Assembly: GCA_033763455.1 (NCBI GenBank)
Contig: JANRKO010000070.1
Span: forward strand, 1 to 64,000
DNA: 64,000 bases
Origin: Polyangiaceae bacterium
GTDB lineage: Bacteria; Myxococcota_A; Polyangia; Polyangiales; Polyangiaceae
Reading direction: 5' to 3'
Every line of letters begins with the position of its first letter. Position 1 is the stretch's first letter. The position numbers and the translations under genes were made by a program. Under the pieces are notes generated by a model, which saw only the letters and a list, made by a program, of their open reading frames with translations, had not been told where the DNA came from and did not search any database. Positions 1 to 64,000 of the stretch are shown here, piece after piece.

Positions 1-194
1 TCAGGCACACGTGTCTCGAAAATTCTCCCTTTGACGACATAAGCACTGTCTCGAGACCACTCAAGCTAACCTCGCAGTCCCATCACACCCAGCAACCGCT
101 CCCCAGATCGCGATTTGCAGCATTTCTGGATGAGAACTAAGCTAGTTGACGCCGCACTCCTTACCCGAGTGTGCCACGTGAACTCTCACCTAAC

Positions 195-890
195 TCAGTC
201 GCTGCGCCGCCCACCTAGAAGCCCTGCGCGCCAAAGGAAATACAACAGTTGAAGGATCGCCGAAATAGCTGCGGCAACATACGTGAGGGCTGCAGCGTTT
301 AGAACAGCACGCGAACCTTCGGCTTCCCGAGGGGTCACGATGTTAAGCTCCTGCAGGGCCGCCACAGCGCGACGCGAAGCATCAAACTCGACAGGCAACG
401 TGACCAAGGTGAAAAGCACTGCCATCGAAAACAACACCACACCCACCATCACCAGCGAGGTCGTCTGAAGAGCAAGGCCAACAGAGGCAAGAATCATCCC
501 GAAGTTGGACCCAATGTTAGCCGGCTTCACCAAGAACGAGCGCAGCTTCAAGGGGCCATACGCCTTGGCGTGCTGAATGGCGTGCCCGGCTTCATGAGCA
601 GCCACACCGAGAGCTGCCAGCGACCGGCCGTGGTACACGTCCGGGGAAAGCCGAAGCACGCGCTGCATCGGGTCGTAGTGGTCCGAAAGAAACCCGGAAA
701 CCTCCTCGATTCGTACGCCCGATACGCCACGCCTTGAGATGAGCTCGGCTGCAGCTTCGGCGCCGGAGAATCCCCGAGCCGAAGGCACCTCGGAATAGCG
801 CTTAAAGGTGCTCTTCACCTTGTATTGCGCCCAGAAGCTGAGCAAGAGCCCGGGGATCAAGAACAAGAAGTACATGGGGTCGAAAGACAT
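195..890 (-). CDS. Membrane zinc metallopeptidase (YugP/Zn_peptidase_2 family)
   Basis: LSDHYDP, AAHEAGHAIQH (HExxH), TLPVEFDASRRA and AAALTYVAA motifs. Confidence 0.9.
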   Translation of the reverse strand: MSFDPMYFLFLIPGLLLSFWAQYKVKSTFKRYSEVPSARGFSGAEAAAELISRRGVSGVRIEEVSGFLSDHYDPMQRVLRLSPDVYHGRSLAALGVAAHEAGHAIQHAKAYGPLKLRSFLVKPANIGSNFGMILASVGLALQTTSLVMVGVVLFSMAVLFTLVTLPVEFDASRRAVAALQELNIVTPREAEGSRAVLNAAALTYVAAAISAILQLLYFLWRAGLLGGRRSD

Positions 891-966
891 GGCCTTTTCG
901 GCAATATAGGGTCAAACGCCGTACCCGCAAGGGCGGGTTCAACGGCTGAAACGTCCGGAGTCCCCC

Positions 967-1788
967 ATGAAGCACCTAGAAACCTTGATCGACGTCCTTG
1001 GCAGAACGGCTACCGACTGGGGCAGCCGAGCCCTGTTTGCCTTGGGCATTTTGGTATCTGGATGGTTCCTGGCACGTTATGCCGAGCGCGCGCTCACACG
1101 CTACGGGCAACGCGTTGCGCACCTTGATCCAACACTGGTGCCCTTCGCTGCGCGCGTCCTGCACTGGGTGGTGATAGCTATGACGGCTGTGGCCGCCCTC
1201 GGCAAGTTCGGGGTCGACACCTCAAGTATACTCGCGGTGCTGGGTGCCGCCGGCCTCGCCGTGGGGTTGGCACTCAAAGACACCATGAGCGACATCGCCT
1301 CCGGACTTGTATTGCTGGTGCTTCGCCCCTTTGACGTGGGGGATTTGGTGGGCATCGATGGCACTCAGGGCACTGTCACCGCCATTGATGTGTTCGAAAC
1401 CCACCTCACGAGTGTTGAGGGTGTCCCACTCGTATTGCCCAACACCAAGGTGCGTGCCGCCAAAATCGAAAACTTCTCACGCGCCGAGGTGCGGCGCATC
1501 GCGCTCACCGTGAGCATCAGTTACGCGGACGACATCGGCCGTGCCCTAACTGCAATGCGTGAAACGGTAGCCCAGGACGCACGGATCTTGGCGACCCCAG
1601 CGCCTGTGATCAACGTGAACGATCTAGGGGCAACCGCCGTGAACCTACTGTGCCAAGCACACACCCGTGCGCCAGACTTCCAGGCCACTAAGATGGACCT
1701 AGCGCGCGCCCTAAAAGAGCGCCTGCATCAGGAAGGGGTCACCCTGGCACCACCCAACCTGCGTGACATTCCGGCGCTCCCGCGCTGA
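967..1788 (+). CDS. mscS: Small-conductance mechanosensitive channel
   Basis: Three TM segments, GAAGLAVGLALKD helix, RPFDVGD, LPNTKV. Confidence 0.9.
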   Translation: MKHLETLIDVLGRTATDWGSRALFALGILVSGWFLARYAERALTRYGQRVAHLDPTLVPFAARVLHWVVIAMTAVAALGKFGVDTSSILAVLGAAGLAVGLALKDTMSDIASGLVLLVLRPFDVGDLVGIDGTQGTVTAIDVFETHLTSVEGVPLVLPNTKVRAAKIENFSRAEVRRIALTVSISYADDIGRALTAMRETVAQDARILATPAPVINVNDLGATAVNLLCQAHTRAPDFQATKMDLARALKERLHQEGVTLAPPNLRDIPALPR

Positions 1789-1861
1789 CAGCGGCCAGAA
1801 ACAAGCTGCCAAGTCCGGGCCTTGTAGCGCGACCTTCGCCGAGCTAAGCAGGCCGTCACGC

Positions 1862-2509
1862 ATGCTCCATACAATACTTGATGTTGTGCTCCACTTGGAC
1901 ACGCACCTTTCGGATTGGTCTGCCACACTCGGACCGTGGCTCTACGTGGTGCTCTTCTTAATAATCTTCTGTGAGACGGGCCTGGTTGTTATGCCCTTCC
2001 TGCCAGGAGATTCTCTCCTCTTCGCGGTCGGCGCCATCTGCGCGCTCCCGGGCAGCACGATGAACATAGCTGTGATGATTCCAGCGCTGATCGTAGCGGC
2101 AATTTTGGGGGATGCGGTGAACTACAAGCTCGGCCACATTTTGGGCCGCCGCGCATTTGCTGGTCAATACCGCTTCATCAACCCGAAGCACCTAGAGCGC
2201 ACGAGAGATTTCTATGAGCGCTATGGTGGCCGCGCCATTGTCTTTGCCCGTTTCGCTCCCATTCTGCGAACCTTTGCACCCTTCGTGGCCGGCTTTGCTG
2301 AGATGCCGTATCGGCGCTTCTTTATCTTCAACGTGGTCGGCGGCGTCGTGTGGGTTACAAGTTTTCTCCTGGCTGGCTTTTGGTTCGGGCAAATCCCAAC
2401 CATCAAGAGCAACTTTCACATGGTGATCGTTGGCATCATCGTGGTGTCGCTTTTGCCCGCAGCGGTAGAAGTTCTGCGTGCTGGCCGTGCGAAGAACCCT
2501 GCAGCTTGA
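1862..2509 (+). CDS. dedA: DedA family membrane protein
   Basis: FCETGLVVMPFLPGDSLLF and ARFAPILRTFAPFVAG; ATG 1862 chosen as start. Confidence 0.92.
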   Translation: MLHTILDVVLHLDTHLSDWSATLGPWLYVVLFLIIFCETGLVVMPFLPGDSLLFAVGAICALPGSTMNIAVMIPALIVAAILGDAVNYKLGHILGRRAFAGQYRFINPKHLERTRDFYERYGGRAIVFARFAPILRTFAPFVAGFAEMPYRRFFIFNVVGGVVWVTSFLLAGFWFGQIPTIKSNFHMVIVGIIVVSLLPAAVEVLRAGRAKNPAA

Positions 2510-2512
2510 GCC

Positions 2513-4393
2513 ATGAGCCACGGAAGCTCGACTCATAAGAAGGAGTCCCTTGCGGCCCTGTCGCTGGGAGCTCTGGGCGTTGTCTTTGGCGACATCGGCA
2601 CAAGCCCCCTCTATGCCCTCCGTGAGTGCCTCCATGGCGCCCACGGGGTGGATGTAACCTCCAAGAACGTGCTCGGTGTGTTGTCGCTCATCTTCTGGGC
2701 GCTCATGGTCATCATCTCCGTAAAGTACGTGGCTTACGTTCTGCGTGCGGATAACCAGGGAGAAGGTGGAATTTTGGCGCTCATGGCGCTAGTGACGGGC
2801 GGCAAGGAGCTCCACAGGGGTGCCCATAAGATCGCCGTCTTGCTGGCTTTGTTCGGCGCGGCGCTACTGTTTGGCGATGGCGTTATCACGCCAGCCATCT
2901 CGGTGCTCGGCGCGCTTGAGGGGATCAAGGTCGTGACACCCCACCTCGAATCCTATGTGGTGCCTCTCGCTGTAGCGATCCTGCTCGGCTTGTTCTACGT
3001 GCAGAAGCGGGGTACTGGCGGCATTGGCAAGGTATTTGGGCCAGTGATGGTGCTGTGGTTTGCCACAATAGCAGCGCTTGGGCTCCGTCAGATCCTGCAG
3101 AATCCGGATATCTTGGTCGCCGTGAATCCGGAGTACGCATTCTCCTTCTTGAGGGATTCTGGCCACCGGGGTTTCATCGTGCTCGGTTCCGTCTTCTTGG
3201 TGGTTACTGGTGGGGAGGCTCTGTACGCTGACCTTGGCCATTTTGGTGCCCGCCCCATGCGCGTTAGTTGGTTCTTAGTGGCCCTGCCGGGCCTTTTGCT
3301 GAACTACTTTGGGCAGGGGGCGTTGTTGCTGCGAGACCCAACGGCTCTCGCGAATCCCTTTTATCGCATGGTCCCTGAGTGGGGCCTCATCGGCATGGTG
3401 GTGCTGGCCACCTGCGCCACCGTCATCGCTTCCCAAGCCCTGATCTCGGGCTCGTTTTCGCTGGCCAAGCAAGCACTCATGCTCGGGTACTTGCCGCGCA
3501 TCACGGTGCAGCACACATCCGCCACGCACATGGGCCAAATCTACGTACCCATCATCAACTGGATGTTGATGCTCTCAACAATTGCTTTGGTGCTAGGTTT
3601 TCGTTCGTCCAGCAATCTGGCTGCTGCGTATGGCGTGGCCGTGACGCTGAACATGGTCATCACGACGCTGCTCGCCTATGTGGTGGCGCGCAAGCTTTGG
3701 CATTGGAAGTTGCTGCCCGCTCTTGCCGTTTCCACAATATTTTTGCTGCCAGAGCTCGTCTTCGCCAGTTCCAACCTCGCCAAAGTGGTGGACGGCGGGT
3801 GGTTTCCGCTGCTCGTGGGTGCTGTGCTTTTCACACTATTTACTACCTGGCGCCGCGGCCGCGAAATCCTGAGCGAGCGCTTCAAAGAACGCGTCGTGCC
3901 GCTCGATGATTTCTTCGAGCTGATGCGTGTGGAGCGCGCTGTGCGCGTCCCGGGCATGGCGGTGTTCATGGCGGGAAGTTCCGACGGCGCACCACCAGCG
4001 CTACTTCACAACTTGCTGCATAATCGTATCGTCCACGAGCACGTCGTGCTCCTCACGATCCATACCGAAAAGGTGGCGCGCGTCCCGCAAGCGGAGCGAG
4101 CCACGCTGGAGGAGCTGCCAAGTGGCTTTTGCCGTGTGGTGGCCCGCTACGGATTCATGGAGTCGCCAGATGTGCCCGCGCTATTGAATCAACTGGAAAT
4201 CCCACACTACGCGCTGGATTACGTTACGTTCTTCCTCGGCCGAGAAACCGTGCTGCCAACACATCGCCCGGGCATGGCACTTTGGCGTGAACGGCTCTTT
4301 GCGTTTCTGACGCGCAACGCTCAGACCGCCACGGCGTTTTTCGGGATCCCACCGGGCCGTGTAGTCGAAATTGGCGCCCAGATAGAGCTTTAG
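2513..4393 (+). CDS. kup: KUP/HAK/KT potassium transporter
   Basis: GVVFGDIGTSPLYA, ADNQGEGG, GDGVITPAISV, TGGEALYADLGHF. Confidence 0.97.
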   Translation: MSHGSSTHKKESLAALSLGALGVVFGDIGTSPLYALRECLHGAHGVDVTSKNVLGVLSLIFWALMVIISVKYVAYVLRADNQGEGGILALMALVTGGKELHRGAHKIAVLLALFGAALLFGDGVITPAISVLGALEGIKVVTPHLESYVVPLAVAILLGLFYVQKRGTGGIGKVFGPVMVLWFATIAALGLRQILQNPDILVAVNPEYAFSFLRDSGHRGFIVLGSVFLVVTGGEALYADLGHFGARPMRVSWFLVALPGLLLNYFGQGALLLRDPTALANPFYRMVPEWGLIGMVVLATCATVIASQALISGSFSLAKQALMLGYLPRITVQHTSATHMGQIYVPIINWMLMLSTIALVLGFRSSSNLAAAYGVAVTLNMVITTLLAYVVARKLWHWKLLPALAVSTIFLLPELVFASSNLAKVVDGGWFPLLVGAVLFTLFTTWRRGREILSERFKERVVPLDDFFELMRVERAVRVPGMAVFMAGSSDGAPPALLHNLLHNRIVHEHVVLLTIHTEKVARVPQAERATLEELPSGFCRVVARYGFMESPDVPALLNQLEIPHYALDYVTFFLGRETVLPTHRPGMALWRERLFAFLTRNAQTATAFFGIPPGRVVEIGAQIEL

Positions 4394-4494
4394 ACGCTAA
4401 CACACGTTGCAGATAGCCTCGGTGAGTCGTTGGGAAGCTATGGAAAATGTGCTTGCTCCAATCAACCGGCGCGGGCTCCTCAGCGCCGATGAAT

Positions 4495-4518
4495 AGATAC
4501 TTGTCATGACAAGCATCT
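4495..4518. promoter_or_regulatory. Palindrome AGATACTTGTCATGACAAGCATCT, putative protein-binding site
   Basis: Inverted repeat with 11/12 pairs; 16-bp core recurs at 13851-13866 and a degenerate copy at 4729-4753. Confidence 0.5.
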
Positions 4519-4932
4519 CGCGTTTCAGACCGAGCCTTGTGTTTAGGATGTGTGGGTGGACACTGCGGAAGACTTGTGTGGAGAGTATCCTGCGGGCGCT
4601 ACGGTCCACCTGAAGGTCGCTCTATCTCGGTATTTTAACCCGCCTCGGTGAAGCAACGCTGTTTGCCGATTTGGAGGTAGAGGTGAAAACGGCCGATGTT
4701 GACCGGACGGTACCTGTGGGCCAGCAAGAGATACTTGCTATGCTAAGCATATCAGTCGCAAAAGAAACTACCCACGGTTCCTCACTGGTCACGAATCCGA
4801 GTACGAGCAGCTTGGTGAGCGGGCGTGGAGCCGGATCGTCCTCCAGCGACACAAGATTCGCAACAACATCCATGCCACCGGATTAGGGGGGCTTGTTTAC
4901 GTCCCAAGCAATCGGGGGCAAGGTCGAGCTCT

Positions 4933-5919
4933 GTGCTCACCTCGGTTTTTGCCCAACGTTTCTGGTGCTCAAGGTTGCTCCTCGCGTTCTCTCTGGTGCT
5001 CGGAGTGATGGTCCGCCCACGGGAGGCGCAAGCTTTTGTGCATGTCGTTCAGAAGAACGAGACGTTGGCCGCCATCGCTGAGCGCTTCTACGGACGTATT
5101 CAATTCGAAAAACTACTCGTTGCAGCCAATTCTCTGGATGCCCAAGGTGGCTCATCCATCACTCCGGGCATGCGGCTGGAAGTTCCCGCCGTAAGCTATG
5201 AGGTCATACGTGCGGGGCAAACCTGGGATACGCTCGCAGAGCGGCTCCTTGGGGCTGCGGACCGCAGCGACGTGCTTTCGCTCGCAAACGGAAGCAAACC
5301 CTGGTTACCTCCTGAAGAAGGTGCGCAGATTGTCATCCCTTACAACCTGAGAATTATTGCCACGGAGCGAGATTCCACCATCTCCTTGGCCTACAAGTTC
5401 TTGGGCGATAAGCAGAAAGCGTGGGTTCTCGACCGCTACAATCACCGCTCGGGTAAGGCTATTGAGCGCGGCGATGTGGTGCTGATTCCGCTCTTCGAGC
5501 TGCCACTCACGTCGGAGGGCAAAACGGCGGCGCTCGCCTCCTCCGAGGCCACATGCACTCAATCCCTCGGTGAACAACGGCAACTCCAATTGGCGGTTAG
5601 CCGAGAAATACCGGCGCTGCTCTCCGATATTCGCGGGGCGCGCTATGTGGACGCCGTGGCCCGTGGAGTGCGTTTCTTAGCCCAGGGAAACATCACCAAG
5701 GCGCAGAAAGGGATCGTGCATCGCCAACTTCTGGAAGCGTATGCCGCCCTTGGCGCCGTAGGCCTCGCCATTGAATCCTGCAGCGGGTGGCTTGAAAATG
5801 ACCCCAAAGCAAATCTAGATCCTTCGACACTTTCGCCCAAGCTCATGGCAGCCTGCGGCCAGGTGCGCAAGCCAAACCGAGCAACCTCGCCAAAGCCTCC
5901 TCCTGCCGCTCAACCTTGA
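4933..5919 (+). CDS. Secreted LysM-domain protein
   Basis: Signal peptide ending AQA, then HVVQKNETLAAIAERFYG LysM plus further LysM-like repeats; start uncertain. Confidence 0.8.
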   Translation: MLTSVFAQRFWCSRLLLAFSLVLGVMVRPREAQAFVHVVQKNETLAAIAERFYGRIQFEKLLVAANSLDAQGGSSITPGMRLEVPAVSYEVIRAGQTWDTLAERLLGAADRSDVLSLANGSKPWLPPEEGAQIVIPYNLRIIATERDSTISLAYKFLGDKQKAWVLDRYNHRSGKAIERGDVVLIPLFELPLTSEGKTAALASSEATCTQSLGEQRQLQLAVSREIPALLSDIRGARYVDAVARGVRFLAQGNITKAQKGIVHRQLLEAYAALGAVGLAIESCSGWLENDPKANLDPSTLSPKLMAACGQVRKPNRATSPKPPPAAQP

Positions 5920-5935
5920 AGCCCTGAGTAGAGAG

Positions 5936-6853
5936 ATGCCAAAAGACCACTTCGTGCGGACGGGACTCGACTGGGGAAGCCTCGCGCCACTCCATTTGAA
6001 AGCACGCAGTATTGCTTCAGGCCTGTACGCCGGCATGCACCGCAGTCAGCGGCGAGGCTCGGGCGTGGAATTCGGAGGGCACCGCACGTACGTTCCGGGA
6101 GATGATCTTCGATTTTTGGACCACCGCGCCGCCATGCGCCACGACAAGCTCCTGATTCGAGAATTCGAGACAGATACGGATCGCGCCCTCCGCTTGGTCT
6201 TGGATGCGAGCCCTTCCATGGGGTTTCGCAGCGAATCCGCGCGAGCCTCCAAGCTCGCTTACGCCAGCGTGATTGCCGCAGCGCTCGGGCGTGTGGCCCT
6301 GGCTGGGGGGGATGCCGTGGCCCTCGATTGGCTGTTTGGCGCGGGAACGGAGCCAATGCGGGCGCGTTCGGGAATGCTCACGTTTGAACACCTCGTGCAT
6401 GAGCTTGAGCGCGCCAATGTGGGTGAAGGGCGTGGGCTCACACTTGAGCAATTTCGGCGCTCGCTCGAACCCGTTGGTCTGCGCAGTCGGCGCGGCTCGA
6501 TCATCGTAGTCTTCAGCGATTTGTTGGATCTTCCAGAGAACGCTGCGGAGCACCTCGCCCAACTCGGCACTGGAGGCCGATTCGTAGTAGTGGTGCAGGT
6601 GCTCGACCCCGTGGAGGCAGAGTTTAAGCTTGATGGGGCAGTGCGCTTGAAATCACCAGAAACGGGCTTGGTCGTAGAGACCAACGCTGAAGAGGTTCGC
6701 GCTGCCTACCTCCGTGCACTCGAACAGCTTTCAGCTAACTTCAAACAACAGCTGCTCCGCCGCTCAGGTCAGCTACTGCGCGCGGTCACCACCGAAGAGC
6801 CCTTAGCCGTCGCTCGCCGCATTCTCAGCACGATTTCCGGAGCTCCGCGATGA
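5936..6853 (+). CDS. DUF58 (vWA-like, MoxR-associated) protein
   Basis: GMHRS..RGSGVEFGGHRTYVPGDDLRFLD, LDASPSM, FSD. Confidence 0.92.
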   Translation: MPKDHFVRTGLDWGSLAPLHLKARSIASGLYAGMHRSQRRGSGVEFGGHRTYVPGDDLRFLDHRAAMRHDKLLIREFETDTDRALRLVLDASPSMGFRSESARASKLAYASVIAAALGRVALAGGDAVALDWLFGAGTEPMRARSGMLTFEHLVHELERANVGEGRGLTLEQFRRSLEPVGLRSRRGSIIVVFSDLLDLPENAAEHLAQLGTGGRFVVVVQVLDPVEAEFKLDGAVRLKSPETGLVVETNAEEVRAAYLRALEQLSANFKQQLLRRSGQLLRAVTTEEPLAVARRILSTISGAPR

Positions 6854-8832
6854 GTTTTCTGACTGGATTTGCTCTGCTCATTGGTCTTTTAGTCGCAGCT
6901 CCGGTGGTGGCCCACTTGCTGCGCCGGGGAAAAGTGCGCGAGCAGCCGTTCGTTCCCGTCGGGTTAATTCCGCAGGCTCGCACCAGTGCCCGCCAAAAGA
7001 GCCGTTTGGATGATAAGGTGCTCCTTTCGCTGCGCGCACTCCTCATTCTGGCCCTAGCGCTGCTCGGAGCGGCGCCCCTCATTCGCTGCTCTCGCGTCTC
7101 TCTCTCTCGCCAATCCGGCGCTTCGGTTGCCCTAGCACTTGTGGTCGACGATTCACTCAGCATGCGGGCACTTACGGCCTCGGGGAAGCCTCGGTTCTCG
7201 GAAGCTGTCACCGGAGCCGAACAGCTCATGTCCGAAAGCCGCGAGGGCGACGTGGTTGCTATTGTGCTGGCAGGCTCGCCAGCTCGCGTACTCTTGCCCC
7301 CCACCACCAATCTCAAGTTAGTTCGCGAAACGCTAAGTCAACTCACGCCCAGCGACCGCTCCACCGATCTCGAAACTGCCGTTGAGCTTGCGCGAGCGTC
7401 GGTCAAATCACTGAGTCACCGCGACAAGCGCGTTCTTGTGTTCAGCGACTTCGCCGCGACTCCACCCAAAGAGGGTGAACCCCAAATCTCGGTGCCCCTG
7501 CCCGCTCTTCAAGCCAAAGTGGACAACTGCGCTGTCGTTTCGGCAGAGAAATCGGACCTCTTCCTCAACCTCCAGCTGGCTTGCACAAGCGCAAAAGCAG
7601 CACTTGGCCGGCAAGCCATTGCTGTAGCCGCCAAGAGCCAAACGAGTGCTCTCAACGAAGGCGAGGAGCTTGGGCGCGTTCCACTTCCGGGCAAAGCTGG
7701 GGAAAGTTCCCTCTCGATCAAGCTTCTTCGAAGCGCGGCCTACGTGAACGTGTACCTCGACGGCTCGGATGCGCTGAGCCACGACGACAGCGCGCCCTCT
7801 AGCGGCGAAACCGGCGCGCTCCGAGTGGGTGTAGTTGGAGACCGGACGCTCGGTTCGGTGGTCACCGGTGGACCACCGATCTTGGAGCAAGTGTTGGGGG
7901 CACTCGAAGCCAAGCTCGTGGTTCATCCGTTATCCAATGTCCCGGAGAACGACAAGGAGCTGGATGCCGAAGATCTGCTGATCTTGGACGATCCGATAGC
8001 GTTCACCCCTGAAATGCGCGCCGCTCTTAACGCCTGGCTCGGTCGCGGTAAGGTCGCAGTTGGCCTGTTTGGTCCTCGCGTTGGAAACGCGCAACTCGGA
8101 TCTAACTTTGAGCCTTTCTTTCGGGGAGGAGCCACCTGGCAGAAGCCAGCCACGAGCTCGGGGCTTTTGGCTGCTTCGCTTGCGTGGCTTGGAGAGTCGA
8201 GCACAAGCTTTGCCGAGCTTGCGCCTCAGGGCGAAATCATATTTCCGCTTGAGCCAACGACGGAGATCCTTGGCCGTTGGACGAGCAACAACGCATTTCT
8301 GCTTGAAACACGCGTGGGCCGAGGCAGTGCGTTGAGTGTGGGCTTGCCGGCCTCGGTCGATGAAAGCGATCTTGCGCTTCGCCCAGGCTTCGTCGCCTTG
8401 CTCGACTACTTCGTAGACCTCGCGCTCGATAAGAGCGGCCCTCACGTGAGCGAAGTCGGACACCCCTGGCGCCTACCTGCGGACGCGAATCCAACCGTAG
8501 TCGGCCCATCAGGAGCCTTGGCGAGCCGTTTTTCGAGCGCGGACGATCAGCGCACATTGGTCTTCGATCCACCGCTGGTTGGGCGGTATCAAGTAACATC
8601 CGACAAGAAAGGCGAGGAGCGCGTGGCCACGATCACCGCAGAAGAAGTCCTCAACGAACCGGTGCCTTTCGCGGCCAAAAAGAACCAGCGCGAGGCGACC
8701 CAAAGCGAACCTTTGCTCGAAATCTCGCCACAAATCGCGCTCGCAGCGCTCGTGCTATTCACCCTGGAACTTGCGTTCCTATGGGTGCGTCGCTTCCGAC
8801 TTTCCGCCCGCAACGCGGGCGCTACTAGCTAA
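6850..8832 (+). CDS. BatA-N / vWA domain membrane protein
   Basis: N-terminal PVVAHLL BatA-like segment, MIDAS DDSLSM...TD...FSD, C-terminal TM; ATGA overlap with DUF58 gene. Confidence 0.82.
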   Translation: MSFLTGFALLIGLLVAAPVVAHLLRRGKVREQPFVPVGLIPQARTSARQKSRLDDKVLLSLRALLILALALLGAAPLIRCSRVSLSRQSGASVALALVVDDSLSMRALTASGKPRFSEAVTGAEQLMSESREGDVVAIVLAGSPARVLLPPTTNLKLVRETLSQLTPSDRSTDLETAVELARASVKSLSHRDKRVLVFSDFAATPPKEGEPQISVPLPALQAKVDNCAVVSAEKSDLFLNLQLACTSAKAALGRQAIAVAAKSQTSALNEGEELGRVPLPGKAGESSLSIKLLRSAAYVNVYLDGSDALSHDDSAPSSGETGALRVGVVGDRTLGSVVTGGPPILEQVLGALEAKLVVHPLSNVPENDKELDAEDLLILDDPIAFTPEMRAALNAWLGRGKVAVGLFGPRVGNAQLGSNFEPFFRGGATWQKPATSSGLLAASLAWLGESSTSFAELAPQGEIIFPLEPTTEILGRWTSNNAFLLETRVGRGSALSVGLPASVDESDLALRPGFVALLDYFVDLALDKSGPHVSEVGHPWRLPADANPTVVGPSGALASRFSSADDQRTLVFDPPLVGRYQVTSDKKGEERVATITAEEVLNEPVPFAAKKNQREATQSEPLLEISPQIALAALVLFTLELAFLWVRRFRLSARNAGATS

Positions 8833-8886
8833 GTTCCGCTCCAGTTGGCGCGGCCGCTTTCAGTCCGCATTTGGGCTTTGCCACGC

Positions 8887-9189
8887 TCAGTCAGCGAAGT
8901 CGTAAACGACCACACGTTCGTAGTTGTCCTTCAAACACTTCTCGATGAAGGCGAGGTGAAGCGGGTGTTGTTGGTAGCGCACCTCTGCGGCCTTATCCTC
9001 TACCTGAACGTAGAGCCCGATTTGGTAGCTTTGATCAACAACAGCGCGCTCGCTCGGAACCATCTTTCCGGCGTGAAACACCGTCACTCCGGGGATAGGC
9101 GCGAGGTACTCCCGCATCCCTGCCAGCAGTTTTTCAGCAGCGTCCGGCACACCTGGCTTGGTCCAAAAAATGACAACATGCGACAACAT
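8887..9189 (-). CDS. Dabb family stress-responsive A/B barrel protein
   Basis: MLSHVVIFW...IPGV...YQQHPLH...VYDF. Confidence 0.88.
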   Translation of the reverse strand: MLSHVVIFWTKPGVPDAAEKLLAGMREYLAPIPGVTVFHAGKMVPSERAVVDQSYQIGLYVQVEDKAAEVRYQQHPLHLAFIEKCLKDNYERVVVYDFAD

Positions 9190-9368
9190 GGAGCGGAGCA
9201 TAGAAGCTGGATTTGGGAGAGTCACGCGGTAATTCAACACGCACAGCGTAGTCGCTCGGGCTCCCGAGGACCGAAGCGAGCAGCCTCCGCCAAAAAGCCC
9301 GCGGAGGACTCATGAAAAGCCGGCGAGCATCGCGTGACTCAACTACTCGGATGTGTTAACCGACGCTG

Positions 9369-9923
9369 GTGCGCGTTGCTCCCCAAAAAGTCCTGTACTG
9401 CTTGAGTTTTACGTTCCTAGCCCTGGGTTGCCATTCACCAGGCCCTTACGGCTACGCCGCGGACTACGCGCCGCTCGATGCTGAGGAAGCCGCCGCAAAC
9501 AACGCTGTGGATTTCGACCCTGTGATGGCCGGGCGCGACCGAAAGAGTTGGTCCTCAAAGGTGGTGAGTGCGTTTGGTATCGTCGAAGAGCGAGTTGCGC
9601 TGAAGAATGGCAAAACCAAGCTCGTGCTGAACTTGCGAACTCTCTCCCCACGCAACCTGTGCGACGAGGGCGGCGAAGAGACCTGCAGAGTCACCGTAAG
9701 CGCCAAGGGGTACGGGGAGCTCACCGCAACCGCCAAGCTTTCTCCGGATGACGATGTTGGACGAGATAGCCTAAAAGCCGGCTCCCTTGTCAGAGTAGTA
9801 GGCCGCCTTGTGTATGGCGACCGAGCAGAAGGCTCCGCGCCCATCTTAGACGCGAGCTTCTATCGGCATTGGCCCTTTCGCCAATTCGTGACGACTCAGG
9901 CTCGCGACTATCTGATGCGTTAG
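9369..9923 (+). CDS. Hypothetical lipoprotein
   Basis: Lipobox ALGC; coding-like composition. Confidence 0.7.
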   Translation: MRVAPQKVLYCLSFTFLALGCHSPGPYGYAADYAPLDAEEAAANNAVDFDPVMAGRDRKSWSSKVVSAFGIVEERVALKNGKTKLVLNLRTLSPRNLCDEGGEETCRVTVSAKGYGELTATAKLSPDDDVGRDSLKAGSLVRVVGRLVYGDRAEGSAPILDASFYRHWPFRQFVTTQARDYLMR

Positions 9924-10456
9924 CTTTCTTCTTCGGCGAAATCGCGAGATTCGGGGATATCGTCCAAGCCGCTGCCACCAGCCACGGGAATGGCGCGCGC
10001 ATACGCAACGCGCTCAAGGGCCTGGGCCAAGCCCTGACGATCGCGCACGAGCGGCAAAGTAGCAATCGTTCCGTCCCACAACGAAAGGAAAATCGCTGTA
10101 CGATCGGTCAACGTGATCTTATCGATCTGGGCCCACTTGTAGCGGCGGACTCGGGGCCATAGCGAAACCACGTCTTTATACTCCACCCCGTCGCCACGAA
10201 CGCGCACTCCTCGCATGCCCGTTCGCACCAGGGACGACAAAGCCCCAAGCCCGAGCGCCAACGCGAGCGTCCGCGATGAGATGATGCGACCCACGTTCTG
10301 CTGAACCACGTACTCGTGGAGCCAAGAGGTCGATGGCAACTGTTCGCCGATCAACACCGCACCTATAACCACGATGGCCACACCGAGATACACCAGTGAT
10401 GGAACCCGAACCGCAAACGGTGGACCGAAGACGGCCTCGTGGGGCCGGTAGGTCAT
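9920..10456 (-). CDS. Hypothetical membrane protein with PH-like C-terminal domain
   Basis: Two TM segments then RRYKWAQID beta-rich region; start 10456 or 10489. Confidence 0.65.
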   Translation of the reverse strand: MTYRPHEAVFGPPFAVRVPSLVYLGVAIVVIGAVLIGEQLPSTSWLHEYVVQQNVGRIISSRTLALALGLGALSSLVRTGMRGVRVRGDGVEYKDVVSLWPRVRRYKWAQIDKITLTDRTAIFLSLWDGTIATLPLVRDRQGLAQALERVAYARAIPVAGGSGLDDIPESRDFAEEES

Positions 10457-10654
10457 ATCGAAGCCGGGCGGTCGGGATGGTCGCGCCACACGGGAAATCT
10501 AGCTCTTTGTGCCGCGAGGGAAAAGCCCTTGAGTTTGCGCGCCTGGTGTGTTGCTTGCCCCCCCGGCGAGTCGGCGGTACGTCTCGGAACGCTGATCAAG
10601 AGCGGGTGCCAACGCTTGTGGCCTCGCCCAACGTAACGACAACGGGAGAACGAC

Positions 10655-11302
10655 ATGAAAATATTTATCGACACTGGAGATCTGGCAGAAATCAAAGAAG
10701 CCGTGGCTATGGGCGCGATCGACGGTGTGACCACGAACCCCTCGCTGCTCGCTAAAGCTGGCAAGCCCATCAAGCGGGCTATCGCCGAGATCTGCGATGT
10801 CATCGACGGCCCGGTTTCGGCCGAGGTGCTGTCCACCACTGCGGACGAAATCTTGGCGGAAGGGCGCGAGCTCAGCAAAATCCACAAGAACGTGGTGGTG
10901 AAAGTGCCGCTCATCGTCGATGGGCTTAAGGCTGTTCGCATTTTCAGTCAGGAGGGCATCAAGACCAACGTGACTCTGTGTTTCTCGGCGCCCCAGGCAC
11001 TGCTCGCCGCCAAGGCCGGCGCAACCTACATCTCGCCTTTCATTGGCCGCCTCGACGACATCGCCCAAGAGGGCATGGAACTCATCGAGCAAATCGTGAG
11101 CATCTATCAGAATTACGACTTCGAGACCCAGGTGCTCGTTGCCAGTGTGCGCCACCCAATCCACTTCCTTCAGTCAGCACAGCTCGGGGCCGATGTGGCT
11201 ACCCTACCTTTGAAGGTGATTCAGCAATTGGTGAAGCACCCGCTGACGGAGGCCGGTCTGAAGACGTTCCTCGAAGACGCCAAAAAGATCCCGAAGGCCT
11301 AA
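10655..11302 (+). CDS. fsa: Transaldolase / fructose-6-phosphate aldolase family
   Basis: [19 protein letters not shown] (Schiff-base Lys), [19 protein letters not shown]. Confidence 0.95.
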
Positions 11303-11338
11303 GCACGCAACCGCACTCACAGGTTTCATAAATTCATC

Positions 11339-11785
11339 GTGCCTGTTGTTATTACTAGAAACGCGCCAGGGGCTCCCCTCTTCGACAAGGGTCGGCTCCG
11401 GCGCGAAGCCGAAAAGATGCTCGCTGAGTTAGAGCTTTCCGAAGCTGAGCTCAGCGTGCATCTCACGCACGATCGAGGGATCCAGAAGCTGAACCTCCAG
11501 TATCGGCAGAAGGACAAGCCGACGGATGTACTCTCGTTCGGGCAAGATGAATCGCTTACAATTCCGGGAGAACCGCGGCTCCTCGGCGATGTGGTGATCT
11601 CCCTTCAAACAGCGGAGCGGCAGGCGAAGTCCCGCGGGAGGCCATTGGCTGAAGAAGCTCGTTTTCTCCTGGCCCACGGTGTGTTGCACCTCGTGGGGTA
11701 CGACCATGAAACACGGCCCGAAAAGCTGGAGATGGACAAGCTCACGCGACGTTTGGTCCGCGCAGCACAGGCAAAAACCGCGTAG
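11339..11785 (+). CDS. ybeY: rRNA maturation endoribonuclease YbeY
   Basis: YRQKDKPTDVLSF and HGVLHLVGYDH. Confidence 0.95.
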   Translation: MPVVITRNAPGAPLFDKGRLRREAEKMLAELELSEAELSVHLTHDRGIQKLNLQYRQKDKPTDVLSFGQDESLTIPGEPRLLGDVVISLQTAERQAKSRGRPLAEEARFLLAHGVLHLVGYDHETRPEKLEMDKLTRRLVRAAQAKTA

Positions 11786-12210
11786 TAGCGGGCACTTTTG
11801 TGTTTTTTTTGGCGCCTGGTTTTCCGTATCGGCTCAAGAACCGATTCCCAGGCCAACTCGGGGTGTTCGAGGGCACAAGCAATGCTCGGAATTTTAATGA
11901 AAAACAGAAGATAACCATTCGTCTTAATTGATTAATTCCTTGAACCCGTAGCGGGTGTTCAGGGCCAAAAACAGCACCGTCGAACGACCGCAAAAACCCC
12001 CTTGTCCATGCGGTTTCAGAGGAGCACTGGAGCCCCGGCAGCATCAAAGAAGCCCGATCGAGGGGGACCCACCGACTTTTCCCTCTTGAAAGCCTGAAAT
12101 AGCCCTGATATCGGTCGCGTGCCATGCAGTTGTTGCAGCAAATGCGCTGTAAGGGCTGTACCTGGCGGGATTCGGCGTCAAAATTTGGTCAATTTTCGGA
12201 GGAAATCGCA

Positions 12211-12522
12211 ATGGCTGGCAAGAGACTTACTAAAGCACAGGTAATCGGAGAGATCGCAAACACGGCAGACCTCGATAAGAAGAGCGTAAGCCGCGTTTTT
12301 GAAGGCCTTCAGGAACTCATCAAGAAGCAGCTCTCGCCTCGCGGCGCGGGTGAATTCGTGGTTCCAGGCTTGGTGAAGCTCCGCGTCGTCAAGAAGCCGG
12401 CGACGAAAGAGCGTCAGGGCATCAATCCTTTCACCAAGGAGCCCATCACCATCCCCGCAAAGCCCGCGAGCAAGAAGGTGCGCGCAACCGCACTCAAGGC
12501 TCTCAAGGACCTCGTTCAGTAA
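12211..12522 (+). CDS. HU family DNA-binding protein
   Basis: LTKAQVI...GINPFTKEPITIPAKP; GGAGG RBS before ATG 12211. Confidence 0.93.
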   Translation: MAGKRLTKAQVIGEIANTADLDKKSVSRVFEGLQELIKKQLSPRGAGEFVVPGLVKLRVVKKPATKERQGINPFTKEPITIPAKPASKKVRATALKALKDLVQ

Positions 12523-12624
12523 GAACAGTGTCTAGTGGGTAGCGGCTCTCATAGGCCAGCTACTTAAGCCCGAATCCCCGACCATTCTTGGTTGGGGATT
12601 CGTGCATTTGGGGTAGTAACAGGC

Positions 12625-13803
12625 GTGCAGGAAGTTCAAATCAAGCCGGGCCACGTACAACCCATTTGGGCGGGGCATCCCTGGGTGTTTGCCCAAGCCA
12701 TGGTGCCGCCCAAACAGCCGCTGGAAGCCGGAGCGGAGGTGCTGGTGGTCGACAGCGAGGGCAAGCCGCTAGGCCGTGGCCTCTATTCGCCCAGCTCTGC
12801 CCTTCGGGTACGCCTGTTCACGCGGGATCCAGCCGAAGCGCTCGATGAAAAGCTGCTGCGCGTTCGCCTGGAAAGAGCGCTTACCGTGCGTCGTTCCTAC
12901 GGGCTGCCTTCGGCCGAAACCAACGCCTTTCGTTGGATTTACGCCGAAGGCGATCAGCTACCGGGGCTCATTGTGGATGTGTTTGGTGAAACGGCCGTGG
13001 TGCAGTTTGGCACCGTGGGGATGGCCCAACGGCGAGAACTGGTGCTGAAAGCTTTGACCAATACGCTCCCACTTCGTGCCGTCGTCGAACAATCGAGCGC
13101 ATTCGCGGCAAAAACCGAAGGCTTCGAAGCTCTGCGTGGCGTTATCTTCGGTGAAGCAAGTAGCGCAACCCTGCGCTTCAAAGAACGTGGCTTCAACTAC
13201 GAAGTTCCCGAAAGCTTGGCCCAAAAAACGGGGTTCTACTTGGACCAACGCCCGCTGCGCGACCGCGTGGAAGCACTCGCAAAAGGGCGCCGCGTGCTCG
13301 ATCTTTTCAGTTACGTGGGCTCCATCAGCCTGGCCGCCAAACGCGGCGGTGCCGAACGGGTGCTCGCAGTGGACTCAAGCGAGCCAGCGCTCACGGTGTT
13401 GAAGGAAAACGCCGAAAGGAACCGCCTTGGCATCGACACCCTGCTGGGTGATGCCAACGAAGTGGTGCGCAACTTGCGCGGCAAAGAACGCTTCGATCTC
13501 ATCATCTGCGACCCACCAAAGCTCGCCCCACGCCGTTCGGCACGAGTTCCCGCCGAGAAGCTGATGCGCCGTCTTGTGCGAGACTGCTCAGAGTTGTTAA
13601 CCCCAGGCGGCATATTAATAGTGAGCTCCTGCTCGGCCGCCCTCGACATCAACACGCTCACACGCACGCTCGCGCTAGGCGCCCGCGATGCAGGGCACAA
13701 CGCCACCGTTTTAGAGCGTGTTTTTCAAGGCGCCGACCACCCAGTACCGGCGGCGTTTTCCGAGGGTCTGTACTTGTCGAGTGTGATTTCAGTTGTGGGG
13801 TAA
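12625..13803 (+). CDS. rlmI: RlmI-like SAM-dependent rRNA methyltransferase
   Basis: GHPWVF PUA-like domain, EGDQLPGLIVD, QKTGFYLDQR, LDLFSYVG, DPPK. Confidence 0.88.
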   Translation: MQEVQIKPGHVQPIWAGHPWVFAQAMVPPKQPLEAGAEVLVVDSEGKPLGRGLYSPSSALRVRLFTRDPAEALDEKLLRVRLERALTVRRSYGLPSAETNAFRWIYAEGDQLPGLIVDVFGETAVVQFGTVGMAQRRELVLKALTNTLPLRAVVEQSSAFAAKTEGFEALRGVIFGEASSATLRFKERGFNYEVPESLAQKTGFYLDQRPLRDRVEALAKGRRVLDLFSYVGSISLAAKRGGAERVLAVDSSEPALTVLKENAERNRLGIDTLLGDANEVVRNLRGKERFDLIICDPPKLAPRRSARVPAEKLMRRLVRDCSELLTPGGILIVSSCSAALDINTLTRTLALGARDAGHNATVLERVFQGADHPVPAAFSEGLYLSSVISVVG

Positions 13804-13850
13804 CTCGCAAGCTCCCCGCCTCTTAGCTCCGTCCGTTCCAGCCGCGCGGG

Positions 13851-13866
13851 TACTTGTCATGACAAG
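13851..13866. promoter_or_regulatory. Second copy of TACTTGTCATGACAAG palindrome
   Basis: Identical to 4498-4513; intergenic, upstream of HAD-argD-argF. Confidence 0.5.
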
Positions 13867-14029
13867 AATCCCTTCATGCACGCTCGGGCCCCACGCCATA
13901 GGTTTGAGCGGAACGGATCTCCCGGCACGTTGCCGGCCCCATCGGCCTTTCGCGTTCCATCACCGCAGCCAAAGCGCGGATTTTGCAAAGTTGTGCGGCA
14001 CGAGCACCCCTTGGGCCTAGGATGCACTC

Positions 14030-14815
14030 ATGCGCCCCATTTCCGCTCTTGCCCACGAAGAAGCCCGCCGACTCCAAGGTTTGCTCTTCGATCTGGATGA
14101 TACATTTCTTACCGAAGGTCAGATCGTAGAGGCCGCATTTTCATCGCTTTATCGCCTGCGCGAAACAGGCCTTGAATTGTATGCCGTCACGGGGCGCCCA
14201 GCGGGTTGGGGCCGCTTAATCGCCGCACAGTGGCCTGTGGATGGCGCGGTCACCGAAAACGGAGCTCTGCTATTTTACCGGGACGGCCACAAGCTTCGTC
14301 AGCTCGATCGGCTGGCTCCCGCCGAACGTCGTGCGAGAACTCGCAAGTTGGAAGCCGTGCGCGATGAGCTGCTCGCAAAATTCCCTGAGCTCGTTCCCAC
14401 AGACGACGCAAGCTTTCGCATCAGCGACCTTACGTTTGACATTGGCGAGCACGAACACGTGAGCCCAGAACGAGTGTGCGAGATGATGGCGTTCGTAACG
14501 GCGCGGGGAGTGCAAGCCATCCGCTCCAGCGTTCATCTACACATTAGCGACGAAAGCGACGACAAAGCCTCCGGCAGCTTGCGACTCCTGCAACTTCTAA
14601 AACGACGAGACCCCACCGAAGCGCGTTTTGGTTATGCCTTTATCGGCGACAGTGAAAACGACGCCGCCTGCTTCTCGGCGTTTCACACGACGATAGGAGT
14701 ACAGAACCTGCGTGGCATTCTCACCCGCCCGCCACGTTTCCTCACCAGAGGCGCCCGAGCCTTAGGCTTTGTGGAAGCCGCCGCACAGCTTGTGGCGGCG
14801 CGTACCACGCGCTGA
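14030..14815 (+). CDS. HAD-IIB family hydrolase
   Basis: FDLDDT, VTGR, ENG, DK, GDSEND. Confidence 0.9.
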   Translation: MRPISALAHEEARRLQGLLFDLDDTFLTEGQIVEAAFSSLYRLRETGLELYAVTGRPAGWGRLIAAQWPVDGAVTENGALLFYRDGHKLRQLDRLAPAERRARTRKLEAVRDELLAKFPELVPTDDASFRISDLTFDIGEHEHVSPERVCEMMAFVTARGVQAIRSSVHLHISDESDDKASGSLRLLQLLKRRDPTEARFGYAFIGDSENDAACFSAFHTTIGVQNLRGILTRPPRFLTRGARALGFVEAAAQLVAARTTR

Positions 14816-15003
14816 ACGGTCCCGCGAAAGCCCTGCGATGGCCGAGCTTTCGGCCACAATCGCCCAGGTTACCCGCAAAAAAGAAGTGCGGCGTGCGCCG
14901 GAGTGCCCGAGCGTCGGCAAAAATCAGCTCTGAGTACTGCCATGTTGGGAGAAAATGCTATGGGAGGGACCCTTCAATCGCCCACGTAACACTTGGGATC
15001 CTC

Positions 15004-16209
15004 ATGTCGAACAGTCAAGCAGCCTTAGTTCAATCGGCACAACAGCATCTCTACCCCAATTATCGGCAGCCCCCGCTCGTGTTTGTACGCGGTGACGGCG
15101 CTGAGCTCTGGGATGCCGAGGGTAGGCGCTATCTGGATCTTTTCGCTGGCATCGCGGTGAGCACCCTGGGGCACGCGCATCCACGTTTGGTGCGCGCGAT
15201 CTCCGAGCAGGCTGGCAAGCTTATCCACCTTTCAAACTACTACTACAACGAGCCCAACGTTCTTTTGGCGGCCAAGCTGTGCGCTCTTTCGGGGATGGAT
15301 CGCGCGTTCTTCTGCAATTCGGGTACCGAGGCCATCGAAGCGTGTTTGAAGCTTGTGCGGCACCACTTCTTTGGCAAAGGGGAAACTAACCGTTATCGGG
15401 TGATTGCCTTCGAGAATTCCTTCCACGGGCGCACACTCGGTGCCCTCGCGGCCACGGGTCAGAAGAAGTACCAAGAAGGCTTTGGCCCGTTGAGCGGCGT
15501 GACGCACGTGCCCTACGGAAACATTGAGCGCGTGCGCGAAGCCATGGGCGACGATGTCGCCGCAATCCTTTTGGAACCAATTCAAGGTGAAGGGGGCGTT
15601 CTTCCCGCCCCTACAGGTTTTCTACGCGCACTGCGCGACCTCACGACGCAGGCGGGCGCGCTCCTCATTATGGATGAAGTCCAGACTGGCGTCGGGCGTT
15701 CTGGGCGCTTTCTAGCTTGCGAACATGATGGCGTACGGCCCGATGTTGTGGCCCTTGCTAAAGCCCTAGGTGGAGGAGTGCCTATTGGAGCCATGTTGTG
15801 CACAAGCGCCCTTGAGGGTGCACTGCCACCCGGTACGCATGGTTCCACCTTTGGTGGCAATCCGCTGGCATCAGCGGCCGCGTTGGCCGTGCTCACAGCC
15901 ATCACCGAAGACAAGCTCATGGAACGCGCTCACGCTTCCGGTGAATTCTTAACTGCGCGCCTGAACGCCGTGGCGGCACGCCACCCGAAGAAGGTGGAGC
16001 AAGTGCGGGGTCGGGGGCTCCTCCAGGGCCTGGTGCTCCGGGAAGGGTACGAGGCGCGCCAGGTTCTCGGCCCATTGAAAGATGCAGGGGTGCTGCTCAC
16101 GGCAGCAGGCGATCGGGTGCTCCGCTTCACGCCTCCACTCACCATCAGCGAGTCCTTGCTGGACGAAGGCGTCAGCAAACTCGACCAAGTACTCGGGAGC
16201 CTAGCGTGA
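15004..16209 (+). CDS. argD: Acetylornithine aminotransferase
   Basis: FCNSGTEA, SFHGRT, EPIQGEGG, DEVQTG, AKALGGG, HGSTFGGNPLA; adjacent to argF. Confidence 0.93.
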   Translation: MSNSQAALVQSAQQHLYPNYRQPPLVFVRGDGAELWDAEGRRYLDLFAGIAVSTLGHAHPRLVRAISEQAGKLIHLSNYYYNEPNVLLAAKLCALSGMDRAFFCNSGTEAIEACLKLVRHHFFGKGETNRYRVIAFENSFHGRTLGALAATGQKKYQEGFGPLSGVTHVPYGNIERVREAMGDDVAAILLEPIQGEGGVLPAPTGFLRALRDLTTQAGALLIMDEVQTGVGRSGRFLACEHDGVRPDVVALAKALGGGVPIGAMLCTSALEGALPPGTHGSTFGGNPLASAAALAVLTAITEDKLMERAHASGEFLTARLNAVAARHPKKVEQVRGRGLLQGLVLREGYEARQVLGPLKDAGVLLTAAGDRVLRFTPPLTISESLLDEGVSKLDQVLGSLA

Positions 16210-17123
16210 CACGGCACCTACTCAATCTGAGCGACCTCGGCAAACCTGGGCTTTGCTCCCTCCTTGATGCAGCGGATCGCTGGCAAAAGGGGCGTGGCCA
16301 GCCCGACGAGCTCCAGCCTCTGCGCGGAAAGTCCGTCGCGTTGCTGTTCGAAAAGGCTTCCACCCGTACGCGCATGTCGCTAGAGGTCGCTGTGGCCGAG
16401 CTCGGCGGACACCCCGTGTTTGTGAGCAATCTTTCCTCGCAGCTTGGCCGCGGAGAACCCATAGCTGATACCGCTCGCGTGCTTTCACGCATGGTGCACG
16501 CTATTACCTTTCGCACCACTTCAGAATCACGGCTGCGCGAAATGGCGAACAATAGCAGCATCCCCGTGCTGAACGCGCTCACAGATGTGAGCCACCCCAT
16601 GCAGCTATTAGCTGATCTGCAAACGGTGCGGCGCGTTCACGGTACCCTTGAAGGCTTGAGTTACGCGTGGATTGGGGACGGCAACAACATGGCCAATTCA
16701 TGGATCGAGGCGGCGGGTTTGCTTGGCCTCAGGCTTCGCCTCGCCTGCCCCGAAGGGTACGATCCCGATCCAGCATGGCTCCGCCTAGCCAAAGAGCGGG
16801 GCGCGGATGTAGAGGTTGTTCGGGATCCAGCACGTGCGGTCCTTGGCGCACACGTTGTGAGCACTGATGTGTTCGCGAGCATGGGTCAAGAAGAAGAACA
16901 AGAACAACGGATACGCGCCTTTGCAGGAATGCGGCTCACCCAGAAGCTCGTAGATTTAGCGGATCCGAAGGTAATGGTGCTCCACTGCCTACCTGCGCAT
17001 CGCGGCGAAGAGATCGACGCGGAAGTGCTCGAAGGGCCAAGAAGCTTCGTTTGGGATCAGGCCGAGGCACGGCTACACACTTCGAAAGCGGCGCTGTTGT
17101 GGTCGCTCGGGGTGCATGCCTGA
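16206..17123 (+). CDS. argF: Ornithine carbamoyltransferase
   Basis: STRTR, HPMQ, GDGNN, SMG, HCLPAHRGEE. Confidence 0.96.
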   Translation: MTRHLLNLSDLGKPGLCSLLDAADRWQKGRGQPDELQPLRGKSVALLFEKASTRTRMSLEVAVAELGGHPVFVSNLSSQLGRGEPIADTARVLSRMVHAITFRTTSESRLREMANNSSIPVLNALTDVSHPMQLLADLQTVRRVHGTLEGLSYAWIGDGNNMANSWIEAAGLLGLRLRLACPEGYDPDPAWLRLAKERGADVEVVRDPARAVLGAHVVSTDVFASMGQEEEQEQRIRAFAGMRLTQKLVDLADPKVMVLHCLPAHRGEEIDAEVLEGPRSFVWDQAEARLHTSKAALLWSLGVHA

Positions 17124-19368
17124 AGCAACGGTGCTGGAGGGTCCCGGGCCGAAAGGGCCACAGGCCCTCGCAGTGGGTTGCTGGCAGTGCGACAGCCCAG
17201 TAGATCCGCTGCGCGCGGCACGTGTAGCGTACATCAGCGACAGGTTTCGTTACTTCTGTAGTGCCGAATGTGAGCTCAATTTTCGGGCACATGGGCGCCC
17301 TCATCTCAAGAAGCAACGCCGTTCAGCTCCTCCCCTGGAGCCTCGCAAGGGAGTTGCGGTCGCCACGGATTTCCCTGCCCGAAGTGATTTCGCCAACGAA
17401 GGCCCAGCTATCGAGGCTCATCTCGACGAAGCAAGTTACGAGGGCGACGATCCCCACGCGGCGGAACGCCGCAGTGTGCTGCCGGTTGTTCCCGAAGGCA
17501 CGGATGTCTCGAACCTGTTGCTTGCCCTCTCCGCACTCGGGGGCTGCCTGGCCATCATTCTGCTTTTGGCCGGGAAATCTGGATCGCTCGAAACGGCGCG
17601 GGTTCTTTTGGCCGTTGCTGGGTTGGGTGCGCTTGCCGCGCAGTATCTGTTAAGATCGCGTGATTTACTGGAGCCGCACCCGCTCGTCGCCCTGGGTGCC
17701 CCCACGGCTTCCGTTGTAACTGCCGTTGTTGCACGGCTCACGTTGCACCCTCTCACTGCTTCGGCACTGAACCTCGCTGGCACGATCCTAGTGGCCCAGG
17801 CGGCCTCCATTTGGCTGGCCGGCAGAGTACGCCGAAAGCTCAGCGCGCAGCGCAATCTGTTGGAAGCAAGCCTGAACGTTACATCCGAACGGGTTAACGG
17901 CGATGACCTCATCACGGTGCCAGCGCTTGAGCTTCGCCCCGGCGAAGAGATCTTGCTGCAAGCCGGCCAAACTTTGGCGGCTGACATTACGGTGGTTGCG
18001 GGTGAAGCCCAGGTGCTTCCTTGGTTGAACGCCAAACACGCGATTGCGTGCAAGAAGGGCGATACACTCGTTGCAGGGGCACGTGTGCTTGAGGGTCAGC
18101 TCCGTGCGGTCGTAGCCTGGGCTGGGGATGATCGCGCTTGGCTACGCCTCACTTCGGATCCGCGAAGGCGAGCTGATCTTCGCTCCGCAGTGCCACGTTT
18201 CGGGCGGCTCATCGGCGAACGGGGCGCCCCACTTGCTGCAGGCATAGCCGCCCTGCTTGCGTATGCTGCTACATCCGATGGCGTGGTCATCGGCTTGTAT
18301 GCCGCAGCGGCGTTCTCTGCCCTCTCGAATGTTGCAGCCGTGCAGATTGCGGCCCTATTCGTAGGGCGCGGCGTATTTTTGGCGCTTGATAGTGGAATTG
18401 CATTTCGAAACCCAGAGGCCTTCGATCGCGCTTCCAAGGTAACAGCTGCGGTTTTTTGCGCCCGTGGCACTCTGCTCATGGGAGAGCCCGAAGTGGCCAA
18501 CATCGAAGCCTTTGGAACCGCCCAGCCGGAACACGTGCTCGCGCTCGTTGCAGGCGCCCAATCCAGCTTCACCGATCCGATTGCACATGCTGTTTTGCGG
18601 GCCGCCAGGGCCCGCGGCATCCGACCCAACGCAGTCCGAGTGCCCATGCTAGCGCCCGGTCTTGGGGTCACGGCCGTAGCATCCGGAGGGGAGCCGCTGT
18701 GTGTTGGTAGCCGCGCGCTCATGTTGCGCGAACGCATCAGTATCGCGTTTGCGGAAAGCCGCATTTCGGACCTTGAGGCCATGGGCAGGAGCGTGCTTCT
18801 GGTGGCCCAGAGCCGGCATCTCATTGGGGCGGTTGGCCTGCAAGACGGCCTGCGCCCCGGTGCACGAGCCGCTGTCCAGCATCTGCTGGACGTGGGTGTC
18901 GAGCCAGTGCTGCTCTCCGCGGATTCACGTGATACCTGCGAAGCTCTGGGGCGAACACTGGACATTGAACACATTCGCCCCGAGTTGCTCCCCACCGACG
19001 CGAGCGAGGCCGTTCATCGCCTAGCCGACGGCGGGGCAACCGTGGCAGTTGTGGGTAACAGCCCTGTGGATGATGCTTGCTTGAGCGCAGGTGAGGTGTC
19101 GATTGCGCTTGGCTCGGCAGGTTCCGGTACGGGCGAATGGAGCGTTCAGCTTGCCTCGGACGACGTTCGCGACGCAGCGTTTGCCGTACGAATTGCGCAC
19201 CGGGCTCGCGAGCTGGCAACTCTGGGGATTATCACCTGTGCCGCCCCCGCAGCGCTTGTGGCCGTCGCGTCAACGCTCGGTTTGGTGCCGTTGGTGCTCG
19301 GGCCGCTCGTGGGCCTCACAGCTGTCAGCATTGCCCTCCTCCGCTTTCGCTCTTCCGGCTCCGGCTAG
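17116..19368 (+). CDS. P1B-type ATPase homologue, predicted catalytically inactive, with N-terminal YHS/TRASH domain
   Basis: Collinear TM/A/P/N domains, but FCARGTL replaces FDKTGTL and TGES, CPC, TGD, GDGxND are absent; N-terminal CWQC...YFCSAEC. Confidence 0.85.
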   Translation: MPEATVLEGPGPKGPQALAVGCWQCDSPVDPLRAARVAYISDRFRYFCSAECELNFRAHGRPHLKKQRRSAPPLEPRKGVAVATDFPARSDFANEGPAIEAHLDEASYEGDDPHAAERRSVLPVVPEGTDVSNLLLALSALGGCLAIILLLAGKSGSLETARVLLAVAGLGALAAQYLLRSRDLLEPHPLVALGAPTASVVTAVVARLTLHPLTASALNLAGTILVAQAASIWLAGRVRRKLSAQRNLLEASLNVTSERVNGDDLITVPALELRPGEEILLQAGQTLAADITVVAGEAQVLPWLNAKHAIACKKGDTLVAGARVLEGQLRAVVAWAGDDRAWLRLTSDPRRRADLRSAVPRFGRLIGERGAPLAAGIAALLAYAATSDGVVIGLYAAAAFSALSNVAAVQIAALFVGRGVFLALDSGIAFRNPEAFDRASKVTAAVFCARGTLLMGEPEVANIEAFGTAQPEHVLALVAGAQSSFTDPIAHAVLRAARARGIRPNAVRVPMLAPGLGVTAVASGGEPLCVGSRALMLRERISIAFAESRISDLEAMGRSVLLVAQSRHLIGAVGLQDGLRPGARAAVQHLLDVGVEPVLLSADSRDTCEALGRTLDIEHIRPELLPTDASEAVHRLADGGATVAVVGNSPVDDACLSAGEVSIALGSAGSGTGEWSVQLASDDVRDAAFAVRIAHRARELATLGIITCAAPAALVAVASTLGLVPLVLGPLVGLTAVSIALLRFRSSGSG

Positions 19369-19454
19369 GCCAAGCGGCGTCTCATGGGCGATACGGCTCA
19401 GTCTGCTGGGGCGGATACTTGACGTAACGTAACCCATGCGGAATATCTAAAAGG

Positions 19455-19940
19455 GTGAAGCCAGGGGCAACTGTCGAAGCACCGAGCCGAGCCGAGGCGG
19501 AGCGCCTGAGGCGCGATCTCGACCAATACATGGCCGATCGGGGCCTCCGCTCCACCGAGCAACGGCGGGCCATTATCGACGCGTTCTTCGACTCCACCGA
19601 ACACATGTCGATCGACGATCTACTCGCGCGCGTTCGCTCCGAAGATCCGCGCGTCGGCTATGCCACCGTCTACCGCACGATGAAGATGCTCACCGAGAGC
19701 GGCGTGGCGCACGAGCACAAGTTTGGGGACGGCTTTACCCGTTACGAGCTGGGGGACGCCACCAACCACCATGACCACTTGATTTGCCTTTCATGCGGCA
19801 GCATCACAGAGTTCGAAGAGCCCCTGATCGAACAGCTCCAAGAGCGCGTTGCAGAGCGCTATCGCTTCCTAGTGCAAGAGCACAAGCACGAGCTCTATGG
19901 CGTTTGCGAAGCGTGCCAGAAAAAAACTCCGGCAACCTAA
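19455..19940 (+). CDS. fur: Fur family transcriptional regulator
   Basis: GLRSTEQR, ATVYRT, HHDHLICLSC, CEAC. Confidence 0.93.
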   Translation: MKPGATVEAPSRAEAERLRRDLDQYMADRGLRSTEQRRAIIDAFFDSTEHMSIDDLLARVRSEDPRVGYATVYRTMKMLTESGVAHEHKFGDGFTRYELGDATNHHDHLICLSCGSITEFEEPLIEQLQERVAERYRFLVQEHKHELYGVCEACQKKTPAT

Positions 19941-19973
19941 CTCTGTATTTTCGCGTGCGCAACCGCCACCGAC

Positions 19974-20603
19974 CTAACCCTGCTGCACAACGATGACGTG
20001 TTTGTCCGTCACCACGAAATCACACGCCACATCTGTCGGAATGATAGGCAACTCCATCAACAACTGAAAATCATAAGCCACCACAGCACTCCTAGCCGGC
20101 GGGCAAAATTCCGGCAGTGTAACGTCGTAAAACCCGCTCCCGTAGCCCAGCCGATGCCCACTCCCCGTCACTGCTAACGCCGGCACCACGATCAAATCTA
20201 GCTCTCCGTGTGCGAGAGCGCGCGCGAGCTCACTCGGCTCCAAAAAGCCGCGCCCCGCATCACTCATTTCCGAGACGCTCGCCACTTCAGCAAAGCCCGT
20301 ACGAATCGTCTCGCCGTTGGGCCGAAGGAACGGATAGGCCACGCGCTTATTCTGGGAGCGTGCGTGAGCATCAAGGGCCCTCAAATCCACCTCACGCTTG
20401 CCCTCCATCGGCCAAAACAGCGCAACACTCGTTGCTTCCTGGTAAGCGGGAAGCTGGAGCAACTGCTCAACAATCGACTCACTGCGCTTCAACATCGCGG
20501 CCTCAGGATAGGCCGTGCGTAAAGAGCGCATGCGCTTGCGGATTTGCTGCTTGGCGCGCACCGTCAGTTGTTCGAGCTCTTCGGGCGAAAAACCGTGTTC
20601 CAC
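19974..20603 (-). CDS. 5-formyltetrahydrofolate cyclo-ligase
   Basis: KQQIRKRM, REVD, DLIVVPALA...RLGYGSGFYD; GTG start 20603 inferred. Confidence 0.92.
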   Translation of the reverse strand: MEHGFSPEELEQLTVRAKQQIRKRMRSLRTAYPEAAMLKRSESIVEQLLQLPAYQEATSVALFWPMEGKREVDLRALDAHARSQNKRVAYPFLRPNGETIRTGFAEVASVSEMSDAGRGFLEPSELARALAHGELDLIVVPALAVTGSGHRLGYGSGFYDVTLPEFCPPARSAVVAYDFQLLMELPIIPTDVACDFVVTDKHVIVVQQG

Positions 20604-20760
20604 GGGGGTGCTCTTAGCACCCTCGGAGTGTTTGGGGAGAAGGAATGCGGAGGGGAGCTTTATGCAGTAATCATGCCCCGTAAGAAGTTTGACGCGTGCG
20701 CCGTCGGCGCGCAATGGTCTAGCTTTGTTAGGGCTCACCGACGCATAGTTGTCCGACACC

Positions 20761-21288
20761 ATGGCCATTGCCTACCGGCGCATCTACATCCTTGCAGGGC
20801 CGAACGGCGCGGGTAAGACTACGTTTGCGCGTGAATTTCTTGTGAGCGAAGGTGAATGTCCTGTGTTCATCAATGCAGACCTCATTGCCGAAGGTGTTTC
20901 ACCATTCGCTCCCGAACGTGCTGCCGTGCGGGCGGGGCGGATCATGCTGGACCTGATGGAGGAAAGTGTTCGCCGTGGTGAGAGCTTCGCGTTTGAAACA
21001 ACGCTGGCGAGCCGCGGCTACGCTAGGTCCATTGCCCAATGGCACACGGCTGGTTACAAAGTGGTTCTGCATTTTCTTTCGTTGCCTTCAGCAGATTTCG
21101 CGGTGGCACGAGTTGCGCAGCGCGTTCGCCAGGGAGGCCACAGTATTCCTGAGACCACAATTCGTAGGCGCTTCGCCGCTGGGCGGCACAACTTCGATCA
21201 CCTGTACAAGGATCTTGTGGATAGTTGGACATTGTACGACGGAGCCGGCGATCAACCGATTATTTTGGGGCATGGAGGCAACTCATGA
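20761..21288 (+). CDS. Zeta-toxin-like P-loop ATPase/kinase
   Basis: AGPNGAGKTT, INADLIA, FAFETTL, RVRQGGHSIP. Confidence 0.88.
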   Translation: MAIAYRRIYILAGPNGAGKTTFAREFLVSEGECPVFINADLIAEGVSPFAPERAAVRAGRIMLDLMEESVRRGESFAFETTLASRGYARSIAQWHTAGYKVVLHFLSLPSADFAVARVAQRVRQGGHSIPETTIRRRFAAGRHNFDHLYKDLVDSWTLYDGAGDQPIILGHGGNS

Positions 21289-21533
21289 CGGCTAAGAACC
21301 TACCCGATGTGAATTCGTCGGAGTTCACTGATCCCGAAGTTCTTGGCGCACTTGCAGCTCTCCGCCGCGCCCGAAAGAGAGCAGAAGAAATTGCCACTGC
21401 AACCGGCACTGCACTCGTACAGCAGATCGATGGCAAGCTCGTGTTGGTGTATCCGAAGCCTGCAGTGAATAGAGTGCCCGACGAAACGAGCGCCGATAGC
21501 GGCGTCGATAACGCAAAACGCATCCCCCGTTGA
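21285..21533 (+). CDS. Small hypothetical protein, putative partner of the zeta-like ATPase
   Basis: ATGA overlap and GGAGG RBS; ALRRARKRAEEIA...GKLV. Confidence 0.7.
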   Translation: MTAKNLPDVNSSEFTDPEVLGALAALRRARKRAEEIATATGTALVQQIDGKLVLVYPKPAVNRVPDETSADSGVDNAKRIPR

Positions 21534-21537
21534 GCCC

Positions 21538-22602
21538 TCAAAGCCGAGAAATCCAAGCTCCGAGCTCAGCTGCGCTCACTACCTTGCCCGAAACCACATA
21601 CGTAGGTGTTCCCTGAAAACCACGCATGAGCGCCTCGTCAGACTCACGTTCGGCACGCTCCAGCGTGCTCTTCCGTACCAGACAGCTGCGTAGCCGAGCA
21701 GGCTCTAACCCAATATCTCGGGCTGCTTCCGCTTCATCTACTCGCCCCTTCCCCGATGCGTGAGCAAACAGCCAGCGATCGGCTTGCCAGAATCTACCTT
21801 GCTCCTCAGCACAATAGGCTAACCTCAATGGCTGACAGAGATTGGCAGTCACACAACGTGTACGAGGAAACTGCCTGCGCACCACGCGCAGCTCGCGAGA
21901 ATGCCGCACCACTTGCTCCAACAGCCGGCTCGCGTGGATGCGGCACACCGGGCAACTGTAATCCGTGAATTCCTCCACCGTGAGCTTCGGCGCAGCGGCG
22001 CCATACCACGCGTGCCCCTCGAACGTTTTGCCGGTAGGAAGCAGCACCTCCGACTTCCAATTGTAGAGCTCGAAGTAGCGCGGAGCAAAAGCGTAGAACG
22101 CGATAACCACCCCTAGCGGGAGCGCAAAGAGGTACACCAATGTGTCCCTCGGATCTCGCGGCAACATCCACGCCGAACCGGCCCTCCACACCGCGACGCC
22201 CAAGCCGAGCGCCACGGCATGCACCGCCTCGCAGAGGAGGCACACCGAGCCCACCCAAAAGATCTCGATCCCCAAGAACGCCAACGACGCGAACACCGCC
22301 GCACCCGCAAGCCACCGTAACCACGCCGAACGCAACCAAGCGGCCACCAGGATCGAAAAGAAGCCGAGAGCGCCCAGCATTGGCACCGGCAGCCCAAGCA
22401 CCACCGAATAGGGGCTCAGCGCCACGCGCGTGCAATCCAACGTGGAATTCACGGAGCAAAAGCTAGCCGCATCAGGCCGCACATAAGCTCGAATGTGCAA
22501 CACCTCGAGCACCAGCGAGAAACCCAACCCAACCGTTGCTAAAACCAACGGTACTCGAAGCGGATGCGCACGGAACTCTGATAGCCAATCTTTCTCTGAC
22601 AT
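21538..22602 (-). CDS. VKOR-DsbA/thioredoxin fusion protein
   Basis: VKOR FC..C..V..SPYS and CLLC; DsbA-like DYSCPVC and GTPT. Confidence 0.9.
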   Translation of the reverse strand: MSEKDWLSEFRAHPLRVPLVLATVGLGFSLVLEVLHIRAYVRPDAASFCSVNSTLDCTRVALSPYSVVLGLPVPMLGALGFFSILVAAWLRSAWLRWLAGAAVFASLAFLGIEIFWVGSVCLLCEAVHAVALGLGVAVWRAGSAWMLPRDPRDTLVYLFALPLGVVIAFYAFAPRYFELYNWKSEVLLPTGKTFEGHAWYGAAAPKLTVEEFTDYSCPVCRIHASRLLEQVVRHSRELRVVRRQFPRTRCVTANLCQPLRLAYCAEEQGRFWQADRWLFAHASGKGRVDEAEAARDIGLEPARLRSCLVRKSTLERAERESDEALMRGFQGTPTYVVSGKVVSAAELGAWISRL

Positions 22603-22789
22603 GGGCCTTGGCTCGTTCCTTATTCCAGGATGCCGGATGAAAGCCTCAAGAACAAATCCGATCGAAGGAGTTCGAGAATGCGGGGCTTCTAATAATCATT
22701 ACCGCTCTTGTCGATCGTCATCACGTACAACGACAGGAAGTTCCAGAATCGGGGCTTACGCCCCCCATGGTAGATATTTTAGGCAATTC

Positions 22790-22817
22790 TTGACTGACTC
22801 ATATAGCGAGTCATTAT
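22790..22817 (+). promoter_or_regulatory. vapBC promoter with overlapping operator
   Basis: TTGACT-N16-CATTAT overlapped by TGACTC-N7-GAGTCA inverted repeat. Confidence 0.6.
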
Positions 22818-22824
22818 GAGTTAC

Positions 22825-23100
22825 ATGGCGCCTCACCAGAATCAGCTTACGCTGCGCGGCCTGGATCCCCGAGTCGAAGCGGAAATCCGCCGCGTGGCGA
22901 GAAGCCAAGGCATCTCTTTGAACAAGGCGGCGCTCCGTCTTCTCGAGCGGGGAGCAGGCATTGACGCGCCTGTAGAGCAGGAACGCCAGATAGGAAGCTC
23001 GCTGGATCGGTTCATTGGCGTCTGGAGCGCCCGAGAGGCCAGCACCTTTGAGCGCGCGATCAGATCCGTAGAACGAGTGGATAAGGATTTTTGGGAGTGA
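22825..23100 (+). CDS. vapB: Ribbon-helix-helix (FitA/VapB-like) antitoxin
   Basis: QLTLRGLD...A...GISLN; GTGA overlap with PIN gene. Confidence 0.8.
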   Translation: MAPHQNQLTLRGLDPRVEAEIRRVARSQGISLNKAALRLLERGAGIDAPVEQERQIGSSLDRFIGVWSAREASTFERAIRSVERVDKDFWE

Positions 23101-23486
23101 TCCGTCTGCTTGACACGAACGCGTACGTCGCCTTGCTCAAGGGAGATAGCAAGGTGGCCAGCTTGGTACGGGTCTCCGAGCAGTTGGTCCTATCAATGGT
23201 CGTTGTTGGAGAGCTCTTGTATGGGTTTCGCCACGGCAATCGGTACGAAGAGAATGCATCACTGCTGGATGATTTTCTGAGCGAGCCCCGGGTGAGCGTG
23301 CTTGCGGTAACTCGCACAACGGCCGATCGCTTCGGGAGGATTGCGGCAGCACTCCGCAAAGCAGGGACACCAATCCCAACGAACGATATCTGGATCGCGG
23401 CGCACACTTTCGAGAGTGGCGCAGAGCTTCTGACGTACGACCGGCATTTTGAGCGGGTCCCGGGCTTGCCGGCGCTCGTGCTCTGA
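23097..23486 (+). CDS. vapC: PIN-domain ribonuclease toxin
   Basis: LLDTN, GELLYG, PTNDIWIAA, TYDRHF. Confidence 0.93.
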   Translation: MIRLLDTNAYVALLKGDSKVASLVRVSEQLVLSMVVVGELLYGFRHGNRYEENASLLDDFLSEPRVSVLAVTRTTADRFGRIAAALRKAGTPIPTNDIWIAAHTFESGAELLTYDRHFERVPGLPALVL

Positions 23487-23614
23487 TCGGGGTCACGGTT
23501 TGCCGAGGCTGGCCCAGCATTTGGCATATTTTCCAAGCTTTCGCACCTTCGCGGTTCCCTCCGATACGCGGCCGAGCACGTGCCTCACGCCGCCCAACCA
23601 ACAACGGAGATCCC

Positions 23615-23878
23615 ATGCGAACCATGCGAACCCTTGGTATTGTTCCAGCCCTTTGGCTCTTGTCCGCTCCACTACACGCCCAACCAAAGCATCGCTCGGA
23701 CAGCCGAGAAGCTGCAGCACATTCACCCTACGTCTTCGACGACGAGCTCATGCAAGGAAACAGCGTATTTCCAAAGGGACAGATCATCGAAGTACGCCCG
23801 CTCAAGGGACGCGCATTTCTGATCCGCCCACGCGGCGATTTCCTTCAAGAATTGCGGAAGAGTGTTGAAGATATCTAG
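23615..23878 (+). CDS. Small secreted CglF/GltF-like protein
   Basis: Signal peptide ending LHA; YVFDDE..G...LIRPRGDFLQELRKSVEDI resembles the CglF C-terminus as recalled. Confidence 0.6.
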   Translation: MRTMRTLGIVPALWLLSAPLHAQPKHRSDSREAAAHSPYVFDDELMQGNSVFPKGQIIEVRPLKGRAFLIRPRGDFLQELRKSVEDI

Positions 23879-24321
23879 GTATCACGGGGACCAGAAGTTG
23901 CGGCCGCTGGCTGGAGCGCTTTGACCAGCATTGCCCCCAGATCTGCGAGATCATCCCGGTTCTCGGTAAGGATCCGGTACACCACTTCCGGATCGATCCG
24001 ATCATACAGGTGCACCACTCGGTTGCGAAAGCCGACAATCGGAGCGAAGCGCCGCGCGGAGCCTGCCGGAAGTAGGCTTGCTGCTTCAAGCTTCTCAAGC
24101 GTGTCAAGGCTAGTGCGCGGAATACCGAGGCCGCGCACTGAAACGATGTAGCTAGCGATGTCAATCAACGCTTGAATCGTTGTTTGCAATCGATGCAGGG
24201 CACTATCCAGGTTGCGAAAGTCGGCGCCAAATTCCGCATAAGAACCCTGCGGCAGCTCATTCAACCGCTCCAGGTTTCTCCGCACAATCTCAAACTTTGC
24301 TAAAATTCCATCTTCGGTCAT
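23875..24321 (-). CDS. hepT: HepT-like HEPN ribonuclease (DUF86)
   Basis: GFRNRVVHLY (RX4HXY); ATGA overlap with mntA. Confidence 0.9.
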   Translation of the reverse strand: MTEDGILAKFEIVRRNLERLNELPQGSYAEFGADFRNLDSALHRLQTTIQALIDIASYIVSVRGLGIPRTSLDTLEKLEAASLLPAGSARRFAPIVGFRNRVVHLYDRIDPEVVYRILTENRDDLADLGAMLVKALQPAAATSGPRDT

Positions 24322-24758
24322 CTTTCCCCCTCGAACCAAGCGCCAAGTCCGGAAAGCGCGTGCCGCTCAGCAATTTCATGCGTCGGCAAGAAGTCAAAGT
24401 AGCGCACGAACGAGTCCGACTCAAAATCGACCCTCCGCGCAGGCTCCACATCATAAACCAAGCGCCCTTCGCTGAGCACACGGTGCTGAAACACTGGCCC
24501 CTGGTGCTCCAACAACACAAGGTCAATCCGCCGCCCCGGCGCGACCGCTTCGAGCTTGGCCGCAAGGTGCCCCAGCATCGGCAACACCTCCAAAGCAGTG
24601 AGTCGCCGATCTCGAAGCAAGATCGCAACATCCACGTCGCTCTCCGGTCGCGCCTGCCCGCGAGCTTCGGAGCCAAAAAGCCACGCCGTCGTCACCTCCG
24701 GGAACCCGCCTAACACGTGCGCGATGTCTTGGTCGACGGTGGGTTCGGTCACCCGCAT
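24318..24758 (-). CDS. mntA: MntA-like minimal nucleotidyltransferase antitoxin
   Basis: LFGSEARGQARPESDVDVA (GSX10DXD), IDLV. Confidence 0.9.
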   Translation of the reverse strand: MRVTEPTVDQDIAHVLGGFPEVTTAWLFGSEARGQARPESDVDVAILLRDRRLTALEVLPMLGHLAAKLEAVAPGRRIDLVLLEHQGPVFQHRVLSEGRLVYDVEPARRVDFESDSFVRYFDFLPTHEIAERHALSGLGAWFEGER

Positions 24759-24864
24759 AGGGTAGCGGCAAGTGCGGGAAAGGCCAGCCGGAAAGCCTAC
24801 GCTCGAGTGACTCCGATATGCCGATCTTTCGCCGTATCCGATGCATGCTAAGCTTTCTCGGGCA

Positions 24865-25062
24865 ATGGACGCTTTGGAGCACTCAGACGTTGAGCTTGAT
24901 GGTCAGACGAGCGCTTCGCTGAAGTTCATTCAAGCCGTTGAGATGATGGCCGAGGGACTTCGGCTCAAACGAGCGCTCCTCAGGCAGCAGCATCCGGAGC
25001 TCAATGAAGCTGCACTCGAAAAGCTGTTTTTAGACTGGTTGAGCTCGGAAGATGACCTCTGA
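24865..25062 (+). CDS. Small hypothetical protein upstream of a nucleotidyltransferase remnant
   Basis: Helical, LRQQHPELNE..L; overlaps the next start; start 24841 or 24865. Confidence 0.6.
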   Translation: MDALEHSDVELDGQTSASLKFIQAVEMMAEGLRLKRALLRQQHPELNEAALEKLFLDWLSSEDDL

Positions 25063-25318
25063 AACGATATTTGCGGCTTTTCGGCGTATAGCGAAAGATC
25101 TCACAGCAGAGCAGCCTTCGTTCGCGGTTGTTGGAGGCATTGCCATCTCCGTGCGTGCCGAGGTGCGCTTCACGCGCGTGACGTGGATGTGGCGGTGAAG
25201 GTCCGTAGCGATGCCGATGCCGAAAAGCTGGTGGCTGGGCTCAAGGAGCGGCATTATGTTGCAGTGGCAACTGTCGAGCAAACGCGGTGGGCCGCCTTTC
25301 CATCGTGCGCTTGGTGAG
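25052..25318 (+). pseudogene. Frameshifted, truncated nucleotidyltransferase (GG..A...R.T.DVD type)
   Basis: FAVVGGIAISVRAEVRFTR; extra CG in CACGCGCGTGAC (25171-25182) shifts DVDVAV out of frame; second shift before VGRLSIVRLVS. Confidence 0.75.
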
Positions 25319-25621
25319 CACTGGCGAGAGGGGGGCCGAGCCGGCGAGGCGGATCACGTGCTCCAGCTCAACGGACACGTTCTGCCGATTGAGCTGAAAT
25401 CCGGCGCAGCCGGGAGCATGAAGAGCCTCCATCAATTCATGTTCGACAAGAAGCTTGAGCAAGCCGTGCGGATTGACACTAACCCGCCGAGTGTTCTTGA
25501 GGTGAATGTACGAACAACGCAGGGCGACAAAGTCCGCTACCTGCTCGTGAGCATACCCTTGTACTTGCTCTGGAACATCGAACGTATTACCGAAGAAGCT
25601 TGGAACGTGAGGGAAGTGTGA
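25319..25621 (+). pseudogene. 3' fragment of an AAA_14/DUF4143 ATPase
   Basis: WREGG..GEADHVL...PIELKSG..GSMKSLHQFM...SIPLY; ATPase domain and start absent. Confidence 0.75.
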
Positions 25622-25675
25622 GGAGGGCGGCCGCCAGTCAACTGCTGGAACAGTTCCGGTTCTTTTTGCAGAAAC

Positions 25676-27019
25676 CTACCGTTCACCGCCATACTCCGTC
25701 ACTCTGATGAGCACTTCGCGCAAGGCACCAGCCAAGGTGTTCGCGGTCAAGCTAGGGTTGCTCCTAACGACACATCCGAAGGGGCTGCGCTCAAAATCCC
25801 CAGCGTAGGTTGGCAAAGCGAGGTAGCGCGCCGCCTTCTCCAGGACACACGATTGGACATTCGGCGACTCTGCAAGTTGCAGGGCAAACGCCTCTAAGTT
25901 TTCATATTTAAATGCCTCGGACCCCAGGCGGCCGTCGAAAGTGAAGCTGGCGGCCGTACTTACTGGGATACCGTCCCTCGTGGGAAGGTGGCGTGCAAGG
26001 CCGTCAAAGTGTTCAAAAGCACGACCCAGGGGATCTATGTTCAAATGGCACTGCGCGCAGGCTCTGTTGTTAATCTGCAGGTTAGCATCCGGCTCGGCTC
26101 CGGCACTCGCAAAATCATGGCCTGTAGTCGGCGCGGAAGTCGTCATACAAAACGCGTCCTCCATCACGGCTCGGCCCCGAGCTTCCACGCTCGCAGCGCG
26201 CACCAACCATGCCCCCCGCGCGAATATACCGAATCGCTCCTGCGAGGCGCCATCAAGCGCGTACCAAACGCCAGGGTCCTTGGGTGATTGTGGGATCGGC
26301 AACCCGTAATAGTTCGCAAGCGCGTCGTTCGCGGAGAATACGGAGCCGCCCAAGAGCTTCGTCAAACTGCACTGGCCATCCCCAACGCAACCACCCACAT
26401 AACGCCGAACCTCCTCGTCTAAGGTTTCCTTGTCGATACTGGGATCGCCGAGGCCCCCATGCACCGTCCCAGGGTTCCCTCCGGGCTGCTCAGCGATGCC
26501 GAACCAAGTGAGCGCAAATTTGCGCAAACCAATGTGGGCGCGCGGGTCTTCAAGTACTTGCTTCACGGCGCTCACGGGACTGGCATTGGCAATAATTGCC
26601 TGCGTTTCGCTGACAGCCGTCGGATCCCCCCAAACATGTGAGGCCAGAACTTGTGCAAGCTGGCCCCGAACGATTCCGCAGTAGGGACTGCTTACGGGTG
26701 GCTCGTTGGCGGGAGCAGCTTCTGTAGCGGGCGCCGGGCTCGTGGAGGTATTAGCCATTCCACCAAGTATCCCTTCCTGGCCACCAGTGAAACCTGGAGA
26801 CGCTTGAGTAGCCACGGGAACCCCACCCAAACCAGATGTTTGAAAGGCCGAGTGGGCACCGCCGGAACCAATTGCTCCGCCCGTCACGGAATCTGGTTCA
26901 CGGCCACCTTCTTCCGTGGAGAATCTGCCTCCGCAGCAAGGACTAAGAATTAACGATCCAAGACAGAGTGCAAATGGCACCTTGTTTGGGAAACCGCCGC
27001 CTATTTGGAACCCTGGCAT
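25676..27019 (-). CDS. Lipoprotein with DUF1592/DUF1588-like (CxxCH) domains
   Basis: Gly-rich linker, FALTWFG, RG..V...FC, ACAQCH.NIDPLG.AFEHFD. Confidence 0.75.
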   Translation of the reverse strand: MPGFQIGGGFPNKVPFALCLGSLILSPCCGGRFSTEEGGREPDSVTGGAIGSGGAHSAFQTSGLGGVPVATQASPGFTGGQEGILGGMANTSTSPAPATEAAPANEPPVSSPYCGIVRGQLAQVLASHVWGDPTAVSETQAIIANASPVSAVKQVLEDPRAHIGLRKFALTWFGIAEQPGGNPGTVHGGLGDPSIDKETLDEEVRRYVGGCVGDGQCSLTKLLGGSVFSANDALANYYGLPIPQSPKDPGVWYALDGASQERFGIFARGAWLVRAASVEARGRAVMEDAFCMTTSAPTTGHDFASAGAEPDANLQINNRACAQCHLNIDPLGRAFEHFDGLARHLPTRDGIPVSTAASFTFDGRLGSEAFKYENLEAFALQLAESPNVQSCVLEKAARYLALPTYAGDFERSPFGCVVRSNPSLTANTLAGALREVLIRVTEYGGER

Positions 27020-27205
27020 GACCTAAGCTAGCACGTGCCACTGCAAGCACCCGCCAATTCCGAAAAGTGGTCCCCTGCCCCTTGAAGAGTGCTCTGGAGG
27101 TCCGGAAATCGAACCCGAAGCGGGTATGCTCAAGGAATGCAACTAGCGCAAATGACAAAGTGAGGCACTCGAACACAGAGCCAGGCGATGGGCATACCCA
27201 AAAAC

Positions 27206-27234
27206 GAAAACGGCGAGCAAAGCTCGCCGTTTTC
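27206..27234. terminator. Intrinsic terminator
   Basis: GAAAACGGCGAGC-AAA-GCTCGCCGTTTTC perfect 13-bp stem, 20 nt after the stop at 27255. Confidence 0.9.
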
Positions 27235-27254
27235 TTCCATTTACCTGTTAATAC

Positions 27255-28520
27255 TCAGCCGCCAACAGTGGTCGTAATCGCTGCAACATCCATCACGCTC
27301 GTATTGAGCTTGCCCGTCGCGTCGCCGATAAGTTTACCGACTTTGCCCATCTCGGGGATAGCACAGCCGGCACCAATCTTTGCCTTAAGGTCGCCGTCAA
27401 TCGCAACTTGGCCGAGGCCCTCTGCAGCAGCAGTAGCCGCCGCTGTCAACGTTCCGCCCGCCTTGATGATGCCCTTGGCCTGAGCCTGTTGAGCCAAGAT
27501 CTGGCCGTAAGCATCTACGAAGACCGAGGTGAACGCCGCGAAGTCTGCCTTGGCAGCCGCGTCAAGACCGGCCTTGGCCGTGAACTCTACGTAAAGCTTA
27601 GGAGGCGAGCACTCAGCTTTCACTTCTGCCGACGCCTTGGCCGACGCGTTGCATTCTGCCTTAACCATGGGCGGGGTCACTTCGCCCTCACACTTTCCCT
27701 TGCATTCCACCTGAGCGTTCGCCATCGCTTCGCACTTGACCTCTGCGCCTGCCGAGCACATCACGCCCATCGGCGGGGTGTATTCACATTCACCAGTGCA
27801 CTTGCCGCTACATGTGCCATTGCACTTGCCGCCTGCAGCAACGGTACATTCGCCCATGCAGGTGCCGTCTGCATTCAAGGTACCCGCACAAGTACCTTCG
27901 CACTTCGTCTTACCATCCAGCATGCAGGTGCCTTCGCAGCTGGCTTTGCAGGTGCCCGAGCAAGAAAGCATGGGAGCGGTACCGCTGCACTTCAGGGTAG
28001 CCATCGCGTCGCAGGATGCCGAAGCTGAGGCCTCCGCTACACAAGAGCCCGAGCACTTAACGGAAGCTGACCCAGGGTCGACGGAAGCATCGCACTTGGC
28101 CTGTGCTTCCAGAGTAGCTTTGGCACTTACCTCACACTTGGGAGGCTCTGCCACGATTCGCGCCTTGCCTTCGACGTTCGCCGTTAGCTTGGCGGTGAGA
28201 GCAGCCTTGATTTCGGCATTGGTGGTAACGCCGAGAGCCCCGCGAATACGTGCGAGTTGCGCTTCAATGTTCCCCGACACCAATGTGGCCTGGCCGTTGA
28301 ACTCAAGTACCGCGTTGAAGAAAGCGTCAATCGAGCGAATGCCGGAAATCTGGGCATTGCCCTCCACAATTCCCTCTGCGTCACAAACCAAGCCGCACTG
28401 CGCTGCCAAACCATCAAGCGGACCTGCCGCATTCGCCACATCACTACACGCCGTTGAGGCGATGCCGCCTATAAGCGCTGGTGCAAGCAGCGCGATCAAA
28501 GCAATCTTTGTTGTCTTCAT
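27255..28520 (-). CDS. Cysteine-rich lipoprotein
   Basis: AAGGAG RBS, lipobox STAC, repeated CxGxC units (28 Cys by my count). Confidence 0.85.
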   Translation of the reverse strand: MKTTKIALIALLAPALIGGIASTACSDVANAAGPLDGLAAQCGLVCDAEGIVEGNAQISGIRSIDAFFNAVLEFNGQATLVSGNIEAQLARIRGALGVTTNAEIKAALTAKLTANVEGKARIVAEPPKCEVSAKATLEAQAKCDASVDPGSASVKCSGSCVAEASASASCDAMATLKCSGTAPMLSCSGTCKASCEGTCMLDGKTKCEGTCAGTLNADGTCMGECTVAAGGKCNGTCSGKCTGECEYTPPMGVMCSAGAEVKCEAMANAQVECKGKCEGEVTPPMVKAECNASAKASAEVKAECSPPKLYVEFTAKAGLDAAAKADFAAFTSVFVDAYGQILAQQAQAKGIIKAGGTLTAAATAAAEGLGQVAIDGDLKAKIGAGCAIPEMGKVGKLIGDATGKLNTSVMDVAAITTTVGG

Positions 28521-28903
28521 TAAGAACTCCTTAGCTTTCGTTGAGTAAGATCCACGGCCCCAAGCCGCAACGATGTTGGACGGAATAGAGGGAGAAGGAA
28601 TGTAAACGATTCTCCCACCATCGGCCTAAATCGCTGCTTCGGCGCGTGCATCGAACGGATATAACCTGCAATTGGACTGCCTTTTTACAGGGGATCCGTG
28701 GGCAAGTCACCTGGCCATGTGTCCGGCCCGCGCGCCCACTTCTTGCCGGAACGGAACAGGCTTGACCAGTAGGCCCAAGGAGCGCTCCCCTAAAGAGTTC
28801 TGTAGGGGGTGCAAGTTTTCGCGGGCTGCCGCGTTGGGAAGAAAGATCGCATGAATAACTTCAGGAGCTCTGTCACAAAACGCGTTCTGGGGGCCACTAG
28901 GTC

Positions 28904-29485
28904 ATGAATGCACTTGAGGCAGTTGTGACCCCGGACGACCAAGCCGGGCTGGAATCGCGCGTAGTCGAAACGATCTCCGCGGGCAACCTCAAGGAAGCCA
29001 CGCTGCTTTGTGCCGAAAGCTACCGAGCGGGGTTGGGCCGGGTGTGTATGGCTTTTTTGGGCAATCAGGCTGAGGCCGAAGATCTGGTGCAGGATGTTTT
29101 GCTCGACGCTTACCGATCGCTTCCCAACTGGGAGAATCGCGGCTCACTCAAGGCGTATCTGTTTTCTATCGCTCGCCGTTCTTGCGCTCGGCACCTCGAA
29201 AAGAAGAGAATCCGTGAACAACTTCTTGCCTTGGCGCAGACACCGGAAGCTTCTGCCACCGCGGATGAGAGCTTGATTTCGAGGCAGCGAGCAGAAAGGG
29301 CGCGCTCAGAAATGGCCCTCCTCAAGCCTACGCTCCGTGAAGCGCTGGTGCTGCGCTTCTTGGGTGAATTGAGCTTTTCTGAGGTCGCATCAGCTCTTCA
29401 GATCGACGAAGCAACCGCCCGTCAGCGCGTATCGCGCGGGCTCCGAGCACTGCAAACGTCTGTACTCGAAAAGGAATCAACATGA
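28904..29485 (+). CDS. ECF sigma-70 factor
   Basis: AEDLVQDV region 2, LFSIAR, LSFSEVA...TARQRVSRG region 4. Confidence 0.93.
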   Translation: MNALEAVVTPDDQAGLESRVVETISAGNLKEATLLCAESYRAGLGRVCMAFLGNQAEAEDLVQDVLLDAYRSLPNWENRGSLKAYLFSIARRSCARHLEKKRIREQLLALAQTPEASATADESLISRQRAERARSEMALLKPTLREALVLRFLGELSFSEVASALQIDEATARQRVSRGLRALQTSVLEKEST

Positions 29486-32400
29486 CTCTTTCCCCAAAGT
29501 GCCAGAAGGTCGAAGAACACCTCGCCGAAATCCTTGAGGGAAGCGCTCCTGAAGAGCTGAGGTTGCATCTTATTGATTGCGACCATTGCCGAGATGTTCG
29601 GCACGAGGCAGAGCTAGCAAGAGCGCTGGTGCTCCGCGCCGGGGCGGATTACGCATCAGAGAATTCTTCGGCAGATGCGCGGCTCGAAAGCGCTTTGGCT
29701 AAGTTGGAATCAGAGCCCTCCTCCTCCGATAAGACCGAGCCCACCGCCACCAACAACGAGCCTCCTTCCTCCGAAAAGAGCAAGCCTGAGGAGTCTCCGC
29801 ACACCCCCACCTCCCCGGACAAAGCGGCTCCTCCCGTCCGCGAGCGCACGTTGATCGCGCTTTTCAAGAAGCGTCCGCTCAGTGCAGCAATTGCGGCCTC
29901 AGCTGCGGCGGCGCTCGGGGTACTGCTCTTCGGTTCTCCGAGAAAAGAGGGCACAGGCGTTAGCTGGGTGCCACCATCAAGCAGCAGTAAATGGCAGGGC
30001 GTGATCAAGGAACTCACCACTTCATCTCGTCTTGGCGAGTCCTTGGAAGTATGCGTCCGGGACCAATGCCAGCCGGCCAAAGCTGGTGAAAAGGTGGATG
30101 CCGGTAGCCGAATTAAGACGGGTGGTTGGACGCGCGCCACGATCGTAATGGATGATGGTTCCAGGCTCACGCTCGATCATGATACAGAGCTCGTCCTGGG
30201 CGGTAGCGGCACCGAAGGAGCGCGAACCGAAAGCCATGCGGCGGAGCTTGTAAGTGGAAGCCTCGTTGCCGATATTGCGCATCAGGCGGGCAAAAACGTG
30301 ACCATCCTTCTGCCTACGGGGCGGCTTCAGGTGTTGGGCACCAAGTTCGCATTGCGTGCCTTGCCAGGCTTTTCGAGCGTGGATGTGAGCCGCGGCGCTG
30401 TGAAGCTTTTCGGCAAGAACGATCAAGCTGTCACGGTGTACGCCGGTGAAACGGGTGAGCTCAGCCAAAACGAAGCACCGCGCGTGAACCCCAGCAGCCG
30501 TTTGAGCCAAGCTTTGGCCTGGAGTGAGGTACCCGCAACTGCGGAAGAGCCACTTTTAGTGAAGGGTTTGGGTGAGCTCCGTGCCAAGAAGCCCGGCACC
30601 GGCACGGAGCTCAAAGACGCCGTTAGCCTGGAACAACATCAAGTAAAGGTGCGGATCTCGGGGGCTTTGGCACGCACCGAGGTTACCGAAGTATTTGCCA
30701 ATCATACCACCGACGTGCTTGAGGGCATTTTTCGCTTTCCGCTTCCACCAGACGCGCAAATCGAACGCCTGGCGCTAGAGGTGGATGGGCACCTTGAGGA
30801 AGGCGCGTTCGTCGACCGCGAACGCGCCTCCAAGATTTGGCGCGGAGCTATCGTGAACGCCAACCGAAACGTGAAACCACCGCCCAAAGAAGAGATCATC
30901 TGGGTGCCCGGGCCATGGCGGGACCCAGCCCTGCTTGAATGGCAGCGTGGTGGTCGCTTCGAATTGCGCGTCTACCCCATCCCTCGGCGCTCTTCGCGAA
31001 AAGTGATACTAGCGTACACGCAGGTCTTGAAACCTGTGGGGAAGACACGTCGATATGTGTATCCCCTAGCGCATGATCCGAGCGGCTCGACACAGGTGAA
31101 AGATTTTTCGGTGGACGTAGAAGTGCGCGGCCACAGTGAAGCCGAAGGCGTCCGCGCCCTGGGCTATTCACTGCGCGAAACCGAGCAATCCCACGTGGCC
31201 ACGCTCGCCTTGAACGAAGCCAACTTCATGCCCCGGGGAGATCTCGCCGTGGAGTATTCGGTGCCAGGCAATGATCGGGAAGTCTCCTTGTGGGCCTACC
31301 GTGCCGGTGCGCGCCCTTTGGGCGCTTCTTTCACCCAACCAACCTCTCTCCCCGCTCGGCATGCTCCAACAGGCGATGCTTACGTGGCAATGGCGTTGCG
31401 CCCCGAGTTGCCGGGAAGCACGCAACAAAAACGTTTGGATTTCGTGTTCGTGGTGGATGCCAGCCGCTCCATGTTCGGAGCGGGCTTTGCACACGCTCGT
31501 TCGGTGGTGGCGCGTGCCATTCGGGAATTGGATAGCGATTCTCGGGTGAGCGTGTTTGCCTGCGACGTGAAGTGCGTGTCCGCCGGGCGCGGGTTCCACG
31601 AAGGCGGGGCGCAAGCGGCACAGCAAGCGGAGAATTTCTTGCGCACCATTACGCCCGAAGGTGCTTCGGACGTTACGGGCTCCATTGCGCAAGCGTTAGC
31701 CAGCATCCAGAGCGAACGCGATCCAGGGCGGGAGCTCAAGGTGATTTACGTGGGCGACGGCACGCCCACCGTGGGAGCCATTTTGCCGGGGCTGGTGGAG
31801 CGTGAAGCCAAGGCTATCAGCTTGCAAAGGCGCGTGAGCGTGGTGGCCGTGGGCGTGGGTTCGGATTCAGACAGCACCACTTTGGGCGCACTGGCGCAGG
31901 GCGGCGGAGGCGTGCTTCTGCCGTACACACCGGGCCGCCAGACGGCTGAGATGGCGTACGATGTGCTGAGTGCGAGCTATGCGGCAGCGCTGCGCGACGT
32001 CAATATTCAGCTTCCCGAGGGTTTGTACGACATAGCTCCACGGCAGGCGCCGCCCATCATGGCAGGCGGAGAATTGATCATTACCGCACGCGCTCGTTTG
32101 GGTGAAATCGAAGGCGATATCGTGCTCCGCGGCATGCACGGCGAAGCTCCCGTAGAAAAGCGTTACCCTGTGAAGTTCAGTATCGAGAACAACTCGGCCA
32201 ATGCGTTTGTCCCTCGGCTCTTCGCTGCAGGAAAAATTGCTGATCTCGAGAGCGAAGGCAGCCCGGAAGCTCGAACCCAGGCCGTGGCGCTCTCGCGTGA
32301 ATTCAGCGTAGCCAGCCGCTACACCTCGCTTTTGGTGCTGGAAAGCCCCGCCATGTTCAAGGCCTTCGGCCTGGACAACGCGCGCCAAGCGCCAGAATGG

Positions 32401-33687
32401 TCCGGAGAAGAAGTCGCCGAAGATGATCTCGCCAACGAAACCGATGGTGAGCTCGACGAAGCCGCCACAGGGCACGACACGTCGGCTTACGGCTCGCCTG
32501 GCGCTAACGCTGAAAAGAAAGCTGAATTGGGCGCACGGCGCCTGGCGGGAGGCCTAAGTGGGAGCGCAGCCGCTAGCAAGCCATCTTCGGCGCAGCGCAG
32601 CAGCGCGCCTAGCTTTGCCCAACCGCCCGCTGCGGCCCCCAGCATGGCATCGGAAACCGAACGCGCGCCAGCGACCGATGTTCGCGTACTCCGCCGCCGG
32701 GGGCCTCTGCAATTCGAAGATCCCCCTGTGCCGGACCTACCACCACAGCGCCGCATGATTCCAATGCGCCGCGTTTGGAAACGCGTGGGTTCGATCGACG
32801 TTGGCCGCAATATTCCGGAAGCCGCCTCGGGTGAGCGCATAGCGCAGGCGGAGCGGGAGCTAGCCGTGAGTGGTGAGGCTCGCCAAAACCTGGTGAAGCT
32901 CTATCGCTTGTACATGCTCGCAGGAGAGGTAGAGCGAGCCAGCGACCTCGCTCAACGCTGGTCTGAGAAGGAACCCCTAGATCCGGAGGCGCTCACAGCC
33001 ACAGCTGATGTGGCAGCCCGCCTGGGAGACCGCGATCGAGCGATCCGGATCTTGGGCAGCGTGCTCGACGCTCGACCCGGTGAATTTAAGGCACAGGCGC
33101 GGCTAGCTCGCCTTTACCGCTGGGGCAGAGACGCCGCTTTAGGGTGCCGTTTCACGCTCGCGATCGCTCAGACTCGCCCGGACGATGCCAAGTCGCTAGT
33201 GGAGGCAGTGCGCTGCGGACGCGACACGGGCTACGCGGATCTCAGCAGCGACCTGCTTACACGAGCACCCGCAGCGATCCGGGGCCGAGCTGAAGCCATG
33301 CTTGGGGAAGTCTTGGTTCCGGAGCGCCTATCTGGCGACTTCAAACTCGAAGCCACGTGGGAAGGTGGCCAAGCCGACGTGGATCTCGGCCTGCTACACC
33401 CCGACGGACACCGCATCTCTTGGCTGGGCGCACCTAGCCAGGAGGTGATCTCGGCGCTCGATCCTACCAGCACCCGTCGGGAAAGCCTCAGCCTCCGGGG
33501 GGCAAAGGCGGGACAATACGTCGTGGAGCTAGTGCGCGCGGAGGGCAACGGTGTGGTGCGAGGGGTGCTCAAGCTGACCGTCGCCTCGGCCGTGCGAGAA
33601 ATTCCATTTGTACTTCAAGGCACTCGCGCCACGATCGCCATCGCAAAGGTGTCGCTGCACTCTGAACTCGTTCCTTACCACCGCTGA
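29482..33687 (+). CDS. Giant anti-sigma-like protein: ZAS-TM-FecR-VIT-vWA-TPR
   Basis: HLIDCDHC; FecR VLGTKF; VIT ARTEVTEVFAN..LEGIFRFPLP; MIDAS DASRSM..T..DG; SRYTSLLVLE; TPR-like C-terminus; ATGA overlap with sigma. Confidence 0.85.
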   Translation: MTLSPKCQKVEEHLAEILEGSAPEELRLHLIDCDHCRDVRHEAELARALVLRAGADYASENSSADARLESALAKLESEPSSSDKTEPTATNNEPPSSEKSKPEESPHTPTSPDKAAPPVRERTLIALFKKRPLSAAIAASAAAALGVLLFGSPRKEGTGVSWVPPSSSSKWQGVIKELTTSSRLGESLEVCVRDQCQPAKAGEKVDAGSRIKTGGWTRATIVMDDGSRLTLDHDTELVLGGSGTEGARTESHAAELVSGSLVADIAHQAGKNVTILLPTGRLQVLGTKFALRALPGFSSVDVSRGAVKLFGKNDQAVTVYAGETGELSQNEAPRVNPSSRLSQALAWSEVPATAEEPLLVKGLGELRAKKPGTGTELKDAVSLEQHQVKVRISGALARTEVTEVFANHTTDVLEGIFRFPLPPDAQIERLALEVDGHLEEGAFVDRERASKIWRGAIVNANRNVKPPPKEEIIWVPGPWRDPALLEWQRGGRFELRVYPIPRRSSRKVILAYTQVLKPVGKTRRYVYPLAHDPSGSTQVKDFSVDVEVRGHSEAEGVRALGYSLRETEQSHVATLALNEANFMPRGDLAVEYSVPGNDREVSLWAYRAGARPLGASFTQPTSLPARHAPTGDAYVAMALRPELPGSTQQKRLDFVFVVDASRSMFGAGFAHARSVVARAIRELDSDSRVSVFACDVKCVSAGRGFHEGGAQAAQQAENFLRTITPEGASDVTGSIAQALASIQSERDPGRELKVIYVGDGTPTVGAILPGLVEREAKAISLQRRVSVVAVGVGSDSDSTTLGALAQGGGGVLLPYTPGRQTAEMAYDVLSASYAAALRDVNIQLPEGLYDIAPRQAPPIMAGGELIITARARLGEIEGDIVLRGMHGEAPVEKRYPVKFSIENNSANAFVPRLFAAGKIADLESEGSPEARTQAVALSREFSVASRYTSLLVLESPAMFKAFGLDNARQAPEWSGEEVAEDDLANETDGELDEAATGHDTSAYGSPGANAEKKAELGARRLAGGLSGSAAASKPSSAQRSSAPSFAQPPAAAPSMASETERAPATDVRVLRRRGPLQFEDPPVPDLPPQRRMIPMRRVWKRVGSIDVGRNIPEAASGERIAQAERELAVSGEARQNLVKLYRLYMLAGEVERASDLAQRWSEKEPLDPEALTATADVAARLGDRDRAIRILGSVLDARPGEFKAQARLARLYRWGRDAALGCRFTLAIAQTRPDDAKSLVEAVRCGRDTGYADLSSDLLTRAPAAIRGRAEAMLGEVLVPERLSGDFKLEATWEGGQADVDLGLLHPDGHRISWLGAPSQEVISALDPTSTRRESLSLRGAKAGQYVVELVRAEGNGVVRGVLKLTVASAVREIPFVLQGTRATIAIAKVSLHSELVPYHR

Positions 33688-34235
33688 GTCTTGCTGGGCG
33701 ACGGCTGGGCTATACAGGGCGACGAAGAATCCCCCGAGCCGGCGCCCGCCGCTCCAACCGTTGGGGCTGTAGGAAGGAAAACGACGCTGGTTGCCGTGGC
33801 ACTCGCACAGGGCGTTTGCGTAGCAGGTTGAGCAGCAGGTTCTTCAGACTCAACTTTGGGTGCCGTGTGGATGGGTTGATTGGAAATACGGCTCTTGCGT
33901 TGGGCCGACTCATCGAGCGCCGACCGCTGGAGCTCATTGCCCAACGCCGTAAGCCCCAAACCGGCCCCAGCTACCAATGCGCGTGCAGCTTTTGGATCCG
34001 AACCGCCTTGGCAACGCACTTCCGTATCTCCTGGAAGGGAACCTTTCACCTCCCGACAGCCACCAGGCTCCTTTGCCACTGCAACTGCGGCGGCCACGGC
34101 GACCACGCCCGCAGCGGAAAGCGCCTCCCCCGTGGTCTGCTTGGAGCCACAGCCAGCAGACGCCGCAAGCGCGCCAACCGCCGCCCAGCGGCTCAGGTGA
34201 AGCCACACGCCGGAAACGCGGGGGAAGCTCATCAA
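33675..34235 (-). CDS. Hypothetical lipoprotein
   Basis: Lipobox SAGC; no recognised domain. Confidence 0.55.
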   Translation of the reverse strand: MMSFPRVSGVWLHLSRWAAVGALAASAGCGSKQTTGEALSAAGVVAVAAAVAVAKEPGGCREVKGSLPGDTEVRCQGGSDPKAARALVAGAGLGLTALGNELQRSALDESAQRKSRISNQPIHTAPKVESEEPAAQPATQTPCASATATSVVFLPTAPTVGAAGAGSGDSSSPCIAQPSPSKTQRW

Positions 34236-34240
34236 CCGAC

Positions 34241-34387
34241 CTAACTTTGACGCGTTGTAATGCCTGAACGGGAGGCAACGGCCTTCTTGCGCTTCATCAA
34301 GAGAAACGGCAGCAAGAGGACCCCACCGGGCGCAACCACGGCAACTGCCACCGCAACCCAGAATGCTCCTTTTGCTATCACGGCCAT
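34241..34387 (-). CDS. Small membrane protein (48 aa)
   Basis: AVAVVAPGGVLLLPFLL hydrophobic core with basic tail; sigma54 motif just upstream. Confidence 0.6.
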   Translation of the reverse strand: MAVIAKGAFWVAVAVAVVAPGGVLLLPFLLMKRKKAVASRSGITTRQS

Positions 34388-34402
34388 CTTGACGAACCTA
34401 TA

Positions 34403-34418
34403 AGCACTGAACGTGCCA
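34403..34418 (-). promoter_or_regulatory. Sigma54 promoter
   Basis: TGGCACG-TTCA-GTGCT with GG-N10-GC spacing. Confidence 0.7.
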
Positions 34419-34593
34419 TTTGCAGAAACCTGAAGCGCTCTTAGTAATCCGCGCACAACTTAGTGTAGCACGCCCCAAAGGAGACTGAGGTCGAGCGAAT
34501 AAGTCCGGATCACTGTGTCAGAGGTGGCACGCGGCGTGTCGGCTCTGAGCCACACCCAGCACGCGGCGCGTCAGGCCGACGTCGCTGCAACGC

Positions 34594-35481
34594 TTAGTCC
34601 GAAGGCATTCCCATCACGTGGTAACCCTTGTCCACATAGAGTGTTGTGCCGGTAATTCCCGAAGCGAGCGGGCTGCAAAGAAAGGCGGCAGAATTGGCGA
34701 CTTCCTCAGGCGTGAGCTGCTCGGTGAGCGGCGCGTTCTTCGAATAGTAGCCGATGATGTCGTGAATGATCCCGGTGACACTGGCGGCACGCGACGCGTA
34801 CGGCCCCGCTGAAATCGTGTTCACGCGAATGCCATACTTGCGCCCGGCCTGGTGCGCTAATACCCGAGTGTCACTTTCGAGCGCAGCTTTGGCCGCGTTC
34901 ATGCCGCCGCCATAGCCCGGGATCACCCGCTCGCTCGCCAGGTAGGTCAAAGACACCGTAGCGGCACCTGGGGGCATCAGAGGAGCAAAGCGCTGGATCA
35001 TGGAAACCATCGAATAAGCGCTCACGCTCATGGCGCCGAGGTAGCCGAAGCGGCTCGTTTCCAGCAGGGGCTTTTGCACTTCCGGGCCGTTGGCGAGTGA
35101 GTGCACCAAAATATCCATCGATTTTTCGCCAAAGTCGGCAAGCCACTGCTGCTTCAAGCCATCGATCGTGAAATCCCCGCGGCCGGAGTAGCGTTTGCTC
35201 CCTCGGATATCCTCCGGCACCTCCCCAAGCGTGTCGAATGCCGCATCCAGCGGGTAGATCCGCTCGAACTGCATCAGGCTGCCTTCGCTGAGCTTGAGCG
35301 ATTCATCCAGTTTGCCCCGCCGAAGCAGGTTTTCCAGGATCCCAAGCGCCGGAGGCCACGTTCCAAGGCACACATTCGCACCGGCTTCGGCGAGGGCTTT
35401 GGCTATCGCAAAACCAAAACCTTTGTCGTCCGCCACCCCGGCAACAAGCGCCCGCTTACCCTTCAAATCAATCTTCAACAC
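34594..35481 (-). CDS. fabI: Enoyl-ACP reductase (plant/chlamydial-like FabI)
   Basis: [44 protein letters not shown]. Confidence 0.92.
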
Positions 35482-35598
35482 GGGGTGGCGTTATCGACCC
35501 ATCGGGGCCGTCGTGGCAAGCCCCGCGTGGCTCAAAAACTAGCAACGGGCGAGATCGGCAGGCCACTTTACCCTCCGCCTTTGTGCTAGGACCCTGCC

Positions 35599-36585
35599 AT
35601 GGCACACGGCCTCCGCCACTTCGGTATCCTCGGGCAAGTTGTCCTCCTCGGAGCCGCCCTCGTTAGCTCAAGCGTCGCCCACGCGAGCATCGTGGAGCGC
35701 ATCGTTGCGGTAGTGGGAGAAAAGCCAGTCCTTTTGAGCGAACTCCGAGAACGCGCACGGCCCTTGATGCTGCGCGTCTACGCTCAAAGCCGCAGTGCGT
35801 CGGAACGAGCCGCCGGGCTCTCCCAGGTCTACCAGCACACGCTCGACATGATGATCGACGAGCTGCTGGAGCAACACGCCGCGAGCGACGCCGACATCAA
35901 GGTCACCAAAGAAGACGTCGATCGGATGCTCCAAGTGGTGGCTTCGCAAAATCAGCTCACCGTGGAGCAGCTTCTGGCCGAAGCGAAGAAGAGTGGCCTC
36001 GAAGAAACAGCGTATAGAGAAGAGCTCAAACGTCAGACGCTCGCTCTCCGAGTTTCGGAGTGGCGCTTTCAGGGACGCGTTCGGGCCACCGAAGACGACA
36101 TTCGTTCGGCGTACGAAAAAGCCGTGGCCGATGCCGAAGCTGGGCGGATGCTCCGGATCGCGTGGATTGTGGTGAACACGGGTCGCGGCAGCCAAAGGGT
36201 TCCTGAGAAAGCAGAGAAGGTCCTGAAGGTGGCTCAGCTCCTACAAAGCGGCGCGGATTTTTCCGACGTAGCCAAGCAGTACTCGGAAGACGAAAAGAGC
36301 GCACCGATTGGCGGGCTCTTGGAGGACACCACTCGCTCCAAGCTGCCGCTTGCCTTGCAGAAGGCTGTGGATGCGCTTCAGGTTGGCCAAGTCTCGAACG
36401 CTATCTCGGTCGCGGCAAATACGGTGTTCGTGAAAGTAGTGGAACGCGCTCCGCTGCAATTGCCATCCTATGAAGAAGCGCGCGCTGGGTTGGAGCAGCA
36501 GGTTCGCAGCCAGAAGATCAACGAGGCGCGCAAGCAGTGGCTGAAGACGCTGCGTCGGCGTACGCACGTTGAAGTTCGGTTTTAG
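35599..36585 (+). CDS. surA: SurA-like chaperone / parvulin PPIase
   Basis: IVERIVAVV..LSEL, DFSDVAKQYSED..GGLL. Confidence 0.8.
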   Translation: MAHGLRHFGILGQVVLLGAALVSSSVAHASIVERIVAVVGEKPVLLSELRERARPLMLRVYAQSRSASERAAGLSQVYQHTLDMMIDELLEQHAASDADIKVTKEDVDRMLQVVASQNQLTVEQLLAEAKKSGLEETAYREELKRQTLALRVSEWRFQGRVRATEDDIRSAYEKAVADAEAGRMLRIAWIVVNTGRGSQRVPEKAEKVLKVAQLLQSGADFSDVAKQYSEDEKSAPIGGLLEDTTRSKLPLALQKAVDALQVGQVSNAISVAANTVFVKVVERAPLQLPSYEEARAGLEQQVRSQKINEARKQWLKTLRRRTHVEVRF

Positions 36586-36737
36586 CTGAGCACCTGGCAG
36601 GGGTGCGGGCGCACCAGCCCGACAAATTGACAGACGCCCCTCGCTGGTCGCCAGCCTGGCAGCCATGCGGAGCGGCCCAAAAAGCGCCGCGACCCGGCGA
36701 GCAGCCTAAAATGGCTACCATCCGGCAACTGACTTCG

Positions 36738-36753
36738 TGGCACACTCCATGCT
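36738..36753 (+). promoter_or_regulatory. Sigma54 promoter
   Basis: TGGCACA-CTCC-ATGCT with GG-N10-GC spacing, 12 nt before GTG 36766. Confidence 0.65.
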
Positions 36754-36765
36754 AATCACGGCCGC

Positions 36766-38601
36766 GTGAACGATTCTTGGGTCTCACGTGCGGTCTTGCG
36801 AAATCTTTGGCTGGGGTTGGTGCTGGCGAGCAGCATGGCATTTTCGGGGCGAGCGGCGGCCCAAGCAGAGCCGACCATCACACTCGGAAAGGAAGGCGCA
36901 ACGCGCACGGGCGAAGTTCGCGCCACCGGCAACCGGCCGCTTTGGATCAATCGCGCGGACTGCGATTCCAACAACGACCTTCAGATCCCGCTAACGCTCA
37001 CCAATTTCAACGGACTCATTTTGGAGGCGTGGGCGGGCAAGCAAGACTGCACGACGCTCGAAGCGCGGAAGACCAACGGCGGGTGCGTCCAGCTACTTGA
37101 CCCTCCCCAGCCGGACAACGCGATTACCGTAACGGTCAAGGCAAGAGAGCTCATTAAAGCTGCGTTCCCAATGGCCGACGATGCCACGTTGTGCTCCACA
37201 GCTCAGGAGCAGGCTAGCCCGGTTTCGATCAACATCGACATCATGTTGCTCGAAAGTCCCTCCACGCCAGTGAAGGGAACTCCGTTCAAGTTTACGGAGA
37301 CCAAGATCGATTTGGTTGGGCCTGTCCCTCCCACGAATGTGTCCACGGGAATCGGTGAATCCCAGCTCGTCGTCAAGTGGACAGCCAACGATTCGGCGAA
37401 CGATACGGTTACTGGTTATCGTGTTTACTGCGAGCAACTCGGCGATACTGGGCAGACGGGAGACTGTACTCCGAGTATGCTGATGGAGGGGAGAACACCC
37501 GATGCGGGCCTCGTGTGCGGTGAAGTAACAGGCGCAACTTCCGCCGATGCCCCCACAAAAGATCTGGTGAACGGCGCACGCTACGCGATCGGCGTCCTCG
37601 CAATCGACGATGCCGGCAACCTCGGGGGCCTTTCAAGCGTAACCTGCGCAACCCCGCAAGCCGTCACCGACTTTTATGAAGCCTACAGAGAAGCAGGCGG
37701 AGAAGCAGGCGGCGGGTTTTGCTCGTTTACGCCTTCACAAGGTGGGCCACGCGCGGCGGGTTGGGGCTTTGCGTTAGCACTCATCGGCTTGCGTCTTCGG
37801 CGCGGAAAGCGGTCGAGGTTGGGAGCGTCACAGCTACTCACCGTGGCCCTCATCGCGCTAGGCATGAGCCACTCGACTCGAGCCCTCGCCTTCGACAACT
37901 ATCGCGGGTCGCGCGCGGCTTTCGGCGCAGACGGCGGCGTTGTGGAAAAGCCCGTTGGCGTGGAGCTTGGCTACAACGGAATGTACGAACTCCGTTTTGG
38001 CCCTTACGCACCCAAGATCGACGATGAATTCTCAGGCACTGGCCCCTACGAACAAATCTTCGGCAATAAGAAGCGCGTGCTTTTGGGGTTCGAAGCGGAC
38101 TGGCAGGCGCTGCAGGTTGACCGAATTGCCAGCCTGGGCCCCGGCATTGGCTTTGGCGTGACGCAAATGAGCGGTAAAGCACCGCTCACGGACGGCAGCG
38201 GCGTGTCCGCCCAGGAAAACGCCATGACCATTTTACCGATGTATGGCGTCGGCGTGTTGCGCGTCACCGTGCTTCAAGATCAATTGCGCGTACCGCTGGT
38301 GCCCTACGCGAAAGCAGGCCTCGGCTATGCACTCTGGTGGACTACCACCGCCGGAGAATTAGCGCGCGTCGACGGCAAGAAAGGGCGAGGATCCTCCTAT
38401 GGGCCCCAGTGGGCGGCAGGGCTCATGCTGAATTTGGGTTTTCTGGACCGCTCAGGCGAAGCCGAACTGCGCACTGGCCCGGAATTCGAAAGCGCGTACC
38501 TGTTTGGCGAGTGGCTCAGCAGCGATCTCGGCGGCTTTGGCAAAAAAACGCTCAACGTCGGCGCCAATACTTGGTTTTTGGGGTTGGCGCTCCGCGATTA
38601 G
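36766..38601 (+). CDS. FN3/MYXO-CTERM-like protein fused to an outer-membrane beta-barrel (MXAN_2561/2562-like)
   Basis: Signal peptide, Cys-rich region, FN3 (PPTNV..VVKW...GYRVY), GGFC-hydrophobic-RLRR, then amphipathic strands ELRFGPY, PYAKAGLGY. Confidence 0.75.
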   Translation: MNDSWVSRAVLRNLWLGLVLASSMAFSGRAAAQAEPTITLGKEGATRTGEVRATGNRPLWINRADCDSNNDLQIPLTLTNFNGLILEAWAGKQDCTTLEARKTNGGCVQLLDPPQPDNAITVTVKARELIKAAFPMADDATLCSTAQEQASPVSINIDIMLLESPSTPVKGTPFKFTETKIDLVGPVPPTNVSTGIGESQLVVKWTANDSANDTVTGYRVYCEQLGDTGQTGDCTPSMLMEGRTPDAGLVCGEVTGATSADAPTKDLVNGARYAIGVLAIDDAGNLGGLSSVTCATPQAVTDFYEAYREAGGEAGGGFCSFTPSQGGPRAAGWGFALALIGLRLRRGKRSRLGASQLLTVALIALGMSHSTRALAFDNYRGSRAAFGADGGVVEKPVGVELGYNGMYELRFGPYAPKIDDEFSGTGPYEQIFGNKKRVLLGFEADWQALQVDRIASLGPGIGFGVTQMSGKAPLTDGSGVSAQENAMTILPMYGVGVLRVTVLQDQLRVPLVPYAKAGLGYALWWTTTAGELARVDGKKGRGSSYGPQWAAGLMLNLGFLDRSGEAELRTGPEFESAYLFGEWLSSDLGGFGKKTLNVGANTWFLGLALRD

Positions 38602-38866
38602 CAAAAACACAGGAGCTGCTCTCACGTTCGCGCTCCGTAAGATCTCCGGTACCTTCCCGGCTCTCCTCCCGTGTGGGCGTTGCGGGTGAGCCTGCAAAGC
38701 GCTAGCGCACATTTAGGTTAACTCCCTATCAGACGTCCACCATCCCCGTAAAGACCTAATCCGGTGGCATAGATGTTGATTCGGATCTTGAGGGGTACCC
38801 TGATGTCGATCCGGCTCCGCGCCCGCGCGAGGGCGCGCCACTTTGGGGAGTTTAGGCGAGCGCGGA

Positions 38867-38950
38867 GCTCGACTTTCTGAGGCGAGGCGCGCGCGAGTCC
38901 TCAGTTGTTAAAGGATTGGCAGAGCTTCGCCTCGCCTCAGAAAACCGAGC
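38867..38950. repeat. Long imperfect inverted repeat (hairpin 1)
   Basis: Arms 38867-38889 and 38928-38950 pair at 21/23 positions. Confidence 0.85.
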
Positions 38951-38966
38951 CAGTTTGAGGAGTGAC

Positions 38967-39149
38967 ATGGACCGTGTGGGCAACGTGACGTCAGACGGTG
39001 CAGACGGCGAGCGCGGCCAAGCGGCGCCGGGAGGCCACAAAGTCGATCAGGCGTTCTGCCGCGCAAGCGATACGGAGCACGAGCTTTCCGGCGTGTTCGC
39101 TGAGGCTGCCGGCGAAGTGGTCGCGATCTGCCTGATATGTTCTTCTTAG
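38967..39149 (+). CDS. Possible 60-aa protein
   Basis: GAGGAG RBS 4 nt before ATG; C-terminal CLIC; no recognised family. Confidence 0.3.
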   Translation: MDRVGNVTSDGADGERGQAAPGGHKVDQAFCRASDTEHELSGVFAEAAGEVVAICLICSS

Positions 39150-39194
39150 GTTAACTATTAGCAAACTTCGACTTTCCCGTAAGTCCCCAATAGG

Positions 39195-39271
39195 GCTCGT
39201 TTTTGGAATTGGGCATTCACGAACCATTGCCGCCACTTCCGACTTATTTATCCCCAATCCCCAAAACGAGC
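39195..39271. repeat. Long imperfect inverted repeat (hairpin 2)
   Basis: Arms 39195-39213 and 39253-39271 pair at 17/19 positions. Confidence 0.85.
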
Positions 39272-39632
39272 TACCGCGCTGCCCGAGGCTTTTCTGGGTC
39301 GCAACCCCTCTGTTGCAGCGCGGAGCTGCCACGCACACGCCCGGCCCGCGGCTCCTGTACAGGAGACGCTTGGCGAGGGGCTAGCTGCCGCAACAAGCGG
39401 CAGCTGGGGTGGGTATCCAACCAATAAGGTGATGCCCTCTACTCACTCAATGCGAATACTGGGCGAGGTAAATGAGTATGAAACGCCCTGCAACGATGGA
39501 GCAGCTTCTATCACTTACGCGCCGTGCTCTCGCCTTACCGCCGGACCAAGGACCCAACGATCACGCCGCAATTCGGATCATTCTCGCACCACGCTTTAGC
39601 CCCTGCCGCGGGATGAGGCCCCGCCAGCAGGC

Positions 39633-40484
39633 CTACAGCGTGCGAAGAAGCCGCCGAATGTGCTTCTGCTCCCAGGCAATGGCTCGCGTGTAGTCTCGGA
39701 AGAGGCTCTCACGTTCGCGAAATTCCGGCCCGTGCAAAACGACGTTTTTCCCAGAGCGCGTGGAACCCATATGGTGGTGAAGGAGCTCGTGATACACGAC
39801 GTACGCCACGAAATACCTGGGCACCCAAGCGTTATCGAGTGCCGGATGCACGCGAATCAAACGCTCGCGTGGGCTGTACGAACCTAGCTTGATGGCCTGG
39901 CGCACGCCGTTCCTGGGCTGCGTGCGGCGGCCCCAGGTGATGAGCACAGCGGGCGAAGGCTCGCCGAGGTAGCGGCGGCTTACCTCGGCCAAGATCTTCA
40001 AAAGATTATGGTGCGTGCCCTGGGTGCGCACGGGGCCACTTACTGGCTGCGATGCCCGAATGCGGTGCGTATTTGCATGGATGAAGGCATCCACCACCGA
40101 CGAGGCCTCAGGATCGTTGAACACAATGTACCGGGCCAGAGCCTCTTGGACGCGCTCCGGGGCACCGAGGAACATCATGTGCAGCCGCACACGCAGGCGG
40201 CCACCCTCCCGGGTCTGGGTGATCATTCGGCGCACATTGTCGGTAACGCCCAGCTGAACGGGGCCGTCGAACGCAAGTTCAAGCCGACGCTCGAGTGCCT
40301 GGCGCGCTCCCTCATGGACAAAGATCTGGGGACCGATAGCCGCAAACTGAAGCGGGAAGCGCAGCAGCGTAGGATGCGGAATGCGCACGGCCGATGGCGC
40401 CATGCGTGGAGCTCGAACGTAGCCCGGCCGCTTCCGCTCAGTGGCGGACTCGAACCAGGGGAAGGCAACCGAAAGCTCTGTCAC
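39633..40484 (-). CDS. SprT/YgjP-like zinc metalloprotease domain protein
   Basis: LGSY...IRVHPALD...VVYHELLHH...HGPEF. Confidence 0.8.
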   Translation of the reverse strand: MTELSVAFPWFESATERKRPGYVRAPRMAPSAVRIPHPTLLRFPLQFAAIGPQIFVHEGARQALERRLELAFDGPVQLGVTDNVRRMITQTREGGRLRVRLHMMFLGAPERVQEALARYIVFNDPEASSVVDAFIHANTHRIRASQPVSGPVRTQGTHHNLLKILAEVSRRYLGEPSPAVLITWGRRTQPRNGVRQAIKLGSYSPRERLIRVHPALDNAWVPRYFVAYVVYHELLHHHMGSTRSGKNVVLHGPEFRERESLFRDYTRAIAWEQKHIRRLLRTL

Positions 40485-40746
40485 AGTCTCTGAAAGTATG
40501 GCCTAAGGTCGGCCCGAAGTGTCGTCAAGAAATCCGAATTTTCCTTCTTATTTCGTAGACTTAGGCCCCCGCAACGACCCCAGCCTAGGCCCTCTCGTAA
40601 CTCCGCCCAGCCACTAGGGAATCCCGCGGAGCCGCAGCGCTTGACGCTAGAAACGCCAACCCCCTGAGCTCCTCCATCCGAGGAGCCTTACACGCTACAT
40701 AGGGCGCCGATATTCCGTCACAGGCCAGAGACAGGGGGTAAACGAC

Positions 40747-40769
40747 CCCATTTCCAGGAAGGAATGGGG
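40747..40769 (-). terminator. Hairpin downstream of recA
   Basis: CCCATT..CC/GG.AATGGG imperfect stem 17 nt past the stop, followed by GTCGTTT on the minus strand. Confidence 0.45.
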
Positions 40770-40786
40770 CCGCGGGCAGGCTTCAA

Positions 40787-41971
40787 CTACGCGCCGTCTG
40801 GCCTTGCGGCGGGGCGACGGTTACTGCCGTTGGCCTTCGCCTCATCCCCTTTTGGGTTTGGGTCAGCCTTTGGAGCAACTTTGGCTCCCGCCTTAGCAGA
40901 GTCCTTGTCCGAATCGGCGCTGCGAGAAGCTTCAACCGGACCCGTGCCACGAACGATCCCGTGGTGCTTGAGGACGGCGGCTTCCAACTTGGCGATGAGC
41001 TCGGGGTGTTGCTCAAGGTACAAGCGCGCGTTATCTCGACCTTGCCCAATTCGCTCCCCATCGAGCGAATACCAAGCACCCGACTTGGCGACGATACCGA
41101 CATCAGCCGCCATATCGAGCACCTCACCCGAACGGCTCACGCCCAGGCCGTAGAGGATATCAAACTCCACTTCTCGGAACGGCGGAGCCATCTTGTTTTT
41201 CACAACCTTTACGCGCGTGCGATTGCCCACGACAGCCATATCTTTGCCAGCCTGCGCCACTGCTTCTTTGATGGCTCCAATGCGCCGCACATCCAGCCGC
41301 ACCGACGCATAGAATTTGAGCGCATTGCCGCCGGACGTTGTTTCCGGGCTGCCAAACATCACGCCGATCTTCATGCGGATCTGGTTCGTAAAGAAAATCA
41401 TGCACTGCGAGCGACTCACCGCGCCCGTGAGCTTTCGAAGAGCTTGGCTCATCAAGCGCGCTTGGAGGCCAACGTGCGAATCCCCCATATCGCCTTCAAT
41501 CTCGGCCTTCGGCACAAGCGCCGCCACCGAGTCGACAACCACCAGATCCACAGCGCCCGAGCGTACGAGCATCTCTGCAATTTCCAGCGCCTGCTCGCCG
41601 TAATCCGGCTGGCTGATGAGAAGCTCGTCTGTCTTCACGCCTAACTTCCGCGCGTAAGTGATGTCGAGCGCGTGCTCTGCATCAATAAACGCTGCGACGC
41701 CGCCCTGCTTTTGCACGTTGGCAATGGCGTGCAACGTGAGCGTTGTTTTGCCGCTCGATTCAGGCCCGTAAATCTCAAGGATACGACCGCGCGGATAGCC
41801 CCCGATGCCAAGAGCTAGATCCAAACCGAGTGAACCCGATGGCACCACGGCGATATCCCCACCGATTTTTTCGCCATCTTTCAGGCGCATGATGGCGCCT
41901 TCGCCGAACTCTTTCTGCACGCTAGCAATGGCAACCTCTAGCGCGCGCCCTTTTTGCTTCTCGTCGATCAT
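40787..41971 (-). CDS. recA: Recombinase RecA
   Basis: [50 protein letters not shown] before ATG 41971. Confidence 0.99.
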
Positions 41972-42008
41972 GGCTTTCGTCTCCCGTTTAAGTCTGCGGG
42001 GAGTAGTA

Positions 42009-42031
42009 CTGCTCTCTTGTTCAGGTGTCAA
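42009..42031 (-). promoter_or_regulatory. recA promoter -35 with Myxococcus-type LexA box
   Basis: TTGACA at 42031-42026; CTGCTCTCTTGTTCAGG (42009-42025) fits CTRHAMRYBYGTTCAGS at 15/17. Confidence 0.7.
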
Positions 42032-42220
42032 CTGAACGGGCTGACCTTCCCTGTCCTATCTGGGGGCTCCACCGCCAAGGTGCCAGGCATTTCATGCGCC
42101 AAAGCACGCTGGAGGCCTGCGATGGAATCGGACGCCCACCACGAGCCAGCTACTCGCAACACCCTCATGGCGTGCCTCCCAACCCCTCATACGTGTCGTG
42201 GGGCCTCGGGCCTTGTGGCC

Positions 42221-42727
42221 TCAAGTGCCAGATCCGGAATGCCCAGCATTGCCGGATACGCCGGCATGGCCCGAGGCACCCGCATTGCCTGCCGAACCAC
42301 CACTACTTGACCCGCCAGCGCCTACACCCGGAGCGCCGCCCGTAACAGAAGGACAGGGATTCAACATGACCGAACCGCCAGCGCCTCCTGAGGCGAGCGT
42401 GCCACCGGACCCAGACATACCTGCTGAGCCAGACATACCTGCTGAGCCAGACATACCCGCTGAGCCAGACATACCCGCTGAGCCAGACATACCCGCTGAG
42501 CCAGGCATGCCACCTGACCCCGAGGAACCCGGGGCACCACCCTGAGGACACGGCGAACCGCCAGCCCCAACGGAACCTCCGCTACCACCAGCAGTACTTC
42601 CTCCCGTTTCGCCCGGAGGAAGCGGCGTAGGACGAACTGGATAGCTGCTACACGCCGATGCTACGCCCGCGCCCGCGAGCAGTGCTGCGGCGGCCCACCC
42701 TATCCACTTCCAGTTCCTCGGTGCCAT
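42221..42727 (-). CDS. Gly/Ser-rich low-complexity lipoprotein
   Basis: Lipobox ASAC; SAGMSG repeats. Confidence 0.7.
   Translation of the reverse strand: MAPRNWKWIGWAAAALLAGAGVASACSSYPVRPTPLPPGETGGSTAGGSGGSVGAGGSPCPQGGAPGSSGSGGMPGSAGMSGSAGMSGSAGMSGSAGMSGSAGMSGSGGTLASGGAGGSVMLNPCPSVTGGAPGVGAGGSSSGGSAGNAGASGHAGVSGNAGHSGSGT
42411..42500. repeat. 18-bp tandem repeat x5
   Basis: CCAGACATACC(T/C)GCTGAG five times, in frame. Confidence 0.95.
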
Positions 42728-42873
42728 ATCCCACGCACCATTGCCTCTGTTGTGCAGTTAAAGTCAAGCGCTCTAGCGGGGGGATCTGGGGGGCAAGGGC
42801 TGCTGGAGTTGCCCTTTTTCGGCAAAACTTCACTCGCCTCCACGTTTGCGAGCAAAGCGAGCGGGCACCCGGG

Positions 42874-44013
42874 CTAGGCTTGGGCTACCAGCTGCTGCTG
42901 CTGCTGTTGAAGGAACTGGGCCACAAGCCGCGAGCGCTCCATCGCAAACTGCTTCACTTCGCGGCTAGGCGAACCCATCAACGCGTTCAGAAGCCTGGTG
43001 ACTTTCTCAATCTGCCGCGTCTGAAACAGCGCTTCAAAGTAGTTGTTAGCGAGCCGCACGTCGCGGGACATTTTACCTTCATGCTTTTGCAGCAACTCCA
43101 CAACTTTATCGAGCTGGCCCTTCTGGCCGTAGAGAGCAGAGAGAGAAATCAACGCCAACGCGTCGTCGGGACCCCGTTCGACCGCCTTTTCTGCAAAACC
43201 AACGGCCCTGTCGCGCGTTTCTTCCTGGGCCGAGAACAAACCCTGAAGTGCAATGTAGGCGGCTGCGCTTTTCTTGTTCGGCTCGGCCATAGCGAGCTGC
43301 TCCACTGCAGCCACTGCCTTTTCTTCTCCGCCCAGCTCCTTCTCAAAATTAAAGAGGTAAGCCCACGCATCCACCGAATACGCGTCCACCTGGATCGCAT
43401 GCTCGATGCATTCACGTTCGCGCTGAGATTCTCCACGGCCTTTGTACACCTTGGCCAAATGGAGCGACGGATAAGCGTTTTCCGGCAAGAGATTCTGAGC
43501 GCCTCGCAACGTGCCTTCCGCTTTTTCCCAATTCTGTTGATTGAGCTGAGCAATGCCAAGCGCCAACCAATCTTCACCTCCCCCGCCGCTTGCAACCAAC
43601 TTAGCGAGCACCTTTTCCGCGGCTGGGAAACGGGAATACTTCATCAGCTCTTGGGCATAGATCCGCGCACGGTCGAGATCGTCAGGGTTTTCTTGCCAGT
43701 GCTTTTCAAGACCACCGAGTAAATCTTCAAGCCCGATCGCAATCGGTCTGCCTTGCGCATCTTGAACTTGCACAGCGGGACCATTGAACCCGAGGAGCTT
43801 CCAAAATTGCTCCATTTGAAGGGCCACCGGACCCGACTGCATGGCCACAGAAAGCTCTGCTGTCGGTTGGCTCAACGGGAGAACGATCAGCGCATTGCCC
43901 GGAACGCCACTTGGAAACGCGCTCACTGGGGCCACAATCGCGGCGCCGCCTTGAAGCTGAAGGTTGGCTTGCACTTGGGACTCGGCCGAGGCGGGTGAAT
44001 TGGGCTGACTCAT
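42874..44013 (-). CDS. Tetratricopeptide repeat protein
   Basis: WLALGIAQ...AE...A...PEN, AWAYL, ALISLSALY helical repeats; start MSQPN inferred. Confidence 0.85.
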   Translation of the reverse strand: MSQPNSPASAESQVQANLQLQGGAAIVAPVSAFPSGVPGNALIVLPLSQPTAELSVAMQSGPVALQMEQFWKLLGFNGPAVQVQDAQGRPIAIGLEDLLGGLEKHWQENPDDLDRARIYAQELMKYSRFPAAEKVLAKLVASGGGGEDWLALGIAQLNQQNWEKAEGTLRGAQNLLPENAYPSLHLAKVYKGRGESQRERECIEHAIQVDAYSVDAWAYLFNFEKELGGEEKAVAAVEQLAMAEPNKKSAAAYIALQGLFSAQEETRDRAVGFAEKAVERGPDDALALISLSALYGQKGQLDKVVELLQKHEGKMSRDVRLANNYFEALFQTRQIEKVTRLLNALMGSPSREVKQFAMERSRLVAQFLQQQQQQLVAQA

Positions 44014-44130
44014 ATTTCCTTGCGAATCTTCTTTGGGGGAGGCGGCGAAGTTAGCAGCGGCCCTGAAGCGCGGCAACACGGAGGGCCTCCGGCATTGGTT
44101 TTGCGGGCAAGAGCGAGTATGGTGAAAACC

Positions 44131-44742
44131 ATGCGGCACGGTCTGATTCGCCTGATCACTCTAGCTTCCCTAAGTTCAGTCGGTTTCTTGGCGCTTCCCT
44201 GCAGCGCCGAACCGATGACCATCAAGCAGCCGGGCAACCACCCCAATTATGGGTTTGAGCTTGAGCCGCACTTGCTCCTCGGCACCGGCCGCCTAGGGCC
44301 TGGCTACGGCGGCGGCTTTGGACTTGGCGCTCGCGGAAGCATTCCAATTGTTGACAACGGGTTCATCGAAACCATTAACAACTCGGTCGCGATTAGCTTC
44401 GGGGTCGATTGGATCCACTACAACGGATACGACTACCGATACGGCTGCAAGTACAACGGCAAGGACCTCTGCGTGTACCGCCCGTACTACGACTACAGCA
44501 CCAACTACGTATCGATCCCTGTCACCCTCCAATGGAATTTCTTTCTGAGCAAACATTGGTCCGTGATGGGCGAATTGGGGCCCGATCTTGCTTTTTATTC
44601 GGATCCGGTGTTCAACGAGCTCAATCTCGACGTAGATCTTGCCATCTTCGCCGGGGGGCGCTGGCATTTCGCTGAATCCACAGCACTCACGCTGCGCGTG
44701 GGCTATCCGAGCTCAAGCATCGGCTTTTCGTTCCTGCTCTAA
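44131..44742 (+). CDS. Secreted, probable outer-membrane beta-barrel protein
   Basis: Signal peptide, alternating beta strands, aromatic-rich, ends IGFSFLL. Confidence 0.72.
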   Translation: MRHGLIRLITLASLSSVGFLALPCSAEPMTIKQPGNHPNYGFELEPHLLLGTGRLGPGYGGGFGLGARGSIPIVDNGFIETINNSVAISFGVDWIHYNGYDYRYGCKYNGKDLCVYRPYYDYSTNYVSIPVTLQWNFFLSKHWSVMGELGPDLAFYSDPVFNELNLDVDLAIFAGGRWHFAESTALTLRVGYPSSSIGFSFLL

Positions 44743-44844
44743 GGCCAGCATCCTGGGGGCCAGGCCAACTCTATCCCGCAAAGCGGCCCCAAAAGCATAC
44801 CCCATGGCCGGGCCTGAGAACTGACGCTATACCAAGCTCTCTCT

Positions 44845-45906
44845 ATGAGTTGGTCTTCCATCCTCGCTGGTATCGTGGGGCTCGGTTTGTTGATGGTGGT
44901 GCACGAGGGAGGGCACCTCTTGATGGCACGTGCGTTCGGTATGCGCGTTACGCGTTTCAGCATTGGGTTTGGCCCCACGCTGTGGCGGCACCAGCCCAAA
45001 GACAGCGACACCGTCTATCAAATCGCCCTGATCCCATTCCTCGCCTACGTGCAAATCGCGGGGATGAATCCATTTGAAGAGGTAGATCCCGAAGACAAGG
45101 GCAATTACGCGAATGCCTCCCTTATCGGCAGAATAGCCGCCATCTTCGCAGGGCCGCTCGCCAACTACCTCTTTGCGTCGGTGTTTTTCTTCTTCGCACT
45201 CGTGCTCGGTGGCAAAGAGGTGCTCACCACCAAGATCAACGCGATTACCCCGCAAAGTGCAGCGGCCAAAGCTCAACTCAAGCTGGGTGATGAGGTAGTG
45301 GGTATTGACGGCCATAAGATCACCGACTGGGATCGCATGAAGAGCTTGATCGTCAAGAGCCCGAACAAGCCCCTTGCCGTGGAAGTCATCCGAAAGTCAG
45401 AGCGCGTGCGTTTGACCGTTACGCCAGACAAGAACGCGCGCGGAGAAGGGATTATTGGAATTAGCCCGCTCTTTCTGAATCGCCCTGTGGGCCTTCAGGA
45501 GGCCGCTGTAGATTCCGTGGTTTATCCCGCGCAAGTAGTACGGATGGTGGTTCTCAGCCTCGGCAGGCTGGTGAGCGATATCGTTGCCGGGCGCGGAAAG
45601 CCTGAGATGAGCGGGCCCATCGGGATCGTGAGTGAATTTTCCAAGGCTGCAGAAGAAGGCGTGCCACACTTTCTCCGTCTGCTCGGCATGTTGAGCGCTT
45701 ACATTGGCGCTTTCAACCTGATCCCATTTCCAGCGCTTGATGGTGGCCGGCTCATGTTCCTCGGATACGAAGCGGTAACACGGCGCCGACCGGAGCCGCG
45801 CCTCGAGGCCCAAGTACACCTGGTGGGTTTGGTGGTGCTGCTCGCGCTAATCTTGATTGTAACCATAGGGGACGTGCGAGCTTTGGTGAGCCCACGAGGG
45901 CAATAG
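44845..45906 (+). CDS. rseP: Site-2 (M50) protease with PDZ domain
   Basis: HEGGH, FSIGFG, AGPLAN, NLIPFPALDGG. Confidence 0.93.
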   Translation: MSWSSILAGIVGLGLLMVVHEGGHLLMARAFGMRVTRFSIGFGPTLWRHQPKDSDTVYQIALIPFLAYVQIAGMNPFEEVDPEDKGNYANASLIGRIAAIFAGPLANYLFASVFFFFALVLGGKEVLTTKINAITPQSAAAKAQLKLGDEVVGIDGHKITDWDRMKSLIVKSPNKPLAVEVIRKSERVRLTVTPDKNARGEGIIGISPLFLNRPVGLQEAAVDSVVYPAQVVRMVVLSLGRLVSDIVAGRGKPEMSGPIGIVSEFSKAAEEGVPHFLRLLGMLSAYIGAFNLIPFPALDGGRLMFLGYEAVTRRRPEPRLEAQVHLVGLVVLLALILIVTIGDVRALVSPRGQ

Positions 45907-45939
45907 GCACAACGCAGCAACCTCGGCCACACTCGACCC

Positions 45940-46656
45940 TTGTGGTCCCTTCACGCATTCTTGTACCCTGGGAGAGTGCGTCGCTCATTGCTCGGGTTAG
46001 TACTTTTAGCTACCGCTGAGGTCGGGTGCTCCACTCCACAGGTACGGTTGGATGAGGCGCCGCGAGAGTACGTTGCCGATGACTACACACTGGTGTTGCG
46101 GCGGTGGACGCGCAGCCGTGATCTTATCAACATCACCGAGCTCGATAATCTCCTCACAGCTACGGCTACCTACGAGTCTTGGGATTTTCGCTGGGCATAT
46201 GCCGTTCGCTACGCGGAAGATTACCGGCTCACTATTGACCAACGCACTTCGCTGCTTGAACGCTCACTCGCTGAGACCAGGAATGCGCACCAATTTTACG
46301 TTGCGCTCTACGCGGAACGTTTCAAGTGGAATGATCTTACGCACCCCGAGCCCGCTTGGGTGGTGCGCTTGATCGATGATGAAGGCACCGAGACCACCCC
46401 AACGGAGATCGTTCCGGTAAAACGCCCCGGAGCGATCGAGCTCACCTATTTTCCGTACACCACGCCGTGGCGAAGTGCCTTCCGTATTTCGTTTCCGATC
46501 GTGCGGGCAGATGGGCGCCCGACCATATCACCTGCGGCGCGCTGGTTTGGTTTGCGCTTTGCGGGTGCGCAGGGCAATTCTGATCTTATTTGGGAAATCG
46601 AAGACGCGAGCCGGCCGCTCCTGAGCCGCGGCCCCATAGTGCGCCCAGTGCTCTAG
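45940..46656 (+). CDS. Hypothetical lipoprotein
   Basis: Lipobox-like VGC; start may be GTG 45976. Confidence 0.7.
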   Translation: MWSLHAFLYPGRVRRSLLGLVLLATAEVGCSTPQVRLDEAPREYVADDYTLVLRRWTRSRDLINITELDNLLTATATYESWDFRWAYAVRYAEDYRLTIDQRTSLLERSLAETRNAHQFYVALYAERFKWNDLTHPEPAWVVRLIDDEGTETTPTEIVPVKRPGAIELTYFPYTTPWRSAFRISFPIVRADGRPTISPAARWFGLRFAGAQGNSDLIWEIEDASRPLLSRGPIVRPVL

Positions 46657-48215
46657 ATGCCTGCTAGGATTTCGAGCAGCGGAGGCACGCTCAACAAGAG
46701 CTCATGAGCCGTTCGCCTGTCGGTTCGTAGCAGCAAAATACCCTCAGATCCTGCTTGAGCCGTCGCAGGCGCCGGGCCCGCGCGCATGATTTGGGGGGCA
46801 AAAACGAAGTCCCCGGGATGCGCCTCACTCTGCACAGCGCCATCTTCACCCACCAGCACGAGCGACCCTGCGCCGACGATGTAGAGCGCTTCCACGGGTT
46901 GCCCTTGGGCCAACACCACTTCATTGGGTCCGTAGTGCTGCACCTCACATCTACTGGTTATCATCCCACGCAAAGCGTCGTCGAGGCGTTCGCCCATCAC
47001 ACCCATGCCAGCACCTGCTAACGCCTGGTAGTGATCGGCAACTTGCCGCAGATCTTCCTCCACCCACGGACATTCCGCCATCTCGCGGCGCAGATCGTCG
47101 CGACCGAAGATAGCTACCTTGGTGCCAGCTTCAGCTCCCACGACGCGAATCGGGATGCCCGGGGTTAGGCTACCTGTGCCAAACACTACATCCGCAGTGG
47201 ACGCACTGGCACATGCTGCATCCGCCAAGGTTGGCATAATGTACACGGTGCCCTGGAGGATGAGGGCCGCGCCAAAATCATCGACCTCCTCGTCGGGGCC
47301 AAGCTCTACGATGCGAGCACGCGCTACCAAACGACGCTGGGCATCATCCGGCAAGTCCTGTAGGCCGCGAACCTCCACCAGCAGGATCCCCTCGATAGCG
47401 GCCTCGCCAGCCTCAACGTCAGGCTCCGCAGGGCTCAGGGCTACGGGTGCAGTAGCATCAGGCGACGTAGCCTCCGGTGAAGTGGCATCCGGCGAGGTAG
47501 CCTCCGGTGAAGTGTCCAGCGCCTCTTCCGTGTACTCGGGCGCCAATTCACTGCTGAAACTCGCAAGTGGAATTCCAAAGGACTCATTCACAGGCTGGCT
47601 GACCTCACGCGGGCTCGGCAAGCGCAGGCTATCGGGCTCGGCATCAGTCGCAAAACTTGGCACCGAAGGGTAGGCGTAGCTCTCGCCGCCGGGCTCGGCG
47701 TCTTGCGCTTCTGTCGGTTCAACCTCTCCAACATCCTCTGGGCTGGACTCAACTTCTTCGGCCTCTTCAACCTCTTCGGCCTCTTCAACTTCTTCAGCCT
47801 GCGCCGCCGCGGACCCAACCTGCTCCGCCTCCCCCGATCCATAGCTCACGGACTGCGCAGCTTCGCTGGCCCCGGAGGGCGCCTCTCCGCCCTCTTCTTC
47901 CAGCTCGACGTCGTCATCTAAGGAATCTAAAGCGTCGGTGTCCGGCACCGATGAGCGGCGCGCGGGCAAGGCCTCGGCGGACTTGTCCCACATGTGCTGG
48001 GTGAGTGAGGCCGCGAAGACTCTTAGCTGTTGGGCCCGCTCGGTAGCACCGACCTCCTCGGCGTTGTCGACGGCTCGTTCCAACCAACTGAGCGCATCCC
48101 CGTACGCGCGACGTGACCACTGGACCTGCGCAGTCTGTAAAGCCCAAGCAACGTCGTCGTCATCATCCTCGAGGACGGGCGGTATGGCACTTGCGGGTCC
48201 CACTGCGTGTGTCAA
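46653..48215 (-). CDS. Protein with acidic linker and two cNMP-binding-like domains
   Basis: YGPNEVVLAQGQP..ALYIV..G; earlier degenerate copy; Glu/Pro-rich linker. Confidence 0.75.
   Translation of the reverse strand: MTHAVGPASAIPPVLEDDDDDVAWALQTAQVQWSRRAYGDALSWLERAVDNAEEVGATERAQQLRVFAASLTQHMWDKSAEALPARRSSVPDTDALDSLDDDVELEEEGGEAPSGASEAAQSVSYGSGEAEQVGSAAAQAEEVEEAEEVEEAEEVESSPEDVGEVEPTEAQDAEPGGESYAYPSVPSFATDAEPDSLRLPSPREVSQPVNESFGIPLASFSSELAPEYTEEALDTSPEATSPDATSPEATSPDATAPVALSPAEPDVEAGEAAIEGILLVEVRGLQDLPDDAQRRLVARARIVELGPDEEVDDFGAALILQGTVYIMPTLADAACASASTADVVFGTGSLTPGIPIRVVGAEAGTKVAIFGRDDLRREMAECPWVEEDLRQVADHYQALAGAGMGVMGERLDDALRGMITSRCEVQHYGPNEVVLAQGQPVEALYIVGAGSLVLVGEDGAVQSEAHPGDFVFAPQIMRAGPAPATAQAGSEGILLLRTDRRTAHELLLSVPPLLEILAGI
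47451..47514. repeat. In-frame tandem repeat (TSPEA/TSPDA)
   Basis: 15-bp units with 30-bp higher-order period. Confidence 0.8.
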
Positions 48216-48282
48216 CGGCCACTACTTTTGCACTAGTTGCGAAGGATTGTCACCCCGACCGCGTGAGTCAGCGAGAAGCGGC

Positions 48283-50964
48283 CTAGATCCCGGGGGGAAT
48301 CAAAACTTCGCGATCCTTGGCACCATTCGGCGGACCGACCATCCCCCGCTTTTCCATTTGTTCAACGATCTTTGCGGCCCGGTTGTAGCCGATGGTCATT
48401 TTGCGTTGCAGCCACGAGGTTGAGCAGCGCTGCGTTTCGCCGACGATGCGCACGGCTTCATCAAACCTTGCGTCGAGCTGAGCGTCGTCATTTCCGCCGT
48501 CTTCGGACTCTCCGTCGTCAACCAAAATGGCCTCGTGATACTGAGGGGTGCCTTGGGTTCGGAGGTAATCGGTAAGGGCGCTCACCTCTTCTTCACTCAC
48601 AAACGGACACTGCACGCGGCGTGTTTCCGAGGAGCCGTTTAGCTTCACCAACATATCACCGCGGCCCAGCAACACCTCCGCGCCCTGCTCATCCAAGATG
48701 GTGCGACTATCCACTTTCTGGGCAACTCGAAAAGCGATACGGGAAGGGAAGTTGGCTTTTATCATCCCAGTAATGACGTCCACACTCGGCCTTTGGGTAG
48801 CGAGCACTACGTGCATGCCCGCAGCACGCGCCTTTTGTGCCAGCCGAGCCACGCAAACCTCTACGTCTTTGCCCTGCTGCATCATGAGGTCGGCGAATTC
48901 ATCCACCACGATCACGATGTAGGGAAGCTTACCGGGCAAAAGTACCCCATCAGTACCATCTTTGGCGCACGGAACATTCACTACTACTCCCTCCGCGGAA
49001 AGCGCGGAGACTTCGGTGGATTTCGGTGCAGGGATTTCACCCGCATGCACGCGTTCGACCCAACGATTGTAGGTAGTGATGTTTTTCGTGCCAGCTCCAG
49101 CAAAAGCCTGATAACGCCGCTCCATCTCGTTCACGGCCCACTTCAGCGCCGTGGCCGCCTGCTTCATATCCGTGACCACCGGCAACAGCATGTGCGGAAT
49201 GCCATCAAATGGCGCCAATTCCACGACCTTCGGATCGATCATTAGAAACCGCAGATCTTCAGGCGTTCGGTAGAAGAGCAGGCTCGCGAGCATCACGTTC
49301 AACCCAACGCTTTTGCCCGCTCCGGTTGCACCTGCAACGATCACGTGGGGCATCGACGCAAGGTCGCCGTAAAATGGCGCACCCACAATGTCTCGGCCGA
49401 GCACAACCGGTAGCGGAGCCTTTTGCGCCAGGGCTTCAAAGCGCTTGTCTTCCACGAGCTCTCGCAGGCTCACCGGGACACGTTCATCGTTGGGCAGCTC
49501 AAAGCCGATGCGATTTTTCCCGGGAATGGGCGCAATAATGCGCACTTTGCGCGAGAGCCCCAGCGCCAAATCATCCGAGAGCGCCGACACCTTGCTTACC
49601 TTGGTGCCCGCCTCTGGCGATACTTCGTAGGTAGTCACAGTGGGGCCAGGATGGATCTCTTCAACCTTCGCACTCACGCCGTAATCCGCGAGGGTCTTCT
49701 CAAGCTTCTGCGCAAGCTCAAGCACACGCCCGCGATCAATTTCGGTAACGATGTCAGAAGGGGGCGCCAAAAGGTCGGATGAAGGCAAAACGAAGCCTGC
49801 CCTTTTCGTCGTTTTCGGCTCAGCTTTCGCTGGTAGCCGCTTCACCTCACGTTCGGGTGAAGTGTCCACGATCGTGGGCCCACTCTTTTGCTCTTGCCGC
49901 CGCCGAGGCGTCAGCGGAGCAGCTTTCGCGACGTTATTAGACGGCTCATCTTCCAAGTCGTCTTCCGCGTTTACCTCGTCTTCGCCGTCAGTTGAGGCTT
50001 CCTCGGGGTCTTCTGGCTCGAGCAATGGCGGCTTCTTAGCGAGCGGACCAATCACTCTGGATGCCGCCGGCGCGGCAGGCACGGGCGAAGTGCTAACGGT
50101 GGGCTCCGAGAGGAACGCTTCGTAGGGAGCGGCAAGGCCGCGGCGCAGCGCCTCAGAGAGAGCAAGCGGGGGCGCACCCGTTTGTTCAGTCGGAATCCAA
50201 GTGGAGTCATCATCCACTAAGTGGACGAGCGTGGCGGTATCCGAAGGCGCAGTGGGAACCCGTGGCAGATCTTGCCGTTCTAAGTTGGCGCGGGCTTCTT
50301 TGCGCGCTGCGCTGGCTTGCCCCCAGGCGGTAAACAACCGCTCGAACACTGCGCGGACCTTGAAGTAAAGCGCGTGCGCCAACTCGAGGCTGCGTTGGCA
50401 GAAAGCAATAAAGGAGAAGCTGCTACGGCCTATTAGGATCAACGCAATTGCGGTTGCTCCCACCAGAAACGAACCTGGCGCCGAGAACATGCCGCGCATC
50501 AGCTCTCCAAACAGCATGCCCACGTTGCCACCCGCGAGAGCCGCACCAAACACACGCCCCTCGGGGAACGCCACGTAGACCAGGGCGGCCGCAACAATCG
50601 CCACCACCCAATCGCCCGTGAGGCGTAGGCCGAGTGCGCGGGGCGCCTGACCGCGCAGCAAAGGGATGCCAATCAACACCAGTTCTACAGGGCCCAGGCA
50701 GGCTACCAGGCCGAACCCCTGTAGAAGAAAACGGGCCACTGCCGCCCCAACCGGTCCCATCCAGTCCGAACCGGACACGTTCGGGTCGTGCGGATCCAGC
50801 TGTGCGCTGGCGAGCGCTAGTGCCAAAAATACGGACGCCGCAAACAGCAGGAGGGCCGCGGCTTCCCGGCCACGCTTGAAAATAGCCGGGTCGTCGGGCC
50901 GCTCGGTCGCGACAGGAGATCGGCCGGTGGAGGTTTCGCGGAGGCTGAAGAGGCGGGCCGACAT
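48283..50964 (-). CDS. ftsK: DNA translocase FtsK
   Basis: 4-TM N-terminus, GATGAGKS, IDPK, DEFADLM, ATQRPS, gamma domain IGYNRAA. Confidence 0.97.
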   Translation of the reverse strand: MSARLFSLRETSTGRSPVATERPDDPAIFKRGREAAALLLFAASVFLALALASAQLDPHDPNVSGSDWMGPVGAAVARFLLQGFGLVACLGPVELVLIGIPLLRGQAPRALGLRLTGDWVVAIVAAALVYVAFPEGRVFGAALAGGNVGMLFGELMRGMFSAPGSFLVGATAIALILIGRSSFSFIAFCQRSLELAHALYFKVRAVFERLFTAWGQASAARKEARANLERQDLPRVPTAPSDTATLVHLVDDDSTWIPTEQTGAPPLALSEALRRGLAAPYEAFLSEPTVSTSPVPAAPAASRVIGPLAKKPPLLEPEDPEEASTDGEDEVNAEDDLEDEPSNNVAKAAPLTPRRRQEQKSGPTIVDTSPEREVKRLPAKAEPKTTKRAGFVLPSSDLLAPPSDIVTEIDRGRVLELAQKLEKTLADYGVSAKVEEIHPGPTVTTYEVSPEAGTKVSKVSALSDDLALGLSRKVRIIAPIPGKNRIGFELPNDERVPVSLRELVEDKRFEALAQKAPLPVVLGRDIVGAPFYGDLASMPHVIVAGATGAGKSVGLNVMLASLLFYRTPEDLRFLMIDPKVVELAPFDGIPHMLLPVVTDMKQAATALKWAVNEMERRYQAFAGAGTKNITTYNRWVERVHAGEIPAPKSTEVSALSAEGVVVNVPCAKDGTDGVLLPGKLPYIVIVVDEFADLMMQQGKDVEVCVARLAQKARAAGMHVVLATQRPSVDVITGMIKANFPSRIAFRVAQKVDSRTILDEQGAEVLLGRGDMLVKLNGSSETRRVQCPFVSEEEVSALTDYLRTQGTPQYHEAILVDDGESEDGGNDDAQLDARFDEAVRIVGETQRCSTSWLQRKMTIGYNRAAKIVEQMEKRGMVGPPNGAKDREVLIPPGI

Positions 50965-51144
50965 AAGACTACGTACACCTACAGTAACACACTCGATTGA
51001 GCCAAAGAATATGAGTTGAGCAGTCTTGCCCAACGCACCTCCCCCCGGCCAAATGATCGGACAGCGCAGAGCTTATCGAAGGCGAGATCACGGAGATTCA
51101 ACCTGTATTCTCGCCAACCTTCAGCTCTAAACTGAACCCTGGGC

Positions 51145-52791
51145 ATGAAGTCAGTTTTGTTAAATCTCTCTCGGAGTACACCCATGGTTCGTAGGCTCCC
51201 GCGAGTCTGTTCAGCACTCGTTCTCGTTTCCTCGTTAATGGGCGCCTCAGCCCTGGTCGGTTGCGCCGTCTCCAAAGACGACGTCCACAGATGGGCGAAT
51301 CGCTCACAAGGCGCTCGGCGGCTCGTAGCCGTGGTGAGCCACGACAAGTATCCGATGGATATTCGCGTCGAGGCCGTAAGGACCCTCATCGAAATGAAGC
51401 CGCGCAAGGGCCGACGTATCGGGCTTGAGGGCGGCGAAGATAACGCGAGCTTGGTCACAACGATCGCGCAGTTGCCGCCCGCCGAGCGTGAGAAGTTGTT
51501 GGGGGAAGTGGTGCCCATCTTAGTGGCAGAAATGTCCAAGCCACCCGCGCCAGCTGTAAACGGGGTGCGTCCGATCGACACCTCCTATCCTTTTAAAGAC
51601 GCAGCTTTTGCTCTTCTCATCCATGAAGACAAGAGCCTCCTGAACGACGCCACGAGAGCACAGCTTCGCGCCAAGCTTGCTGAGTGGTGCATGGTCAATT
51701 TTGCTGAGAAAATGGACGATAGCTCTCAGCTCTTCGGGGTTGAGCAGGTAATGAAAGAGCTGAAGAACGAAGGGGCACGCCTCCTTCCCACGCTCATTGT
51801 ACCAGGCGCCCAGAAGATCGATCGGATAGCCCAGCTAATTGCCGATCTAGGCAATACGGAGACCAAAGGCAAAGCGAGCGAAGCCTTAGTGCTGGTTGCT
51901 AAAACGGTAGATTCTCCCGCCTGGATGGAGCAAAAGCGTGGCTGGCTCGCCGAGCAAAACAAGATCTCCAAGCTCACCCCCACGCCCGGGCAGTTTCAAA
52001 AGCAGCTAGAAGCCTTTCAGGAAGAAGAGCTCTTGCGCGTCTTTTCTTCGATGAAGAAGGTGGGTGGTAAGTCCGTAGTGGAGTACCTCTTGGCCTTCGC
52101 GCAGAAGCCCGGAACAGAGCCGAAGCGTCGTGCAGCATCACTGGCAGCTCTTGAAGGCAACTTGGATCGCAACAGCACCGCGCATGCGGATGCGCTACTC
52201 AGCATAGCCGGCACCGACGACACACCCGACATGGTGCGACAGGTTGCGTTAGCTCGCGTGGGCGAGATGCCTCGCAAGCTAGTCGTGGAAAAATTGTTCA
52301 CCTTGTTTGACAACAAGCGCTGGCAAGTGCGCTGGGTAGCCGCCGAGCTGGTGTTAAAGATGAGCGACACAAGTCAGCTCGCAGAGTTCATGGCGCGTAT
52401 TGCCCGCGCGACCAATATGGCGCTCTCTGAACCCCTCCAGTACGGAAGTCTCATCGGAGGCATGAAGGGGCCGAAGCCAGTCGCCGAGCTCGTCAAGCAA
52501 TACGCCGCGGCTGGGAACCCCGTTCAAGTTCGCCTTTCGGCGCTTGGGTATTTCTACAGCCACGGAGTGGCCTCGGAGGTTCCTGAAATTGGGGCCTACA
52601 CTACCGACACCACCCCCGTTCCTCAGTGCGCGAAGGACGCCGAGGACTGTGAGTGGAAGTGTACCGTGGGTCAGGAAGCCAAAGAGGTCAAAACACTTGG
52701 GGAATACGTGGATTTCTGTGTAAAACCCGCCATGGCAACCCGCACCCGAGCGGAGGGCTCGCCAGCGGCCCGCGGGTCCACGAAGGGCTGA
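51145..52791 (+). CDS. HEAT/ARM-like helical lipoprotein
   Basis: Lipobox LVGC; RVEAVRTL, VRQVAL, VRWVAA repeats. Confidence 0.72.
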   Translation: MKSVLLNLSRSTPMVRRLPRVCSALVLVSSLMGASALVGCAVSKDDVHRWANRSQGARRLVAVVSHDKYPMDIRVEAVRTLIEMKPRKGRRIGLEGGEDNASLVTTIAQLPPAEREKLLGEVVPILVAEMSKPPAPAVNGVRPIDTSYPFKDAAFALLIHEDKSLLNDATRAQLRAKLAEWCMVNFAEKMDDSSQLFGVEQVMKELKNEGARLLPTLIVPGAQKIDRIAQLIADLGNTETKGKASEALVLVAKTVDSPAWMEQKRGWLAEQNKISKLTPTPGQFQKQLEAFQEEELLRVFSSMKKVGGKSVVEYLLAFAQKPGTEPKRRAASLAALEGNLDRNSTAHADALLSIAGTDDTPDMVRQVALARVGEMPRKLVVEKLFTLFDNKRWQVRWVAAELVLKMSDTSQLAEFMARIARATNMALSEPLQYGSLIGGMKGPKPVAELVKQYAAAGNPVQVRLSALGYFYSHGVASEVPEIGAYTTDTTPVPQCAKDAEDCEWKCTVGQEAKEVKTLGEYVDFCVKPAMATRTRAEGSPAARGSTKG

Positions 52792-52837
52792 TTCCAATAC
52801 GTTGAGGTCCCCACAAGAGGGACCGAGAGGTCCGTTG

Positions 52838-53848
52838 ATGACAACCGAGCCACACAAGAAAACGCCACGCTCCTTTCATTGCCGAGATGCGCTTTGGCAG
52901 AAGTTCGAGCAGATGGCCAAGGAGCTGGAGTGCTCCGTGGATTATCTGATCAACGACGCCATGAAGCAGTATGTGCGTCAGCGTGGCTACGCGGGCCCAG
53001 GCTCAACGCTCACCAACATGTCAGCGGTGAATCCAGGCTCCGTGCCGCCTCCGGCACCAACCGCCGCAGGCACGACCGCGCCGCCCGCGGCTGCCGCACC
53101 GCCACCTCCGCCACCTCCGCCACCACCTCCCGCTCCCGCCCTAAAACAGCCACCCGCACCGCCGCCTCCGGCTACCCACGGCACGCTCTCTGGCACCACC
53201 ACCACAGGTTCTCACGCGGGGCCACCACCCCCGCCCCCGCATCTCCCTCCCACCACCACCTCGGGATCGCAGGCAGGGCGCCTACCTACCACCTCAGGAT
53301 CGCAAGCGGGGCGCCTACCTACCACTTCGGGGTCGCAAGCAGGGCACCTACCGAAGCCTGCCCCGGCTCCTCCGCCACCGGCCCGCGCCTTTCCGCCCCC
53401 ACCAGCAACCGGTGGCGGTGCCCCGTTGTCTCAAGCCGGTGCCCCAACCCAGCGCGTTCCTCCGCTCGGTACGAGCCCCGGAAGCCGAAATGTGCCGCCC
53501 CTCCCTCGACAGGCGCCTCCCCCACTTCCCACCCAAGCTGCCCCCAGCCCGGCCCCAAACGCCAGCCGCACACTTTCGGTACGTTACGAAGGCCAAGTGT
53601 TCCCGATCACGAAAGACCGCTTCGTGATCGGCCGAGGCAAAAACGCCAGCGACCTAACGATCAAAGACCCAAACGTTTCCCGCCAGCACGCGCTCGTGGA
53701 GTTCTCGAACGGGCAATATTACATCGTCGATATGGGGTCGACAAATGGCGTGGAATTCAAAGGCTCGAAGGTGCAACGGAAGGTCATCGACGATGGCGAT
53801 ACCGTCCGCGTGTGCGAGCACGAACTCACCTTCTCGTTCTCGGGCTAA
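52838..53848 (+). CDS. RHH - Pro-rich linker - FHA domain protein
   Basis: RSFHCRDALW..F..MA..L.CSVDYLINDAMKQY; FHA IGR...VSRQHA...D.GSTNG. Confidence 0.88.
   Translation: MTTEPHKKTPRSFHCRDALWQKFEQMAKELECSVDYLINDAMKQYVRQRGYAGPGSTLTNMSAVNPGSVPPPAPTAAGTTAPPAAAAPPPPPPPPPPPAPALKQPPAPPPPATHGTLSGTTTTGSHAGPPPPPPHLPPTTTSGSQAGRLPTTSGSQAGRLPTTSGSQAGHLPKPAPAPPPPARAFPPPPATGGGAPLSQAGAPTQRVPPLGTSPGSRNVPPLPRQAPPPLPTQAAPSPAPNASRTLSVRYEGQVFPITKDRFVIGRGKNASDLTIKDPNVSRQHALVEFSNGQYYIVDMGSTNGVEFKGSKVQRKVIDDGDTVRVCEHELTFSFSG
53255..53353 (+). repeat. 33-bp tandem repeat x3 (TTSGSQAG[R/H]LP)
   Basis: Seen directly in DNA and translation. Confidence 0.9.
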
Positions 53849-53873
53849 AAGAACGTCGCGCTCCATACAGGTA

Positions 53874-53899
53874 GGGCCACTGAGCAAACTCAGTGGCCC
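53874..53899. terminator. Hairpin between convergent genes
   Basis: GGGCCACTGAG-CAAA-CTCAGTGGCCC perfect 11-bp stem. Confidence 0.75.
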
Positions 53900-53966
53900 G
53901 CACAATAGACTCTAACCGTGCGCGCCGCTCAAGAGTGGGCAGCGCGCTGGCTTGAGCCGATAATTC

Positions 53967-54302
53967 TTAGCCGACTTTGCTTTGGAGCAAGAAGGCGAGC
54001 GCGAACGCGAACAGCACGAGCGATTCGATGAGCGCCAAGCCGAGAATCATCGGCGTTTGAATGCGGGGAGCAGCGCCGGGGTTGCGGCTGATGCCTTCGA
54101 GCGCAGCAGCAACGGCTCGCCCCTGGCCCAAGCCACCGCCAAGAACCGCGAGGCCCATGGCAAAACCTGCCGCTAACGCGGCCATTGCCTGCGCGCTGAA
54201 CTGGTTCGCAGAACCAGCTGCGGCTGCATCTTGAGCAAACGCAGAGGTGCTCACCAGAGTGGTCATAAGAGCGGTAGTGATAGCCAACTTCTTCTTCGAC
54301 AT
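53967..54302 (-). CDS. atpE: ATP synthase F0 subunit c
   Basis: [10 protein letters not shown] loop, ALIES. Confidence 0.96.
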
Positions 54303-54410
54303 GCCTAAGTTCTCCTTCTAATTCTCGGCGGGCGGGGCCAGGCTTAATGCCTTTCCCTCCCAAGGGCCACCGTTTTTTAGGTGAGCCACTCCAAAATCCA
54401 AACGCCCTCG

Positions 54411-55178
54411 CTAATGCTCCTCGTGCTCAGTAGCGAGCCCGATATAAACGCACGTGAGCAAGGTAAACACGAGCGTCTGAATCACTATTACTAGAACGCC
54501 AAGCACCATCAGCGGAATCGGCACCAGGACGGCGCAGAGGCTCAAGAAGATCGAGAGAATGAGGTGGTCGACGCTCATGTTGAGCATCAAGCGGACGGCT
54601 AAGGTCACGGGCCTGACGCACAGAGAAATGAGCTCAATCGGCAAGATGAGCGGGGCAAGGTACCAGGCGGGGCCAGCAAAGTGCTTAATGTAGCCCCAGC
54701 CGTTCTCCACCAGACCGTAAAGGTTAAAGAGCACAAAGACGACGAGCGCGCAGCCGAGCGTGATACTCAGGCTGCTCGTGGCAACCGGGAACCCAGGCAA
54801 CAGCGCTACGACATTCGAGAAGAAAATGAAAACGGCAGATGTCCCGATAACCGGGAAGTATTTCTTCGCGCGCTCGGCCCCAAGCACGCTCTTGGCCAGA
54901 TTGTAGAAATACTCGAGGAAAGCCTCCATGAAGGTGCGAAGCGTGAGCCCAACATCCGGCACTACGGCTTCATCAGCGGCCACCAACTTAGAGCGCACAG
55001 CAAACGAAATCCCGAGCACCAGCGCCACCACCAAAAACGCGGTAACCATCGGCTCAAAGCTCTGCCACGTGGGAGCGTGGTGCCCCACCACAGAATCACC
55101 GAGGAGCTCAGCGTTGTGAGAGAGCGTGTCCTTAATGTGAGCGAGGATCAGCGTAAGCCAGCTTGCATGTTCGGGCAT
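54411..55178 (-). CDS. atpB: ATP synthase F0 subunit a
   Basis: PIELIS..VRPVTLAVRL..NM..DH, IQTLVF.LL..YI. Confidence 0.96.
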   Translation of the reverse strand: MPEHASWLTLILAHIKDTLSHNAELLGDSVVGHHAPTWQSFEPMVTAFLVVALVLGISFAVRSKLVAADEAVVPDVGLTLRTFMEAFLEYFYNLAKSVLGAERAKKYFPVIGTSAVFIFFSNVVALLPGFPVATSSLSITLGCALVVFVLFNLYGLVENGWGYIKHFAGPAWYLAPLILPIELISLCVRPVTLAVRLMLNMSVDHLILSIFLSLCAVLVPIPLMVLGVLVIVIQTLVFTLLTCVYIGLATEHEEH

Positions 55179-55592
55179 TTAGCCCTCCTTATGGGCGTGA
55201 GCCTGAGGAAGAACGGGCTCCTTGGGGGCTGGCCACAGCTGCCCCACCACGATTCCGAGCGGGAGAGCGACGTAGCCAAGACACAGGAACAATAGGTCAA
55301 CCACGGCCAGGGATACCAGCACGGCCACGGCGGCAAGCACCGCGCCCACTTTAAGCGCCGAAAGGACAGCCCACAGCGCCTTCGGCCCCTGCACTGCCAT
55401 CAGCCGCGGCACCAATTTCGAGATCGCCCAAAGATTAGCCGCACCGATCAGTGAGCCGAGGAACACGCTCACACCTGGCCGAACCCCAACCAGAGCAACC
55501 GCCACAAGCGCACCCAAAAGGCCCAGGCCGGCAACGCAGAGCGTCGTCTTATCCATGCCTGTGTTCTTGGGTGATTCAGCGGTGCTTGTCAT
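55179..55592 (-). CDS. atpI: ATP synthase protein I
   Basis: Four TM helices, G...G..N pattern, upstream of atpB. Confidence 0.75.
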   Translation of the reverse strand: MTSTAESPKNTGMDKTTLCVAGLGLLGALVAVALVGVRPGVSVFLGSLIGAANLWAISKLVPRLMAVQGPKALWAVLSALKVGAVLAAVAVLVSLAVVDLLFLCLGYVALPLGIVVGQLWPAPKEPVLPQAHAHKEG

Positions 55593-55842
55593 GAAATTCT
55601 CGGCGCTTGCGATGTTCTTCTTCTTCTTCTCGCTCAGCCTGACGGTTTGCTTCCTTGAGGGCACGAAGTACAGCGCGAACACCAGCGGCTACACCAAATC
55701 CAAAGCCGACGAACGTTAACCACTGCCCGGTGTCGAACTTCCTGTCGAGCCAACGGCCCGCAAACATTCCAAGCAGAATGCTGAGCGCTAACTCAAGTCC
55801 AACGGTCCCGAAGCGGCCGACGCCTTTCCAATGTTGCTGCAC
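55576..55842 (-). CDS. atpZ: AtpZ / ATPase gene 1 family protein
   Basis: G.WLDRKF.T..W...G...G..AG. Confidence 0.85.
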   Translation of the reverse strand: MQQHWKGVGRFGTVGLELALSILLGMFAGRWLDRKFDTGQWLTFVGFGFGVAAGVRAVLRALKEANRQAEREEEEEHRKRREFHDKHR

Positions 55843-56126
55843 CTGTGCCCTGACGGCGGCGGTCGCTTAACATGGTGCGCCGGGGGGGTCAATCGCATCG
55901 CGCCAGGAATCGGGTGGTCCAGAATGCACGCGGGGCGGCTCAGCAATTCAGCCCAGGCGTGACCGAGACGCCCGGGAGTCCAAGCGCTGGAGCGGCACGG
56001 CCAACGATCCCTGGCAAGGCTCCTGGCACGACTTCGCTTTTGGGGCCGCTTGCTACGGCTGCATTTCGGCAGAGGCACGAAGGGGTTGCGGGCTTGGCGG
56101 CGCAATTTCTGTGCTTGCGCTGTTCC

Positions 56127-56160
56127 TTGACGAGGAGAATTGTTGTGTTACACAAATTCT
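56127..56160 (+). promoter_or_regulatory. brnT operon promoter/operator
   Basis: TTGACG followed by palindrome TTGTGT-T-ACACAA (56143-56155) just before GTG 56162. Confidence 0.6.
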
Positions 56161-56161
56161 A

Positions 56162-56437
56162 GTGAAAATTGAGTGGGATGCAAAAAAAGCTACCAGCAAC
56201 AGACTGAAACACGGGGTGACATTTCAAGAAGCTGCTACGTGTTTCGACGACCCCAACGGATCCTATTTTCGCAACGACGCAAATGAGTACGAAGATCGTT
56301 TGATCCTTATTGCTCTATCATCAAAGGCGCGCATTCTGTTCGTAGTTCACGCGGAGGTGGGGCGCGATGCCATTCGTATAGTCAGCGCCCGCAAAGCCAG
56401 CCCTCAACAAAGGAAGCTCTATCATGCATTGGAGTGA
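56162..56437 (+). CDS. brnT: BrnT family ribonuclease toxin
   Basis: EWD..K...N..KHG.TF.EA...F.D...RIVSARKA. Confidence 0.93.
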   Translation: MKIEWDAKKATSNRLKHGVTFQEAATCFDDPNGSYFRNDANEYEDRLILIALSSKARILFVVHAEVGRDAIRIVSARKASPQQRKLYHALE

Positions 56438-56702
56438 CGAACCTATGGATCTCAAGGTCTGGAAGCGCGTCAGAGGTAATCCGTTCGCCGACTACGATCC
56501 CCGCGACGGCATCGCACTCTGGTCTTTGTGGGAAATGCCCTCCTCCTCCGTAGGCAAGCTCGTACGTCGCGGGCGCCCACGGAGTGAGCCTACGGCCGTG
56601 CGGAGCATTCGCTTGCCGGTGGGAACTTGGAAGCGCCTGGAGAAAGAGGCCCGCGCCGCGAAAACTACCGTCAATGCGCTGCTCAGGAAGCGGGTTGGGT
56701 AA
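56424..56702 (+). CDS. Putative BrnA-like antitoxin with C-terminal RHH
   Basis: Overlaps brnT; RRGRP then RSIRLP..W..L...A.....VNALLR. Confidence 0.72.
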   Translation: MHWSDEPMDLKVWKRVRGNPFADYDPRDGIALWSLWEMPSSSVGKLVRRGRPRSEPTAVRSIRLPVGTWKRLEKEARAAKTTVNALLRKRVG

Positions 56703-56739
56703 ACCTCAGTCTTAGTGGCTCGCCACACGGTTCCTGAGC

Positions 56740-57222
56740 TTACCTGCTAGCATGTGAGCGAATCGGAAGCCGTTCCTCAGGTGCAGCACCTTTTTGGGCG
56801 GCTCGTACCACGGACGGACCAAGGTTCTTTGAGATGCCGTGGCGCTGCTGAGCAGACATGCGCGGCTCAGGCTGTTGTTCCGAAATCAGGATGTCGGCAG
56901 GAATGTTCATCGCGGCGTAAATGCTTCGAATCATGGGCAGGGTCAGTGGACGCTTTCTCTCAAGACTTCTGAGACTCGGGCACGCGAGCCATTAAGGGGC
57001 TCCAGATCCTTCCTGGACCACCCAAGTTGCTCCGAGTGCGTTGATAGCGTCGATCGGCGTTAGGCGCTGAATCGGAAAGCTTCGCCTTTCATAGGTGTCA
57101 AGTAGTGTGGCAAGCGCATCGAGCTCGCGCTCTTCGAGCGAGCCACGCTTCGCATCTCAGAGCTTCTCGATCCGACGAAGTGCCCTGGGGCAGGAAGCTG
57201 GATTTACGACTGGTGCAATCAT
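56740..57222 (-). pseudogene. higA: HigA-like HTH antitoxin pseudogene
   Basis: ALRRIEKL*DAKRGS..ELDALATLL..YE...PI, then EQLGWSRKDLEP..GSRARVSEVL, then RKRPLTLPMIR...NIPADILI; one stop (57157-57159) and two frameshifts. Confidence 0.85.
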
Positions 57223-57830
57223 GGCGTCTCAAACCTTGCTAGCAAGCACCCCCGCAGCTGCCGCAACGCTTGCCCTCGATGGCTGATCGCATTTTTCTCA
57301 TCGGCGGAAAGCTCCGCAAAACGCCGTGCGGGGTACGCGTCCGGAATGAACAGGGGATCATAACCAAAGCCTGAACTCCCGCGCGGGGATTCGGCAATAG
57401 TGCCCTCCACTGCACCGCGCACGGTTACTGGCGCACGCCCCGGAGCCGCCAGCACGATCACACACACAAAGCGCGCCTTGCGCTGCTCGACAGGCACCCC
57501 TTTGAGCTCCTCCAAAAGCAACCGTATGTTATCTGCATCTGTTGCCCCCTCGCCCGCGTAGCGCGCGGAATGGACCCCGGGGCGGCCGCCTAAGTGATCC
57601 ACCAAAAGCCCGCTGTCATCGGCCATGGTAATCTTGCCGGTAGCTTGGAGCGCCGCTTCAGCTTTCAGACGCGCGTTGCCTTCAAAGGAATCTTCCGTTT
57701 CTTCAACGTGGAAAGGTTGCCCCAAAAGCTCCTGCACAGTGCACACGGAAATGGGAAGGTCGGCGAGAAGCTCGCGAATTTCCCGAACTTTGCCGAGGTT
57801 GGTGGTTGCGAGGGCAAGCGTTGAGCTCAT
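57219..57830 (-). CDS. rdgB: dITP/XTP pyrophosphatase
   Basis: ATTNLGK..E, ADDSGL, PGVHSAR, GFGYDPLF, SHRG. Confidence 0.96.
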   Translation of the reverse strand: MSSTLALATTNLGKVREIRELLADLPISVCTVQELLGQPFHVEETEDSFEGNARLKAEAALQATGKITMADDSGLLVDHLGGRPGVHSARYAGEGATDADNIRLLLEELKGVPVEQRKARFVCVIVLAAPGRAPVTVRGAVEGTIAESPRGSSGFGYDPLFIPDAYPARRFAELSADEKNAISHRGQALRQLRGCLLARFETP

Positions 57831-59395
57831 GTGGGGTAACTTTCGAGGCTTGGGCGGCGCTCCGAAGGGGGAGGCGCTTTAGAGGTCGCACTCTCGGGAA
57901 AAAGCAGACGAAAACGTGTACCTTTGGGCTCGCGGCGCTCGCAGTCGATCGTCGCACCATGGGCGGTAACGATTTGTTTCACGACTGATAGGCCCAACCC
58001 GGTGCCACGCCCTTTAGTGGTGAAGAAGGGTTCAAATAGGCGCTCACGCACGTCTTCCGCCATGCCTTCTCCTTCATCCTCCACGCACAGCTCAACGCCA
58101 CCTTCAGGCGCGTGAGAGATGTGCAGGTAAATGGTGCCACCGGCCGGCATGGCTTCGCGCGCGTTGCGCATGAGATTGAGCAGCGCTTGCCGGATCTGAG
58201 CTTCATCCACCCGCACGTTGGGCAAATCTGTCGCGGCGTGAAGCTCCACGCGGATCCCGTGGTGCTGGAGCTCACGTTGAGTGAACTGAACCGCTTCTGT
58301 GGCAATGGCTGCCAGATCCTCGGCTAGGAGCTGTGGTGGGTCCTTTTTGGCCATCGAGAGGTACTGATCGCTCAAGGCGCTAAGACGCTCCACCTCTTTG
58401 TCGATAGCCCGAAGCAGCGCCCGCGCCTCAGGAGCGCCCTCGGGGATCTCCTCGGCAAGCAACTCCAAGTTAAGCGCAATGGAGGACAGGGGGTTTCGCA
58501 CTTCGTGGGTCACGTGTGCGGCCATTTTGCCAATCGTTGCCAAGCGTTCACTTGCCAGAAGCTGCTGATTTGCTTGGGCGATGGCACCCACCATGTCCTC
58601 GAACGTCTGCGAAAGTTCCCCCAACTCGTCCTGAGCGCGCAGCGCCGGGCGCGGCGTTAGATCTCCCTTTGCTACTGAATTGGCCCGTGCAGTCACCACG
58701 GCCAAAGGACGCAATACGCGCTGAGCGTAGAGTGTCATCAGCACACCGACCACAAGCGCTAACGACACAAGCCCCAACAGAATTTGGTTCGCACGCCTTT
58801 CACGTTCAAGCGCCTCGCGGTCGAGTTCATCGACGTCGCTCTGGACGCGTCGACTGAAGCTGACAAGGTTGGCTTTGATGCGCAAGCCACTCCTAGCAAG
58901 CTCATCACGCAACACCTCCGCAGCCTGAAGCTCGCGCCTGTCCAACAACTGGAATAGTCTCGAGAGCTTCTCGGTATCTGCGTCGGCGGCTCTTTCGAGC
59001 GCCATCGTTTCAGCGCCCAGGGCACTCCCTGATTGCCGGGTGGAAGCGTCTTCAACGAGCCCAAAGGAGCGCCAAATCAAGGAGCGCACCTCCGCGAACT
59101 TCTTCGGGCGCCCCTTTTTGGCGAACTCGAACCACATGCGAATATCCGTTGGGTTGCGGGCGGCCGTGAGGTGGTTGAGCTGCGTGTTGTAAAGATCTTG
59201 CTGGGCCTCAAGTTGGCTTAAGGAGAGCGCCAGCGGCAGGTACCCCGAACGCACCAGGCGAGCTTCTTTCGCCGCGCGCCTGAGAGCCAGAACCGTCCAT
59301 CCTGTAGCCACGCTGAACGCAACCATGATCACCACGTAGGAAAGCAGCACCCGAACTGCGACCGACAACCTACGCATGGACTTGGTTTCAGCCAT
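57827..59395 (-). CDS. Membrane HAMP-domain sensor histidine kinase
   Basis: Two TM, HAMP DELGEL, HEVRNPL, N box, D.G.G, PFFTTK, GTGLGL. Confidence 0.95.
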   Translation of the reverse strand: MAETKSMRRLSVAVRVLLSYVVIMVAFSVATGWTVLALRRAAKEARLVRSGYLPLALSLSQLEAQQDLYNTQLNHLTAARNPTDIRMWFEFAKKGRPKKFAEVRSLIWRSFGLVEDASTRQSGSALGAETMALERAADADTEKLSRLFQLLDRRELQAAEVLRDELARSGLRIKANLVSFSRRVQSDVDELDREALERERRANQILLGLVSLALVVGVLMTLYAQRVLRPLAVVTARANSVAKGDLTPRPALRAQDELGELSQTFEDMVGAIAQANQQLLASERLATIGKMAAHVTHEVRNPLSSIALNLELLAEEIPEGAPEARALLRAIDKEVERLSALSDQYLSMAKKDPPQLLAEDLAAIATEAVQFTQRELQHHGIRVELHAATDLPNVRVDEAQIRQALLNLMRNAREAMPAGGTIYLHISHAPEGGVELCVEDEGEGMAEDVRERLFEPFFTTKGRGTGLGLSVVKQIVTAHGATIDCERREPKGTRFRLLFPESATSKAPPPSERRPSLESYPT

Positions 59396-60500
59396 GGTCG
59401 GGCAGAGCACGAGCTAACAGCTGGTGCAGATCCACGGCAGATGCGCCCCGGGACCGAAAGCGGCGCAAACTTGAACCGCAGGCCGTAACAATCGTGCCGC
59501 CCCCAAGGGCAGAGTGATCAGCGATGCGTGCGTCGGCGATATCCGCTGAGATTCCTGGCAGTGTACGTGGCAAAGCTCCACCGCCCCCACTGCATGCGGC
59601 ATCCTCACCGGCGGCCGTGAATTCCAGAGGGCGTGCACCGTTTAACTGCTCCAACAGAAGCCTAGGTTCGGTGTACCTGCCCAGCCCACGCCCAAGCTGA
59701 CAGGGGTCGTGCCAACGGTAAGGGGGCTCTGGAGCGGAAGCAGGCAACCTAGAAAAACGCTCTTTTTCTTCCACCGCTACATCCAAGAGCAAACGCGAAG
59801 TGATGTCTGTAGAGGCACCGAGCGTTACCATGCAGCCTGGGTCTGCAACGATCAGTTGCTGTGCGCCACGGAGCTTCTGCTTCAGGTCCCGCCGCGCCTG
59901 GCGGGCTTCTTCGGGGCGCCCAAGATGCAACCAGGGTGCGCCACAACACGCATTCAGGATCCGAACAGAACCGAGCAGGTGCTCCGCGAGCTTTACTACC
60001 GCGGCAAGAAGTTCTGGGTCCTTCAGATACGCGCAACCCAAAAGTAGCGCCGTTGGTGCGTTAAGATCACCGAGGTTGTTTTTTTGACCTGTTTCTCCTC
60101 TGGCGCGTGCAGGTCGCTCCGAGAGGGCCGCGCCGATTGCTGTGAGCCGGTCCGCGAGACCGGGCTCGTTGACGTGGCCTGGGGCTTCTGCTCCGCGAGC
60201 AACCGCTTCAGCACGTGCCGCGTACAGCGTCGACTCCACGGGGTTTTTATGCCGACATGCGGCTGTGCATGCACCGCAGCCGGTGCAACCCCAAACAGGT
60301 CTGGCGTCTTCAGTTCGCACCTGACCCTGAGTACGCGTGAGCTCAAACCCGAGCGACATCTTCCCCCATGGGGTGAGCACTTCCGATGGCTCAGCGCGCG
60401 AAACTGGGCACGTAGTGCGGCACAGCTTGGGGCAATACACGCAAGTCTGAAGAGCGTGGTGTTGGTCTCGTAAAACCGGTAGCCGCGTTTCCCGACTCAC
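59388..60500 (-). CDS. Fe-S / CCG-domain oxidoreductase subunit
   Basis: CVYCPKLCRTTCP, CTGCGACTAAC, CCG, HDPCQLGR, TACGS. Confidence 0.88.
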   Translation of the reverse strand: MSRETRLPVLRDQHHALQTCVYCPKLCRTTCPVSRAEPSEVLTPWGKMSLGFELTRTQGQVRTEDARPVWGCTGCGACTAACRHKNPVESTLYAARAEAVARGAEAPGHVNEPGLADRLTAIGAALSERPARARGETGQKNNLGDLNAPTALLLGCAYLKDPELLAAVVKLAEHLLGSVRILNACCGAPWLHLGRPEEARQARRDLKQKLRGAQQLIVADPGCMVTLGASTDITSRLLLDVAVEEKERFSRLPASAPEPPYRWHDPCQLGRGLGRYTEPRLLLEQLNGARPLEFTAAGEDAACSGGGGALPRTLPGISADIADARIADHSALGGGTIVTACGSSLRRFRSRGASAVDLHQLLARALPDHG

Positions 60501-62353
60501 GCGTCTGCCCTATCTTTCCGTTTGCCCTTCGAACCCAGCGGCGCCTGCCGAGGCTTCGAGGGGGCAACCACTCGCAGCGCGTGTGGCAAACACAGCTCAA
60601 ATGTGGCGCCTTTTTCGGAGGAGTGAACACGAACAGTGCCCTCGTGCTCCTCGGCGATTTTTCGAACGATCGCCAAACCAAGGCCCGTGCCACCTTGTTT
60701 CCCCGCCGTCACGAAAGATTGAAACAGGCGCCCGCGGATTTCCTCGGGGATACCTGGGCCCGTGTCCGACACCAAGATCGTAAGCGCCTCACCTGCGGCG
60801 ACCGCTTCAAGGGAAAGCTTTCCTCCTTTTTCGGCCATCGCTTCGATCGCGTTGCGGGTCAGATTGAAGATAGCCCGAGATATGCGACCTTCATCGAAAT
60901 AGGCCACCAACTTCTTATCTACCTTGACCGAAAGCTCCATCGGCCTGCCCTCAATCGACAGCTGAAGTTGGCGCTCCAGGCTCTGGAAAAACGCTCCTAG
61001 GTAGACCTTGCGAATGAAGATGCTCTGCTCCCCGCGTGCAAACTCCAAGACTTCGCGCTGCATCGCCGTCAGGGCTTCAAATTGCTGCAAGATTTCTTGC
61101 CCGTATTGCCGGCGGAGCGCAGGGTCGTCAGCCTCCTGCATCATTTGCACGTAACCGCTGATCACAGTCATGGGTGTTTTGAAATCATGCACCACCTGTG
61201 AGAGCAGGCGCCCAATGGTCGTCAGCCGCTGAGTTCTCTCTCTCGCTACCTGCGCGTTGAAGAGGCGGACGGCAGTCGCGGCGTTCGCTGCGATGAGCCG
61301 CATCAAGCTCAGATCTTCAGCCGTAAACCCCTGACCCGTGGCTTTGCTGAAAAGGCCAATCGCGCCAAGCCCAGAATCTGGATCCAACGGAATGGCGAGC
61401 GCCGATGTTACCGGAAATCCAAATCGCCCTTCCACGCGGGGGCTGAAGCTTTTGTGTTGAGGATCAGTCGCAAAGAGTTCCTGATTTTTGGTCAACGAAG
61501 CCCCTAGAAATCCCTCGCGTGATTTGAGGTGAAGCGGCAAAAGCTCAGCTATTTTGGCGTTGAAGACGTATTCGGTGAGGTCACCGCTTTCCTCCTCCAC
61601 CAACAACACTGCGCCGCCCAAAGCTCCGCAAGCCTCCGCACTCTTGGCGAGAAATGCCTCTACAAGGCGCTCAATGCTGTCGGCCGCAGCTGTCGCACGC
61701 TCCAACTGAAACAGAAGCTCTAAATCGCGAACACGCCGTTCCAGCTCCTCCTTAGTATCCAAGAGCTGCTTATTTTTTTGGATCTGGGAAAGGAAAAGCC
61801 GCGAGTTATCAATCGCTACCGCCGCTTGGGTGCTGAGAGCGCTCAGGGTTTCCTCATCTTCATCGGAAAACTCGGCGTTCAGTTTCTTGTTCAACACCTG
61901 GATGACACCTATCGTTCGCCCCAGGTGGTTCTTCAGTGGTACGGCAAGAATGCTTGTGGTCACGTAGCCGGTGAGCCTGTCCCACTCTGGCTCGAAGCGC
62001 TTATCCGTTGCTGCGTTCTTCACGCGGATGGCCTTGCCACTTTGAGCGACCAACCCGGCGATCCCGACGCCAACCTTCAAACGAATGGAGCGCACGGTGC
62101 CGCCCACCACGACCCTGCTCACCAGCTCTTTCTTACCTTCGTCGAGCAGGTAGAGCGTGGCGCGGTCCGCTTCCAGCACCTCTGCAACCTTTGCGAGGAT
62201 GAGCTCTAGGAGGTTGTCGAGGTCCTGAATGGAACCGAGTGCGCTGCCCACCGCCGTGAGCCCCCGCGCAATTCTAAGCTGCCGAGCCAACGCAAGCTCA
62301 AGCTCAAAAAGCTTGCCCCGAGCAGACAGCGGCGACAGTTCGTCGGGCGACAC
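60497..62353 (-). CDS. Cytoplasmic GAF-GAF histidine kinase
   Basis: Two GAFs (ADRATLYL, GIAG, LNK...F..ED), HDFKTP, DTGPG, GTGLGL; start inferred. Confidence 0.92.
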   Translation of the reverse strand: MSPDELSPLSARGKLFELELALARQLRIARGLTAVGSALGSIQDLDNLLELILAKVAEVLEADRATLYLLDEGKKELVSRVVVGGTVRSIRLKVGVGIAGLVAQSGKAIRVKNAATDKRFEPEWDRLTGYVTTSILAVPLKNHLGRTIGVIQVLNKKLNAEFSDEDEETLSALSTQAAVAIDNSRLFLSQIQKNKQLLDTKEELERRVRDLELLFQLERATAAADSIERLVEAFLAKSAEACGALGGAVLLVEEESGDLTEYVFNAKIAELLPLHLKSREGFLGASLTKNQELFATDPQHKSFSPRVEGRFGFPVTSALAIPLDPDSGLGAIGLFSKATGQGFTAEDLSLMRLIAANAATAVRLFNAQVARERTQRLTTIGRLLSQVVHDFKTPMTVISGYVQMMQEADDPALRRQYGQEILQQFEALTAMQREVLEFARGEQSIFIRKVYLGAFFQSLERQLQLSIEGRPMELSVKVDKKLVAYFDEGRISRAIFNLTRNAIEAMAEKGGKLSLEAVAAGEALTILVSDTGPGIPEEIRGRLFQSFVTAGKQGGTGLGLAIVRKIAEEHEGTVRVHSSEKGATFELCLPHALRVVAPSKPRQAPLGSKGKRKDRADA

Positions 62354-62513
62354 CCATAGATCGAACACGAAAACGCCGGCGGGATCCACTCTGGCCCCTA
62401 CGCGGAGCCTGGATCTGGGTGCTTGCCCCAAGAAGGGCCTCCGGCGCAAATGCCTAAAATGTTCTGCTCTGTTGCCGAACGGCGAGCCTTTGGCTAGCAA
62501 TGGGACCTCTGGC

Positions 62514-62792
62514 ATGGCCCTCAAACAACTTCACCTCCTGGTTCGCGGCCGAGTCCAGGGCGTGTACTTCAGGGCCTCCACTCAGCGCGAGGCACGCCGC
62601 CTAGGCATAACAGGCTGGGTACGCACTCGTCCCGATGGCGCCGTGGAGATGCTCGCCGAGGGTGAGGAGCAAGCAATTCGAGAACTACACGGTTGGGCTG
62701 AACGAGGGCCAACCGCGGCGCGCGTGGAACGTGTGGAAACGCGCTGGCGGAGTTACACCGGAGAATTTCCGGACTTTCGCATCGTCGAGTGA
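62514..62792 (+). CDS. acyP: Acylphosphatase
   Basis: GRVQGVYFR, GWVR..DG.VE, GP..ARV. Confidence 0.93.
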   Translation: MALKQLHLLVRGRVQGVYFRASTQREARRLGITGWVRTRPDGAVEMLAEGEEQAIRELHGWAERGPTAARVERVETRWRSYTGEFPDFRIVE

Positions 62793-62797
62793 GGTCC

Positions 62798-64000
62798 ATG
62801 CGGTTCGGGATAGCTGCCCGCTCCGAATTGTCACCGTGGCCACGTCCGCGCGGCTGGATGCGGCGAGCTTTCGTCAATGGCTTGAGGAACTTCCTTCTTC
62901 TGCGGCGAGCCTTCGTCAATGGCTTGAGGAGCTTCATTCTTCTGCTGCTCGTGTGCGGCGTCGCGGTAGCCAAAGGTTCACCGCAACCCGCGCCGGACGT
63001 GGATCTGCCGCTGCCCGAGCTCCCCAAAGCACCGAATATCGGTGTCCGTGAAGCGACTCCTCTGCAGATAGAGCGATTGAATGAGCTTCTCTCACGGCTC
63101 ACAGCTCCAGATGCCCTCATGCGGGAAAACGCTACAGCCGAAATTCTTGAGGTCACCCCGGAATGGGTGCCCGCCATCGCACGCATGGTGAACAAGCTCG
63201 CGGACCGTGGCTCGCACGAAGACATGAAGAAGGTTCTAACCGAAGCCCGTTCGAAGGCGCGCTCGGCAGCCATTTCGGAAATGAAGGAACGCCGTGAACG
63301 GGGTACCCCAAAGGCACCTGATTACCTTCAGATGCTACAGCAATTTCCGCGCCTTGACTCCGCACCCTGGAAGGCAACGGTGACTGTTCTCGCGCTCAGC
63401 CGGATGCTCGCGCAGATCGGAACGGTGGAAGCAGCCCGCACGCTCGTGAATGTGTATGTAAGGTTTGGGGATTTTCTACGCGTTGATACCCAACTGCAAC
63501 TCGACAAGCTGGGGGACGTAGCAGTGGCCGCTCTGATTGAAACGGAACGCCACCCGGCGCCCAAGATCAGCAACTGGGCGAAACGCCAACTCGATCTTCG
63601 ACACCGAGCGATTCCAAGTGATGCCGTACGAGGAGCGGACGAGAATGCACTGCCAGAGATCTTGCGCGCCTACGGTCGAACGAAGAACCCCGATGCCGCT
63701 CGTATCGTAGTCTCCTTCACCAACAGCGAGCGCGGCCAACTCAGGCTAGCCGCTCGTCAGAGCCTCGCCTTGATGGGGCCAACTGCTCTGTGGCAACTTC
63801 GAGATACCTACGAAGACGTGGTGGGCCGCACTGCGCCGCGGGATTGGTCCTGGGAACGAATGGCTAGAGAACTCTTTCGCGAATTTGACCGGCTGCACCT
63901 TGCACGCGTCCATCAGCTCTTTCGCGATGGTCTCGGGCTCTTGGCTCGTGGGCAGCTCGCAGAGATGGCAAAGAAGTTCGATGAAGTGTTGACTCGAAGT
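62798..64000 (+). CDS. HEAT-like helical exported protein, truncated by the window end
   Basis: GAGGT RBS and ATG 62798; reading appears open to the end; hydrophobic N-terminus, helical repeats. Confidence 0.7.
   Translation, partial: MRFGIAARSELSPWPRPRGWMRRAFVNGLRNFLLLRRAFVNGLRSFILLLLVCGVAVAKGSPQPAPDVDLPLPELPKAPNIGVREATPLQIERLNELLSRLTAPDALMRENATAEILEVTPEWVPAIARMVNKLADRGSHEDMKKVLTEARSKARSAAISEMKERRERGTPKAPDYLQMLQQFPRLDSAPWKATVTVLALSRMLAQIGTVEAARTLVNVYVRFGDFLRVDTQLQLDKLGDVAVAALIETERHPAPKISNWAKRQLDLRHRAIPSDAVRGADENALPEILRAYGRTKNPDAARIVVSFTNSERGQLRLAARQSLALMGPTALWQLRDTYEDVVGRTAPRDWSWERMARELFREFDRLHLARVHQLFRDGLGLLARGQLAEMAKKFDEVLTRS
62859..62942 (+). repeat. 42-bp tandem duplication
   Basis: Two copies with 3 mismatches encoding RRAFVNGLR[N/S]F[L/I]LL. 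Confidence 0.92.

Follow-up and report, generated by a model that had tools for sequence, protein, structure and literature searches.

P-type ATPases are textbook pumps, defined by the aspartyl-phosphate. Gene X, at 17116..19368 on the + strand of the window (the whole 64,000-nucleotide stretch of Polyangiaceae DNA analyzed here), raises the question of what a protein of this fold does when a Cys stands in place of the Asp to be phosphorylated. ORF, profile and structure searches identified its 750-aa product as a catalytically dead P1B-ATPase homologue. Our answer, which we regard as likely, is that X is a dead metal-pump homologue kept by selection as a membrane-anchored, non-catalytic protein.

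Pump motifs in X

As the sequence-only reading of this locus had stated, the ORF runs without interruption for 750 codons. GC content is uniform at the locus, and X is thus a native gene. Motif equivalences were established from a phmmer alignment with Archaeoglobus fulgidus CopA (3j09; E 8.6e-27) and from hmmalign against the five canonical P1B paralogues that the genome of X encodes. The counterpart of FDKTGTL in X is F447-C-A-R-G-T-L453. Codon reading verified the earlier claim that FDKTGT had become FCARGT, with TGC at 18457-18459 encoding Cys448 within A-V-F-C-A-R-G-T-L-L-M; the former phosphorylation motif F447-C-A-R-G-T452, equivalent to DKTGT, thereby occupies 18454..18471 (+ strand).

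The proposed replacement of TGES, CPC, SEHP and the P-domain Lys was borne out by both alignments. TGES/SGEP corresponds to A306-K-H-A309, which overlaps VLPWLNAK (300-307) and lies in a column that is unconserved across the family. The CPC counterpart in M4 is S404-N-V406 (inside FSALSNVA), with no Cys, Pro or His; this position is mostly Ala in the family. SEHP reads F485-T-D-P488, and the Lys of LPxxK is A629 (LLPTDA). TGD reads S601-A-D603 (SAD), in which D603 is kept, and GDGxND reads G647-N-S-P-V-D652, in which the first Asp is lost and the second, D652, is kept. The statement that all catalytic motifs were replaced is therefore a slight overstatement, since X retains the final Thr of DKTGT, the TGD Asp and the second GDGxND Asp. 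A Glu, a His-Pro pair and a GxG motif are the ATP-binding residues of the N-domain, as known from work on A. fulgidus CopA; X has Q482 and D487-P488 at the corresponding sites and keeps G515-L-G517.

By homology and fold, with A, P and N domains and a membrane domain, X belongs to the P-type ATPase superfamily. It matches Pfam E1-E2_ATPase at 37.7 bits (cut-off 28.1) and Hydrolase at 48 bits (cut-off 26.4), and scores 167.9 bits against TIGR01525, under the cut-off of 346.25. Checked against the functional hallmarks of P1B pumps (the Asp, TGES/SGEP, the M4 metal motif, the P-domain set, the N-domain residues and TIGR01525), X falls short of each. Because it has no Asp to phosphorylate, no TGES for dephosphorylation and no CPC-type metal site in M4, X cannot run the pump cycle.

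Predicted fold and the N-terminal Cys4 domain

The structural comparison with CopA called for by the sequence-only reading yielded an AF2 model with a pLDDT of 79.6 and a pTM of 0.71, in which the full P1B-ATPase fold is predicted. The best Foldseek match of this model in the PDB is Legionella pneumophila CopA (4bbj; E 9.6e-33), and 7r0g and ZntA (4umw) are also among the top matches. Following an N-terminal Cys4 domain, a disordered and variable linker covers residues 61-127 (17296..17496; this and all other segments of X are on the + strand), with pLDDT below 50 and the least conserved alignment block. The membrane helices MA, MB, M1 and M2 span residues 129-253 (17500..17874; AF2 helices 129-152, 156-179, 189-208 and 214-253). 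By alignment, an actuator-domain homologue without TGES occupies residues 254-357 (17875..18186) and carries the family-specific P302-W303 and DRAW..RRRAD. Helices M3 and M4, assigned from AF2 and hmmalign and harboring the S404-N-V406 segment, cover residues 358-425 (18187..18390). The P- and N-domain homologue extends over residues 426-683 (18391..19164) and is followed by M5 and M6 at residues 684-747 (19165..19356; AF2 helices 684-720 and 728-747).

The Cys4 domain, which alignment, hhalign and AF2 mark as TRASH/YHS-like, comprises residues 17-60 (17164..17295) with C22, C25, C48 and C52. The CWQC...YFCSAEC signature reported earlier is indeed retained, with CWQC at 22-25 and YFCSAEC at 46-52. 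TRASH/YHS domains follow the spacing C-x2-C-x19-22-C-x3-C, and the C-x2-C-x22-C-x3-C pattern of X fits this rule. At C22, C25 and C48, every one of the 102 covered loci has Cys; at the C52 position, 99 have Cys and three have His.

Assignment of this segment as a YHS/TRASH domain held only in part. Pfam makes no YHS call; at the N-terminus of X it returns DUF7576 at 16.2 bits and TRASH_HVO_1752_C at 14.4 bits, both sub-threshold (< 27), and DUF7576 matches 24 of 27 X family members, always under its cut-off. On the other side, homology to a genuine YHS domain stood: hhalign aligned the Cys4 domain with the YHS domain of L002, a pump of the same genome whose YHS domain passes the Pfam YHS cut-off, at 82% probability (E 1.1e-5). 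Judged by this profile comparison, the N-terminal domain of X and the YHS domain of the true pump L002 are homologous, but X has a fourth Cys (CxxC) where the YHS domains of the own-genome pumps have P-V-C.

Modeled in isolation, the Cys4 domain has a pLDDT of 91 and a predicted fold of two hairpins and a helix. Its best PDB folds are Rlp24/L24e, with Z scores of 5.8-5.2 and a top rmsd of 1.8 over 45 of 47 residues; a Z of 5.8 is modest for a domain so small. Next come the C-terminal region of methane monooxygenase and the copper chaperone NosL, and further matches include an FCS zinc finger and the TRASH domain of ZMYM5. Foldseek with the 47-residue N-terminal model returned nothing at E ≤ 0.001, the ribosomal L24e/Rlp24 entries having E ≥ 0.07. 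L24e is the structural prototype of TRASH. The domain thus resembles TRASH/YHS/L24e domains in Cys spacing and predicted L24e-like fold, but differs from TRASH/YHS domains in that it is not matched by Pfam YHS and reaches DUF7576 only below threshold. From motif and fold, metal binding (Zn or Cu) by the Cys4 domain is predicted, and we tentatively propose, with somewhat more doubt than belief, that such binding would form the core of a role of X as a cytoplasmic sensor, regulator or scaffold.

Conservation and selection across the X family

Relatives of X are encoded by 218 species genomes. Among 80 loci fetched in response to the proposal that homologues be checked for conservation of CARGT, 69 read FCARGT, 10 FSARGT and one FNARGT. 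Over the 111 orthologous loci, the Asp site is occupied by Cys (81), Leu (11), Ser (10), Asn (2), Gly (2), Arg (2), Val (2) and Gln (1). Asp occurs there in none of these loci and in none of 146 aligned cluster representatives, and DKTGT is absent from the best 150 50%-cluster representatives, 118 of which have Cys at this site. The surroundings are strongly retained (R450 in 109/111 loci and G451 in 111/111). Two further changes are typical of the family and differ in the protein of the window: the Lys of LPxxK has become R629 in 105/111 loci, whereas the window has A629, and the first Asp of GDGxND has become Arg in 68 and His in 14 of the 111 loci, whereas the window has N648. Most relatives keep the N-domain residues (E482 in 94/111, H487 in 82/111, G515 and G517 in 110/111).

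All seven P-type ATPases examined in the same genome have DKTGT, and four score above the TIGR01525 cut-off. The canonical pumps are encoded on contigs other than that of X and score at most 159 bits against the X profile, a value reached by the best paralogue, the YHS-bearing, SGEP-type L002; X family members score at least 212. In a tree of 30 X sequences and 29 canonical pumps, a single branch separates the two sets with an SH-aLRT of 100. The X family thus forms a single clade, separate from the 29 sampled canonical pumps.

Whole-gene dN/dS, another proposed check, was 0.02-0.10 in 15 close, non-overlapping pairs. In the same pairs, the P/N domains, the most conserved part of X, gave 0.01-0.07, and the linker (residues 61-127) gave 0.08-0.58, the highest segment in most pairs. 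Between the X of the window and its nearest relatives, the ratios of 0.07-0.10 are unreliable because dS is saturated (2.0-2.7 or undefined). No stop codon was found inside the best match in 110 fetched loci or inside 42 genome matches. The outcome named beforehand as counting against a selected pseudoenzyme, canonical DKTGT in the closest relatives together with dN/dS near 1, was not observed, since the Asp loss is common to the relatives and the close-pair ratios are far lower. X thus combines homology to an enzyme, loss of catalytic residues and purifying selection, and the view that selection maintains it as a pseudoenzyme, and that the gene is not broken, is supported by shared motif loss, lack of internal stops and low dN/dS. 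That X is a decaying pseudogene still open by chance would agree with its catalytic motifs having been lost, but the dN/dS values, the absence of stops and the family-specific invariant motifs contradict it, as does the confident AF2 model; we give this explanation practically no chance.

The loss of every pumping residue from a gene under such strong selection across a myxobacterial group indicates that X has a non-pumping job. It is likely that X works through binding rather than catalysis, and our best guess is a non-catalytic, metal-binding sensor or scaffold. We propose that X descended from a YHS/TRASH-bearing, copper-type P1B-ATPase; it has retained the whole pump architecture, comprising an N-terminal Cys4 domain and eight membrane helices together with the A, P and N domains, and selection would now maintain it as a membrane-anchored, non-catalytic protein. 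Since a whole lineage keeps a full-length, conserved copy that is unable to form the aspartyl-phosphate, the P-type fold has a second use, one that nobody has studied so far.

Genomic neighborhood and possible roles

Upstream of X on the + strand lie argD (acetylornithine aminotransferase; 14893..16209; TIGR00707 478.7 bits, cut-off 410) and argF (ornithine carbamoyltransferase; 16206..17123; TIGR00658 365 bits, cut-off 280.85), and the end of argF, stop codon included, shares 8 nt with the start of X. X is probably co-transcribed with the arginine genes in this window, as judged from this gene arrangement. An arginine-biosynthesis gene adjoins X in 100 of the 102 loci with room for one, a feature absent from the sequence-only reading. 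argD and/or argF lie upstream in all 72 near loci with room; among 30 further loci, argD/argF are upstream in 10, argH is immediately downstream in 18, and two (L092 and L114) have no arginine gene nearby. Outside the order, X likewise adjoins argH-lysA in a family. Elsewhere in the class there are families that have argH-lysA without X and without an arginine gene within 1.5 kb upstream, so a single ancestral argD-argF-X-argH-lysA operon is not supported. The idea that X stands in for argG between argF and argH was rejected because the genome has both argG and argH at other positions. The loci are related and not independent, and the adjacency may reflect an inherited gene order. Whether the role of X is tied to the co-oriented arginine-biosynthesis genes is doubtful in our estimation.

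A gene for a Fur-family regulator (19455..19940, + strand; Pfam FUR 121.9 bits) starts 86 nt downstream of X; its best NCBIfam matches are Fur models, all under their equivalog cut-offs. In 58 of 70 near loci, such a gene follows X on the same strand within 1 kb, and in the other 12 it does not; none adjoins X among the loci from other families, including the 18 with argH after X. No terminator-like site was found in the gap between X and the Fur-family gene. A complex prediction for X and the Fur-family protein from paired alignments (14 rows) scored 0.15 against a mark of 0.32, which says nothing either way. The stable arginine-gene link and the Fur-family regulator are concrete, testable leads.

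These neighbors suggest two regulatory explanations, neither of which we favor. X might sense or regulate the arginine pathway, its remodeled P-domain pocket binding an anionic ligand (Mg-free ATP, or a pathway intermediate that is phosphorylated or carboxylated) and signaling to the co-transcribed arg genes. Arginine genes flank X in two different arrangements, including argH-lysA outside the order, and in most members the predicted pocket, devoid of its Mg2+ ligands, has acquired Arg or His (R450, R629, R/H648); moreover, a search of this genome (93.7% complete) turned up no ArgR C-terminal domain. However, six of 14 control genomes likewise lack ArgR_C, the adjacency may amount to inherited synteny, profile searches found no DNA-binding or signaling output domain in X, and with A629 and N648 the pocket of the window's protein is not cationic, so that we deem this role unlikely. 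Retention of transcription factors at the membrane is known for some transport proteins, and X could similarly tether or modulate the downstream Fur-family regulator, metal status then controlling a Fur-type regulon. This would accord with the frequent downstream position of the Fur-family gene, with the terminator-free gap and with the Cys- or His-rich metal motifs of both proteins; yet the adjacency is limited to one family whose entire neighborhood is syntenic, and it fails in the 18 other-family argH loci and in 12 of the 70 near ones, making the tether quite improbable. Both themes meet in a broader scheme, for which we see only a slim chance, in which the P-type ATPase fold would have been turned into a signaling device. 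Cytoplasmic metal would be sensed through the Cys4 domain and, in most members, adenine nucleotide would be read by an N-domain that is still intact, together with the former phosphorylation pocket, now free of Mg and lined by Arg; the large domain movements of the pump would then control arginine biosynthesis and/or the neighboring Fur-type regulon. If true, X would represent the first P-type ATPase of bacteria described as a sensor and not a transporter. Given Q482 and D487, a nucleotide-sensing role would not transfer to the protein of the window.

The remaining alternatives stay closer to pumping. As a non-catalytic partner, regulatory subunit or assembly factor of a working P-type pump, X could serve one of the four canonical P1B pumps of this genome, and it keeps a full membrane domain and a predicted pump-like surface; the same genome also encodes L007, a second P-type protein in which a P1B-module remnant is fused to an active type II pump. 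Against this, none of the 110 loci whose neighbors were examined has a pump gene adjoining X, and the canonical pumps are on other contigs, and we rate a partner role as poorly probable. Non-canonical chemistry, for instance a thiol-phosphate intermediate on Cys448, would let X remain an enzyme or transporter. The prevalence of Cys at the Asp site (81/111 loci, 118/150 representatives) and the retention of G451, T452, the Asp of TGD and D652 are compatible with such chemistry, but conserved relatives also have Leu, Ser, Asn, Gly, Arg, Val, Gln, Ala or Pro at this site, all of these proteins lack TGES and the membrane ion site, and the window's protein additionally has no N-domain Glu and His; this is very unlikely. 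The reading of X as a non-catalytic, membrane-anchored protein that acts by binding is the one we prefer.

X is reminiscent of the P1B-1 copper exporters with an N-terminal YHS domain (CopA/SilP type), of which L. pneumophila CopA (4bbj/3rfu) and A. fulgidus CopA (3j09/7r0g) are solved examples. The two share fold, domain order and eight membrane helices, their N-terminal domains appear homologous (own-genome L002), and the Atlas structural neighbors of X include YHS-bearing SilP clusters. In contrast to these exporters, X has no phosphorylatable Asp, TGES/SGEP, CPC, P-domain Lys or first GDGxND Asp, and it is set apart from canonical pumps by its sub-cut-off TIGR01525 score and the long separating branch. 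In 2010, Chan et al. reportedly described P-type ATPase fusions of the FUPA24 type, with an inactive type I module placed ahead of an active type II pump. There too a heavy-metal-type ATPase module has lost its function and is retained, whereas X is stand-alone and full-length, with its own conserved motifs, a Cys4 domain and no fusion to an active pump. The P-type ATPases of Myxococcus xanthus include FUPA families 27 and 32, and the P-type ATPase passages of the article concerned do not mention dead pumps (PMC3924187). We found no published description of the X family in the literature; the family may already be classified in TCDB. Current database labels make its members Cu+/Zn2+ exporters or HAD hydrolases, and relatives so mislabeled inflate metal-resistance gene counts in myxobacterial genomes. 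A search of sequencing records gave no RNA run for X; its DNA matches come from sediment and soil metagenome contigs.

Motif losses and predicted fold

The reading frame at 17116-19368 (+) is unbroken and encodes 750 amino acids, in agreement with the sequence-only reading; GC content is even around this region (0.58-0.63), and there is therefore no sign of foreign DNA. The product exceeds the Pfam cut-offs for E1-E2_ATPase (37.7 bits) and the HAD Hydrolase domain (48 bits). It scores 167.9 bits against TIGR01525, the curated heavy-metal P1B model, whose cut-off of 346.25 is exceeded by four other genes in this genome. Alignment to A. fulgidus CopA (3j09, E 8.6e-27) and to canonical paralogues from the same genome established the motif equivalences and bore out every replacement listed in the sequence-only reading. 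FDKTGTL is replaced by F447-C-A-R-G-T-L, and the codon at 18457-18459, claimed to specify Cys, indeed reads TGC. TGES/SGEP corresponds to A306-K-H-A309, CPC to S404-N-V406, SEHP to F485-T-D-P488, TGD to S601-A-D603, the P-domain Lys to A629, and GDGxND to G647-N-S-P-V-D652. The surviving motif residues are G451, T452, D603, and D652. On these replacements, the protein is predicted to be unable to be phosphorylated or to dephosphorylate, and to have no membrane ion site.

The AF2 model, built with 27 homologues as input (mean pLDDT 79.6, pTM 0.71), is unreliable only at residues 1-16, 61-127, and 669-673. It contains eight membrane helices together with actuator, P, and N domains, and its best PDB matches by Foldseek were L. 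pneumophila CopA (4bbj, E 9.6e-33), A. fulgidus CopA (7r0g), and ZntA (4umw). The M4 helix of the model is still interrupted at residues 403-406, the place at which CPC unwinds it in real pumps.

Two further P-type ATPase genes of this genome were noted. A fifth P1B-like gene (L005, G000:C19:160944-162593) has DKTGT, TGES, and GDGTND, but its M4 reads IPT with no CPC-type motif, and it scores 291.6 bits against TIGR01525, below the cut-off. L007 (G000:C2:46188-50036, its open frame extending past the locus) encodes a P-type ATPase of type II that carries DKTGT, TGES, and Cation_ATPase_C behind an N-terminal extension of ~500 residues. Within this extension, residues ~312-418 show weak similarity to the membrane portion at the C-terminal end of P1B pumps (TIGR01525 positions 443-559, 35.8 bits; 21.9 bits against the profile of the family studied here), and the extension resembles what is left of a heavy-metal pump fused ahead of an active one.

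Conservation, selection, and distribution of the family

A homologous-protein search returned 314 matches, more than 100 of them ~50% identical over the full length and mostly from Polyangiaceae MAGs; source labels were 'HAD family hydrolase', 'cation-translocating P-type ATPase', and 'Cu+-exporting ATPase'. Relatives are encoded in 218 stretches of GTDB species genomes. In the 80 loci fetched first (near loci), the Asp-site motif is FCARGT in 69, FSARGT in 10, and FNARGT in 1. A family-profile alignment took in these and 30 further loci from other genera and families, the window, and 150 representatives, the latter being the best matches (314-1097 bits) of a profile search over 1.84 billion cluster representatives. 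The Asp site is occupied by C in 81, L in 11, S in 10, N, G, R, and V in 2 each, and Q in 1 of the 111 loci, and by C in 118, S in 14, A in 5, and then rarer residues among the 150 representatives. Asp occurs at this site in neither set, and DKTGT is absent from the best 150 matches. R450 (109/111), G451 (111/111), P302-W303, DRAW..RRRAD, GLQDGLRPG, and ETCEA are invariants peculiar to the family. In distant members, the Asp position holds C, G, R, L, or P; the Cys4 motif and SGD are retained, as is 'ER' where the Lys would be.

In 15 close non-overlapping pairs, chosen from 135 pairs of >70% identity among 81 sequences, Nei-Gojobori dN/dS was 0.02-0.10 over the whole gene, 0.01-0.07 in the P/N domains (a region missing from one pair), and 0.08-0.58 in the disordered linker, the top value in most pairs. 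The sister pair of the window's gene (L009/L010) gave 0.07; when the window's gene is compared with its nearest relatives (75% identity), saturation of dS makes the ratios unreliable. None of 42 genome matches contains an internal stop. The ratio is thus not near 1, in relatives that lack DKTGT, and the family is held by strong selection. Together, the motif losses and this selection mark the protein as a pseudoenzyme that probably acts through binding.

Among known proteins, the nearest are Cu(I) pumps of the CopA/SilP type that bear a YHS domain, from which this protein differs in every catalytic feature that defines the family. No published description of the family was found in literature searches. 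FUPA24 fused pumps, which Chan et al. 2010 reportedly described as carrying an inactive type I module, are a loose precedent.

In most members, the N domain keeps Glu (94/111), His (82/111), Pro (98/111), and the GxG glycines (110/111), residues that serve as nucleotide ligands in CopA. The P-domain Lys is Arg in 105/111 loci, and the first Asp of GDGxND is Arg or His in most members, a pattern that would be compatible with an anionic ligand bound without Mg. Because the protein encoded in the window, like those most closely related to it, instead has Q482, D487, A629, and N648, this idea may not apply to the window's copy.

A quick IQ-TREE analysis parted 30 family members from 29 canonical P1B pumps (five own-genome paralogues and 24 others) by one branch (SH-aLRT 100). 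A single loss of the Asp would suffice to account for this unrooted tree, whose groups were picked partly by the Asp trait itself. Canonical pumps of the same genome score at most 159 bits against the family profile, and family members in other genomes at least 212 bits. Among 301 sampled genomes of the phylum, matches at E <= 1e-60 were confined to the window's own order, with carriers in at least 21/23, 15/18, 1/2, 2/2, and 2/2 genomes of its families; these counts are lower bounds, the initial pass of that search having been stricter. A class-level sample of 61 genomes added one family with a clear member (350 bits), which has Pro where the Asp would be, keeps the Cys4 motif, and lacks CPC. 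A 148-bit match in another family was rejected as an ordinary DKTGT/CPC pump.

The N-terminal Cys4 domain

C22, C25, and C48 are Cys in 102/102 covered loci; at the fourth position, C52, 99 loci have Cys and 3 have His. The YHS/TRASH domain claimed here by the sequence-only reading has no Pfam YHS match; hhalign relates its profile to the YHS domain of L002, a canonical pump of the same genome (probability 82%, E 1.1e-5), which itself passes the Pfam YHS cut-off. Sub-threshold matches were to TRASH_HVO_1752_C and, in 24/27 members, DUF7576 (best E 6.7e-5). Modeled in isolation (pLDDT 91), the domain gave no match at E <= 0.001 with Foldseek alone; its top structural matches were ribosomal Rlp24/L24e (Z 5.8, rmsd 1.8, 45/47 residues), followed by the methane monooxygenase C-terminal region, the NosL copper chaperone, an FCS zinc finger, and the ZMYM5 TRASH domain. 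In our interpretation, it was inherited from a copper-type pump and represents a TRASH-type variant of that pump's YHS domain; we infer that it binds metal. This domain, retained universally, is the likeliest candidate for the functional core of the protein.

Gene neighborhood

In the window, genes for a SAM methyltransferase, a HAD-IIB hydrolase, argD, and argF precede the pseudoenzyme gene, whose start overlaps the argF stop by 8 nt; a Fur-family regulator gene follows after an 86-nt gap containing no terminator-like site, and then 5-formyl-THF cyclo-ligase on the opposite strand. argD and/or argF lie upstream on the same strand in 72/72 near loci with at least 1.3 kb upstream, and fur lies within 1 kb downstream in 58/70 with at least 0.8 kb downstream. 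Among the 30 further loci, argD/argF are upstream in 10; in another 18, from the other families, argH lies 5-532 nt downstream, followed by a lysA-like decarboxylase gene where the locus is long enough to show it. The remaining 2 have no arginine gene nearby. The link to arginine genes thus runs through the whole family in two layouts, although the genomes are related. In G310, from the further family of the class, the gene is convergent to argH-lysA, and argH-lysA occurs without it in other families of the class. The window's own genome encodes argG, argH, and four working pumps elsewhere; 93.7% complete, it gave no match to the ArgR C-terminal domain. The arginine-gene and Fur-gene neighborhoods are the best leads to putative partners.

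In the order's other families, the pseudoenzyme gene is often preceded by one for a YkuD-type L,D-transpeptidase (L090:7563-9143, L095:7200-8768, L091:8830-10569), with argH and the lysA-like gene following. The Fur-family protein (19455-19940, +) has H-H-D-H and two CxxC pairs invariant in an alignment of 14 orthologues, and it scores under all of the NCBIfam equivalog cut-offs for Fur, PerR, and Zur. Also in the window, a 179-aa Zeta-toxin/AAA_33-like P-loop kinase frame (20749-21288, +) overlaps the start of the opposite-strand cyclo-ligase gene, and a 354-aa protein (21538-22602, -) fuses a VKOR (vitamin K epoxide reductase) domain to a DsbA/thioredoxin domain. An HU-type DNA-binding protein (12124-12522, +) with an N-terminal extension of ~34 residues is 99% identical in the loci of the closest relatives.
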